Source: a virus (lineage: Duplodnaviria > Heunggongvirae > Uroviricota > Caudoviricetes). From it: 11,511 bases of DNA. This document shows, one piece after another, positions 1 through 11,511 of the stretch; the stretch's first letter is position 1; every line of letters begins with the position of its first letter. A model generated the notes under the pieces. It searched no databases. It was not told the origin of the DNA and worked only from the letters and a program-made list of their open reading frames with translations. The DNA is taken from the IMG/VR virus record IMGVR_UViG_2671181136_000012. The stretch is one strand, 5' to 3'. The translations under genes were made by a program, and so were the position numbers.

Positions 1-477
1 CACTGGTTCAGTGCCAGTCAGTGGCAGCTACCGAACGAAAGCGATTATCTGAAATTACAGTCGCTGTTTGCCCGGGTGGCAGAAGAGAAACATCAGCGCG
101 GTGAACTGGAAAAGCCCCACCACCAGCTGGTGGATACGTATACGTCACTGAACCGGCAGTATGTGGAGCTGCAGAGTGAATATAAGCATCTGCGGCGGTA
201 TTTTGGTGTGACGGCGCAGGTGCCGTACACGGATGTGTGGACACATAAACCGGTGCAGTTCTATCCCGGGAAACATCCGTGCGAAAAACCGGCAGAAATG
301 CTGCAGCAGATAATCAGCGCAAGCAGTCGTCCGGGTGACCTGGTTGCAGATTTTTTTATGGGCTCAGGTTCAACGGTAAAAGCTGCACTGGCGCTCGGGC
401 GTCGTGCGATTGGCGTTGAACTGGAGACCGGACGTTTTGAGCAGACAGTCAGGGAAGTTCAGGATTTAATCGTTTGA
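1..477 (+). CDS. DNA N6-adenine/N4-cytosine methyltransferase (PF01555-like), C-terminal part; gene starts upstream of the window
   Basis: Frame 1 is open from base 1 to the stop at 475-477 (the track ORF 76..477 starts at an internal GTG). The translation carries the C-terminal AdoMet-binding motif DFFMGSGST (FxGxG) and an HPCEKP motif resembling the HPTQKP motif of beta-class amino-methyltransferases. No adjacent restriction gene is visible. Confidence 0.7.
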   Translation, partial: HWFSASQWQLPNESDYLKLQSLFARVAEEKHQRGELEKPHHQLVDTYTSLNRQYVELQSEYKHLRRYFGVTAQVPYTDVWTHKPVQFYPGKHPCEKPAEMLQQIISASSRPGDLVADFFMGSGSTVKAALALGRRAIGVELETGRFEQTVREVQDLIV

Positions 478-526
478 AACGGATGAGATTGCAGAATTAA
501 TTACGCACCATTATTATTCTGCTTCC

Positions 527-602
527 GGCCCTTTAGCTCAGTGGTGAGAGCGAGCGACTCATAATCGCCAGGTCGCTGGTTCAAATCCAGCAAGGGCCAC
601 CA
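527..602 (+). tRNA. ileZ: tRNA-Ile2 (anticodon CAU, lysidine-type), ileZ/ileX-like
   Basis: 76 nt with a 7-bp acceptor stem (GGCCCTT/AAGGGCC), anticodon loop CTCATAA, T-loop GGTTCAAATCC and encoded CCA. It is near-identical in pattern to E. coli ileX, and this position matches the ileZ tRNA of Stx phages. Confidence 0.85.
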
Positions 603-609
603 TCACAAA

Positions 610-689
610 CCGCCATTAGCTTATCAGGAAGAGCAGACGACACGATAACAGGGTTGTTGGTGCGGGGGCGGGTCTCCGATGGCGGTCCA
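610..689 (+). pseudogene. Degenerate tRNA-like remnant (possible argN-type pseudo-tRNA)
   Basis: A perfect 7-bp acceptor-like pairing CCGCCAT (610-616) / ATGGCGG (679-685) is followed by T + CCA, and the 5' part reads TAGCTTATCAGG, like a tRNA D-arm. I could not fold a canonical anticodon arm or T-arm. Confidence 0.25.
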
Positions 690-702
690 TTATCGGTATT
701 CA

Positions 703-779
703 GCGTTGTTAGCTCAGCCGGACAGAGCAATTGCCTTCTAAGCAATCGGTCACTGGTTCGAATCCAGTACAGCGCGCCA
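703..779 (+). tRNA. argO: tRNA-Arg (anticodon UCU), argO/argU-like
   Basis: 77 nt with acceptor stem GCGTTGT/ACAGCGC (one G-U pair), anticodon loop CTTCTAA, T-loop GGTTCGAATCC and 3' GCCA. It resembles E. coli argU. Confidence 0.85.
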
Positions 780-886
780 TATTCATTCTTCCAGATTCCT
801 TTCGGCAGAGCCTTATACTGAAATATACCTGGCTCAGGATATTGTTGAAAATATTATATGTTTGTCAAAAATAAAAGTTCTGTTAA

Positions 887-1243
887 GTGTTGATTGAGTG
901 TTTGTTATACGGTCTAATGGTTTTTTCAGCATTAAATATTTATCATTCATATGGTGTGGGTAGAGTGAATATTGATGAGGCGTCGGGGTGTTTCATCCTT
1001 AGGCAGCGTATTGATATAGTCAATGCAGAACGAGCAAAGGCCTTCAGCCGTTTGACAGTTTTGTTCTGTACTCCTGATCGTCTTTCGGGAAGAGACGTTA
1101 TTATTCTGAATAGTGATGCTATACAGAGGGTTTGCGATGAGTTCATGGTGGCTAATTCAGAATTATTTGCTCTTGTTCAGGAGTACAACAGAATAGCCAG
1201 GACCTGTGGTATGGATGAACTTCGGATTACTCATCTGGGGTAG
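887..1243 (+). CDS. Hypothetical protein (118 aa from GTG 887; alternative start ATG 917)
   Basis: Six-frame ORF in an AT-rich segment directly after the tRNAs. There is no convincing Shine-Dalgarno sequence and no motif I recognise. Confidence 0.35.
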   Translation: MLIECLLYGLMVFSALNIYHSYGVGRVNIDEASGCFILRQRIDIVNAERAKAFSRLTVLFCTPDRLSGRDVIILNSDAIQRVCDEFMVANSELFALVQEYNRIARTCGMDELRITHLG

Positions 1244-1635
1244 ATACATATCTGGATTATCACCGGTTACGGTAAAAAGTGATTGCTTACTGTTTTTGTG
1301 AATGGCATTGCAGCAGCCGGATAATGTCAGTGCTGGCTGACGGTGTGCTGGTGGCGGGTGTGGTGGTTGCTGCTTTCCCGTTGCTGAAAAAGAAAACGCC
1401 AGACTGTTAGCCGGGTATCAGTTAGCGGGAGAAATTTTTAAATACTTCACAATTCAGGCGGTTGATTGTTGTCTGGTTTGCGGGGAGTTTGTTAAAAGAA
1501 ACTGGCATGGTGAATCCCCCTGTGCGGAGGGGCAATCAGCGAGTAGGTATATGGGATAATCGCGGATTCAGGTGCTGGTACTGAATTCACCGGGAGGCAC
1601 CCGGCACCATGCAATGGCACATAGCGCCACTCTCC

Positions 1636-1665
1636 AGCCCCTCTCCGGAGGGGCTGTTTATATTG
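1636..1665 (+). terminator. Rho-independent terminator-like hairpin
   Basis: Perfect 8-bp stem AGCCCCTC / GAGGGGCT with a 4-nt loop (TCCG), followed by a T-rich tract GTTTATATTGATTTT. Confidence 0.5.
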
Positions 1666-1690
1666 ATTTTGTCAGATGTGAGTAAACTCC

Positions 1691-2026
1691 TTATGGACTT
1701 TGTTGTTTTAGCCCATAAGGACATATTTGCAGAGTGCAACGGTTATTAAAGCATTCATTCAATACGTTATCTGTATTTGTAGGGCATTCCTGGCTGTTTT
1801 TGATTAAATTCCAGAATGTTTTATTGAATGGTACTACGTTGTAAATGGTTACAGGCAGCACTTTGTTATTGAGCATGATGCCTGTGTGAGTCAGTGTAAA
1901 TATACTTTCAGGAGGTAAGAAAGCATCCGATTGATACCAGATTATTAATTTTATTTTACTCCATATGACTGAAAAAGATATTCCGCATGATGGCTGGATA
2001 ACTGTATCAATCACAATCCACTTCAT
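1691..2026 (-). CDS. Hypothetical Cys-containing small protein (111 aa), AT-rich moron
   Basis: ORF on the minus strand with a good RBS (AAGGA, 6 nt before ATG at 2026). The gene is markedly AT-rich compared with its neighbours and is followed by a very AT-rich upstream region (2027-2270). Product has several Cys in the C-terminal half; no family recognised. Confidence 0.5.
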
Positions 2027-2286
2027 TTAGTTTCCTTGTTTATGCCTTGCTGGTGATGTTCTGAAAAGTATAAATGATATTTTTGATTGTAAACCATAGA
2101 GCAGAATTATTTTTCTGATGTTGTTTATTGTTTATTTAAATGCAGGGTGGTTTATATCTCGTCTTGTAGTTTATCCATGCATATCTGCTTGATGATGAGG
2201 TTTTTAATTAAGGTATGGTTTTGTGTTTTTTCTGTATTACATGTCAGGTATTTTAAAGAATCATTTTTCAGATGGTGGAAAGAACC

Positions 2287-4140
2287 ATGGCATTTAAACA
2301 CTATGATGTTGTCAGGGCGGCGTCGCCGTCAGATCTTGCGGAAAAGCTGACACATAAACTGAAAGAGGGCTGGCAGCCGTTTGGTAGTCCGGTGGCCATA
2401 ACCCCTTATACCCTGATGCAGGCGATTGCAGCAGAAGGTGATGTGGTCGTCAGTGGTGCAACTGAGCCGGAGTGGTACTACGTCATCGTACTGGCCGGGC
2501 AATCCAATGCCATGGCTTACGGTGAAGGGCTTCCGCTTCCGGATTCATACGATGCGCCCCATCCGCGCATTAAGCAACTGGCCCGTCGTAACACAGTGAC
2601 TCCCGGTGGTGAAGTATGCGTATTTAACGACATCATTCCTGCTGACCATTGTCTGCATGATGTTCAGGATATGAGTACGATTAACCATCCCCGGGCTGAC
2701 CTGAGCAAAGGGCAGTACGGCTGTGTCGGACAGGGCTTACATATTGCCAAAAAACTGCTTCCGTATATCCCTAATAATGCGGGGATCCTGCTGGTACCAT
2801 GCTGTCGTGGTGGTTCGGCATTCACCCAGGGCACGGAGGGGACATTCAGCGAGTCCACGGGGGCCAGTCAGGATTCGGCTCGCTGGGGAGTGGGTAAGCC
2901 GTTATATCAGGATCTGCTTTTCCGCACGAAGGCAGCATTGCAGAAAAACCCGAAAAACGTTTTGCTGGCGATATGCTGGATGCAGGGGGAATTCGATATG
3001 ACGAATGCCAGTTACGCCCAGCAGCCAGCAGCATTTCTTGCAATGGTACAGCAGTTCCGTGCTGACCTTGCCGGGCTGGCGGCGCAGTGTCACGGTGGAA
3101 GTCCGGCATCAGTCCCCTGGATTTGTGGCGACACGACATACGCGTGGAAACAAGAACACGGTACGCAATATGAAGTGGTATATGGTGCATATAAAGGTAA
3201 AGAATCCCAGCAGATTTATTTTGTTCCCTTTATGACCGATGGTAGCGGAGTTAATACACCGACAAACAACCCGTCAGAAGATCCTGATATTGCCGGGTCT
3301 GGTTATTACGGTTCGGCATCCCGAACGAACAAAAACTGGGTATCATCAAATCGCCCGACGCATTTCAGCTCATGGGCGCGTCGTGGCATTATTCCCGATC
3401 GTATGGCAACTGCTATTCTGAACGTAGCCGGTCGCACCTTAGCCTTCATTAGTGGTAAGGCACCGGAAATCAAACCCTCGCCCGGCGGCGACACGCCATC
3501 GGGGCCGTCTGAAGATGCATCCGTACGCACAATCTCCCTGTTGCCGACAGCCGGAGATGCTGCTGCGCAGGGCTGGAGCATTAAGAATGGCGGAATTCAG
3601 TTGTCAGATGGTGTATTTAAGATCACCAAGCAGAGCAATAAAGCCTGGTCCCTGACGCGCCCGGTGGATGACGCAGTCTCCCTGCTGACACGGGGTGGCA
3701 GACTGAGCTGTAAGTTTCGACTGTCAGGCGCACTGACCAACAATCAGTTCGGTCTGGGAATTTATCTGTATACCGATGTAGCGTTACCTGACGTCGTGGC
3801 GATGACCGGGACTGGTAACCCGTTCCTGATGTCGTTCTTCACCCAGACCACAGACGGCAAACTGAATCTGATGCATCACAGGAAAGCAGGAAACACAAAG
3901 TTGGGCGAGTTCGGGAATTACAGTAACGACTGGCAGACGCTGGAGCTGGTGTTCACCGCCGGCAGTGCCACGGTTACTCCGAAACTGAATGGAGTGGCTG
4001 GCCCGGCATTCCAGGTCATAAAAGACAGTCTGACACTGGGGCTGAATGCGCTGACGCTGACGGATATTACCAAAAATGCAACGTATGGCGTTGAGATAGA
4101 AAGTCTGGTGCTGGAGATAAATGCACCGGCATCATCATAA
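2287..4140 (+). CDS. nanS-p: Prophage sialate O-acetylesterase NanS-p-like (DUF1737 N-terminal region + SASA/SGNH esterase + C-terminal lectin-like domain)
   Basis: The N-terminus MAFKHYDVVRAASPSDL is DUF1737-like and is followed by the GQSNA esterase motif typical of SASA-family 9-O-acetylneuraminate esterases. Gene position (after the tRNA/stx locus, before the holin) is as in Stx and related lambdoid phages. Start taken at ATG 2287 (GGTGGAAAG upstream); the track ORF begins at ATG 2272 without an RBS. Confidence 0.8.
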   Translation: MAFKHYDVVRAASPSDLAEKLTHKLKEGWQPFGSPVAITPYTLMQAIAAEGDVVVSGATEPEWYYVIVLAGQSNAMAYGEGLPLPDSYDAPHPRIKQLARRNTVTPGGEVCVFNDIIPADHCLHDVQDMSTINHPRADLSKGQYGCVGQGLHIAKKLLPYIPNNAGILLVPCCRGGSAFTQGTEGTFSESTGASQDSARWGVGKPLYQDLLFRTKAALQKNPKNVLLAICWMQGEFDMTNASYAQQPAAFLAMVQQFRADLAGLAAQCHGGSPASVPWICGDTTYAWKQEHGTQYEVVYGAYKGKESQQIYFVPFMTDGSGVNTPTNNPSEDPDIAGSGYYGSASRTNKNWVSSNRPTHFSSWARRGIIPDRMATAILNVAGRTLAFISGKAPEIKPSPGGDTPSGPSEDASVRTISLLPTAGDAAAQGWSIKNGGIQLSDGVFKITKQSNKAWSLTRPVDDAVSLLTRGGRLSCKFRLSGALTNNQFGLGIYLYTDVALPDVVAMTGTGNPFLMSFFTQTTDGKLNLMHHRKAGNTKLGEFGNYSNDWQTLELVFTAGSATVTPKLNGVAGPAFQVIKDSLTLGLNALTLTDITKNATYGVEIESLVLEINAPASS

Positions 4141-4225
4141 AAAGTGAGCCAGTCAAATGGAAGGTATCGTTAAACTCACCGGTAGTGTCAGTGGGTCGTC
4201 TGAGATGCCTGCATGAGTTATCAGA

Positions 4226-4256
4226 GCCATCAGTACTTAACTGGTGGCTTTTTTTA
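4226..4256 (+). terminator. Rho-independent terminator-like hairpin upstream of the holin
   Basis: Stem GCCATCAG / CTGGTGGC (one G-U pair), 7-nt loop, then TTTTTTTATT. Confidence 0.45.
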
Positions 4257-4290
4257 TTGTTGTCAGCTTCCGGATAACGGGAGACGGGGT

Positions 4291-4506
4291 ATGTACCAGA
4301 TGGAAAAAATCACAACAGGTGTGTCATACACCACGTCAGCGGTGGGAACGGGCTACTGGTTCCTGCAGTTGCTGGACAGGGTTTCCCCGTCTCAGTGGGC
4401 GGCAATAGGCGTGCTGGGGAGTCTGCTGTTTGGGCTGCTGACATATCTGACTAACCTGTATTTCAAAATCAGAGAGGACCGTCGTAAGGCTGCACGGGGA
4501 GAGTAA
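4291..4506 (+). CDS. S: Phage holin, S21-like pinholin (class II, two TMDs) with dual-start motif
   Basis: 71 aa [71 protein letters not shown], closely resembling the phage 21 / Stx-phage holin. Two in-frame Met codons at 4291 and 4300 give the antiholin/holin dual start. RBS GGGAG at 4278-4282. The track ORF from 4213 overlaps the terminator hairpin and is probably not the real start. Confidence 0.85.
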
Positions 4507-4510
4507 TTCA

Positions 4511-5317
4511 ATGACTCAAAACTATGAACTGATTGTGAAAGGGATCCGCAATTTTGAGAATAAAGTTACGGTAACTTTAGCGTTACGGGACAAAAAACGC
4601 TTTGACGGTGAAATTTTTGACCTGGACATCTCGCTGGACCGTGTTGAAGGTGCCGCGCTGGAGGTTTATGAGGCAGCAGCCAGAAGGAGCATCAGACAGG
4701 TCTTCCTGGATGTTGCTGCCGGGTTATGTGAAGGGGATGAGCTGTCGCCGGAAAAGCGCCCCATAATTTTAGAGGCGCAGGATGTGTTGATAACCTACAA
4801 AGGAAAGCTACCGGGAAGAATTACTGGTTCTCTGAAGATGCCGCCGTCAACACTGCGGTCAGAAAAAGAGGCGTCTTGTCTGCAGTCTGAGTACTCCATT
4901 ACGGTTAAAAGTGCCGGAGAGGAAGGAAATAAACGTTATTTTATTGCGTCTGCACCTGATAAAGATCAGGAATGGGAGTGTAACCGGCCATCCTTTGTTG
5001 TATACGGAGATGGCGGGAAAATAACCATCTCAGAAAATGGGAAATTAACACCGCCATCGCACCAGCATAGTGAGGCGCTCATTGAATTTGCCATTGATTA
5101 CCTGAAGAACAATAAAAAGCAGGGGCTGATGAAGCGCATTGGTCGTTGCATGGGATATCTGCAGGTAGCAGCTGAGATTGAAATGATGGCCAGTGGTGCT
5201 GACAATGATGCAGTTGTGCTGGAGGCTCTTCTGCGTGATTTTGATAATACGCCCTTTAAGAAAGCACCTGTTGACTGGATGCAGCCGGGGATGACTTATC
5301 TGAAAGGGCGTATATAA
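4511..5317 (+). CDS. Hypothetical protein, 268 aa, inserted between holin and endolysin
   Basis: Clean 807-nt ORF with RBS GGGGAGAG (4493-4500) and a start 4 nt after the holin stop, so it is translationally placed in the late operon. Predicted soluble; no motif I recognise. Confidence 0.6.
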   Translation: MTQNYELIVKGIRNFENKVTVTLALRDKKRFDGEIFDLDISLDRVEGAALEVYEAAARRSIRQVFLDVAAGLCEGDELSPEKRPIILEAQDVLITYKGKLPGRITGSLKMPPSTLRSEKEASCLQSEYSITVKSAGEEGNKRYFIASAPDKDQEWECNRPSFVVYGDGGKITISENGKLTPPSHQHSEALIEFAIDYLKNNKKQGLMKRIGRCMGYLQVAAEIEMMASGADNDAVVLEALLRDFDNTPFKKAPVDWMQPGMTYLKGRI

Positions 5318-5326
5318 GGTGGCTCG

Positions 5327-5641
5327 TTATCTGTTGCTGGATAATCGACTGAAGATGCGTTCTTTTTGTGTTTTTGCGTAATGATTGTCCCACTCACAAT
5401 CAAGGTAGCTTAATTCTTCATTCAACCAGTTATTTATATTGGTCTTAATACGCATAAGCATGGGCTGTGTTAATGCTCTGGCGATAATGCCGAGAGTCAC
5501 AGGTGTGAGATGTCCATACGGCTCAGCCTGAATGGATTTTACTGCATCGTGTTCTTGTGGGAGGAGTAAGAGGCACTCTGATTTTACCCGCTCATTTATG
5601 GCTTGCAGGCATAAATCATAATTATGTTGATCGTTATGCAT
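5327..5641 (-). CDS. Hypothetical protein, 104 aa, convergent with the 268-aa gene
   Basis: Minus-strand ORF with a good RBS (AGGA, 6 nt before ATG at 5641). Its stop lies 9 bp from the stop of the 268-aa gene. AT-richer than the flanking lysis genes. Confidence 0.55.
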   Translation of the reverse strand: MHNDQHNYDLCLQAINERVKSECLLLLPQEHDAVKSIQAEPYGHLTPVTLGIIARALTQPMLMRIKTNINNWLNEELSYLDCEWDNHYAKTQKERIFSRLSSNR

Positions 5642-5769
5642 GGTTAATCCTCTACTGAAATTGTCAGATATATTTCAGCCATCAGGAAAAACGCCAGTGT
5701 CCTACCGCTGGCGGGCTGAAGATTTAACATATCCAGGGATTCGGAACCGATAAATCCTGATAAATATCC

Positions 5770-6303
5770 ATGAACACCAAAATCAAATATGGCCTGTCGG
5801 CTGCCGTTCTGGCGTTGATTGCCATCGGTGCGCCTGCGCCTGATATTCTCGACCAGTTTCTGGATGAAAAAGAAGGTAACCACACAACGGCATACCGTGA
5901 TGGTGCGGGTATCTGGACCATCTGCCGCGGTGCCACAATGGTGGATGGTAAACCTGTTATTCCGGGCATGAAACTGTCGAAGGAAAAATGCGACCAGGTT
6001 AATGCCATTGAACGGGATAAGGCGCTGGCATGGGTGGAGCGCAATATTAAAGTTCCACTGACCGAACCACAGAAAGCGGGTATAGCGTCATTCTGTCCCT
6101 ATAACATTGGCCCCGGTAAGTGTTTCCCGTCGACGTTTTATAAGCGGCTGAATGCTGGTGACCGCAGGGGAGCGTGTGAGGCGATTCGCTGGTGGATTAA
6201 GGACGGTGGCAGAGACTGCCGTATTCGTTCAAACAACTGCTACGGTCAGGTATCCCGTCGTGACCAGGAGAGCGCGCTGGCGTGCTGGGGTATCGACAGA
6301 TAA
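5770..6303 (+). CDS. R: SAR endolysin (lysozyme R, glycoside hydrolase family 24, R21-like)
   Basis: N-terminal signal-anchor-release segment MNTKIKYGLSAAVLALIAIGAPA and catalytic E-x8-D-x5-T motif (EGNHTTAYRDGAGIWT). 177 aa, as in Stx-phage and phage 21 R. Confidence 0.85.
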   Translation: MNTKIKYGLSAAVLALIAIGAPAPDILDQFLDEKEGNHTTAYRDGAGIWTICRGATMVDGKPVIPGMKLSKEKCDQVNAIERDKALAWVERNIKVPLTEPQKAGIASFCPYNIGPGKCFPSTFYKRLNAGDRRGACEAIRWWIKDGGRDCRIRSNNCYGQVSRRDQESALACWGIDR

Positions 6304-6392
6304 GCAGAATATTTTGCTGAAAAATAAGGCATGGCCACGCGGGCGGATAACATGAAATCCTGCGAACTGGCGAAACGTAAGTGAATAAAAGT

Positions 6393-6430
6393 AAAAACCC
6401 CGTTTGTTGGCACCAAGCGGGGTTTTGTGT
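6393..6430. terminator. Strong rho-independent terminator-like hairpin, potentially bidirectional
   Basis: AAAAA, then stem CCCCGTTTG / CAAGCGGGG (9 bp, one G-U) with a 7-nt loop, then TTTTGTGTTT. The A-tract upstream and T-tract downstream allow function on either strand. Confidence 0.55.
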
Positions 6431-6462
6431 TTCCTGACTCCGGAAAAGTCAAAGGAGAAAGT

Positions 6463-6600
6463 GTGTTTGATTTTAGCAAACTGATTCGGGAGATTCGAGT
6501 GATGGCTGAAAAATTATCCACCTGGAAGTTCATTCTTATCTGGCTGGTGTTTGTGATTATGGCCTCCGGTTATTTCATCGGTCAGATACGCTGGTGGTGA
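6463..6600 (+). CDS. Small hydrophobic membrane protein (45 aa from GTG 6463, or 32 aa from ATG 6502), translationally coupled to Rz
   Basis: RBS AAAGGAG (6451-6457) 5 nt before GTG 6463. Product ...MAEKLSTWKFILIWLVFVIMASGYFIGQIRWW has one predicted TM helix. Its stop TGA (6598-6600) is 1 nt from the Rz ATG (6602). Too short to appear in the ORF track. Confidence 0.35.
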   Translation: MFDFSKLIREIRVMAEKLSTWKFILIWLVFVIMASGYFIGQIRWW

Positions 6601-6601
6601 A

Positions 6602-7069
6602 ATGAACCGCGTACTGTGCGTGGTCATCATTGCCCTGCTGGTGGCCTGTGGTGCGCTTAGTCTGGGGCTGAATCATTACCGTGATAACGCCATAACCTAC
6701 AAAGAGCAGCGCGATAAAAAAGTCAGTGAGCTGGAGCAGGCAAATGCAACCATTACTGATATGCAGCAGCGCCAGCGTGATGTTGCTGCACTTGATGCCA
6801 GATACTCGAGGGAATTAGCCGATGCGAGAGCTGAAAATGAAACTCTGCGCGCTGACGTTGCCGCTGGTCGTAAGCGCCTGCGGATCAACGCCACCTGCCC
6901 CGGTACCGTGCGTGAAGCCCCCACCACCTCCGGCGTGGATAATGCAACCGGCCCCCGACTGGCAGACACCGCTGAACGGGATTATTTCACTCTCAGAGAG
7001 CGGTTGATGCTGATGCAGAAGCAGCTGGAAGTGGCGCAGGAATATATCCGCACTCAGTGCCTGAAATAA
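6602..7069 (+). CDS. Rz: Spanin inner-membrane subunit Rz (i-spanin)
   Basis: 155 aa with an N-terminal TM segment and a coiled-coil periplasmic domain, near-identical in pattern to lambda Rz (NHYRDNAITYK...AAGRKRL...RDYFTLRERL). Confidence 0.9.
   Translation: MNRVLCVVIIALLVACGALSLGLNHYRDNAITYKEQRDKKVSELEQANATITDMQQRQRDVAALDARYSRELADARAENETLRADVAAGRKRLRINATCPGTVREAPTTSGVDNATGPRLADTAERDYFTLRERLMLMQKQLEVAQEYIRTQCLK
6822..7007 (+). CDS. Rz1: Spanin outer-membrane lipoprotein Rz1 (o-spanin), embedded in the +1 frame of Rz
   Basis: 61 aa MRELKMKLCALTLPLVVSAC... with a lipobox (VSAC) and the proline-rich CVKPPPPPAWIMQP motif as in lambda Rz1. RBS GAGGGA 8 nt upstream. Confidence 0.85.
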   Translation: MRELKMKLCALTLPLVVSACGSTPPAPVPCVKPPPPPAWIMQPAPDWQTPLNGIISLSESG

Positions 7070-7321
7070 GTTTTGCTGATGCGCGGTATTGTCGCCGTAT
7101 CCCCGCATTAACAGAGACCGCAGCCCGACCGGGAGACTCCTCTGCGCGAGTGTGCGGGGATAATCAAAAACGATACACACCGGGGTTTACCGCGTTAACG
7201 GAGCGCGGCGTTGTCCCCTCATAGTCGCCTGTCCGGTGCGATGGTGGAAGAAACCGGACTACATTGAAAATGATAACCATTATCATTTTGCGGGTCCTTT
7301 CCGGCGATCCGGGCCGTTACG

Positions 7322-7333
7322 GGGCGGCGACCT
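7322..7333. other. cosN, the 12-nt cohesive-end site (GGGCGGCGACCT)
   Basis: Exact lambda cohesive-end sequence, preceded by the lambda right-end sequence ...CGGGTCCTTTCCGG.GATCCG....GTTACG and followed by lambda-like CGCGGGTTTTCGCTATTTATGAAAATTTTCCGG. Confidence 0.8.
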
Positions 7334-7369
7334 CGCGGGTTTTCGCTATTTATGAAAATTTTCCGGGGA

Positions 7370-7490
7370 AAATCATGTCGGTACTTCTCGAACATAACTA
7401 TTTGTTTTTTCTAATATCGAATCCGTAAAAGGTCCGACATGAAAACGCCTAAAAAAGTCATTTTCGGGCACTTTCATGTCGGCCCCTGTA
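7370..7490. other. cosB with three terminase small-subunit binding repeats (R3, R2 inverted, R1)
   Basis: Three copies of TTTCATGTCGG-like elements: 7374-7381 CATGTCGG (direct), 7434-7441 CCGACATG (inverted), 7475-7482 CATGTCGG (direct). An AT-rich spacer between R3 and R2 is a likely IHF site. The sequence diverges from lambda cosB downstream of about 7366. Confidence 0.6.
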
Positions 7491-7509
7491 TTTATTGTGA
7501 GACTGTTTC

Positions 7510-8055
7510 ATGAAGGTTAATAAAAAGAAACTTGCCGAAATTTTCAACGTGGATCCGCGAACGATTGAACGCTGGCAGTCTCAGGGACTCCCTTGTGTCT
7601 CCGGAGGTGGTAAGGGCGTTGAATCTGTATTTGATACCGCCATGGCAATTCAGTGGTATGCGCAGAGGGAAGCTGATATCGAAAATGAAAAACTCCGTAA
7701 AGAGGTTGAGGATTACAGGGCTGCCAGTGAGGCAGATCTCCAGCCTGGGACTATTGAGTACGAACGCCATCGACTTACGCGTGCGCAGGCCGACGCACAG
7801 GAGCTGAAGAATGCCAGAGACTCCGCAGAGGTGGTGGAAACCGCATTCTGTACTTTCGTGCTGTCACGGATCGCAGGTGAAATTGCCAGTATTCTTGACG
7901 GGATCCCTCTCTCGGTACAGCGGCGTTTTCCGGAACTGGAAAACCGACATGTTGATTTCCTGAAACGGGATATCATCAAAGCCATGAACAAAGCAGCCGC
8001 GCTGGATGAACTGATACCGGGGTTGCTGAGTGAATATATCGAACAGTCAGATTGA
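7510..8055 (+). CDS. Nu1: Terminase small subunit Nu1 (mosaic: divergent N-terminal DNA-binding domain, lambda-like C-terminal part)
   Basis: 181 aa. Residues after about 55 (IENEKLR...[55 protein letters not shown]...) are essentially lambda Nu1. The N-terminal wHTH region ([29 protein letters not shown]...) differs from lambda and, as I recall it, resembles phage 21 gp1. Confidence 0.9.
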
Positions 8056-8722
8056 TATTCTGCGGCGTGATGTACGCGCCGGGCTGCGAGCCCTGTTCAG
8101 GCCGGAGCCACAGACTGCCGTTGAATGGGCGGATGCCAGTTACTATCTCCCGAAAGAATCCGCATACCAGGAAGGGCGCTGGGAAACACTGCCCTTTCAG
8201 CGGGCCATCATGAATGCGATGGGCAGCGACTACATCCGTGAGGTGAATGTGGTGAAGTCTGCCCGTGTCGGTTATTCCAAAATGCTGCTGGGTGTTTATG
8301 CCTACTTCATAGAGCATAAGCAGCGCAACACCCTTATCTGGTTGCCGACGGATGGTGATGCCGAGAACTTTATGAAAACCCACGTTGAGCCGACTATTCG
8401 TGATATTCCGTCGCTGCTGGCGCTGGCCCCGTGGTATGGCAAAAAGCACCGGGATAACACGCTCACCATGAAGCGTTTCACCAATGGGCGTGGCTTCTGG
8501 TGCCTGGGCGGTAAAGCGGCAAAAAACTACCGTGAAAAGTCAGTGGATGTGGCGGGTTATGATGAACTTGCTGCCTTTGATGAGGATATTGAACAGGAAG
8601 GCTCTCCAACGTTCCTGGGCGATAAGCGTATTGAAGGCTCGGTCTGGCCAAAGTCCATCCGTGGCTCCACGCCCAAAGTGAGAGGCACCTGTCAGATTGA
8701 GCGTGCAGCCAGTGAATCGTAA
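8030..8722 (+). pseudogene. A: Terminase large subunit A, 5' fragment (about 229 codons), truncated by IS insertion
   Basis: Translation matches the lambda gpA N-terminus (MNISNSQ...[61 protein letters not shown]...ERAASES), then stops at TAA 8720-8722, which is created by the IS terminus GTAAGCG beginning at 8719. Confidence 0.85.
8246..8718 (+). repeat. Direct repeat copy 1 (473 bp, terminase A internal segment)
   Basis: Bases 8246-8718 are identical, base for base, to 10265-10737 (offset 2019) in every block I compared. Confidence 0.9.
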
Positions 8723-10264
8723 GCGACTCGTCAGAACCGTATTGATATTTACTGAGAGCTCAGATCAACTTTCCAGGGCAACAGATCGCGTACCCGGTTT
8801 GCCGGCCAGTCCTGGATATGTTCAATGACGTAACGCAGCCACTTTTCTGGCTCCACATTGTTCAGACGGCATGTGCCGATCAGCGAGTACAACACCGCCG
8901 CATGTTCACCACCGCTGTCGGAACCCGCGAACATCCAGTTTTTCCGGCCTACGGCCACTCCCCGTAAGGCGTTCTCTGCGATGTTGTTGTCGATTTCCAC
9001 CCAGCCATTACTGCAGTACACGTTCAGTGCATCCCACTGTTTCAGCAGGTATGCGAACGCTTTTGCCGTATCTGAGTGACGCGACAGTGTTTTCATCTGT
9101 TGCTGTATCCAGTCATACAGTGACTGCATCAGTGGCGCGGCTCTGGCTTTTCTTGCCGCCAGACGCTGTTCTGCTGAACAGCCCCGGACCTCTGCCTCGA
9201 TGGCATACAGTTCACCGATACGCTGCAGGGCTTCCGTGGTGATGTAGGTGGGCGCTCTTGCATGCACATCGTGGATTTTTCTCCGGGCATGAGCCATACA
9301 CGCGGCTTCCGTTATTCTGCCGGATTCGTATAACGCCCGGTAACCACCGTAAGCATCGGCCTGAAGCACACCGCTGTAACCGGCCAGGTGATTTTGTGGA
9401 TGGATACCTTTCCGGTCCGGACTGTACGCGAACCAGACCGCCGGGGGCATCTGTGAACCGGCGTTACGGTCATCACGGACGTAGACCCACAGCCGGGCTG
9501 TCCGGGTTTTACCGCTGCCCGGCTCCTGGACCGGGACGGGGATATCATCAGCATGGACTTTACCGGGCATCAGCACATACTGGCGCAGGACGTCATACAG
9601 CGGCTCCAGCAGTTCAGCAACAGCACCTGTCCAGCGCCCCAGTGTGGCACGGCTCAGCTCCACTCCCTGACGACGGTATATTTCTGACTGGCGGTATAAC
9701 GGCAGATGGTCTGCATATTTCCCGGTGACAACATGGGCCAGAAGCCCCGCTCCGGCATAACTGCGTGCAATGGGTTTTGAAGGTACTGGTGCCTGCACGA
9801 TATGGTCGCACCGGCAACAGGCCTGTTTCGGACGTTGTGTTTCGATAACCTTAAAGGCGCTGCTGATAAGCTCCAGTTGCTCTGACACATCACATCCCAG
9901 AGAACTGAGTTCACCACCACAGGCAGGACAGCATTCCTCTTCCGGCCGGATAACCCGGGTTTCACGGGGAAGTGAGGCCGGTAACGGTTTACGGGCTGAA
10001 GACTGGCGCAGGGCGGATGGCAGTACCGGGTCATATTGCTCACCCAGCGTTTCCGCCATTTCTTCCTGAAGTGCGCTGATTCGCTCCTGTGCTTCCTGTA
10101 TCTGCCGTTCGGTTTTTGCACGAAGTTTTTCTGAGCTTTTACCGAACTGCATGCGCTGCAGTTTTGCAACCAGCGCCTTCAGCCGGTTGATTTCGGAAGC
10201 ATAAGCCGCCACCCGCTGTGAGAGCAGGCAGTTGTATTCAGCCATCTGGCGGATGGTGTCCTGT
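8719..10264 (-). mobile_element. Truncated IS66-family insertion sequence (one terminus plus the tnpC-type transposase gene only; orfA/orfB and the other inverted repeat are absent)
   Basis: The terminus at 8719 begins GTAAGCG, the characteristic IS66-family inverted-repeat start. The segment contains only the 498-aa transposase ORF with 30 bp and 19 bp flanks. At 10264/10265 the element abuts internal terminase sequence with no inverted repeat. Confidence 0.75.
8749..10245 (-). CDS. tnpC: IS66-family transposase (TnpC/orf3-type)
   Basis: 498 aa with an N-terminal coiled-coil/leucine-zipper region, Cys motifs CCPACGGEL ... CCRCDHIV (zinc finger typical of IS66 TnpC), and the conserved C-terminal region ...[47 protein letters not shown].... 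Confidence 0.85.
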
Positions 10265-10737
10265 AATGTGGTGAAGTCTGCCCGTGTCGGTTATTCCAAA
10301 ATGCTGCTGGGTGTTTATGCCTACTTCATAGAGCATAAGCAGCGCAACACCCTTATCTGGTTGCCGACGGATGGTGATGCCGAGAACTTTATGAAAACCC
10401 ACGTTGAGCCGACTATTCGTGATATTCCGTCGCTGCTGGCGCTGGCCCCGTGGTATGGCAAAAAGCACCGGGATAACACGCTCACCATGAAGCGTTTCAC
10501 CAATGGGCGTGGCTTCTGGTGCCTGGGCGGTAAAGCGGCAAAAAACTACCGTGAAAAGTCAGTGGATGTGGCGGGTTATGATGAACTTGCTGCCTTTGAT
10601 GAGGATATTGAACAGGAAGGCTCTCCAACGTTCCTGGGCGATAAGCGTATTGAAGGCTCGGTCTGGCCAAAGTCCATCCGTGGCTCCACGCCCAAAGTGA
10701 GAGGCACCTGTCAGATTGAGCGTGCAGCCAGTGAATC
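10265..10737 (+). repeat. Direct repeat copy 2 (473 bp, terminase A internal segment)
   Basis: Identical to 8246-8718. Beyond 10737 the sequence continues as uninterrupted terminase A (…ERAASESPHFMRFHVACPHCGEEQY…), whereas copy 1 is followed by the IS terminus. Confidence 0.9.
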
Positions 10738-11511
10738 CCCGCATTTTATGCGTTTTCATGTTGCCTGCCCGCACTGCGGGGAGGAGCAGTACCTTAAATT
10801 TGGCGATAAAGAGACGCCGTTTGGCCTCAAATGGACGCCGGATGATCCCTCCAGCGTGTTTTATCTCTGCGAACATAATGCCTGCGTCATCCGCCAGCAG
10901 GAGCTGGACTTCACTGATGCCCGTTATATCTGCGAAAAGACCGGGATCTGGACCCGTGATGGCATTCTCTGGTTTTCGTCATCCGGTGAAGAGATTGAAC
11001 CGCCTGACAGCGTGACCTTTCACATCTGGACGGCGTACAGCCCGTTCACCACCTGGGTGCAGATTGTCAAAGACTGGATGAAGACGAAAGGGGATACGGG
11101 AAAACGTAAAACCTTCGTGAACACCACGCTCGGTGAGACGTGGGAGGCGAAAATTGGCGAACGTCCGGATGCTGAAGTGATGGCAGAGCGGAAAGAGCAT
11201 TATTCAGCGCCCGTTCCTGACCGTGTGGCTTACCTGACTGCCGGTATCGACTCCCAGCTGGACCGCTACGAAATGCGCGTATGGGGATGGGGGCCGGGTG
11301 AGGAAAGCTGGCTGATTGACCGGCAGATTATTATGGGTCGCCACGACGATGAACAGACGCTGCTGCGTGTGGATGAGGCCATCAATAAAACCTATACCCG
11401 CCGGAATGGTGCAGAAATGTCGGTATCCCGTATCTGCTGGGATACTGGCGGGATTGACCCGACCATTGTGTATGAACGCTCGAAAAAACATGGGCTGTTC
11501 CGGGTGATCCC
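10265..11511 (+). pseudogene. A: Terminase large subunit A, 5'-truncated remainder (from about codon 73, containing Walker-A-like KSARVGYSK), running off the window end
   Basis: Frame 2 is open from 10205 to the window end. The translation from 10265 matches lambda gpA ([25 protein letters not shown] ... WDTGGIDPTIVYERSKKHGLFRVI). An in-frame ATG at 10253 sits in IS-derived sequence. The track does not list this ORF because it has no stop inside the window. Confidence 0.8.

Follow-up and report, generated by a model that had tools for sequence, protein, structure and literature searches.

Known parts in the moron region of an stx-free Escherichia coli lambdoid prophage: an STnc100-family sRNA, iraL and a small uncharacterised ORF

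Introduction

What fills the moron site downstream of the late tRNAs in a lambdoid prophage that carries no Shiga toxin genes? The question is raised by an 11,511-nt stretch of Caudoviricetes DNA (the window; IMG/VR record IMGVR_UViG_2671181136_000012), and in particular by its positions 780-2286. A sequence-only reading had proposed that this segment holds unknown genes at the position of stxAB, and that these would be highly transcribed on induction and could act as a virulence or fitness moron. The sequence features described there were confirmed, while the interpretation is partly supported. We consider it highly probable that this segment of an E. coli lambdoid prophage is a mosaic moron region of a common type, with known parts in two slots that are split by the sRNA STnc100.

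Results

The proposed order of methyltransferase, ileZ tRNA, Arg tRNA, cargo, nanS-p and S-R-Rz proved correct by annotation. The left backbone starts with the C-terminal part of a late-operon DNA methyltransferase (76-477, plus strand; PF01555 N6_N4_Mtase, E = 2.4e-25), whose O104:H4 counterpart is annotated as DNA-methyltransferase. It is followed on the same strand by a tRNA with the anticodon CAT (527-602; ARAGORN; Rfam tRNA, 72.5 bits), which is called Met by ARAGORN and tRNA-Ile by RefSeq, i.e. ileZ type, and is invariant relative to 933W ileZ. Next to it lies a degenerate argN pseudo-tRNA (plus strand, approximate limits 612-691) that aligns to argN of O104:H4, 933W and CFT073. Its internal ~50 nt are scrambled and it carries a 3-nt insertion; it was not recognised by ARAGORN or by the Rfam tRNA model. 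The last tRNA is tRNA-Arg(TCT) of the argO type (703-779, plus strand; ARAGORN, Rfam and 933W alignment). The right backbone is formed by a nanS-p-type SASA/DUF1737 esterase (2287-4140, plus strand; PF08410, PF03629, PF20350), which has a homologue in 933W and is labelled SASA family carbohydrate esterase in RefSeq O104:H4, and by holin (4291-4506), lysozyme (5770-6303) and Rz (6602-7069) genes.

The claimed absence of an A- or B-subunit ORF was borne out when the 933W Stx2A and Stx2B proteins were used as tblastn queries. Nothing better than E = 0.3 was found anywhere in the window, and within 780-2286 there was only a chance match of 16 residues (E = 1.9). These results support the placement of 780-2286 as the moron region 3' of the tRNAs in a lambdoid late operon, without stx. 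Since the prophage looks rearranged in its terminase gene, induction of the late operon in this host is not assured.

The alignment to 933W, which the sequence-only reading had suggested for defining the replacement boundaries, gave edges at 787, 1447, 1613 and 2286. In blastn, window 376-787 corresponded to 1970-2380 of the 933W locus (L005) and window 1447-1613 to L005 3749-3926; the homology stops at 787 and restarts at 2286. The stretch between the first two edges, slot A (788-1446, GC 0.34-0.49), is thereby the true positional equivalent of stx2AB (L005 2381-3748). A second insertion point, slot B (1666-2271, GC 0.30-0.37), extends from the STnc100 terminator to nanS-p and is occupied by iraL in the window and by AsxR in 933W. 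The GC is 0.49-0.535 at 1400-1700, 0.34-0.42 to the left and 0.30-0.37 to the right. In 933W, AsxR lies on the minus strand (L005 3985-4037, 88 bits for the AsxR model) and abuts STnc100, whereas in the window the AsxR and AgvB covariance models (RF02703 and RF02702) returned nothing up to E = 1. According to the alignments, the region runs from the tRNAs through slot A, STnc100 and slot B to nanS-p, with the sRNA dividing the two slots; iraL therefore occupies a different position from stx. The proposal of cargo at the position of stxAB thus holds for slot A but not for iraL, which lies beyond the sRNA.

The GC-richer stretch with hairpins and a terminator had been taken as part of the cargo. 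Both the hairpins and the terminator are present; however, they belong to an STnc100-family sRNA gene (1476-1665, plus strand, intrinsic terminator included). The Rfam model RF02076 matched 1476-1665 over its full length (model positions 1-206) at 132.4 bits, which exceeds its gathering score of 47 (E = 1.3e-29). Ten copies share a consensus structure of 33 pairs, nine of them with double-sided compensatory changes. The fold z-score is -2.4, and the terminator scan placed a hairpin at 1635-1656 with a T tract behind it. Between the conserved hairpins, the central part of the sRNA varies among the copies. An invariant TTGTTAAAA motif precedes the gene, and a scan for consensus promoters returned no more sites than in shuffled sequence. 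The family is known to be conserved immediately 3' of stxB in Stx phages (PMC12370729, PMC12711010, PMC4104026), and other copies, in EDL933 and Sakai, are reported to be expressed and to bind Hfq (PMC5331693, PMC12711010, PMC4104026). The 933W copy, ~70% identical to the one in the window, lies directly 3' of stxB2. Because the same sRNA holds this place beside stxB in 933W, STnc100 in the window is, on sequence grounds, conserved backbone and not replacement cargo.

The segment is also widespread. Its 1507 bases are 99.9% identical to many complete E. coli genomes; at least 80% of its length is present in 863 of 5426 such genomes, with hosts that include commensal, UPEC and animal isolates. 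For the whole 11,511-nt window, no complete E. coli genome in the collection contained 80% or more in one contiguous piece. The segment is modular: the ORF92 region was found in 1312 genomes, the iraL region in 1446, and the full combination in 863. The match of phage mEp460 ends at 1613 and that of 640R1 starts at 1447, positions that are described as inside the sRNA gene. O104:H4 strain 2011C-3493 differs from the segment by only one mismatch. By sequence comparison, the segment is the O104:H4 allele and close to the prophage of the CFT073 potB island. Its supposed novelty did not survive, since it is largely ordinary, annotated and widespread DNA that O104:H4 and CFT073 carry.

Slot A contains the 118-aa ORF (887-1243) of the sequence-only reading. 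This ORF exists, but the conserved start is the GTG at 965, which leaves an in-frame core of 92 aa (ORF92; 965-1243, plus strand). Two homologues (L007:3032-3310, annotated by PGAP, and L008:3069-3347) begin at this GTG too and likewise have 92 codons, free of indels. Across the three lineages, ~25% diverged in DNA, the dN/dS is 0.24-0.27 at a dS of about 1, with a twofold excess of third-position changes. The profile phrog_2873 covers residues 1-92 (profile positions 17-108, E = 2.5e-58). ORF92 is most likely a real gene starting at GTG 965 and, judged by its substitution pattern, is under purifying selection.

ORF92 is predicted to be a small soluble helical-hairpin protein. The AF2 model is a two-helix hairpin with a pLDDT of 85, for which Foldseek against the PDB gave generic coiled-coil and helical-hairpin matches only (E > 0.3), and the 92 residues contain neither a signal peptide nor a hydrophobic segment. 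Pfam and NCBIfam had no match to the 118-aa ORF. A word-indexed homologue search with it found only about 20 Escherichia/Shigella clusters, and a profile search against 1.84 billion representatives gave only 22 matches, all of them short hypothetical proteins. Distant homologues of 91-95 aa, in which Pfam found nothing significant, occur in Citrobacter at the matching place in the prophage late region. The family is confined to Escherichia and Citrobacter prophages and always lies just before the lysis genes; in Citrobacter a TerB-like tciA-tciB pair is next downstream. ORF92 is the only uncharacterised element left in the region, and only in this respect were the "unknown genes" of the sequence-only reading confirmed, as iraL and STnc100 are known.

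Downstream of ORF92, a deletion scar (1244-1310, plus strand) holds the remnants of the tciA 3' end and the tciB 5' end. Aligned to the tciA/tciB junction of phage JLK-2012, it shows three small deletions, and all but about 25 nt of tciA are deleted. The scar leads into a 5'-truncated tciB of 43 aa (1279-1410, plus strand), a DUF3927 ORF that the sequence-only reading had missed. PF13064 matched it at profile positions 7-53 of 53 (E = 1.3e-26), as did phrog_1470, named "TciB-like", a label based on PHROG and GenBank annotation only. Residues 12-39 match JLK-2012 TciB almost exactly, whereas the 22 N-terminal residues of the latter, a hydrophobic helix, are replaced in the window by 11 unrelated ones (MIAYCFCEWHC). 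A full-length TciB with its N-terminal hydrophobic helix, 3' of a TerB-like tciA, was not found in the window, and a literature search for TciA/TciB returned only unrelated Trypanosoma papers.

We considered whether slot A as a whole is decaying junk, with ORF92 and the truncated tciB as remnants of the tciA deletion that recent spread of the prophage has kept. The loss of the tciB N-terminal helix through small deletions and the trace of tciA fit this explanation. The putative Shine-Dalgarno sequence of ORF92, GGGTAGA, is weaker than the GGAG of its L007 homologue, the window lacks the terminator that L007 and L010 have downstream of ORF92, and PGAP leaves ORF92 unannotated in O104:H4 and CFT073. 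Moreover, since the E. coli copies are 98-100% identical, conservation within the allele says little. Nevertheless, ORF92 is intact and has kept its exact length in the three diverged lineages at a dN/dS of about 0.25, and the Citrobacter homologues sit at the matching late-region place. Junk is therefore an unlikely explanation for the slot. It is plausible for tciB alone, which has about an even chance of being a non-functional remnant, and not for ORF92.

Slot B contains an AT-rich minus-strand gene (1691-2026) with a good ribosome-binding site and AT-rich upstream DNA, just as had been described. We identified it as iraL, encoding a 111-aa RssB anti-adaptor of the IraM/IraL/RssC family. 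Its product is identical to CFT073 IraL (WP_000871291.1) in 111 of 111 aa, and NCBIfam NF007393 matched residues 1-110 with 162 bits (cut-off 121). K-12 IraM is 62% identical to it over the full length. The set of RssB-contact residues taken from the crystal structure of the IraM-RssB complex (I4, I6, W22, K26, I42; T13, C14, F18, W30; I61, Y62, H63, I64; bioRxiv 10.1101/2023.01.07.523045) is identical at 10 of 13 positions; T13S and I64V are conservative and H63N is changed. From the homology to this complex (PDB 8twd; residues 4-81, E = 9e-32) we infer a PmrD-like beta-barrel core.

CFT073 IraL (ycgW) was characterised experimentally as an RssB anti-adaptor with a stabilising effect on RpoS (Hryckowian et al. 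2014, PMC4045071). [quoted passage not shown] By analogy with this identical protein, the window IraL would bind RssB and block the delivery of RpoS to ClpXP.

The leader and promoter of iraL (2027-2093, minus strand) were located from the published 5'-RACE end and the CFT073 alignment. The RACE end, 5' ACATCACCAGCAAGGCATAAACAAGGAAAC (PMC4045071), maps to window 2059-2030, which puts the transcription start at 2059. Upstream of it are the -10 element TATACT at 2072-2067 (or TACTTT at 2070-2065) and the -35 element TTTACA at 2093-2088, and the Shine-Dalgarno sequence AAGGAAA (2037-2031) lies five bases 5' of the ATG. The very AT-rich region further upstream (2094-2271, GC about 0.30-0.32) is common to CFT073, and 1666-2286 (621 nt) as a whole is 98.2% identical to that strain. 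The terminator scan found no minus-strand terminator 3' of iraL. By analogy with PhoP-activated iraM, a PhoP box was also considered, with a TGTTTA-N5-TATTTA-like motif seen by eye at ~2127-2143; it was dropped, as the upstream regions have no homology. O104:H4 carries the exact iraL allele of the window.

The iraL of the window could be silent or behave differently from that of CFT073, through H-NS silencing of the AT-rich upstream DNA or through promoter polymorphisms. The upstream GC of about 0.30 and substitutions at 2029, 2060 and 2087 near the promoter would agree with this, and in JJ1886 a second iraL copy carries a -35 point mutation (PMC4045071). However, the three substitutions are the only differences from CFT073 near the promoter, and the hexamers, the Shine-Dalgarno sequence and the coding sequence are all unchanged. 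In an O104:H4 transcriptome, log and transition phase are reported to show expression and regulation of a gene annotated as iraM, possibly at another locus (PMC12864459). We regard a silent or divergent iraL as quite improbable.

The idea of high transcription on induction fails for iraL because the gene is antisense to late transcription and has its own sigma-70 promoter, which is active in log-phase lysogens (PMC4045071). A rival view is that a novel virulence or toxin-like cargo, highly expressed on induction, has replaced stxAB. In its favour, the region 3' of the tRNAs is the stx moron site, its DNA is AT-rich and foreign-looking, and the function of ORF92 lacks assignment. Still, two of the three highlighted features, iraL and STnc100, are known; iraL lies outside the stx-equivalent slot; ORF92, with no signal or hydrophobic segment, is predicted to be a generic helical hairpin; and the segment is found widely, in commensal, UPEC and animal isolates alike. 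Such a cargo is very improbable. Of the suggested virulence or fitness moron, what stands is that a real host-fitness gene is included, and what falls is the toxin-like cargo.

Discussion

Under the mosaic explanation, slot A holds ORF92 and a decayed tciA-tciB pair. By analogy to stx, transcription from the Q-dependent late promoter would extend through these plus-strand elements when the prophage is induced. In slot B, iraL on the opposite strand would be transcribed from its own sigma-70 promoter at 2059. Binding of IraL to RssB would then keep RpoS from ClpXP and raise RpoS in growing lysogens, as in CFT073.

We also entertain a more speculative and rather doubtful idea, in which ORF92 is a functional moron that affects the host. 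Its role might lie, for instance, in superinfection exclusion or, jointly with TciA/TciB, in envelope stress or colicin tolerance. A separate idea, with the same reservation, concerns antisense transcription. Since iraL and STnc100 are convergent and no iraL terminator was found, iraL transcripts could run antisense across STnc100, and late transcripts could likewise cross iraL in antisense. If this were true, RpoS control would be linked to prophage induction.

The main value of the analysis is a correction: the hairpins belong to a prophage sRNA family that has already been published and also flanks stx in EHEC. A module that was thought to be an empty stx slot with unknown genes is found in about one sixth of the complete E. 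coli genomes, and the two-slot map offers a simple way to catalogue the cargo of lambdoid prophages.

Among known systems, CFT073 shares with the window the common order of tRNAs, DUF3927, STnc100, iraL and nanS-p/holin, together with the identical protein and a matching promoter and leader. Its own layout is Q, tRNAs, DUF3927, iraL, (truncated) nanS-p and holin. It differs in that nanS-p is cut down to the DUF1737 part and an IS200 lies 5' of the tRNAs. The CFT073 paper places iraL only in the "potB genomic island" and not in a moron slot beside an sRNA (PMC4045071). All five cysteines of K-12 IraM align with the window IraL. However, the upstream DNA of K-12 iraM is unrelated, with homology ending at the start codon, and the gene sits beside icd/e14, where a check found no STnc100 nearby. 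Mg2+ starvation induces K-12 IraM; IraL, in contrast, is active in log phase (PMC4045071).

The DUF3927 ORF and STnc100 of the window resemble those of JLK-2012, with 92% identity over 1311-1621. Citrobacter prophages have the intact order of ORF92 homologue, tciA and tciB. The tciA-tciB moron of JLK-2012 and of the Citrobacter prophages differs from the window, where tciA has been deleted and the first hydrophobic helix of TciB is missing.

The closest parallel in architecture is the stx2AB moron of 933W and Sp5 with its EcOnc27/AsxR pair. STnc100 (RF02076) is the same as EcOnc27 and sRNA103 and is related to PasD (comparison based on PMC4104026, PMC12711010 and bioRxiv 10.64898/2026.05.13.724894), and it lies between the moron CDS and nanS-p in the window as in 933W/Sp5. 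Both have the same backbone anchors, ileZ-argN-argO to the left, STnc100 centrally and nanS-p to the right, and in each an element on the minus strand runs convergently towards the STnc100 terminator. The moron CDS is stx2AB in 933W/Sp5, but ORF92 and a broken tciB in the window; the convergent element is the 53-nt anti-sRNA AsxR there and the protein gene iraL here. A moron CDS with a convergent sRNA pair is an architecture known from EHEC prophages (PMC4104026, Tree et al. 2014), and since iraL takes the place and the strand of AsxR, the locus can be read as a variant of it.

Layout and distribution of the segment

The window represents the late part of a lambdoid prophage of E. coli. It carries the C-terminus of a DNA methyltransferase (76-477, PF01555), a tRNA with the anticodon CAT (527-602), tRNA-Arg(TCT) (703-779), the segment under study (780-2286), a nanS-p-type SASA/DUF1737 esterase gene (2287-4140), a P21-type holin (4291-4506), lysozyme (5770-6303), Rz (6602-7069) and Nu1 terminase (7510-8055), 3' of which the gpA terminase gene is split by an IS66-family transposase. 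The annotated order of methyltransferase, tRNAs, segment, esterase and lysis genes agrees with the sequence-only reading, and so does the absence of stx, as Stx2A and Stx2B of phage 933W had no tblastn match in the window.

At least 80% of the segment length was found by megablast in 863 of 5426 complete E. coli genomes, many at 99.9% identity and O104:H4 outbreak strains among them; 2011C-3493 shows a single mismatch. RefSeq places three calls under it, a "DUF3927 family protein", a pseudo "hypothetical protein" and an "anti-adapter protein IraM". The gene order of the window recurs in the CFT073 prophage at potB: antiterminator, tRNA-Ile, two tRNA-Arg, DUF3927, the IraM-annotated gene, (truncated) esterase and holin. 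The segment is a common, already annotated element. It had been read as a moron region without toxin, which holds, but most of its cargo is known: the parts and their architecture have been described before, and the segment is widespread.

Several other features of the window were observed. At the argN position (~612-691), flanked by the ileZ-type tRNA and argO, lies a degenerate pseudo-tRNA called neither by ARAGORN nor by the Rfam tRNA model. Both of its ends can be aligned to argN of O104:H4, 933W and CFT073, while the internal ~50 nt are scrambled, with a 3-nt insertion. The esterase-holin intergenic region (4141-4290) had no Rfam match but contains a strong terminator-like hairpin (4223-4251, 12 pairs, then T7) which may be an unmodelled sRNA; PasA/PasC-type sRNAs occupy this place in other prophages (bioRxiv 10.64898/2026.05.13.724894). 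Between holin and lysozyme lie a 268-aa ORF (4511-5317, plus strand), in which a DUF1327/YdfR-like N-terminus seems to be fused to a phrog_1085 C-terminus, and, convergent with it, a 104-aa ORF (5327-5641, minus strand) in phrog_1853, without a Pfam match.

An exact 473-bp direct repeat of gpA sequence (8246-8718 and 10265-10737) flanks 1546 bp (8719-10264) whose sole ORF is an IS66-family (ISCro1-like) DDE transposase (8749-10245, minus strand). The repeat is far too long for a target-site duplication. None of the complete E. coli genomes in the collection carries 80% or more of the whole window in one piece, so the gpA/IS66 region reflects either a rearrangement or an error of assembly. A real rearrangement would make the prophage packaging-defective.

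STnc100 sRNA gene

The stretch 1476-1665 matches the whole Rfam model RF02076 (STnc100) with 132.4 bits against a gathering score of 47. In an alignment of ten copies, taken from the window and from five other loci, the closing helix (CAUGGUG / CACCAUG) is common to all, as are three internal hairpins and the terminator; 9 of 33 consensus pairs carry compensatory changes. This sRNA gene is the "GC-richer stretch" with hairpins and terminator that had been counted as cargo in place of stx. That view is not sustained: 933W has a member of the same family (3778-3983 of its locus, plus strand) 75 bases 3' of the stxB2 stop codon, and direct blastn aligns window 1447-1613 to this place, so STnc100 belongs to the conserved backbone. 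The 933W copy is the Hfq-bound sRNA EcOnc27 / sRNA103 (PMC4104026, PMC12711010). In EDL933 eleven STnc100 copies are expressed, and a Northern blot confirmed one of them (PMC5331693); a 2026 preprint ties the family to PasD and the esterase gene (10.64898/2026.05.13.724894).

In O104:H4 and CFT073, RefSeq/PGAP has an 'incomplete hypothetical protein' pseudo-CDS antisense to STnc100 (window ~1495-1620, minus strand; 10716-10841 of locus L001), most likely a false protein prediction over a gene for a structured RNA. The prophage of E. coli 88-3493 (locus L008) has five STnc100 copies (1665-1877 and 3637-4616), four of them in a head-to-tail row that separates an ORF92 homologue from the esterase; directly 5' of this homologue is an AraC-like HTH gene.

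iraL on the minus strand

The gene at 1691-2026 (minus strand) encodes 111 aa. NCBIfam NF007393 recognises the protein at 162 bits (cut-off 121), its full-length identity with K-12 IraM is 62%, and it matches the crystallised IraM fragment (PDB 8twd) with E = 9e-32. To the CFT073 protein it is identical at 111/111 residues. Judged by this sequence identity, the gene is iraL, so it is not the unknown gene it was taken for. Its CFT073 counterpart on the potB island, formerly ycgW, is the characterised iraL, whose product binds RssB and keeps RpoS stable in logarithmic growth; the transcript 5' end was mapped via RACE (PMC4045071).

The published 5' end sequence equals window 2059-2030 (minus strand), so the leader is 33 nt long and has AAGGAAA as its Shine-Dalgarno. 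Upstream are the hexamers TTTACA and TATACT/TACTTT. In the iraL part, 11 of 621 positions differ from CFT073, none in the hexamers or in coding sense. Homology between K-12 iraM and iraL ends at the start codon, which fits the different regulation reported for both genes. The crystal structure (bioRxiv 10.1101/2023.01.07.523045) shows thirteen IraM residues in contact with RssB; at these positions IraL has ten identical residues, two conservative changes and H63 replaced by N. The gene with its promoter was present in 1446 of 5426 genomes, in up to three copies per genome.

ORF92 and the remnant of tciA-tciB

The 118-aa ORF (887-1243) has no PGAP annotation in O104:H4 and CFT073 and no Pfam or NCBIfam match. 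Diverged copies (72-76% DNA identity) occur at locus L007 (3032-3310, annotated WP_001017777.1) and in 88-3493 (3069-3347). Both begin at a GTG aligned with window 965, which in L007 is preceded by a stop codon 33 bases 5'. All three have exactly 92 codons without indels, dN/dS is 0.24-0.27 at dS ~1 (Nei-Gojobori), and third codon positions differ twice as often as first or second ones. The 26-codon N-terminal extension is hydrophobic-looking and not conserved. The aligned start, fixed length, dN/dS and unconserved extension therefore support the proposed ORF as a real gene but place it best at 965-1243 (ORF92).

ORF92 falls in phrog_2873, a family without an assigned function. When 1.84 billion representative proteins were searched with a profile, only 22 relatives emerged, the full-length ones 91-106 aa long and the named ones from Escherichia or Citrobacter. 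The AlphaFold model (pLDDT 85) is a two-helix hairpin (helices 3-35 and 50-81), for which Foldseek returned only generic helical hairpins, and the conserved part has no hydrophobic segment. Our best guess is a cytoplasmic protein that would act via protein-protein contacts and be expressed from the late operon.

Overlooked in the earlier reading was a 43-aa ORF (1279-1410) with matches to DUF3927 (PF13064, E = 1.3e-26) and phrog_1470 "TciB-like". Phage JLK-2012, 92% identical to the window over 1311 to 1621, has tciA (TerB-like), a full tciB (54 aa), then STnc100 and the esterase. In the window only the last ~25 nt of tciA are left 5' of 1311, and three small deletions in the tciB 5' end put 11 unrelated residues in place of the first hydrophobic helix. 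Citrobacter prophages keep the order of ORF92 homologue, terminator, tciA, tciB and holin intact, so slot A (788-1446) looks like this array minus tciA. Three such loci (L010-L012) were observed; in L010 (5001-6063) a 95-aa homologue with its own terminator precedes tciA (TerB-like, 141 aa), tciB (DUF3927, 50 aa) and holin. That these genes recur together hints at a possible functional relation between ORF92 and TciA/TciB.

Proposed working of the region

In growing lysogens IraL would be made from its own sigma-70 promoter, bind RssB and raise RpoS, as shown elsewhere for the identical gene. STnc100 RNA would be present before induction and may bind Hfq: expression in uninduced EHEC was shown for family members, and Hfq binding for the copy 3' of stx2B. 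No minus-strand terminator was found 3' of iraL, so its transcripts may extend antisense over STnc100. On induction, Q-modified polymerase would continue past the tRNAs into ORF92 and the tciB remnant and on beyond the STnc100 terminator, as for stx. This late read-through would be antisense to iraL, with possible interference.

Two insertion slots compared with 933W

Homology of 933W to the window runs via the tRNAs up to 787, returns at 1447-1613 (the sRNA) and again from 2286 (the esterase start). A slot equivalent to that of stx was correctly expected here, but the sRNA gene divides the region into two slots, of which slot A is the equivalent. Slot A (659 bp) corresponds to 1368 bp with stx2AB in 933W, and slot B (1666-2271 or so) to about 200 bp. 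The GC contrasts agree with two slots (slot A 0.34-0.42, sRNA 0.49-0.535, slot B 0.30-0.37, backbone 0.52-0.58). Phage mEp460_ev081 matches window 488-1613 and vB_EcoS-640R1 matches 1447-2506, both junctions lying within the sRNA gene. The contents of each slot were found in more genomes than their combination; the two modules travel separately.

This 933W layout is precisely the one described by Tree et al., with a moron CDS after PR', then convergent sRNAs, then a conserved phage ORF (PMC4104026). Rfam gave no AsxR or AgvB match in the window, while in 933W AsxR (3985-4037, minus strand) is convergent with STnc100, one base apart. The place and strand of this anti-sRNA are occupied in the window by a protein gene, iraL.

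Follow-up and report, generated by a model that had tools for sequence, protein, structure and literature searches.

An AT-rich gene antisense to the late genes of a lambdoid prophage is very probably iraL, encoding an RssB anti-adaptor with a conserved four-cysteine tail

Background

IraL was described in uropathogenic Escherichia coli CFT073 as a paralogue of IraM, 58.9% identical to it and encoded on the 'potB genomic island', which stabilises the stress sigma factor RpoS against the ClpXP protease during log-phase growth (Hryckowian et al. 2014, mBio; PMC4045071). Deletion of iraL lowers RpoS and shortens its half-life in both CFT073 and Shigella sonnei, the log-phase half-life being halved (5 vs 2.5 min), and K-12 has more RpoS in log phase when supplied with iraL on its native promoter (PMC4045071). 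In the same study His6-IraL was found to co-purify with CBP-RssB, and in two-hybrid assays IraM bound both domains of RssB and IraL the N-terminal receiver domain alone. The start of the iraL transcript was mapped by 5' RACE on log-phase CFT073, its promoter was assigned to sigma-70, and the gene was reported to be enriched in urinary-tract and Shigella isolates (PMC4045071). The iraL mRNA is also about 3-fold higher at 37 C than at 23 C (PMC12890032), and IraL levels are up in a fur mutant.

The mode of action is best described for IraM, whose complex with RssB has been crystallised (PDB 8TWD; PMC10844676). [quoted passage not shown] The missing tail was called 'less conserved' and flexible, with zinc and cysteines unmentioned, and IraM 1-78 still binds RssB in its absence (PMC10844676).

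Here we analyse an 11,511-nt stretch of viral DNA (the window), in which an original prediction, made from the sequence alone, had singled out an AT-rich ORF transcribed against the phage late genes. We compare this gene and its surroundings with the known anti-adaptor genes, and examine the conservation of the C-terminal cysteines across the family.

Results

Identity of the gene

The protein encoded by the window ORF is identical at all 111 residues to CFT073 IraL (C_RS06710, equated with c1429 in PMC12890032; WP_000871291.1), which carries the IraM annotation in the CFT073 record and lies there in a lambdoid prophage. The two coding sequences agree at 334 of 336 nucleotides and both differences are synonymous. 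When positions 1400-2300 were compared by megablast with complete E. coli genomes, thousands of matches were obtained that carry the ORF under the annotation 'anti-adapter protein IraM', and K-12 IraM aligns with the window protein without gaps at 62% identity. The protein also scores 162 bits with NCBIfam NF007393 (IraM subfamily; PRK09919), for which the cutoff is 121, and its residues 1-110 correspond to model positions 1-113 of 114; Pfam scans gave no match even at E<=10, and the only PHROGs match was phrog_4407, a family of 'unknown function'.

The iraL allele group has been defined by at least 95% nucleotide identity to CFT073 iraL across the whole CDS (PMC4045071). The window gene belongs to this group, iraM copies reaching only about 71% nucleotide identity, and its promoter, judged by a threshold of 96% identity to CFT073, belongs there too: from -100 to -1, 98 of 100 positions are identical (the differences are at -28 and -1), and one further difference lies in the UTR at +31. 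The gene order within the window likewise places the gene in a lambdoid prophage and not beside e14; the integration site itself is outside the window. Because the protein is identical, the upstream DNA is nearly so and the published RACE end is matched, we regard it as almost certain that the window ORF is iraL, carried by a lambdoid prophage as a lysogenic-conversion ('moron') gene, and that its product blocks RssB and stabilises RpoS; no feature of the sequence was seen to contradict this assignment. The gene is therefore already known, named and experimentally characterised, an identity that the original prediction had missed.

An in-frame stop codon lies directly 5' of the iraL ATG, so the ORF is not the tail of a longer frame, and the full-length match to NF007393 together with the identity to a characterised protein argues that it is not a chance ORF. 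The same in-frame stop and family match dispose of the possibility, raised earlier, that the ORF is a fragment of a larger disrupted gene. The GC content of the ORF is 35.1% (GC3 35.7%) and that of the 240-245 bp upstream 29.2-29.4%, as against 53.2% (GC3 55.2%) in the nanS-p esterase gene next door, 55.3% in the STnc100 region on the other side and 50.7% in the whole window. Like H-NS-silenced xenogeneic genes, iraL is AT-rich relative to the genome (35% and 29% vs about 51-53%) and located on a mobile element. The tRNAs, the DUF3927 gene, STnc100, nanS-p, holin, lysozyme, Rz and terminase are all on the plus strand, and iraL, on the opposite one, is consequently antisense to the late transcription unit. 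Its protein combines a PmrD-like beta-barrel core (residues 1-78) with a C-terminal CX10CX4CX4CP tail, and four of its five cysteines (positions 14, 81, 92, 97 and 102) fall within the last 31 residues. What the original prediction had read from the letters is borne out on these points: an AT-rich 111-aa ORF with low-GC upstream DNA between neighbours of much higher GC (measured here as about 53%), a good ribosome-binding site (Table 1), transcription against the late operon and several cysteines (81, 92, 97 and 102) in the C-terminal half.

Table 1. Coordinates of the features discussed in the text; positions are those of the window unless another record is named.
Feature	Position	Strand	Basis and remarks
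Phage tRNA genes	527-602 and 703-779	+	ARAGORN: tRNA-Met (CAT), tRNA-Arg (TCT)
sRNA STnc100	1476..1665	+	Convergent with iraL; Rfam RF02076, 132 bits vs gathering score 47
AT-rich island, 33% GC	1660..2290	.	iraL and the divergent iraL / nanS-p intergenic region; composition
iraL coding sequence	1691..2026	-	ATG start, 111 aa, stop included; ORF list and homology
iraL 5' UTR, 33 nt	2027..2059	-	Transcription start site 2059; match to published 5'-RACE end
Shine-Dalgarno AAGGA	2033..2037	-	6 nt before the iraL ATG; read from sequence
iraL promoter region	2060..2093	-	Hexamers read relative to the published start site
PhoP-box-like direct repeat TGTTTATTGTTTATTTA	2122..2138	+	About 71 bp upstream of the iraL start site; weak lead
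Phage 2851 IraL/IraM-like ORF	L004 5001-5324; NC_049943.1 about 24239-24562		Antisense to late operon

Promoter and regulation

The published 5'-RACE end of iraL, ACATCACCAGCAAGGCATAAACAAGGAAACCA (PMC4045071), matches the minus strand of the window from 2059 to 2028 at 31 of 32 bases. Read relative to this start site, the promoter has a candidate -35-like hexamer, TTTACA (2093-2088), and two candidate -10 hexamers, TACTTT (2070-2065, with a 17-nt spacer) and TATACT (2072-2067, with a 15-nt spacer). The difference from CFT073 at -28 (A/T) adjoins the candidate -35-like hexamer; a -35 point mutation in some iraL copies had been noted previously, its effect on expression not being known there (PMC4045071). 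A generic sigma-70 promoter scan did not call the published promoter and proposed two other weak sites, one within the iraL ORF and one further upstream.

The PhoP regulation of iraM motivated a search for PhoP boxes, which returned the direct repeat listed in Table 1. It has one mismatch to KGTTTA-N5-KGTTTA and lies in an AT-rich region; 0.13 matches are expected per window, and at least one occurred in 26 of 200 shuffles. The repeat is kept in CFT073 and O104:H4 and is statistically weak. Alignment of the regions upstream of iraL, iraM and the related ORF of phage 2851 revealed no common promoter architecture.

The original prediction had described the gene as H-NS-silenced and had proposed that it is expressed from the lysogen. 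The paralogue iraM is reportedly repressed by H-NS. For iraL, full silencing as stated is not supported, because the gene is active in unstressed log-phase cells; the rise from 23 C to 37 C is compatible with partial control by H-NS without demonstrating it. H-NS is not mentioned in PMC4045071, and no H-NS data on iraL were found in the literature searched. Expression from the lysogen, on the other hand, is supported by the gene's own promoter, by the RACE signal in log-phase CFT073 and by the drop in RpoS on deletion (PMC4045071).

Fold and RssB contacts

Both structure prediction and remote homology search, which had been suggested with the original prediction, lead to IraM. The top PDB sequence match of the window protein is 8TWD (E=9e-32), and an AlphaFold2 model, built from the 41-sequence family alignment with a core pLDDT of about 90 (about 85-97 over residues 1-80), finds 8TWD chain A as its top fold match (TM 0.90 by target, rmsd 1.2 A), with PmrD structures ranking behind it. 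[quoted passage not shown] The clusters that contact the C-terminal domain and the linker differ between IraL and IraM (T13S, L75I, H63N, I64V), and the contact-residue pattern, as read from the alignment, fits binding to the N-terminal domain only.

The C-terminal tail

An exhaustive HMMER search yielded 71 IraM/IraL family representatives, the named members coming from Salmonella, Citrobacter, Enterobacter, Kosakonia, Cronobacter, Klebsiella/Raoultella, Intestinirhabdus and Dryocola. Conservation of the tail was evaluated on 41-42 full-length Enterobacteriaceae representatives with a mean identity of 30%, among which the only invariant columns are W72, C81, C97 and C102; C92 and P103 are nearly invariant, C92 being present in 40 of 41 rows with an alignment shift as the exception. 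C14 is not conserved, most family members having T at this position. The tail motif can be written CP(G)N-x8-C-x4/5-C-x4-CP(Y/F)G, and all 41 full-length representatives have the knuckle-like Cys4 spacing CX8-17CX3-5CX3-4CP. As an alignment restricted to full-length proteins could bias this picture, the family matches covering only the core were also checked, and they proved to come from genes that have the Cys4 tail when intact but are frameshifted or truncated in these copies. As side observations, several metagenomic members are frameshifted in the tail (P0032, P0045, P0061, P0067, P0071 and P0073), and the iraL copy of E. coli EC17CM6 (L006 1708-2043) has an internal stop and is labelled a pseudogene; loss of iraL does occur.

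In the AlphaFold2 model the IraL tail has a pLDDT of 54-68, as would be expected for a small metal site modelled without its metal. When a profile of the tail was compared with PDB sequences, the only similarity to emerge was to a C3H1 zinc finger and was not significant (E=4.6). The other RssB and anti-adaptor papers searched do not address the tail cysteines or zinc. With IraL being cytoplasmic and its cysteines set in CP knuckles, the Cys4 tail is most plausibly zinc-binding, a reading that comes from the motif and its conservation. Since IraM 1-78 still binds RssB, the tail probably controls the stability or activity of IraL. We put forward more tentatively, as a possibility we rate somewhat below even, that the C-terminal 30 residues of IraL and IraM are a conserved Cys4 metal-binding module (CPxN-x8-C-x4/5-C-x4-CPYG), possibly a zinc or redox switch or a degron. 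The suggestion of a small disulfide-bonded or metal-binding protein, made in the original prediction, is thus upheld in part: the four C-terminal cysteines are a fixed feature of the family and zinc is plausible, but the known function is inhibition of RssB through core residues 1-78 and not that of a Cys-knot.

Neighbourhood and distribution

The order of genes in the window is Q, a methylase, tRNAs, DUF3927, STnc100, antisense iraL, nanS-p, holin, lysozyme, Rz and terminase, and the CFT073 and O104:H4 prophages share this order. When the whole window was searched, no complete E. coli genome covered 80% or more of it at a single place. Of 5426 complete E. coli genomes, about 1415 (about 26%) have a copy of iraL with at least 95% nucleotide identity, and most of the others have only the iraM gene of about 71% identity. 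In 1430 genomes iraL is embedded in a conserved 901-bp block, which indicates that the gene travels in a fixed module, and iraL is also found in 4 phage records with 98% protein identity. Horizontally acquired cargo, as the gene had been called, is therefore an apt description, given its location in a lambdoid prophage, its presence in about 26% of complete E. coli genomes and its occurrence in sequenced phages.

On its 3' side iraL converges with the sRNA STnc100, whose terminator hairpin (1635-1656, by terminator scan and fold) lies 35 nt past the iraL stop codon. As no intrinsic terminator was detected on the minus strand in the interval 1400-1700, the iraL mRNA may run antisense into STnc100. 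In RefSeq, the STnc100 stretch of other genomes is overlaid by a partial 'hypothetical protein' pseudogene.

Several other features of the window deserve mention. The nanS-p-type gene (2272-4140, plus strand) encodes a full-length 622-aa esterase with DUF1737, SASA and DUF6645 domains; in the iraL prophage of CFT073 and in several others, only a short DUF1737 fragment of it is left. Where comparator prophages have three tRNA genes (Ile, Arg, Arg), the window has two, separated by a 100-bp gap, and the tRNA corresponding to its CAT tRNA is given as tRNA-Ile in RefSeq for related prophages. Between the tRNAs and the DUF3927 gene, an AT-rich stretch (41.5% GC) contains an ORF of 118 aa (887-1243, plus strand) that belongs to phrog_2873 and has no Pfam or NCBIfam match. 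Finally, a 473-bp segment of the terminase large-subunit gene is present twice as an exact direct repeat (8246-8718 and 10265-10737), and between the two copies lies a 1546-bp fragment with an IS66/ISCro1-family transposase ORF (8749..10245, minus strand). The repeat does not correspond to a normal IS target duplication, and either the prophage is defective by rearrangement or the repeat is an assembly oddity.

Discussion

The regulatory scheme that we propose for this locus is as follows. Owing to its own sigma-70-type promoter (start at 2059) and its antisense orientation to the late unit, iraL would be expressed while the prophage is repressed. The 111-aa product, predicted to be cytoplasmic, would use its core of residues 1-78, a PmrD-like beta-barrel plus helix, to bind the receiver (N-terminal) domain of the adaptor RssB; with RssB blocked, RpoS would not be delivered to ClpXP and would be stabilised, so that the host would carry raised RpoS already in exponential growth. 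Because the STnc100 terminator lies just beyond the 3' end of iraL, two further effects can be proposed: in the lysogen, this terminator would shield iraL from upstream transcription, and in lytic growth, Q-antiterminated late transcription reading through it would collide with iraL and switch it off. This lytic-phase switch-off may be moot in the present prophage, whose terminase gene is disrupted. The invariant C-terminal Cys4 tail would act in this scheme as a small module that binds zinc and on which stability or activity, and not RssB binding, depends.

Other readings of the gene were weighed against this one. RssB is cytoplasmic, and stable disulfides are not expected in the cytoplasm. 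The four cysteines clustered in the last 31 residues could in principle belong to a secreted or periplasmic disulfide-bonded small protein, but we rejected this reading, to which we attach next to no credence, since the N-terminus is strand 1 of the barrel contacting RssB (I4, I6) and not a signal peptide, and knuckle-like motifs of the CP...CPYG kind more typically mark metal sites. Scarcely more weight can be given to the view that the protein is a PmrD-type connector, protecting another phosphorylated response regulator such as PmrA and not acting on RssB. The AlphaFold2 core does resemble E. coli and Klebsiella PmrD (4HN7, 2JSO, 2RQX; TM 0.70-0.73 by target), a likeness also noted in the IraM structure paper (PMC10844676), and the precomputed Pfam labels of IraM/IraL family members list the PmrD family PF11183; however, the sequence identity is only 14-21%, PmrD lacks the Cys4 tail, and the very same protein has been found to bind RssB and to alter RpoS stability (PMC4045071). 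The PF11183 family itself is not matched at E<=10, so that the likeness to PmrD is one of fold only.

It is also very improbable that iraL is here a silent, H-NS-repressed remnant or a pseudogene without current function. Such a reading could appeal to the very low GC of the gene and its promoter, to the internal stop in EC17CM6 and to the frameshifted family members, but the ORF of the window is intact and identical to an active protein, its CDS differences are synonymous, and log-phase expression with a phenotype has been published for it (PMC4045071). More substance, although we still consider it unlikely, may lie in the idea that iraL mainly benefits the phage, raised RpoS or sequestered RssB tuning induction or superinfection and host stress fitness being a side effect. 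The gene occupies a moron slot adjoining the lysis cassette and is present in sequenced phages, and about 40 Stx2/Stx2c phage records have an intact relative (73.6% identity) between stx2B and nanS-p; however, iraL persists in defective prophages like that of the window, with its disrupted terminase gene, which points to host-level selection, and a different ultimate purpose would leave the mechanism unchanged. We therefore retain the assignment to iraL, acting on RssB.

Under this assignment the window gene is of interest as a prophage gene that alters the general stress response of its host, RpoS being kept up even in growing cells, and prophages carry it into roughly 1/4 of sequenced E. coli. 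Naming it iraL also explains its odd composition and orientation, which are those of a prophage moron with its own promoter. Residual interest attaches to the invariant Cys4 tail, which the structures and mutagenesis found in the literature searched do not address; if it is a metal-binding module, the tail could set the stability or activity of the anti-adaptor and make RpoS stabilisation depend on metal or oxidative status. A second point is an unannotated third family member located beside stx2B in Stx2/Stx2c phages.

Relation to described anti-adaptors and fold relatives

Among the known systems, IraP and IraD achieve the same outcome as IraL, inhibition of RssB and stabilisation of RpoS, but with unrelated sequences and folds, through other RssB interfaces and in response to other signals (phosphate starvation; DNA damage). 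PmrD shares with IraL an unusual beta-barrel-plus-helix fold and is likewise a small binder of a receiver domain; it targets PmrA-P and protects this regulator.

The third family member is an ORF of 107 aa in Stx2c phage 2851 (NC_049943), 73.6% identical to IraL, with the same orientation, a slot upstream of nanS-p and the Cys4 tail; it lies directly downstream of stx2B, has a sequence intermediate between IraL and IraM, and differs from iraL in its promoter. Besides phage 2851, about 40 other Stx2/Stx2c phage records have an intact ORF of this IraL/IraM type, antisense between stx2B and nanS-p; most of the records leave it without annotation, and no study of it was found in the literature searched. 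The slot of iraL corresponds to the position of stx in Shiga-toxin phages.

IraM of K-12 (YcgW) is like IraL a member of NF007393, with a PmrD-like core, four C-terminal cysteines and RssB as its target. It is induced by Mg2+ starvation through PhoPQ, whereas IraL acts in unstressed log phase; its locus lies beside the e14 prophage with a promoter unrelated to that of iraL, and it engages both domains of RssB, in contrast to the binding of IraL to the N-terminal domain only in two-hybrid assays.

CFT073 IraL, finally, is the same protein, with a near-identical promoter and 5' UTR and in the same prophage slot, from Q and the tRNAs to nanS-p and the lysis genes. The two copies differ by three promoter/UTR bases (-28, -1 and +31) and two synonymous CDS changes, and the prophages differ in that nanS-p is full length (622 aa) in the window and truncated in CFT073, and in that the terminase gene of the window contains an IS66-family fragment. 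RssB binding, the effect on RpoS half-life and the transcription start site have been published for the identical CFT073 protein, and by sequence they would be expected to hold for the window allele as well.

Follow-up and report, generated by a model that had tools for sequence, protein, structure and literature searches.

In phage 21 and lambda, the holin gene S and the endolysin gene R are adjacent. In the window (the whole stretch of 11,511 nucleotides analysed here), the gap between S and R in the P21-type lysis cassette of an Escherichia lambdoid prophage contains two genes: a forward gene for a 268-aa protein and a reverse gene for a 104-aa protein. The earlier note on this DNA regarded them as a convergent cassette inserted between the holin and endolysin genes, and as a candidate for an undescribed system. 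The question is thus whether the two genes form a system of their own or belong to the ordinary variation of a phage lysis region. On present evidence, the latter seems appropriate: what lies here is a mosaic accessory region of the ordinary kind rather than a demonstrated new system. Both genes are real, but as a two-gene system they are not demonstrated: the forward gene encodes a long variant of the widespread YdfR lysis-cassette protein, and the reverse gene is small and optional. The best reading, to which we assign a probability of roughly 0.55, is an accessory late YdfR protein accompanied by an optional moron.

The genes surrounding the gap provide the basis for calling the cassette P21-type. 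S, labelled 'class II holin family protein' in RefSeq, begins at 4291; as read from the sequence, it opens with the dual-start motif M1-Y-Q-M4 (MYQM) and ends with a TAA at 4504–4506. The N-terminus of R carries a Gly/Ala-rich, weakly hydrophobic segment, also read from the sequence, which, together with knowledge of R21, makes R compatible with a SAR endolysin. Rz (Pfam Phage_lysis, E 8e-49) contains an embedded Rz1 ORF at 6822–7007. Thus, an S21-family holin with a dual start, a lysozyme with a putative SAR, and Rz/Rz1 are all found here. As for the gap itself, the layout described in the earlier note was confirmed: the ATG of the 268-aa gene lies 4 nt past the holin TAA, and the stop codons of the two convergent genes are 9 bp apart (5318–5326). 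The ribosome-binding site of the 104-aa gene is indeed strong (GAGGA with a 6-nt spacer), and this gene is, as claimed, richer in AT than the lysis genes: its GC content is 41.0%, as compared with 53.2% for each of S and R; the value for the 268-aa gene is 46.8–47.6%. The positions of the features are collected in Table 1.

Table 1. Features in and around the S–R gap of the window
Feature	Position	Strand	Remarks
S	4291..4506	+	71 aa; P21-type class II holin (pinholin); Pfam Phage_holin_2_1, E 2.3e-32
Shine-Dalgarno-like GGGGAGAG	4496-4503	+	within the 3' end of S; 7 nt before ATG 4511
Long mosaic ydfR-family gene	4511..5317	+	268 aa; ATG 4511, TAA 5315-5317; Pfam DUF1327
DUF1327 core domain, aa 1-74	4511..4732	+	three strands, then a helix predicted; AF2 pLDDT 63-76
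Linker and variable middle, aa 75-158	4733..4984	+	predicted disordered; pLDDT 22-38
C-terminal domain (C-domain), aa 159-268	4985..5317	+	no Pfam match; from sequence comparisons
Perfect inverted repeat, 11 bp	5247..5313	.	arms 5247-5257 and 5303-5313; 3' end of ydfR; RNAfold
104-aa gene (WP_000551290.1)	5327..5641	-	ATG 5641-5639, stop 5329-5327; from dN/dS, AF2 and homologues
GAGGA Shine-Dalgarno of the 104-aa gene	5648-5652	-	6-nt spacer; read from the sequence
Hairpin and T5	5687..5713	-	arms 5692-5699 and 5706-5713; T5 5691-5687; sequence, RNAfold
Conserved R leader	5714..5769	+	no evident Shine-Dalgarno; from alignment
R	5770..6303	+	phage lysozyme; Pfam Phage_lysozyme, E 2.8e-25

The earlier note recognised no domain in either protein. 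For the 268-aa protein this was wrong, because, as judged by its sequence, it is a clear member of the YdfR/DUF1327 family: aa 1–100 match Pfam DUF1327 (PF07041) with 136.7 bits (E 3.2e-40), the gathering cut-off being 25, and the counterpart in NC_008464 is annotated 'YdfR family protein'. The PHROGs matches (phrog_1085, phrog_2091 and phrog_406) are all annotated as of unknown function. Residues 1–74 share 80% identity with residues 1–74 of K-12 YdfR. In the middle segment, aa 75–158, other alleles carry a coiled-coil insert, as seen in the alignment. The C-domain, the last ~60 aa of which are highly conserved, is found elsewhere as the C-terminus of stand-alone proteins of 185–217 aa encoded directly 3' of S. 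The AF2 model of the whole protein is poor (pLDDT 50.5), and a sequence-profile search of the PDB with the YdfR protein gave no match.

For K-12 YdfR, a bacterial two-hybrid signal and co-purification with Rne 1–597/598 were reported in 2026, for which aa 1–72 suffice; Rne 1–597 is the catalytic N-terminal half of RNase E (PMC13232886). RNA was co-purified with YdfR, few transcripts were changed upon its overexpression, and the RNase E interaction was reported for the short K-12 protein only (PMC13232886). At 80% identity, the DUF1327 core in the window is homologous to the reported RNase E-binding part of K-12 YdfR. This paper was the relevant one found in the literature search on ydfR; the search on DUF1327 yielded only incidental mention, and the reviews of the Stx-phage lysis region do not discuss the S–R gap.

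In this cassette type, the gap is normally occupied by a ydfR-type gene, and the term 'inserted cassette' is therefore not appropriate. A DUF1327 gene lies between the class II holin and lysozyme genes in the window, in K-12 Qin (essQ-ydfR-rrrQ) and in Stx2 phage 86. In a survey of 77 viral contigs with the same endolysin type (R ≥ 94% identical), the S–R gap was filled in all 77, over 399–1316 bp and with at least 13 domain layouts; S and R were adjacent, with an empty gap, in none of them. Among the long forms, S–YdfR (296 aa)–R is the most frequent. Among 5426 complete E. coli genomes, the region was matched at least partially in 4138, the C-domain segment in 787, and the 104-aa gene in 95, including O104:H4; the 104-aa gene was also found in 11 of the 77 viral contigs. 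Copies of the genes in the O104:H4 lineage and in strain 55989 show 100% identity; for Stx2 phage 86 the figure is 94%. Exchange of parts is evident: the N-domain allele is swapped (99% versus 51–54% identity) beside an identical C-domain and 104-aa gene, and C-domain subtypes and 104-aa alleles occur in shuffled combinations. These sequence comparisons show that the S–R gap is a mosaic hot spot.

Both ORFs had been taken to be genuine, and this view is supported by the DUF1327 score of 136.7 bits for the 268-aa ORF and by the following data for the 104-aa ORF. The latter is intact, at constant length, in six distinct alleles up to a dS of 0.6, with dN/dS of 0.21–0.41 and a third-position bias across the alleles, and its GAGGA is largely conserved in the alignment of six loci. 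The AF2 model, built from 7 sequences only, is confident (pLDDT 88.8) and consists of five helices; the protein is predicted to be soluble and all-helical (pI 6.2, GRAVY −0.57). Judging from the sequences and the model, the 104-aa gene is genuine. Its family is restricted to Escherichia: 13 clusters at 71–99% identity were found, together with remote relatives at 28–54% identity that retain the length and the conserved motifs, and no relative was found in the GTDB representative genomes. The 104-aa protein matches phrog_1853, annotated as of unknown function, and has no match in Pfam, NCBIfam or PADLOC. Foldseek against BFVD found no fold relative (nothing at E ≤ 0.001), and no mention of WP_000551290.1 was found in the literature.

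The transcription signals bear on how the two genes may be expressed. A promoter for the 104-aa gene had been presumed in 5642–5769; no sigma-70 consensus occurs there on the minus strand, and the scan of the minus strand over 5642–5900 also found none, only weak extended −10-like matches being seen by eye. The scan found no canonical terminator 3' of the 104-aa gene. Thus, because neither promoter nor canonical terminator was found, its independent expression in a lysogen is only putative. Meanwhile, the antisense overlap that had been deduced from the convergent 3' ends is true and is even stronger than claimed: the scan found no plus-strand terminator within the S–R gap, so that R must be read through, and the late transcript crosses the whole 104-aa gene to reach R.

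The perfect inverted repeat lies ~15 nt 3' of the 104-aa stop on the minus strand and has no U-run on either strand. The hairpin at 5687..5713 precedes the start codon of the 104-aa gene by ~45 nt and resembles a terminator on the minus strand alone; it is kept in six loci carrying the 104-aa gene, and the hairpin at 5692–5713 without the T-run is common to cassettes with other reverse ORFs. The R leader is likewise common to cassettes with differing reverse ORFs, and is absent from K-12 Qin. A search of Rfam at E up to 1 over 4000–6400 found nothing.

The earlier note had also suggested that the locus might be a moron. In the Hendrix/Juhala sense of this term, two features of the 104-aa gene agree with the suggestion: it is present or absent at the same position (95 versus 787 genomes, 11 of 77 contigs, and a locus, L070, described below), in cassettes that are otherwise nearly identical, and its composition is unlike that of the flanking phage genes (41.0% versus 53.2% GC). 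Its opposite strand and its own ribosome-binding site point in the same direction. A moron would also have its own promoter and terminator for expression from the repressed prophage; here, a hairpin with T5 lies upstream and a hairpin without a U-run downstream, and neither a sigma-70 consensus site (minus strand, 5642–5900) nor a canonical terminator was found.

The data above show that the genes are real, to which families they belong, how they are distributed and that the gap is mosaic; the timing of expression and any molecular target we infer as follows. The Q-dependent late transcript would carry ydfR together with S, R and Rz, and the 268-aa protein is probably translated right after S, because of the 4-nt gap and its own ribosome-binding site. 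Since the N-domain of K-12 YdfR is reported to bind RNase E and to co-purify with RNA, the 268-aa protein may be a late-expressed accessory factor directed at RNase E or RNA. The C-domain would be an extra module that is added, removed or split off by recombination. The 104-aa protein would be a cytoplasmic helical moron product, its gene being an optional cargo on the opposite strand just upstream of R, a position taken in sister cassettes by at least five other unrelated reverse-strand ORFs (86, 90, 91, 95 and 210 aa), two of which have dN/dS of 0.30 and 0.39. Expression of this gene may not depend on late transcription and would most likely take place in the resting prophage; late transcription crossing the gene in antisense would then shut it off. 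By analogy with the anti-adapter IraM, the protein may act by binding a host or phage protein.

A different interpretation, unlikely in our judgement, is that the two genes are a functional pair in which the 104-aa protein binds and restrains, or otherwise regulates, the C-domain of the long YdfR. It might be a prophage antidote to a late effector, or a lysis-timing regulator with reciprocal antisense control. The positional relationship between the genes argues for this interpretation: in lysis cassettes, the 104-aa gene always adjoins a C-domain ORF, 9–11 bp from its stop codon (95/95 genomes and 11/11 viral contigs), and the same arrangement is found in loci L005–L019, including the 52%-identical homologue of L019. 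The adjacency persists despite the shuffling of the C-domain subtypes relative to the 104-aa alleles, and its constancy may stem from a link in function instead of common ancestry. The junction repeat, too, is longer in the loci with the 104-aa gene (stem of 6–14 bp, mostly 8–14 bp, in 27 loci) than in those without it (5–7 bp in 28 loci), the loci in this comparison not being independent.

Nevertheless, of the genomes that have the C-domain, about 88% lack the 104-aa gene, as do 23 of 34 viral contigs. In locus L070, the same 268-aa architecture is followed directly by R, with no reverse gene. Conversely, an integrative conjugative element carries 104-aa homologues at 31–38% identity in its cargo region, beside an unrelated membrane protein and without any YdfR. 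Thus, the two genes do not always travel as a pair (787 versus 95 genomes), and the obligate co-occurrence expected of a toxin–antitoxin or effector–immunity pair is not seen in these C-domain genomes and conjugative-element homologues. The comparison of the 104-aa alleles with the C-domain gave r = 0.47 with clear shuffling, and therefore does not support tight co-evolution. Homologous recombination in the highly conserved last ~60 aa of the C-domain could carry the neighbour along, with no functional link being needed. Finally, neither protein matches a toxin, antitoxin, immunity or defence family in Pfam, NCBIfam or PADLOC.

It is less probable still that the prophage expresses, in the form of the 104-aa gene either by itself or together with ydfR, a module for anti-phage defence, superinfection exclusion or abortive infection. 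Morons in prophage late regions often encode exclusion functions, and the position of the 104-aa gene resembles a cargo hot spot. With the 104-aa gene, the alternative reverse-strand ORFs make at least six ORFs, which are called unrelated on the basis of hhalign comparisons of the 104-aa family with the 95-, 90- and 86-aa ORFs (probability < 1% each) and a BLASTP comparison of the 95-aa ORF with the 90-aa ORF (no alignment); the 104-aa family as a remote homologue of the 95-, 90- and 86-aa ORFs was accordingly rejected. The 95-aa ORF has a weak partial match to the PADLOC candidate PDC-S51 (E 2.6e-5), and in the cargo of the conjugative element, ArdA and a type III restriction-modification system are encoded close to one distant 104-aa homologue. 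Against such a module, PADLOC-DB v2.0.0, searched at E up to 1, gave no family for either window protein; neither of them has an enzymatic or membrane domain, and the literature search revealed no link.

The alternating reverse ORFs also allow a broader proposal, which we likewise regard as doubtful: Escherichia prophages would use the spot just upstream of R in P21-type lysis cassettes as a dedicated hot spot for exchanging at least six unrelated small reverse genes, which the lysogen expresses and late transcription silences. In that case, the 104-aa protein would be a previously undescribed modulator directed at the host or a phage; it might, for example, serve in exclusion or anti-defence, or hold the RNase E-binding YdfR in check.

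A role of the 104-aa protein as a small DNA-binding regulator of the helix-turn-helix-like type is very improbable. The suggestion comes from a borderline match in the PDB profile search, where aa 17–99 of the family aligned with the N-terminal HTH domain of an RpiR-family regulator (3iwf_A); its E value of 0.054, however, does not reach significance, the candidate helices are separated by a loop (aa 40–46) that exceeds a classical turn in length, and, with a pI of 6.2, the protein lacks the basic patch typical of DNA binders. As for the possibility that the ORF is a chance open frame antisense to a non-coding spacer, with which the missing promoter and terminator consensus and domain match would agree, it is already contradicted by the constant length up to dS 0.6, the third-position bias, the dN/dS, the strong ribosome-binding site, the confident model from 7 sequences and the conserved motifs in the 28–54% homologues.

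We therefore return to the reading of an accessory late YdfR protein with an optional moron. The genes concerned sit in the lysis cassettes of prophages of important pathogens, the lineage of the O104:H4 outbreak among them, and it is the lysis cassette that controls the release of toxin in Stx phages. Should YdfR act on RNase E late in infection, its modular C-terminal extensions would provide a handle on the tuning of host RNA decay or lysis. The alternating reverse genes upstream of R would offer a compact place to search for new lysogenic-conversion or exclusion functions.

Among known systems, the closest counterpart is YdfR (b1555) of the Qin cryptic prophage of K-12, which occupies the same slot (class II holin gene, ydfR, lysozyme gene) and, like the window gene, belongs to the late lysis operon. 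In Qin, however, the genes are tightly packed, and the stop codon of the 103-aa YdfR overlaps the rrrQ start, whereas the 268-aa window protein has an additional linker and a C-domain of ~110 aa, and its gene is followed by a reverse-strand gene and a 128-bp spacer before R. T7 gp0.7, phiKZ Dip and T4 Srd are phage-encoded modulators of RNase E. They have no sequence relation to YdfR, and differ from it in that YdfR is reported to contact RNase E at its catalytic N-terminal half; should the K-12 result hold for the window protein as well, YdfR would be another phage protein contacting RNase E in lytic growth.

A gene annotated as the IraM anti-adapter is located in the same window, at 1691–2026 on the reverse strand. 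Lambda bor and IraM exemplify the late-region morons that lambdoid phages carry on the opposite strand, and both are expressed from the prophage and act on the host. The 104-aa gene resembles them in being small, opposite to the late operon, lower in GC and variably present, and by this analogy it would presumably also be expressed from the prophage and act on the host. It differs from them in that no promoter or terminator was found, in its soluble helical product, and in having no sequence or fold relation to either. Finally, the lysis genes proper correspond to the S-R-Rz/Rz1 cassettes of phage 21 and lambda, with Phage_holin_2_1, a SAR-like lysozyme and Rz with an embedded Rz1 as in the window; what sets the present cassette and all 77 relatives apart from them is the 0.4–1.3 kb of variable genes between S and R.

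The window is a lambdoid late region with a P21-type lysis cassette. The gene for the 268-aa protein begins 4 nt past the holin stop and is preceded by GGGGAGAG, while a 6-nt spacer separates GAGGA from the ATG of the opposite-strand 104-aa gene. Between the two stops lie 9 bp, and the GC content is 41.0% in the 104-aa gene, about 47% in the 268-aa gene and 53.2% in S and R. The coordinates and composition thus agree with the layout described in the earlier note (the ORFs, their spacings and the AT-richer small gene).

Features of the window and of the alternative reverse ORFs (L-numbers denote comparison loci)
Feature	Position	Coordinates (strand) or loci
DNA methylase gene, 3′ part only	first feature in the window	
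Two tRNA genes	after the DNA methylase gene	one at 527-602
Low-GC insert	between the tRNA genes and the NanS-p-like gene	780-2270
ORFs in the low-GC insert		887-1243 (+); 1691-2026 (-)
NanS-p-like esterase gene		2272-4140
Terminator-like hairpin	between the NanS-p-like gene and the holin start	4223-4251 (+)
P21-type holin gene S, 71-aa product	stop codon 4504-4506	4291-4506
Long ydfR, 268 aa	between S and R	4511-5317 (+)
Inverted repeat, arms	last 25 codons of ydfR	5247-5257; 5303-5313
104-aa gene	between ydfR and R	5641-5327 (-)
Shared hairpin	upstream of R	5692-5713
Phage lysozyme gene R		5770-6303
Rz		6602-7069
Rz1	embedded in Rz	6822-7007
Nu1	after Rz/Rz1	
Terminase large-subunit gene, split by an IS66-family transposase gene	after Nu1	
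Duplicated terminase segment		8246-8718; 10265-10737
1.5-kb transposase piece	between the duplicates	8749-10245 (-)
Reverse ORF, 95 aa	directly upstream of R	L011, 3902-4189 (-)
Reverse ORF, 90 aa	directly upstream of R	L002 and ten viral contigs
Reverse ORF, 86 aa	directly upstream of R	L003, L078
Reverse ORF, 91 aa	directly upstream of R	L089
Reverse ORF, 210 aa	directly upstream of R	L061 and L073 types (also L080, L081, L085, L103)

The earlier note recognised no domain in the 268-aa protein and regarded both genes as inserted between the holin and the endolysin. However, this protein belongs to the YdfR/DUF1327 family by both the HMM and the positional tests: it matches Pfam DUF1327 with 136.7 bits (E = 3e-40), it shares 80% identity with E. 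coli K-12 YdfR over residues 1–74, and its orthologue in the Stx2-converting phage 86, in a region 94% identical to that of the window, is the 'YdfR family protein' of RefSeq. The gene order in the K-12 Qin prophage is essQ-ydfR-rrrQ-rzpQ, and a match to the region, in full or in part and mostly to its 5′ end, occurs in 4138 of the 5426 complete E. coli genomes. Thus, cassettes of this type as a rule have a ydfR-type gene between holin and endolysin, and it is not an insertion peculiar to the window. Functional data on YdfR were found in the literature solely in Göpel et al. (RNA Biol 2026; PMC13232886): K-12 YdfR gave two-hybrid signals with RNase E 1–597, for which residues 1–72 were sufficient, and co-purified with FLAG-tagged Rne 1–598; DNase-resistant nucleic acid was present in the eluate, and few transcripts changed on YdfR overexpression. 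In the PGAP annotation, the long ydfR genes of three comparison loci (L024, L025 and L026) are pseudogenes ('incomplete; missing C-terminus'), with the C-domain part left unannotated. The window's ORF is intact and full-length products of 268–296 aa are common in the protein collection; on this basis, these calls are probably artefacts that stem from a short family model.

The long YdfR has a mosaic structure. The homologues range from 103 to 333 aa, and their parts are a DUF1327 core (the N-domain; at least two allele groups, with ~50% identity between groups), a conserved linker PEKRPIILEAQDVLITYKGKLPGRITGSLKMPPSTLRSEK, an optional coiled-coil insert and a C-terminal domain of ~110 aa (the C-domain). 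The last also forms the end of stand-alone 185–217-aa proteins encoded directly after S without a DUF1327 domain (L008, L009, L017, L038), and at L011–L013 the order is S, a C-domain protein and a separate 75-aa DUF1327 gene. Recombination at a fine scale is visible in the swapping of the N-domain: an identical linker, C-domain and 104-aa gene adjoin N-domains of 99% or 51–54% identity. AF2 models the 268-aa protein poorly (overall pLDDT 50.5), with three strands followed by a helix in the N-domain (63–76), a disordered middle and a C-domain at 62–79.

Do the two genes form a functional pair? The 104-aa gene was found in 95 of the 5426 complete E. coli genomes (among them strain 55989 and strains of the O104:H4 outbreak, with 100% identical copies) and in 11 of 77 IMG/VR contigs whose R is ≥94% identical to that of the window. 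It stands beside or after a C-domain in every one of these lysis cassettes, and to this extent the two do travel together. The converse does not hold: the C-domain segment occurs in 787 of the genomes and in 34 of the contigs, 23 of which lack the 104-aa gene. In the 77 contigs the S-R gap measures 399–1316 bp, shows at least 13 domain layouts and is empty in none. At L070, R directly follows the same 268-aa architecture, and S, a 296-aa YdfR and R make up the commonest long form (L024, L025). The C-domain subtypes are shuffled relative to the 104-aa alleles (overall r = 0.47); between L014 and L076, for example, the small proteins are 85% and the C-domains 61% identical. In 36 complete E. coli genomes, an integrative conjugative element carries relatives of the small protein (31–38% identity) within its cargo region, with no YdfR nearby. 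The adjacency in lysis cassettes could reflect function or, equally, descent from one insertion beside the conserved last ~60 codons of the C-domain; a functional pair is considered unlikely, and an obligate two-gene system failed its test. As to the conjugative-element cargo, it is flanked by an integrase-domain gene on one side and by a type B L31 gene and TraG on the other (L021–L023; L107 9831–10148); the relative there follows an unrelated membrane-protein gene, and ArdA and a type III restriction-modification system are close by.

The site just upstream of R is a cargo hot spot, at which other cassettes carry other reverse ORFs; no paper found in the literature treats the S-R gap as a site of variable cargo. 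Homology of the 95-, 90- and 86-aa ORFs to the 104-aa family was not detectable (hhalign probability <1%), and the 95- and 90-aa ORFs, the only pair compared among the alternatives, gave no BLASTP alignment. The dN/dS values were 0.30 and 0.39 in the two alternatives with enough variation to test. The ~75–80 bp just upstream of R, including the shared hairpin, are common to the cassettes with the 104-, 95- and 86-aa ORFs and absent from K-12 Qin; for the 90-aa cassette, only the ~50 bp nearest R are in common. The defence or exclusion module considered in the earlier note is improbable, since the pair fails the test for any catalogued defence system (PADLOC). None of the alternative reverse ORFs has a convincing Pfam or PADLOC assignment, and the match of the 95-aa ORF to the PADLOC candidate PDC-S51 is weak and partial (E = 2.6e-5; aa 2–60 against profile positions 99–161 of 376). 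The 210-aa ORF, without a Pfam or PADLOC match, overlaps the 3′ part of an annotated plus-strand ORF, whose tail there is probably a read-through artefact.

The 104-aa protein is soluble (GRAVY −0.57, pI 6.2), has no match in Pfam, NCBIfam or PADLOC, and falls in phrog_1853, a family without assigned function. AF2 predicts a five-helix bundle (pLDDT 88.8; input of only seven sequences). Through an exhaustive profile search and its follow-up, the family widened to relatives at 28–54% identity, which are of similar length and have motifs such as EP.G, LTP, W.NEE and QK.R.F in common; the named members are all from E. coli. The sole hint to identity is a non-significant similarity of its profile to an RpiR-type HTH domain (E = 0.054), and an HTH-like regulator is very improbable. 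The gene itself is real, and a spurious ORF can practically be dismissed: six distinct alleles, which diverge to a dS of up to 0.6, all keep an intact ORF of 103–104 codons, with third-position bias and dN/dS of 0.21–0.41.

The earlier note presumed a promoter belonging to the 104-aa gene. A sigma-70 consensus scan finds none on the minus strand between this gene and R, where only weak extended −10-like matches are seen by eye, and a terminator scan of the S-R gap was negative on both strands. Because no plus-strand terminator precedes R, the late transcript must cross the entire 104-aa gene in antisense. Thus, the proposed transcript overlap stands, but not its restriction to the 3′ ends. On the minus strand of the 104-aa variant, T5 comes after the shared hairpin, ~45 nt before the start codon. 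The perfect 11-bp inverted repeat lies ~15 nt past the 104-aa gene's stop on that strand, without a U-run; it could be the 3′-end hairpin of this gene's mRNA, or be due to chance or shared descent. Rfam gave no match. The stem of this inverted repeat is 6–14 bp (mostly 8–14) in 27 loci with the 104-aa gene and 5–7 bp in 28 loci without it, which is only a lead since the loci are related by descent. No Shine-Dalgarno sequence of R is recognisable in 5714–5769. In K-12 Qin (L004), the rrrQ start overlaps the ydfR stop (ATGA, 4555–4558), which suggests translational coupling of R; the cassettes with the 104-, 95- or 86-aa reverse gene have in its place the conserved ~75–80 bp leader with the hairpin.

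Several other observations concern the rest of the window. The terminator-like hairpin upstream of S (12-bp stem and T-run) falls within the spurious 5′ extension of the 97-aa ORF 4213–4506. A 473-bp segment of the terminase large-subunit gene is duplicated exactly and directly around the piece encoding the transposase (498 aa), a repeat far longer than a normal target-site duplication; the terminase gene is thereby broken, so a defective prophage or an odd assembly is probable. ARAGORN calls the tRNA gene in the table tRNA-Met (anticodon CAT), and RefSeq has tRNA-Ile for the first tRNA gene of the E. coli 55989 prophage, at a comparable position, the usual ambiguity for this anticodon when lysidine-modified. 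The low-GC insert (31–40% GC) occupies the same position as stx in Stx phages, and at least 80% of it is present in 863 genomes. Its ORFs have no match in Pfam or PADLOC; identical copies are named 'DUF3927 family protein' and, for the reverse-strand one (33–36% GC, beside the DUF3927 gene), 'anti-adapter protein IraM' in RefSeq.

Family membership, the reality of the genes, their distribution and the mosaicism are shown; for the mechanism, we favour, at a probability of about 0.55, a YdfR-type late accessory protein acting on RNase E/RNA combined with a moron. The 268-aa protein would be a Q-dependent late product whose N-domain, by transfer from K-12 YdfR, may contact RNase E and/or RNA, and which would bear an exchangeable C-terminal module. 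The 104-aa gene would be an optional moron, for which the IraM-annotated ORF provides a precedent in the window; its expression would not depend on the late operon, would probably take place in the lysogen and would be shut down on induction by convergent late transcription, and its product would work through protein binding. Both proteins are already in public databases ('YdfR family protein', 'hypothetical protein', PHROG families), and all close relatives belong to Escherichia (E. coli, E. albertii, E. ruysiae and one Escherichia sp. isolate). The interest is moderate to low unless experiments reveal a function. Compared with K-12 Qin, the window differs in carrying a reverse gene. Among the three marks of a moron, a promoter and terminator of its own were not seen for the 104-aa gene by the consensus scan, but the other two, presence/absence variation and deviant composition, are found in it.

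What the first reader, a model, noticed from the sequence alone, without database searches (positions are those of the whole stretch)
6304..6601. Terminator and a small membrane-protein ORF inside the lysis operon, between R and Rz
In lambda, Rz follows R directly. Here about 300 bp intervene, containing a strong, potentially bidirectional terminator hairpin (6393-6430) and then a small ORF with a consensus-like RBS (AAAGGAG) encoding a single-TM peptide whose stop sits 1 nt from the Rz start. An intrinsic terminator in the middle of a lysis operon would need Q antitermination for spanin expression. The small TM protein could be an additional lysis or membrane factor.
Basis: seen in the sequence. 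Interest (0 to 1): 0.5.

Follow-up and report, generated by a model that had tools for sequence, protein, structure and literature searches.

The report
Portable terminator plus membrane-peptide phage cassette
The hairpin and the small gene between the phage's cell-wall-cutting and outer-membrane-breaking genes are real and form one portable unit seen in many phages of gut bacteria and Pseudomonas, probably a tightly silenced small membrane peptide with its own antisense RNA, which could affect when Shiga-toxin-type phages burst their host.

Summary
A 13-bp GC-rich hairpin (6394-6426) has T-rich tails on both strands. It is followed by AAAGGAG (6451-6457) and a GTG-initiated 45-codon ORF (6463-6600) whose stop lies 1 nt before the Rz ATG.

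The new finding is that hairpin and ORF are one mobile unit. In about 25 distinct versions from Enterobacterales and Pseudomonas, the same hairpin shape sits about 35 nt upstream of the same peptide gene, with compensatory stem changes. It occurs in at least 18 different late-region contexts, including endolysin|spanin, baseplate V|W and the ends of tail-gene operons.

The ORF is under purifying selection (pN/pS 0.24, against 0.97 and 2.4 in the other frames). It encodes a single-pass membrane peptide predicted N-in/C-out, and nearly always uses a non-ATG start.

Synonymous sites in codons 3-12 are frozen. On the minus strand they spell TCGAAT-17 nt-TGnTAAAAT, the best sigma-70-like site in the whole window. 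Its key positions survive amino-acid changes.

My best reading is a Q-gated late membrane peptide guarded by a roughly 80-nt cis-antisense RNA that ends at the same bidirectional terminator, resembling a type I toxin-antitoxin. The RNA, any toxicity and any lysis role are all inferred. No database or paper names this element.

The parts
5770..6303 (+). R: SAR-type (phage 21-like) lysozyme, the gene upstream of the gap
   Evidence: Pfam Phage_lysozyme, E=2.8e-25. Annotated as lysozyme or endolysin in relatives.
6304..6379 (+). Post-R leader, shared with other R21-type prophages whatever follows it
   Evidence: The same leader precedes different gap contents in EDL933, Ecol_542 and Sakai Sp9. 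The 17-codon ATG ORF at 6331-6384 is not conserved.
6380..6393 (.). A-rich tract (AATAAAAGTAAAAA). Read on the - strand it is the U-tail of the terminator.
   Evidence: An AAAGCnAAA-like tract precedes the stem in unrelated insertion contexts. The 10-nt - strand tails hold 6-8 T in the members that parsed correctly.
6394..6426 (.). GC-rich hairpin; an intrinsic-terminator shape on both strands
   Evidence: for the window. for conservation and compensatory changes. for folds of both strands in 15 relatives.
6427..6436 (+). T-rich tail of the + strand terminator (TTTTGTGTTT starts at 6423 inside the extended stem)
   Evidence: + strand tails hold 6-9 T of 10 in all members.
6431..6457 (+). Tentative weak hairpin whose 3' arm overlaps the Shine-Dalgarno
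   Evidence: The SD lies in a 3' arm in 11 of 16 members. However, dG is only -6 to -10 kcal/mol and z is about 0 against shuffles. I do not rely on it.
6451..6457 (+). Shine-Dalgarno AAAGGAG of the small ORF
   Evidence: A GGAG or GAGG core is conserved at this position in the relatives.
6463..6600 (+). Small ORF: GTG start, 45 aa, VFDFSKLIREIRVMAEKLSTWKFILIWLVFVIMASGYFIGQIRWW. Single-pass peptide, predicted N-in/C-out.
   Evidence: PGAP calls exactly this ORF (WP_000459345.1). phrog_6632, E=6e-30. pN/pS is 0.24 overall and 0.29 for codons 3-13. TM analysis.
6470..6478 (-). Predicted extended -10 element, TGCTAAAAT on the - strand (inside codons D3-F4-S5-K6)
   Evidence: Top-scoring sigma-70-like site of 22,968 positions in the window. 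Intact in all 21 distinct proteins. TG-n-TAnnnT is kept in D-Y, D-L and E-F variants. The unique Ser codon AGC is present in 15 of 15.
6493..6498 (-). Predicted -35 element (TCGAAT on the - strand), 17 nt from the -10. It overlaps the frozen R12 codon CGA.
   Evidence: R12 is CGA in 15 of 15. It is CGT in the one variant that lacks the hairpin and the D-F-S-K region.
6383..6463 (-). Predicted cis-antisense RNA of about 80 nt: anti-SD 5' end, A-rich linker, terminator hairpin and U-tail
   Evidence: Inferred from promoter and terminator geometry. Predicted lengths are 77-84 nt, and most of the 16 members fold into the same two-hairpin shape. No expression data exist.
6592..6604 (+). Rz ribosome-binding region (GGTGGTG) inside the last codons of the small ORF, then stop TGA, 1 nt, and the Rz ATG
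   Evidence: The same RWW-stop-N(1-2)-ATG junction is seen in SPN3UB, C. braakii, EDL933 and Ecol_542.
6602..7069 (+). Rz (i-spanin) with embedded Rz1 (o-spanin, 6822-7007)
   Evidence: Pfam Phage_lysis E=8e-49 and Rz1 E=8e-21.

Best explanation
The 298-nt gap holds a portable late-operon cassette made of a bidirectional intrinsic terminator followed about 35 nt later by a translated gene for a 45-aa inner-membrane peptide. The cassette has no plus-strand promoter of its own. The peptide mRNA can therefore only be made by polymerase that arrives from upstream and ignores the terminator, meaning the Q-modified late transcription complex. Ordinary read-through in a lysogen stops at the hairpin. 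In addition, an extended -10 promoter embedded in codons 3-12 and pointing backwards is predicted to make a roughly 80-nt antisense RNA. That RNA would cover the start codon and Shine-Dalgarno and end at the same hairpin read on the other strand, blocking translation of stray peptide mRNA. This is the logic of a type I toxin-antitoxin pair. After induction, the flood of late transcript would out-titrate the antisense RNA, and the peptide would insert into the inner membrane late in infection. Here, sitting between a SAR endolysin and Rz, it would most plausibly perturb the membrane and tune lysis. Because its last codons carry the Rz ribosome-binding site, it also passes ribosomes on to Rz. 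Shown: the cassette is one unit, the hairpin is under structural selection, and the ORF is under purifying selection. Also shown: nucleotide-level constraint overlaps codons 3-12, and the promoter-like motif is conserved. Inferred: that the antisense RNA exists, that termination is efficient, and that the peptide is toxic or has any lysis role.
For: One unit: a hairpin of the same shape and distance precedes homologues of the peptide in E. coli, Salmonella, Citrobacter, Trabulsiella, Yersinia, Sodalis, Brenneria, Pantoea, Providencia and Pseudomonas. These fall in 18 flank-defined contexts. Hairpin selection. Coding: pN/pS 0.24, against 0.97 and 2.40 out of frame; codons 3-13 give 0.29. Weak start: GTG or TTG in all members but one. 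Overlapping constraint: pS is 0.12 for codons 3-13 and 0.41 for the rest. D3 GAT, S5 AGC, E10 GAG and R12 CGA are each 15 of 15, while I8, F23, K22, L7 and R9 vary synonymously. Promoter: TCGAAT-17-TGnTAAAAT ranks first of 22,968 positions and is present in all 21 distinct proteins. In D-Y, D-L and E-F variants the motif becomes TATAGT, TAAGAT and TAAACT, so TG, T-12, A-11 and T-7 never change. AGC is the only Ser codon compatible with both T-12 and the TG. Co-loss: the one variant with a replaced N-terminus also lacks the hairpin and has R12 as CGT. Minus-strand terminator: a T-rich tail (TTTnGCTTT) is carried with the unit into unrelated upstream contexts. Geometry: predicted RNAs are 77-84 nt, mostly with a common fold. 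Q context. No + promoter: none scored between hairpin and start. Foreign DNA: GC 0.44, against 0.53 and 0.56 for the flanks. Precedent: short antisense sRNAs in O157 prophage late regions (PMC4104026), and the hokW-sokW type I TA that aids Sp5 phage release (PMC8621323, title and abstract).
Against: There is no transcript evidence. No Rfam family matches. No EcOnc Hfq-CLIP peak maps to an R|Rz gap, although that is uninformative because the four Sakai prophages I checked (Sp6, Sp9, Sp10, Sp15) lack an intact unit. The -35 matches only 3 of 6 positions. My sigma-70 matrix was recalled from memory, and the 2-bit TG bonus is arbitrary. Homologues were mostly retrieved with D[FI]SK peptide seeds, which biases the residues, though not the codon choice. 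Some synonymous freezing also lies outside the motif (K/Q17 third base A in 15 of 15, L18 mostly TTA), so AU-rich 5' codon preference or mRNA structure could explain part of the signal. EDL933-type gaps keep a well-conserved hairpin although the D-F-S-K region is deleted, so the hairpin has value without the putative promoter. Two-thirds of the contexts are not lysis cassettes, so a lysis role is not required. A canonical type I toxin has its own promoter, and none is found here.
Confidence: 0.45

Rival explanations
1. Same cassette, but no antisense RNA. The hairpin is simply a plus-strand terminator or insulator that restricts the peptide and everything downstream to Q-modified transcription. 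The frozen codons reflect translation-initiation or mRNA-structure constraints at the 5' end of a short ORF. The peptide is an ordinary late accessory membrane protein, such as a lysis modulator or a superinfection-exclusion factor.
For: The + strand terminator features are conserved in every member. The hairpin stays well conserved in EDL933-type gaps that have lost the putative promoter. AU-rich codons near starts are common, and some freezing lies outside the motif. The -35 is weak. No sRNA is recorded here.
Against: This does not explain why the unit carries a conserved minus-strand U-tail into unrelated contexts. It does not explain why Ser5 is always AGC, one of six codons and not AU-rich, or why R12 is always the rare CGA. 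It does not explain why amino-acid changes at residues 3-4 always preserve TG-n-TAnnnT. It also leaves unexplained why this is the best promoter-like site in 11.5 kb.
Confidence: 0.35
2. The main product is the minus-strand small RNA, acting in trans on host or phage RNAs like the prophage anti-sRNAs AsxR and AgvB. Its overlap with the peptide gene is incidental.
For: O157 prophages encode short sRNAs antisense to the late transcript at moron sites, in convergent pairs (PMC4104026). The predicted RNA has an accessible 5' end, an A-rich linker and a terminator with a U-tail.
Against: The 5' part of the predicted RNA is the exact complement of the peptide's SD and start, and it co-varies with them. 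The peptide is under clear purifying selection, so it is not a by-product. There is no similarity to the AsxR or AgvB models in Rfam.
Confidence: 0.08
3. The ORF and hairpin are decaying remnants of a larger insertion, such as the antirepressor gene that fills this gap in Sakai prophages, and have no function.
For: The gap is a hot spot with many alternative contents. EDL933 carries an evidently decayed version.
Against: pN/pS is 0.24 in frame only. The full-length peptide is conserved from E. coli to Pseudomonas at 37-50% identity. The stem shows compensatory changes. The intact unit is present in 871 of 5,426 complete E. coli genomes.
Confidence: 0.03

Closest known systems
Type I toxin-antitoxin loci with a cis-antisense RNA over the toxin's ribosome-binding site (hok/sok, including hokW-sokW of Stx2 prophage Sp5; symE/symR)
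   Same: A hydrophobic single-TM peptide under 60 aa. A weak, heavily guarded translation start. A predicted 75-85-nt antisense RNA that overlaps the SD and start and ends in an intrinsic terminator. Phage-borne. hokW-sokW is reported to aid phage release (PMC8621323, abstract).
   Different: No sequence similarity to any named toxin. No plus-strand promoter of its own. It is embedded co-directionally in a Q-antiterminated late operon behind a terminator. The antisense RNA and any toxicity are unproven.
Lambdoid phage morons (Juhala et al. 2000, as summarised in PMC4104026)
   Same: Extra DNA between genes that are adjacent in lambda and Qin. Lower GC than the flanks. The same unit appears at different intergenic sites in different phages.
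   Different: A classical moron has promoter-gene-terminator and is expressed from the prophage. Here the terminator is upstream, no sense promoter is found, and the design points to silence in the lysogen.
Prophage anti-sRNAs AsxR and AgvB, and the convergent sRNA pairs of O157 prophages (Tree et al. 2014)
   Same: Short RNAs encoded antisense to the late transcript of lambdoid prophages, in convergent pairs at moron sites.
   Different: They lie just downstream of PR' and not in the lysis cassette. They act in trans as sRNA sponges. Their sequences are unrelated, and they overlap no peptide gene.
Accessory membrane proteins of lysis cassettes (P2 LysA between endolysin K and spanin LysB; Mu releasin; T4 antiholins). 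From my own knowledge, not tested here.
   Same: A small membrane protein placed between endolysin and spanin in a cassette that uses a SAR endolysin and a pinholin, a system triggered by membrane depolarisation.
   Different: No homology. Those proteins are larger or multi-pass. This peptide also occurs among baseplate and tail genes.

Membership tests
Intrinsic (Rho-independent) terminator | GC-rich stem-loop immediately followed by a U-rich tract | tested here: met
   13-bp stem with 6 GC pairs and a 7-nt loop. T-rich tails on both strands, conserved in relatives at 6-9 T of 10.
Intrinsic (Rho-independent) terminator | Actually releases transcripts in vivo or in vitro | not testable with these tools
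   Needs Term-seq or in vitro transcription.
Type I toxin-antitoxin | Small (<60 aa) hydrophobic membrane peptide | tested here: met
   45 aa, one TM at 24-42, KD 2.1.
Type I toxin-antitoxin | Antisense RNA gene with its own promoter and terminator that base-pairs with the toxin mRNA | tested here: inconclusive
   A conserved extended -10 with a 17-nt spacer, plus a minus-strand terminator, are present. There is no transcript evidence.
Type I toxin-antitoxin | Toxin gene has its own promoter | tested here: not met
   No sigma-70-like site lies between the unit's left edge and the start codon. The unit is always co-oriented with the upstream late gene.
Type I toxin-antitoxin | Over-expression of the peptide is toxic | not testable with these tools
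   Requires an experiment.
Moron | Extra DNA between genes that are adjacent in related phages, found at varying sites | tested here: met
   Lambda and Qin have no gap. There are 18 contexts. GC is 0.44, against 0.53 and 0.56.
Moron | Own promoter upstream and terminator downstream of the cargo gene | tested here: not met
   The terminator is upstream, no sense promoter is found, and no hairpin lies between the ORF and Rz.
Holin or antiholin | Match to a holin family, or a hydrophilic charged C-terminal domain, with obligate linkage to lysis genes | tested here: not met
   No Pfam, NCBIfam or PHROG functional hit. The C-terminal tail is only RWW. About two-thirds of contexts are outside lysis cassettes.
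Known anti-phage defence proteins | Match to a PADLOC model | tested here: not met
   No hits.
Described RNA families (Rfam 15) | Covariance-model match at or near the gathering score | tested here: not met
   Nothing at gathering. Only weak generic leader-model hits in E-value mode.

The most novel reading that the evidence does not exclude
This is the founding member of a previously unrecognised class of phage modules. Each would be a toxic inner-membrane peptide gene kept off by two locks that share one bidirectional terminator. One lock is processive antitermination gating of the sense transcript. The other is a cis-antisense RNA made from inside the peptide's own first codons. The module hops between late-operon junctions of temperate phages from Enterobacterales to Pseudomonas. 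In Stx-type phages it would act as a depolarising trigger that sets the timing of pinholin and SAR-endolysin lysis, and hence of toxin release.
Probability: 0.25. Interest if true: 0.75.

Novelty: new variant of a known kind. Interest (0 to 1): 0.55.

Why it matters
The unit is common. It is intact in 871 of 5,426 complete E. coli genomes and is present in H-19B and many Stx1 and Stx2 converting phages. Despite that, it is either unannotated or labelled 'hypothetical'. It sits in the cassette that decides when the cell bursts, and bursting is how Shiga toxin leaves the cell. If the peptide perturbs the membrane, it would feed directly into a pinholin and SAR-endolysin system, which is triggered by depolarisation. 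The predicted architecture would also be a compact, testable example of how phages keep a dangerous late gene silent in lysogens. In it, one hairpin would serve as a gate for sense transcription and as the terminator of a guard RNA made from within the gene. More generally, the result shows that 'terminators inside late operons' can be parts of mobile cassettes and not features of the operon itself.

Tried and rejected
1. Known families: Pfam, NCBIfam, PADLOC and Rfam gave nothing. PHROGs gave only phrog_6632, 'unknown function'.

2. Named small proteins of K-12: Qin has no gap, and ynfQ and ynfR lie elsewhere.

3. Hfq-CLIP sRNAs of O157 Sakai: I mapped EcOnc10/11/12, 33 and 52. They lie after Rz or at the 3' end of the esterase gene, not in an R|Rz gap. 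Sakai Sp6, Sp9, Sp10 and Sp15 carry 'antirepressor + another small TM ORF' instead of this unit, so the data set cannot test the idea.

4. Pas sRNA preprint and spanin census: neither mentions the gap. Searches for the peptide sequence or accession found no paper.

5. A Shine-Dalgarno-sequestering hairpin between terminator and start looks attractive, with the arm sequences differing between members. However, it is no more stable than shuffled sequence, so I dropped it as evidence.

6. The minus-strand promoter-like site flagged by the scan at 6585-6556 is not conserved in relatives.

7. The 17-codon ORF at 6331-6384 and the 57- and 72-codon upstream extensions of the small ORF run through the hairpin or are not conserved.

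8. A dual-start (holin-like) reading: M14 is invariant and is preceded by GGAG 9 nt upstream in enterobacterial members, but that SD is weak in Pseudomonas members. It is left open.

9. A DnaA-box-like TTATCCACC at 6512-6520 is not conserved.

10. The first viral-contig scan returned only identical copies. It was repeated with a divergent member placed first.

Full report
SETTING. The window is the late region of a lambdoid, Stx-phage-like E. coli prophage that carries no stx genes. In order it contains:
- two tRNAs
- the PR'-leader sRNA STnc100
- a sialate O-acetylesterase gene
- an S21-type holin
- a DUF1327 protein
- an R21-type lysozyme (5770-6303)
- the 298-nt gap under study
- Rz with embedded Rz1
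- the terminase small subunit
- a terminase large-subunit gene interrupted by an IS66 element
. The R-gap-Rz stretch is 92-93% identical to many Stx1 and Stx2 converting phages and to H-19B. A 401-nt query across the gap is 100% identical to a prophage of E. coli O157:H16 98-3133.

OBSERVATION.
- A 13-bp hairpin at 6394-6426 has T-rich tails on both strands.
- AAAGGAG lies at 6451-6457.
- A GTG at 6463 opens a 45-codon ORF that ends at 6600, 1 nt before the Rz ATG at 6602.
- PGAP annotates exactly this ORF as a hypothetical protein.
- The peptide has one hydrophobic segment (residues 24-42). Its N-flank carries five K/R and its C-tail is three residues, which predicts N-in/C-out.
- Lambda R and Rz overlap by 4 nt, and K-12 Qin rrrQ and rzpQ overlap too. 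The gap is therefore extra DNA.
- Its GC content is 0.44, against 0.53 for R and 0.56 for Rz.

THE GAP IS A CARGO SITE. Other R21-type prophages fill the same gap differently.
- EDL933 has the same hairpin and Shine-Dalgarno, followed by a decayed stub and an unrelated 37-aa TM ORF.
- Strain Ecol_542 has the hairpin followed by four tandem small TM ORFs. The first is a homologue of the window's ORF.
- Sakai Sp6, Sp9, Sp10 and Sp15 have an antirepressor gene plus a 48-aa TM ORF and no hairpin.
. In Sp9, similarity to the window ends within a few bases of the GC stem. The intact unit is present in 871 of 5,426 complete E. coli genomes.

THE KEY RESULT: HAIRPIN AND ORF ARE ONE PORTABLE UNIT. tblastn and pattern scans found homologues of the peptide in four kinds of place:
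- between lysozyme and Rz in Salmonella phage SPN3UB
- between baseplate genes V and W in Salmonella phage SEN34 and Escherichia phage Rac-SA53
- among tail genes in Pseudomonas phage YMC11/02/R656
- in prophages of Citrobacter, Trabulsiella, Yersinia, Sodalis, Brenneria, Pantoea, Providencia, P. reactans and P. fluorescens
.

In every case but one, a GC-stem hairpin with an A-tract before it and a T-tract after it lies about 35 nt upstream of the start codon. The stem sequences differ, for example AAAACCCCG, AAAGCCCCG, AACCCCCGA and AAATCCCCG.

On an alignment of 15 diverse leaders:
- 94% of cells pair.
- 19 cells have changes on both sides, against 7.2 +/- 2.1 in shuffles (0 of 500 reach the observed value).
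- The covariation score is 0.30, against at most 0.11 for any slid register.

Across 225 loci with enough flank there are 18 distinct contexts. Pfam identifies the following upstream neighbours:
- GH24, GH19 and CHAP muralytic enzymes
- a gpV spike
- an S74 tail fibre
- a lambda tail-I-like protein
- a tail assembly chaperone
- a large polyvalent protein

The unit is always co-oriented with the upstream gene. It recurs at endolysin|spanin junctions but is not confined to them.

THE ORF IS A REAL GENE. Among 55 distinct same-length nucleotide versions, pN/pS is 0.24 in the annotated frame and 0.97 and 2.40 in the other two frames. It is 0.29 for codons 3-13 alone, so the N-terminus that starts at the GTG is translated. 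The start is GTG or TTG in all members except one Pseudomonas lineage, which uses ATG.

The family is small. There are 30 cluster representatives among 1.84 billion proteins and 84 hits in the profile search, all labelled 'hypothetical' or 'phage protein'. PHROGs has it as phrog_6632, function unknown. Pfam, NCBIfam and PADLOC have nothing.

A SECOND LAYER OF CONSTRAINT IN THE FIRST CODONS. Synonymous divergence is 3.3-fold lower in codons 3-13 (pS 0.12) than in the rest of the ORF (0.41).

In 15 diverse members, D3 is always GAT, position 4 always NTT, S5 always AGC, E10 always GAG and R12 always the rare CGA. Other conserved residues (I8, F23, K22, L7, R9, L18) use several codons.

Read on the minus strand, these bases spell TCGAAT (or TCGCAA), then 17 nt, then TG-C-TAAAAT. 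That is an extended -10 promoter pointing back at the hairpin. With a rough sigma-70 matrix recalled from memory, it is the top-scoring site of all 22,968 positions on both strands of the window. It is intact in all 21 distinct proteins first collected.

Three later variants change the residues themselves: D-Y-S-K, D-L-S-K and S-E-F-S-K. Their -10 elements become TATAGT, TAAGAT and TAAACT. The TG, T-12, A-11 and T-7 positions never change, and variation falls only on the tolerant positions.

AGC is the only serine codon that supplies both T-12 and the TG. In the single variant whose N-terminus has been replaced (L268), the hairpin is also absent and R12 is CGT.

THE PREDICTED ANTISENSE RNA. 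Transcription from this promoter would start near 6463 on the minus strand. It would run through the complement of the start codon and Shine-Dalgarno and meet the hairpin read on the other strand, followed by UUUUUACUUUUAUU. The predicted RNAs are 77-84 nt in 16 members. Most fold alike: a 5' hairpin holding the anti-SD UUCUCC, an A-rich linker, and the terminator.

The unit carries a T-rich minus-strand tail (TTTnGCTTT) into unrelated upstream contexts. That is hard to explain if the hairpin served only the plus strand.

MECHANISM I COMMIT TO (confidence about 0.45 for the whole; about 0.85 for the cassette, the translated peptide and the selected hairpin).
- The cassette has no sense promoter. 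It sits behind its own terminator inside operons that are read by Q-modified, terminator-resistant polymerase. SPN3UB and SEN34 both encode Q-like proteins, and in SEN34 the unit lies between essential baseplate genes.
- The peptide is therefore made only late.
- In the lysogen, stray transcripts stop at the hairpin, and a constitutive antisense RNA blocks whatever gets through.
- This double lock, together with the non-ATG start, suggests the peptide is harmful to an intact cell.
- In this window it lies in a pinholin and SAR-endolysin cassette, which fires on depolarisation (my own knowledge of phage 21 lysis). A membrane-perturbing peptide would therefore be expected to advance or sharpen lysis.
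- Its last codons (CGC TGG TGG TGA) form the Rz ribosome-binding site, so Rz translation is probably coupled to it. The same junction is kept in SPN3UB, C. braakii, EDL933 and Ecol_542.

WHAT WEAKENS IT.
- There is no transcript evidence of any kind.
- The -35 is poor.
- Some synonymous freezing lies outside the motif.
- Retrieval was seeded on the D-F-S-K peptide.
- EDL933-type gaps keep a conserved hairpin without the promoter.
- A type I toxin normally has its own promoter.
- The SD-sequestering hairpin I first thought I saw is not statistically supported.
- The O157 Sakai Hfq-CLIP catalogue has no peak here. However, the four Sakai prophages I checked lack an intact unit, so this is uninformative.

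COMPARISON WITH THE KNOWN. The unit works most like a type I toxin-antitoxin pair with a cis-antisense RNA over the ribosome-binding site (hok/sok, symE/symR). hokW-sokW of Sp5 is a phage-borne example linked to phage release (PMC8621323). It fails one defining feature, an own toxin promoter, and two others are untested, so I do not file it as a member.

It behaves like a moron in being portable extra DNA of different composition. Its layout is inverted, however, and it seems designed for silence in the lysogen rather than expression.

Short sRNAs antisense to the late transcript are documented in O157 prophages (AsxR, AgvB; PMC4104026), but at another site and with a different role.

I found no paper or database entry that describes this peptide, this hairpin-ORF linkage or an RNA here.

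VERDICT. The finding is real and turns out to be more than a terminator plus a stray ORF. It is a conserved, mobile terminator-peptide cassette with a well-supported but unproven antisense-RNA layer. I rate it a new variant of known kinds (moron and type I-TA-like), with interest 0.55.

Noticed in passing
window 1476-1665 (+): A strong match to Rfam STnc100 (132 bits, E=1e-29). This is the PR'-proximal prophage sRNA that a 2026 preprint relates to PasD. It marks the start of the late operon about 4.8 kb upstream of the gap.
   Followed up: partly
window 7124-7211 (-): Just downstream of Rz, on the strand antisense to late transcription, lies a near-identical copy (local alignment score 82 of a possible 88) of the Hfq-bound peak EcOnc12, with its repeats EcOnc10 and EcOnc11, of O157 Sakai prophages Sp9, Sp10 and Sp12. 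This is an uncharacterised candidate sRNA.
   Followed up: partly
window 8246-8718 and 10265-10737: An exact 473-bp direct repeat of terminase large-subunit sequence flanks the IS66-family transposase gene (8749-10245, - strand). That is far longer than a normal IS66 target duplication, so it could be a rearrangement or an assembly artefact.
   Followed up: partly
R|Rz gaps of other prophages: L006 3055-3696, L005 3046-3380, L102 827-973: The same gap in other E. coli prophages holds other unrelated small single-TM ORFs (phrog_4906, phrog_1115, phrog_4493/3246), up to four in tandem. The one abutting Rz again ends in IRWW-stop. Pseudomonas phage YMC11/02/R656 also has a second small TM ORF right after its copy of the unit. 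The gap is a hub for small membrane peptides.
   Followed up: partly
window 4223-4251 (+) and Sakai 1557089-1557136, 1181998-1182075: A 12-bp terminator-like hairpin lies between the esterase gene and the holin. In Sakai, Hfq-bound antisense peaks EcOnc33 (about 71 nt on Northern) and EcOnc52 map to the equivalent position at the 3' end of the esterase gene.
   Followed up: partly
window 4511-5317 (+) and 5327-5641 (-): The DUF1327/YdfR-family gene between S and R is 268 aa here, against about 114 aa in relatives; only residues 1-100 match the family. A 104-aa ORF lies on the opposite strand just before R, and one phage record annotates a 104-aa hypothetical protein on the opposite strand at the matching position just before R.
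   Followed up: no
window 6502 (+), codon 14 of the small ORF: Met14 is invariant in every family member and is preceded by (A/C)GGGAG 9 nt upstream in enterobacterial members. Some annotations call the 32-aa form. A dual-start arrangement like that of S holins is possible but unresolved.
   Followed up: partly
L011 2981-3538 (-), L096 3308-4063 (-), L121 2889-3443 (+), L268 2697-3144 (-), L102 258-827: Antirepressor-type genes (Ant, AntA, Bro-N, Rha) repeatedly sit next to the unit or occupy the same gap instead of it. These two kinds of cargo seem to share insertion hot spots.
   Followed up: no

Follow-up and report, generated by a model that had tools for sequence, protein, structure and literature searches.

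For packaging sites (cos) and small terminase subunits (TerS), the systems of reference here are phage lambda (J02459; DNA-binding domain structure 1J9I) and phage 21 (M81255; DNA-binding domain chain 7LWR). In phage 21 the subsites follow one another in the order cosQ/R4, cosN, I2, R3, I1, inverted R2 and R1, and the tripartite R3-I1-R2-R1 layout of cosB is set out in PMC9026076. In vivo, phage 21 discriminates more than 1000-fold against cosB-lambda DNA. Discrimination between lambda and 21 depends critically on base pairs 56 and 59 of R3, and the G:C pair that phage 21 has at bp 56 clashes with Glu24 of lambda TerS (PMC4669245). Specificity for the large subunit, gpA, is set by the C-terminus of TerS (PMC4669245). 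Hybrids are also known: lambda-21 hy51, a product of laboratory crosses in the Feiss laboratory, carries cosB-21 and a TerS gene made of the 5′ half of phage 21 gene 1 and the 3′ half of Nu1, and it is viable and 21-specific (PMC4669245). In phage N15 the cohesive ends are lambda-like and R3 is as far from cosN as in these phages (PMC4669245, PMC9026076); N15 has a single critical R site and another recognition helix.

Here we analyze the cos region of a stretch of viral DNA of 11,511 nt, which we refer to as the window. An earlier note on this DNA had proposed that a lambda-type cos site is combined here with a non-lambda cosB that co-varies with a mosaic Nu1, in the manner of a lambda/21-style swap of packaging specificity. 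Our comparisons support this proposal and sharpen it: the region very probably comprises the cos site and the matching TerS gene of a lambda-like E. coli prophage, having the packaging specificity of phage 21 and lambda-type packaging and head genes.

Results

The cohesive end and its surroundings are of the common lambda-like type

Positions 7070-8055 were compared with phage records by megablast, which matched M81255, the head-operon record of phage 21. This record annotates R4, the cos cleavage region, I2, R3, I1, R2, R1 and I0, and we placed these features on the window by pairwise alignment. The 12-nt 5′ cohesive-end sequence GGGCGGCGACCT has the same letters in lambda, in phage 21 and at 7322-7333 of the window, and with two base pairs on each side it constitutes cosN (7320-7335, +). 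Homology places the top-strand nick at 7321/7322 and the bottom-strand nick after 7333; the right end stops with ...GTTACG at 7321, and 7322 is bp 1 of the left end. Upstream of the nick, the R4/cosQ segment CGGGTCCTTTCC (7291-7302, +; left-end bp -30 to -19) is identical at 12 of 12 positions to R4 of M81255 and has the same offset. R4 contains, some 30 bp ahead of the nick, the cosQ core GGGTCCT (7292-7298, +), the packaging-termination signal, which is 7 bp long as defined in work from the Feiss laboratory; 77 of the 80 related loci introduced below have GGGTCCT. Downstream of the nick, a segment at 7351-7365 (+; left-end bp 30-44) matches the I2 IHF site of M81255 at 13 of 15 positions. 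It lies inside 7322-7366, a stretch that is lambda's for exactly the first 45 left-end bp before divergence starts at 7367, just as the earlier note had described for cosN and the beginning of the left end. Within these 45 bp, the window has the lambda state at all four sites at which phage 21 differs.

The "lambda-like" cosQ-cosN-I2 part is nevertheless not diagnostic, because this segment is common to nearly all lambda-like phages, most natural 21-type loci included. Most natural 21-type loci have lambda's cosQ-cosN-I2, with phage 21 itself a slight outlier, and the apparent "junction" on the left, at bp 45/46, therefore probably does not mark a true crossover. Between cosQ and cosN, the spacer (7311-7315; left-end -11 to -7) reads GGGCC in the window and GACAG in lambda, a difference at four of five bases, and occurs as GACCG, GGCAG, AGGCC and AGAAC variants in related loci; it appears to be free to vary in sequence at a fixed length. 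Differences in the cosN region of loci L008-L087 accompany either cosB type, which fits the published tolerance of changes at bp 7-12.

The right end had likewise been described as lambda-like, and this holds for its cos-proximal part. Lambda right-end BLAST matches cover 7270-7311 (90% identity), and by alignment the likeness continues to the nick at 7321. Farther upstream it is limited to a patch at 7097-7195 that resembles lambda 46885-46981 (80%). The Rz stop (7069) and the nick are 252 bp apart, compared with 2075 bp in lambda (Rz end at 46427, genome end at 48502). The absence of bor was thus correctly noted, although the missing lambda right-end sequence amounts to about 1.8 kb with bor included, rather than to bor plus 1.2 kb. 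Between Rz and cos there is also a perfect 10-bp inverted repeat (TATCCCCGCA / TGCGGGGATA, 7098-7162, with 45 nt between the arms), which overlaps the patch resembling lambda 46885-46981 and matched no Rfam family and no terminator pattern.

The cosB boxes correspond to those of phage 21

The three repeats that had been noticed from about 7367 onward, in direct, inverted and direct orientation, were recovered as TTTCATGTCGG-type 11-mers at 7371-7381 (+, AATCATGTCGG, two mismatches), 7434-7444 (-, exact) and 7472-7482 (+, exact). Each is part of a longer box with a counterpart in M81255. The R3 box AATCATGTCGGTACTT (7371-7386, +; bp 50-65) agrees at 15 of 16 positions with R3 of phage 21, which also occupies bp 50-65. 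The R2 box is inverted, its plus strand reading AAGGTCCGACATGAAA (7429-7444, -; bp 108-123), and all 16 positions are those of phage 21 (bp 107-122). The R1 box TTTCATGTCGGCCCCT (7472-7487, +; bp 151-166) agrees at 14 of 16 positions (bp 150-165 in phage 21). Between R3 and R2 lies the IHF bending site I1 (7393-7407, -; bp 72-86), with 13 of 15 positions shared with I1 of M81255; the top match to the IHF consensus in cosB is found here, at 7395-7407 (-), with one mismatch to WATCAANNNNTTR. The order is therefore R3-I1-R2-R1, with R2 inverted and R3 at bp 50-65.

In terms of left-end base pairs, the box cores start at 53, 113 (inverted) and 154 in the window, at 53, 114 and 154 in lambda (DE3 copy) and at 53, 112 and 153 in phage 21. 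The repeats thus stand within 1 bp of the positions of R3, R2 and R1 in both phages, as an alignment was expected to show if the earlier note was right. Their geometry is shared with lambda; their sequence is not, as lambda has R boxes of the CGTTTCC type and the window has boxes of the CATGTCGG type. Because they agree in position to within 1 bp and match the annotated boxes of M81255, we identify them as the R3, R2 and R1 of phage 21, and the "non-lambda" cosB of the window is, on alignment, phage 21's cosB. At the two base pairs that matter for discrimination, 56 and 59, R3 has G and G in the window and in phage 21, and T and C in lambda, which gives the window the 21-type G:C pair at bp 56 and the 21-type bp 59. 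At bp 54 the window has A and phage 21 has G.

The small terminase is a chimera of phage 21 gp1 and lambda Nu1

The Nu1 gene, equivalent to gene 1 of phage 21, occupies 7510-8055 (+) and starts at left-end bp 189, as it does in phage 21. The 181-aa product matches Pfam Phage_Nu1 (PF07471) with 302.6 bits (cut-off 30) over profile positions 1-164 of 164, and is therefore full-length. Its two parts have different affinities. Residues 1-68 are identical to phage 21 gp1 at 60 of 68 positions and to lambda Nu1 at 41 of 68, while residues 69-180 are identical to lambda at 109 of 112 positions and to phage 21 at 57 of 112. For residues 141-180, the last compared, the counts are 40 of 40 for lambda and 12 of 40 for phage 21. 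The claim of a non-lambda N-terminus joined to a lambda-like C-terminus is thereby borne out.

The N-terminal part comprises a 21-type winged-helix DNA-binding domain (encoded at 7510-7713, +). Its recognition helix (residues 17-24), RTIERWQS, is that of phage 21 gp1 and of the 7LWR chain, whereas lambda has RTIQNWQE. The nearest solved structure is 7LWR, a 54-residue chain the same as residues 1-54 of phage 21 gp1, of which 49 are shared with the window. In the wing (residues 31-39) the window reads SGGGKGVES, phage 21 SKGSKGIES and lambda RGGGKGNEV, so that three residues differ from phage 21 and Lys35 is kept.

We then used informative sites, defined as DNA positions at which lambda and phage 21 differ, to follow the two ancestries along the DNA. 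Between 7268 and 7366, three such sites have the state of phage 21 and 10 that of lambda; between 7367 and 7700 the numbers are 114 and 15; and between 7731 and 8300 they are 11 and 211. With 114 sites against 15, the N-terminal coding region is not simply a lambda allele. The crossover within the TerS gene falls at about 7701-7730, corresponding to Nu1 codons 64-74, and the core and gpA-binding C-terminus beyond it are lambda-type. This is where the window departs from phage 21, as both TerS residues 69-181 and gene A are lambda-type. The TerS C-terminus is thus of the same type as the adjacent gene A. It was reportedly Frackman et al., in 1985, who found that the C-terminus determines gpA specificity.

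Box type and recognition helix co-vary among natural loci

For a broader view we assembled 80 IMG/VR loci encoding Nu1 relatives and scored the 200 bp upstream of each for boxes. The helix RTIERWQS occurs in 25 loci, each of which has three C[AG]TGTCGG boxes and lacks lambda-type boxes; RTIQNWQE occurs in the other 55, where two or three lambda-type boxes are present in every case and 21-type boxes are absent. The co-variation of cosB and Nu1 proposed in the earlier note is thus seen in 80 of 80 loci, these being related sequences and not independent events. All full-length copies among the 80 loci have lambda-type C-termini.

The allele is common. The exact 181-aa protein occurs on at least 1000 public contigs, where it is named terminase small subunit or Nu1. 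Of 5426 complete E. coli genomes, 1179 cover at least 80% of 7300-7800, and in 616 records the best match to this segment has at least 95% identity. One IMG/VR contig (locus L012) is 100% identical to the window across 7070-8055. The isolated Escherichia phage IdasGreatGrand (PP925829) has a TerS that is 100% identical and a near-identical cosQ-cosB-Nu1 region, the overall identity to 7079-8055 of the window being 92.7%. It differs in having other sequence upstream of cosQ, an anti-repressor gene between Rz and cos, and an intact gene A. Given that hy51 has this architecture and that an isolated phage, as well as at least 1000 contigs, encodes the exact protein, we regard the finding as already known; the locus is an ordinary, widespread and already annotated E. 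coli prophage allele of a textbook system.

A truncated insertion element interrupts gene A

Downstream of Nu1, gene A, encoding the terminase large subunit, is present in two pieces. The 5′ fragment (8030-8722, +; identified by Pfam GpA_ATPase and by translation) is lambda-type, starts with GTG at 8030, covers residues 1-229 with 88-100% identity to lambda, and ends at a stop codon just inside the end of an insertion element. This element (8719-10264, -; Pfam DDE_Tnp_IS66 and related domains) is a truncated, ISCro1-like member of the IS66 family. It has a terminal GTAAGCG at 8719 and a 498-aa transposase ORF (8749-10245), lacks tnpA and tnpB, and shares 99.7% identity with the ISCro1 copies of E. 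coli genomes. On its far side, a second copy of gene A (10265-11511, +) resumes at codon 73 and remains open to the window end. Its first part, 10265-10737, is an exact 473-bp direct repeat of 8246-8718, and recombination between these repeats would restore an intact gene A.

With gene A split by the truncated IS66 element, the prophage is probably unable to make its own terminase, its cos/Nu1 module being, to judge from the reading frame and subsites, intact. The module probably needs either gpA from another lambda-type prophage or repeat-mediated restoration of gene A, and this local prophage may never package. Searches for the IS/gene A junctions found none in complete E. coli genomes or in the 80 IMG/VR loci, and the nearest genomes have a full-length ISCro1 elsewhere in gene A. 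The 473-bp duplication could be a rare rearrangement or an assembly artefact.

Several other genes were recognized in the window. At Rfam gathering thresholds no known RNA family was recognized at cos or in its vicinity; all hits were far upstream, and consisted of two tRNA genes (527-599 and 703-776) and an STnc100-family sRNA (1476-1665, 132 bits), an arrangement typical of the late-gene region of Stx-type lambdoid prophages. They lie upstream of a large gene for a 622-aa SASA-family esterase with DUF1737 and DUF6645 domains (2272-4140), which we presume to be nanS-p-like. The esterase gene is followed by genes for a holin (4213-4506), which like cosB is of the phage 21 type, for a DUF1327 protein (4511-5317) and for a lysozyme (5770-6303).

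A predicted Fur box lies next to cosQ

The AT palindrome that had been reported close to cosQ is indeed present, with arms at 7267-7276 and 7280-7289 instead of the reported span of 7269-7291. Positions 7266-7284 (GAAAATGATAACCATTATC), just upstream of cosQ, match the 19-bp Fur consensus GATAATGATAATCATTATC at 17 of 19 positions, with 0.00 matches expected by chance. The palindrome aligns with palindromes in the lambda right end and upstream of nohA in the Qin prophage of K-12. For nohA, a Fur gel shift at a site at -233 has been published, along with a strong predicted site at nohB (Chen et al., 2007; PMC2189734); the centre of the box in the window is about 235 bp upstream of the Nu1 ATG. 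We consider the palindrome a predicted Fur box homologous to the Fur-bound nohA site. Among 69 scorable related cos loci, most have a box with at most four mismatches to the Fur consensus at the same offset, and such boxes occur with either cosB type and with varied flanks.

The palindrome is not essential for packaging, given that IdasGreatGrand does without it. A promoter and terminator scan of 6900-7700 found nothing, and for want of a promoter there we do not propose a Fur-controlled sigma-70 promoter. On a role of Fur at lambda-like cos sites, our literature search found just the reports of binding sites at nohA and nohB. With Fur bound at the cos-side box, expression of the terminase genes or the processing of cos could depend on iron status; another possibility is that cos sites of prophages serve to titrate Fur. 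That the Fur box near cosQ is a functional part of the cos neighbourhood (or, as a lesser variant, that the wing and R3 bp 54 mark a sub-specificity within the 21 type) seems to us unlikely.

Discussion

In an attempt to place the window among described systems, we compared its cos region and terminase genes with those of lambda, phage 21, N15 and hy51. With lambda it shares the cohesive end, the beginning of the left end, the geometry of the subsites, most of TerS and the type of gene A; with phage 21 it shares the R boxes and the recognition helix. N15 has a single critical R site whereas the window has a full tripartite cosB with an IHF site. The architecture is that of hy51, likened here by its published description, with which the window has in common a cosQ and cosN of the common type, cosB-21, a 21/Nu1 hybrid TerS and a lambda gpA. 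The two differ in origin, hy51 having been made in the laboratory and the window carrying a natural allele, and the locus is a natural counterpart of that hybrid.

By homology to the lambda/21 model of PMC9026076 and PMC4669245, we can outline how the module would work. IHF would bend the DNA at I1, and the bend would let the 21-type winged-helix domains of a TerS dimer bind R3 and the inverted R2, R1 being a third site. The critical TerS binding site, R3, would have a constant spacing (bp 50-65) from the nick. TerS would use its lambda-type C-terminus to keep lambda-type gpA over cosN, where gpA would introduce the staggered nicks that produce 12-nt ends, and cosQ, upstream, would act in termination. 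With R boxes of the 21 type and a recognition helix of the same type, the module should package cosB-21 DNA, ignore cosB-lambda and work with lambda-type gpA and proheads.

Other interpretations of the same data have to be considered. One is that the boxes arose by chance as a repeat in an AT-rich leader and play no part in packaging. The 11-mer, when two or fewer mismatches are allowed, is indeed not significantly enriched across the window (7 occurrences against 3.4 expected, a number reached in 15 of 200 shuffles). However, the exact 8-mer core CATGTCGG occurs four times against 0.46 expected, which was reached in one of 200 shuffles, and three of the four copies fall within 109 bp. These three coincide with the annotated R boxes of phage 21, and box type tracks the helix type of TerS in every one of the 80 loci, so that this explanation can be considered effectively refuted. 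The fourth copy (7944-7951, -), which sits in a lambda-identical stretch of Nu1 (7926-8045), was treated as a chance occurrence. Alternatively, the module may have acquired a specificity distinct from both lambda and phage 21, through the altered wing and the A at bp 54 of R3. The three wing changes shift the sequence toward lambda's RGGGKGNEV, R3 departs from its phage 21 counterpart at bp 54, and the 21-type block is just about 85-95% identical to phage 21 DNA overall. Yet the recognition helix is phage 21's, bp 56 and 59 are 21-type, and R2 is phage 21's at 16 of 16 positions. Moreover, with A at bp 54, R3 fits the R1/R2 consensus that phage 21 itself uses (TTTCATGTCGG), and the retained Lys35 is a proposed minor-groove contact (PMC9026076). 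We consider a distinct specificity improbable.

It may also be asked whether cos and Nu1 are a decaying relic of a dead prophage, with no packaging function in any context. Gene A is interrupted by the truncated IS66 element, none of the complete E. coli genomes has 80% or more of the window in one place, and the IS junctions are colinear in none of those inspected. This explanation is even less credible than a distinct specificity, as the Nu1 reading frame is full-length and encodes the TerS of an isolated phage, present on at least 1000 contigs, all cos subsites are intact and canonically spaced, and the contig of L012 is 100% identical over 7070-8055. In addition, complementation by the lambda-type gpA of another prophage is possible, and the exact 473-bp repeats allow gene A to be restored precisely. 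We also considered a redirected cos of the PICI type (the Rpp system; PMC9026076) and rejected it, as the locus has a full TerS and ordinary R boxes. A functional, 21-specific cos module with lambda-type partners thus remains the explanation that we favor.

The allele is an example of modules being exchanged where the DNA-binding domain of TerS meets its core, and it introduces no new principle; it does show that the design of the laboratory lambda-21 hybrids is also a common natural allele. Its value is largely one of annotation. Taken together, the R boxes and the N-terminal part of TerS predict whether a given resident prophage or helper phage can package the DNA of another, and this bears on the mobilisation of defective prophages in pathogenic E. 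coli.

Follow-up and report, generated by a model that had tools for sequence, protein, structure and literature searches.

A terminase gene split by a truncated ISCro1 element between 473 bp direct repeats in a lambdoid prophage contig

The window analysed here is one entire 11,511 bp contig of a draft assembly (CYBD01000048.1), and in it the terminase large subunit gene A of a lambdoid prophage is split by a truncated copy of ISCro1 lying between two identical segments of A. Judged by comparison with other sequences, the split gene is a private mutational scar in this one draft contig. The features on which the description depends are as follows.

7322–7333, + strand: cosN-type cohesive-end sequence GGGCGGCGACCT (exact match to the lambda sequence)
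7510–8055, + strand: Nu1, terminase small subunit (lambda Nu1 homologue), 181 aa, intact (ORF; Pfam Phage_Nu1)
8030–8722, + strand: A′, 5′ fragment of terminase large subunit gene A, nt 1–689, 230 aa (ORF; Pfam)
8246–8718, + strand: direct repeat copy 1, A nt 217–689 (exact self-match)
8719–10264, − strand: truncated ISCro1 (IS66 family), element nt 1–1546 (nucleotide alignment)
8749–10245, − strand: 5′-truncated tnpC ORF, 498 aa (ORF list and alignment to intact tnpC)
10264/10265, no strand: junction 2, IS nt 1546 to A nt 217, blunt (alignment to intact IS and intact A)
10265–10737, + strand: direct repeat copy 2, A nt 217–689 (exact self-match)
10265–11511, + strand: ′A, second, 5′-truncated copy of A, nt 217–1463, codons 73–487 (ORF; Pfam)

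The terminase region

The terminase genes follow those for holin, lysozyme and Rz. The sequence GGGCGGCGACCT lies 177 bp ahead of Nu1, at the position expected of cosN, and although about 0.9 occurrences of this 12-mer with up to two mismatches would be expected by chance, the match here is exact; on its sequence and placement we take it to be the packaging site of the prophage. The end of Nu1 overlaps the start of A at 8030. An identical Nu1 protein adjoins an intact 641 aa gpA in nine of the ten loci listed, and in the tenth (L012) no A gene is called.

The domains, the sequence identity and the genomic context (cos, the overlap with Nu1 and a late operon following the lysis genes) identify the large subunit as being of the lambda gpA type, but the single frame of approximately 641 codons, which every close relative of this prophage has intact, is here in two pieces. 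A′ reads as far as ERAASES and is then closed by a TAA stop codon contributed by the end of the insertion sequence; its product matches the Pfam family GpA_ATPase (E = 2.8e-37, profile positions 3–188 of 247), and no other contig in the gene index encodes exactly this 230 aa product. The second piece, ′A, is in the same frame as the first repeat copy, starts just ahead of the P-loop and runs off the end of the contig. It is identical to an intact 641 aa gpA at 412 of the 414 residues compared (residues 74–487) and contains both GpA_ATPase and GpA_nuclease domains. An in-frame ATG is present at 10253, inside the insertion sequence (giving MVSC followed by N73 and onward), and is not preceded by a good ribosome-binding site.

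The 230 aa piece could not form a holoterminase because its ATPase domain is incomplete at the end and the nuclease domain is missing, and ′A could not because residues 1–72, with the Nu1-binding N-terminus, are absent. From what is known of terminase function, A would thus be inactive and the prophage unable to package itself.

The ISCro1 fragment

The segment from 8719 to 10264 aligns without gaps to the intact 2,699 bp ISCro1 of E. coli 98232, with 1,542 of 1,546 positions identical (99.74%, four mismatches), and the best nucleotide match found for it is 99.9% identical. Its truncated tnpC product contains the Pfam domains LZ_Tnp_IS66, zf-IS66, DDE_Tnp_IS66 (E = 1.2e-103) and DDE_Tnp_IS66_C and matches the NCBIfam model transpos_IS66 (E = 2e-143), so that on both transposase domains and nucleotide identity the element is a member of the IS66 family and a copy of ISCro1. 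The tnpC-proximal inverted repeat is retained, beginning with GTAAGCG at 8719, whereas the other inverted repeat (GTAACCG) is absent, the element breaking off internally at nt 1546; correspondingly, sequence matches from every other genome and plasmid end at 10264. Missing are IS nt 1547–2699, and with them tnpA and tnpB (approximately element nt 1620–2650 in intact copies), the first 19 codons of tnpC and the second inverted repeat, leaving nothing of the tnpA-tnpB-tnpC organization beyond the last gene. The first ATG of the truncated tnpC corresponds to Met26 of the 523 aa transposase, the native start being gone. An earlier note, made from the letters of the DNA alone, had described an element consisting only of a tnpC-type ORF, with neither the upstream ORFs nor the second inverted repeat; this description holds, and the alignment adds that tnpC itself is truncated at its 5′ end. 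With a single end and without tnpA, tnpB or the start of tnpC, the remnant would be expected to be immobile.

Where the closest copies of the element occur, ISCro1 is usually multicopy, with 4–11 insertions per genome. Intact copies elsewhere are flanked by 8 bp duplications (CATCTGGA in strain 98232), in contrast to the 473 bp direct repeat seen here. We note that two private single-base differences, at element nt 1447 and 1512, lie close to the breakpoint. They could be the mark of an error-prone repair event, to go by their position, although the stretch that holds them varies among ordinary ISCro1 copies too.

The repeat and its junctions

The two copies of the repeat (8246–8718 and 10265–10737) are identical and extend not one base further on either side; they are separated start to start by 2,019 bp, with 1,546 bp of insertion sequence in between, and form the only direct repeat of at least 20 nt within the window. 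The earlier note had called the duplication perfect, and its extent is confirmed to the base. The exactness stands as a description but is less secure as a biological sign, since graph assembly may by itself have produced it.

At junction 1 (8718/8719) the element has a genuine terminus, GTAAGCGACTCG at 8719 being the sequence found at the end of an intact ISCro1 copy, and the interruption of A after ERAASES by an IS66-type end was thus correctly recognized at the outset. Junction 2 is of another kind. As had been noticed, sequence internal to the element is joined at 10264/10265 directly to A, without an 8 bp duplication, and the alignment places the join between IS nt 1546 and A nt 217. No microhomology is present at junction 2, the bases flanking the breakpoint differing between the intact element and intact A, and neither microhomology nor a sequence resembling an IS end could be seen by eye at IS nt 1546, A nt 217 or A nt 689. 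The join is free of Ns and of low-complexity sequence. The 8 bp that would have served as the target, AGTGAATC, occur only as the last 8 bp of the 473 bp repeat. With one IS end, an internal truncation and a long flanking repeat, the structure is, as proposed earlier, no simple product of transposition.

Comparison with intact prophages

When positions 8719–10737 (2,019 bp) were deleted in silico, the resulting 9,492 bp sequence was compared with intact prophages of other isolates. It is collinear with three of these (L018, L020 and L024) at 99.96% identity and is 100% identical to a fourth (L027) over 6.2 kb, and gpA is 641 aa long in each of the four. The rejoined A frame is open for 487 codons and is 99% identical to an intact gpA. 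It follows that a single haplotype accounts for the two halves of A as well as the repeat, and that the change is private to this contig. A derivation of the two halves from diverged prophage alleles is ruled out, since the rejoined sequence is 100% identical to a single natural haplotype.

Neither junction was found in 5,426 complete E. coli genomes, in the GTDB species representatives, in IMG/VR or the JGI metagenomes, or in plasmid or phage records. A single nominal match of 100% to junction 1 resolves into two separate pieces, the insertion sequence of that strain being at another site.

The end of the contig deserves attention, since it falls one base short of a recurrent C/T polymorphism in A (at A nt 1464; the T variant is carried by L014, L017 and EC17CM6) in an alignment of A in which 2% of columns are polymorphic. 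In another draft contig, L025, a break of the same sort lies at A nt 1487. The position of the contig end suggests a branch in the assembly graph, and a second A-like copy is probably present in the same genome. To the extent that this is so, the identity of the repeat copies and their linkage are not independent evidence. The start of the contig was also considered: a comparison of two alleles gave no support for a polymorphic site next to it, and A nt 217, at junction 2, is ruled out as an allele or repeat boundary at which a contig might start, A nt 111–258 being invariant among five alleles.

Origin of the split gene

The explanation that we favour, and to which we would give about an even chance, is that ISCro1 first inserted canonically at A nt 689 and that repair or template switching independent of homology then copied A nt 217–681 from an uninterrupted copy of the gene. 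The first step can be read from the anatomy of junction 1: transposition would have set the tnpC-proximal end of the element after A nt 689, with AGTGAATC as the target. In the second step, for which we infer the mechanism, a break or stalled replication fork within the element would have been repaired without homology on the IS side. The end on the A side would have invaded an uninterrupted copy of A, either in a second lambdoid prophage or on a sister chromosome, and copying would have run from A nt 681 back to nt 217 before blunt joining to IS nt 1546. The 1,153 bp of the element containing tnpA, tnpB and IRL would in this way have been exchanged for 465 bp of A, which together with the 8 bp target make up the 473 bp repeat, and the product would be A′(1–689) – ΔISCro1(1–1546) – ′A(217–end).

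Several observations touch on this scheme. The second A-like copy implied by the contig end could act as the template, and truncations within an insertion sequence fused to phage DNA exist in finished genomes, as in E. coli ET881. On the other side, the only source is a single 11.5 kb draft contig, and the intermediate of the scheme, with the complete element at A nt 689, has yet to be observed, its 230 aa product being unique to this contig. Given a multicopy ISCro1 and a probable second A, a short-read assembler should also have struggled with a 473 bp repeat present twice and 1.5 kb of insertion sequence. To our knowledge E. coli has no classical end joining, and a blunt join of this kind would therefore be a rare event.

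Of lesser, though still appreciable, probability is the reading in which both junctions are real and the collapsed repeats were threaded wrongly, the junctions belonging either to a tandem duplication or to two different prophages. In the first version, a plain tandem duplication of 2,019 bp (A nt 217 to IS nt 1546) would have arisen in an A gene already disrupted by ISCro1, giving the true order A′(1–689) – IS(1–1546) – A(217–689) – full ISCro1 – A(682–end), and the continuation of repeat copy 2 into the sequence from A nt 690 onward would derive from a second, intact A elsewhere. This has the attraction that a tandem duplication is a single event of a common kind and calls for no loss of a second IS. 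In its favour, too, a complete draft contig makes up the window and terminates one base ahead of the recurrent C/T variant in A; together with the similar break in L025, this makes a second A-like copy probable, which could supply the adjacency of A nt 689 and 690. A repeat node printed twice by graph assembly would presumably be identical by construction. Against this, assembly with read pairs should not, unless supported, connect the element through the repeat to A nt 690 and the sequence after it. The flanks of the element are 100% identical to one natural haplotype (L027), which a single locus fits equally well, and the second, full-length ISCro1 that such a duplication would leave after repeat copy 2 is not displayed in the contig. 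From the sequence of this one short draft contig, the structure cannot be told from a repeat-assembly effect.

We think it unlikely that junction 2 is altogether non-biological, a chimeric join introduced by assembly, scaffolding, gap closing or library preparation at a locus that in reality contains either a canonical full-length ISCro1 with its 8 bp duplication or an intact A. No collection searched contains a second case of the structure, which comes from a single draft contig, its truncation point is featureless, and a direct repeat of this kind would be expected to vanish quickly in vivo. However, the junction shares no bases between its two sides, so that a misjoin through k-mer overlap cannot be its source, and by de Bruijn or overlap logic reads containing the junction would be needed; moreover, A nt 217, within the invariant segment, is not an obvious repeat boundary, and there are no Ns or low-complexity sequence at the join. 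The earlier note had offered either a second rearrangement with another terminase copy or a mis-join, and the choice was apt for a draft contig that ends at a C/T site.

A real, single-step origin by aberrant one-ended transposition, with only the tnpC-proximal end of ISCro1 transferred to the target, seems to us improbable. Target-primed copying of the element would have broken off once 1,546 nt had been made, and the strand would have joined back to the target at a point 473 bp upstream, leaving a truncated copy within a long target duplication that is formally like a 5′-truncated LINE insertion. It would account for one perfect IS end opposite an arbitrary internal one and for a flanking repeat that behaves as an oversized target duplication, it dispenses with the two-step intermediate that has never been observed, and the chemistry by which IS66-family elements transpose is little characterized. 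But no further example came to light, in other lambdoid prophages the ISCro1 insertions are either full length with 8 bp duplications or simple deletions, and no pseudo-end resembling GTAAGCG or GTAACCG is visible by eye at IS nt 1546. The resemblance to LINE-1, in which 5′-truncated copies likewise have one authentic end, an arbitrary internal truncation and flanking target repeats of variable length, is pure analogy: LINE-1 is a eukaryotic, RNA-mediated retrotransposon and ISCro1 a DDE DNA transposon, and no evidence links their mechanisms. That the contig records a so far undescribed, abortive one-ended mode of ISCro1/IS66 transposition, which leaves an immobile, 5′-truncated copy within a target duplication of hundreds of bp and the packaging gene off, yet precisely switchable back by homologous recombination between the repeats, we regard as very improbable. 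A 2 kb circle of repeat plus IS fragment beside an intact A would give the same assembly graph, but it is biologically implausible, being unable to replicate.

Relationship to known systems

The closest parallels to the insertion that we favour as the first step are the copies of ISCro1 in the A genes of ETEC 98232, ATCC 43896 and 504237, in which the same element (99.7–99.9% identity) is present in the same gene and orientation, with tnpC antisense to A and gpA split into halves that are annotated as pseudogenes. Those copies are complete (2,699 bp, with tnpA, tnpB, tnpC and both inverted repeats) and lie after A nt 982 with the 8 bp duplication CATCTGGA, unlike the copy described here, which lies after A nt 689, stops at nt 1546 and is flanked by 473 bp. 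E. coli ET881 offers a parallel for the truncation. Its cryptic lambdoid prophage contains a Nu1 homologue, a fragment of A, a truncated IS66 transposase and a remnant of a tail-fibre assembly gene, and in it an IS66-family element in A was later truncated in tnpC and joined, independently of homology, to unrelated phage DNA. The second breakpoint in ET881 is downstream and represents a deletion in which head and tail genes were lost, whereas here it is 473 bp upstream of the insertion site, so that sequence has been duplicated and the rest of A kept. The nohD/terminase remnant of DLP12 in K-12 reflects the same type of IS-associated prophage decay.

Tandem or 'insertion' duplications in enterobacteria arise by illegitimate recombination or by template switching between sister chromosomes. 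The present structure resembles them in its direct repeats of a few hundred bp, in its novel, homology-free junction and in the RecA-dependent loss, back to the parent sequence, that would be expected of it. It differs in that a simple tandem duplication has its copies head to tail with one novel junction, whereas here 1,546 bp of insertion sequence stands between the copies and there are two novel junctions.

Implications for the prophage

A general caution is that duplications bounded by multicopy insertion sequences and multicopy prophage genes should not be taken at face value in short draft contigs. If the structure is real, known biology predicts that RecA- or Red-mediated recombination between the 473 bp repeats would remove precisely 2,019 bp and leave A whole again. 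The earlier suggestion that the defect would fix the cargo genes in the host is therefore too strong: the knockout would be unstable and reversible, with the A frame reopened by the excision, and a second lambdoid terminase could also complement the defect in trans.

The split gene would then be a rare natural case in which E. coli DNA was joined bluntly and without homology, and may hint at how IS66-family elements, or their repair, fail. As a further instance of a familiar class, it would add one more route to the inactivation of lambdoid prophages by insertion sequences. Since the target was duplicated and not deleted, the packaging enzyme would be lost in a precisely reversible way, and a subpopulation of cells could regain a packaging-competent prophage.

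Structure of the interrupted terminase gene

One long direct repeat is present in the window: 8246–8718 and 10265–10737 are identical over 473 bp, and the match does not extend by even a single base on either side. The intervening 1,546 bp correspond, with four mismatches and no gaps, to nt 1–1546 of the intact 2,699-bp ISCro1 of Escherichia coli 98232, an IS66-family element with the gene set tnpA, tnpB and tnpC. The left junction (8718/8719) is an authentic IS terminus, GTAAGCGACTCG..., and the right junction (10264/10265) falls within tnpC, 56 nt past the start codon, so that the fragment lacks the second inverted repeat along with tnpA, tnpB and the first 19 codons of tnpC. No bases are common to both sides of the right junction, since the flanking bases of the intact IS (...CCTGT/TGCG) and the intact A gene (...GGTG/AATG) differ. 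The exact repeat and the ISCro1 alignment bear out in every detail the earlier note's description of the repeat coordinates, the IS fragment and both junctions.

Features of the window
upstream part: DNA methylase gene, partial
527–602: tRNA(CAT), tRNA-Ile in the annotation of relatives, after the methylase gene
703–779: tRNA-Arg(TCT), after the methylase gene
1279–2026: DUF3927 ORF, then IraM/PmrD-like gene (minus strand), before the esterase
upstream of A: SASA/NanS-p-type esterase
upstream of A: holin, DUF1327 protein, lysozyme and Rz
4511–5317, plus strand: DUF1327 protein (268 aa), between holin and lysozyme
5327–5641, minus strand: 104-aa ORF without family match, after the DUF1327 gene and on the opposite strand
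7322–7333: exact lambda cosN 12-mer, GGGCGGCGACCT, 177 bp upstream of Nu1
downstream of cosN: Nu1 (terminase small subunit), overlapped by the start of A
from 8030: A (terminase large subunit), overlapping Nu1

The first A piece encodes 230 aa, matches GpA_ATPase profile positions 3–188 and ends at a TAA stop that the IS end supplies. The second copy begins at codon 73, immediately before the P-loop sequence, and exits the window at its end; it matches both GpA_ATPase and GpA_nuclease and is identical at 412 of 414 positions to residues 74–487 of intact gpA. The IS ORF encodes a 498-aa TnpC with all four IS66 domains and without its native start. By exact-protein look-up, no other contig in the index encodes the 230-aa or the 498-aa product.

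At two positions less than 100 bp from the breakpoint, element nt 1447 and 1512 (window 10165 and 10230), the fragment differs from both ISCro1 reference copies used in the comparison, and one of these differences changes TnpC Arg31 to Cys; the remainder of the fragment has at most one difference. The nearest database copy (TW14425, 99.9 %) differs from the fragment at only one or two positions, so one or both changes may not be private, and the stretch around nt 1447–1512 is variable among ordinary ISCro1 copies too.

The DUF1327 protein is 104–114 aa long in most related prophages, and its 268-aa form together with the 104-aa ORF makes up a module present in only about 164 index blocks, versus 5,058 for the Nu1 allele. 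The tRNA/DUF3927/IraM-PmrD-like stretch lies where Stx phages carry their stx genes; there is no toxin gene here.

Comparison with intact prophages

When the 2,019 bp from 8719 to 10737 were removed in silico, the remaining 9,492 bp were collinear with intact prophages of other assemblies. Four mismatches, all at window 675–2207, separate the rejoined sequence from prophages L018, L020 and L024, and none separates it from L027 over 6,199 bp; each of these four encodes an uninterrupted 641-aa gpA. The restored A frame is open for 487 codons, and both A halves and the repeat therefore represent one natural haplotype. Searches of 5,426 complete E. coli genomes, of GTDB species representatives, of IMG/VR and JGI metagenomes, and of plasmid and phage records recovered neither junction, and the lesion is private to this isolate.

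In three E. coli genomes (L010, ~16000–20546; L011, 16353–20546; L012, 15952–20546) a tyrosine integrase, AlpA and D5-type primase module follows the head-decoration gene in place of the major capsid gene, preceded in L012 by an 89-aa capsid remnant. The module resembles a satellite or island that has inserted in a lambdoid capsid gene.

ISCro1 has repeatedly inserted in lambdoid late regions. In nine ETEC-like genomes it is present after A nt 982, at full length and with an 8-bp duplication (CATCTGGA). In ET881 it lies after A nt 1128, where it was subsequently truncated inside tnpC and fused to tail-fibre DNA. WS3294A carries it between the terminase genes, EC17CM6 in the capsid gene and prophage L017 upstream of the lysis genes. 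We note that at six different late-region sites in six backgrounds (window 8719–10264; L001 9983–12681; L002 ~10129–10948; L003 14878–17576; L004 ~14900–17600; L017 ~2650–5340) tnpC is always antisense to the late operon (6/6, two-sided chance about 0.03), for which target or orientation preference, or selection, are candidate explanations.

Origin of the structure

Exact-protein look-up identified the source of the window as CYBD01000048.1, a contig of draft assembly GCA_001285985.1, all 11,511 bp of which the window covers; the assembly accession appeared in no paper in a literature search. The contig ends (window 11511) at A nt 1463. At the following base, nt 1464, E. coli A alleles show a recurrent C/T polymorphism, with T in EC17CM6, L014 and L017 and C in most alleles. 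Two representative alleles differ at 19 of 931 columns, so the chance of ending exactly at a variable site is about 2 %. Draft contig L025, which is unrelated, ends at A nt 1487, one base short of variable site nt 1488, and it seems that contigs end in A where co-resident prophage alleles branch apart. We read the end at nt 1463 as an assembly-graph branch of this kind, which makes it probable that a second A-like copy is present in the sequenced genome. That copy would supply a template or partner for rearrangement; equally, the linkages that run through the repeat, and the perfect match between the repeat copies, may reflect graph traversal rather than biology. The earlier note had proposed a second rearrangement, for example with another copy of a near-identical terminase gene, or a mis-join, and a second A-like copy supports these options. 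Recombination between diverged terminase alleles is not needed, both A halves matching one haplotype.

The left junction shows a normal transposase-made end. For the right one, an event independent of homology is required. Relative to a canonical insertion (A 1–689, full IS, A 682–end), the product has A nt 217–681 in place of IS nt 1547–2699. The structure as printed has about an even chance of being real, and the most economical second step proposed is a single event: a break inside the IS, invasion of an uninterrupted A copy by the A-side end, synthesis back as far as nt 217, and blunt joining of the new end to the resected IS end would together account for it.

Distinctly less probable is that both junctions are real and wrongly threaded, for example from a plain tandem duplication joining A nt 217 to IS nt 1546. 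This is mechanistically simpler than break-and-copy repair, but it predicts a second, full IS after the second repeat copy, so that the step from A nt 689 to 690 in the contig would have come from another A copy, for which the evidence for a second copy offers a source. A purely chimeric right junction is unlikely, as graph or overlap logic cannot make it without common bases and no allele boundary falls at A nt 217. The small probability that then remains goes to one-step aberrant ISCro1 transposition.

Biological consequences

An IS remnant with a single end and no tnpA, tnpB or tnpC start is unable to transpose on its own. In the 230-aa piece the ATPase domain is cut short at its end and the nuclease domain is absent, and the second A copy lacks residues 1–72, its sole start codon being poorly placed; in work by Frackman and Feiss the gpA N-terminus reportedly binds gpNu1. 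As neither piece is complete, this prophage copy should, judged from its sequence, be packaging-defective. Lambda terminase is a gpA–gpNu1 holoenzyme that binds cosB and nicks cosN (PMC2366019). The exact cosN shows that the cohesive-end site has been kept, and the prophage could therefore be packaged by a compatible terminase in trans.

Recombination between direct repeats of 473 bp lying 1.5 kb apart is frequent in recA+ cells, and induction of phage Red functions makes it more frequent still; recombination here would yield a perfect A gene, and a co-resident lambdoid terminase might complement the defect. For these reasons the earlier suggestion that the cargo genes are fixed in the host is too strong, and the note's reading of the structure finds partial support. 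In sum, the contig shows, in a common prophage, either a private IS-mediated lesion or an effect of repeat assembly.
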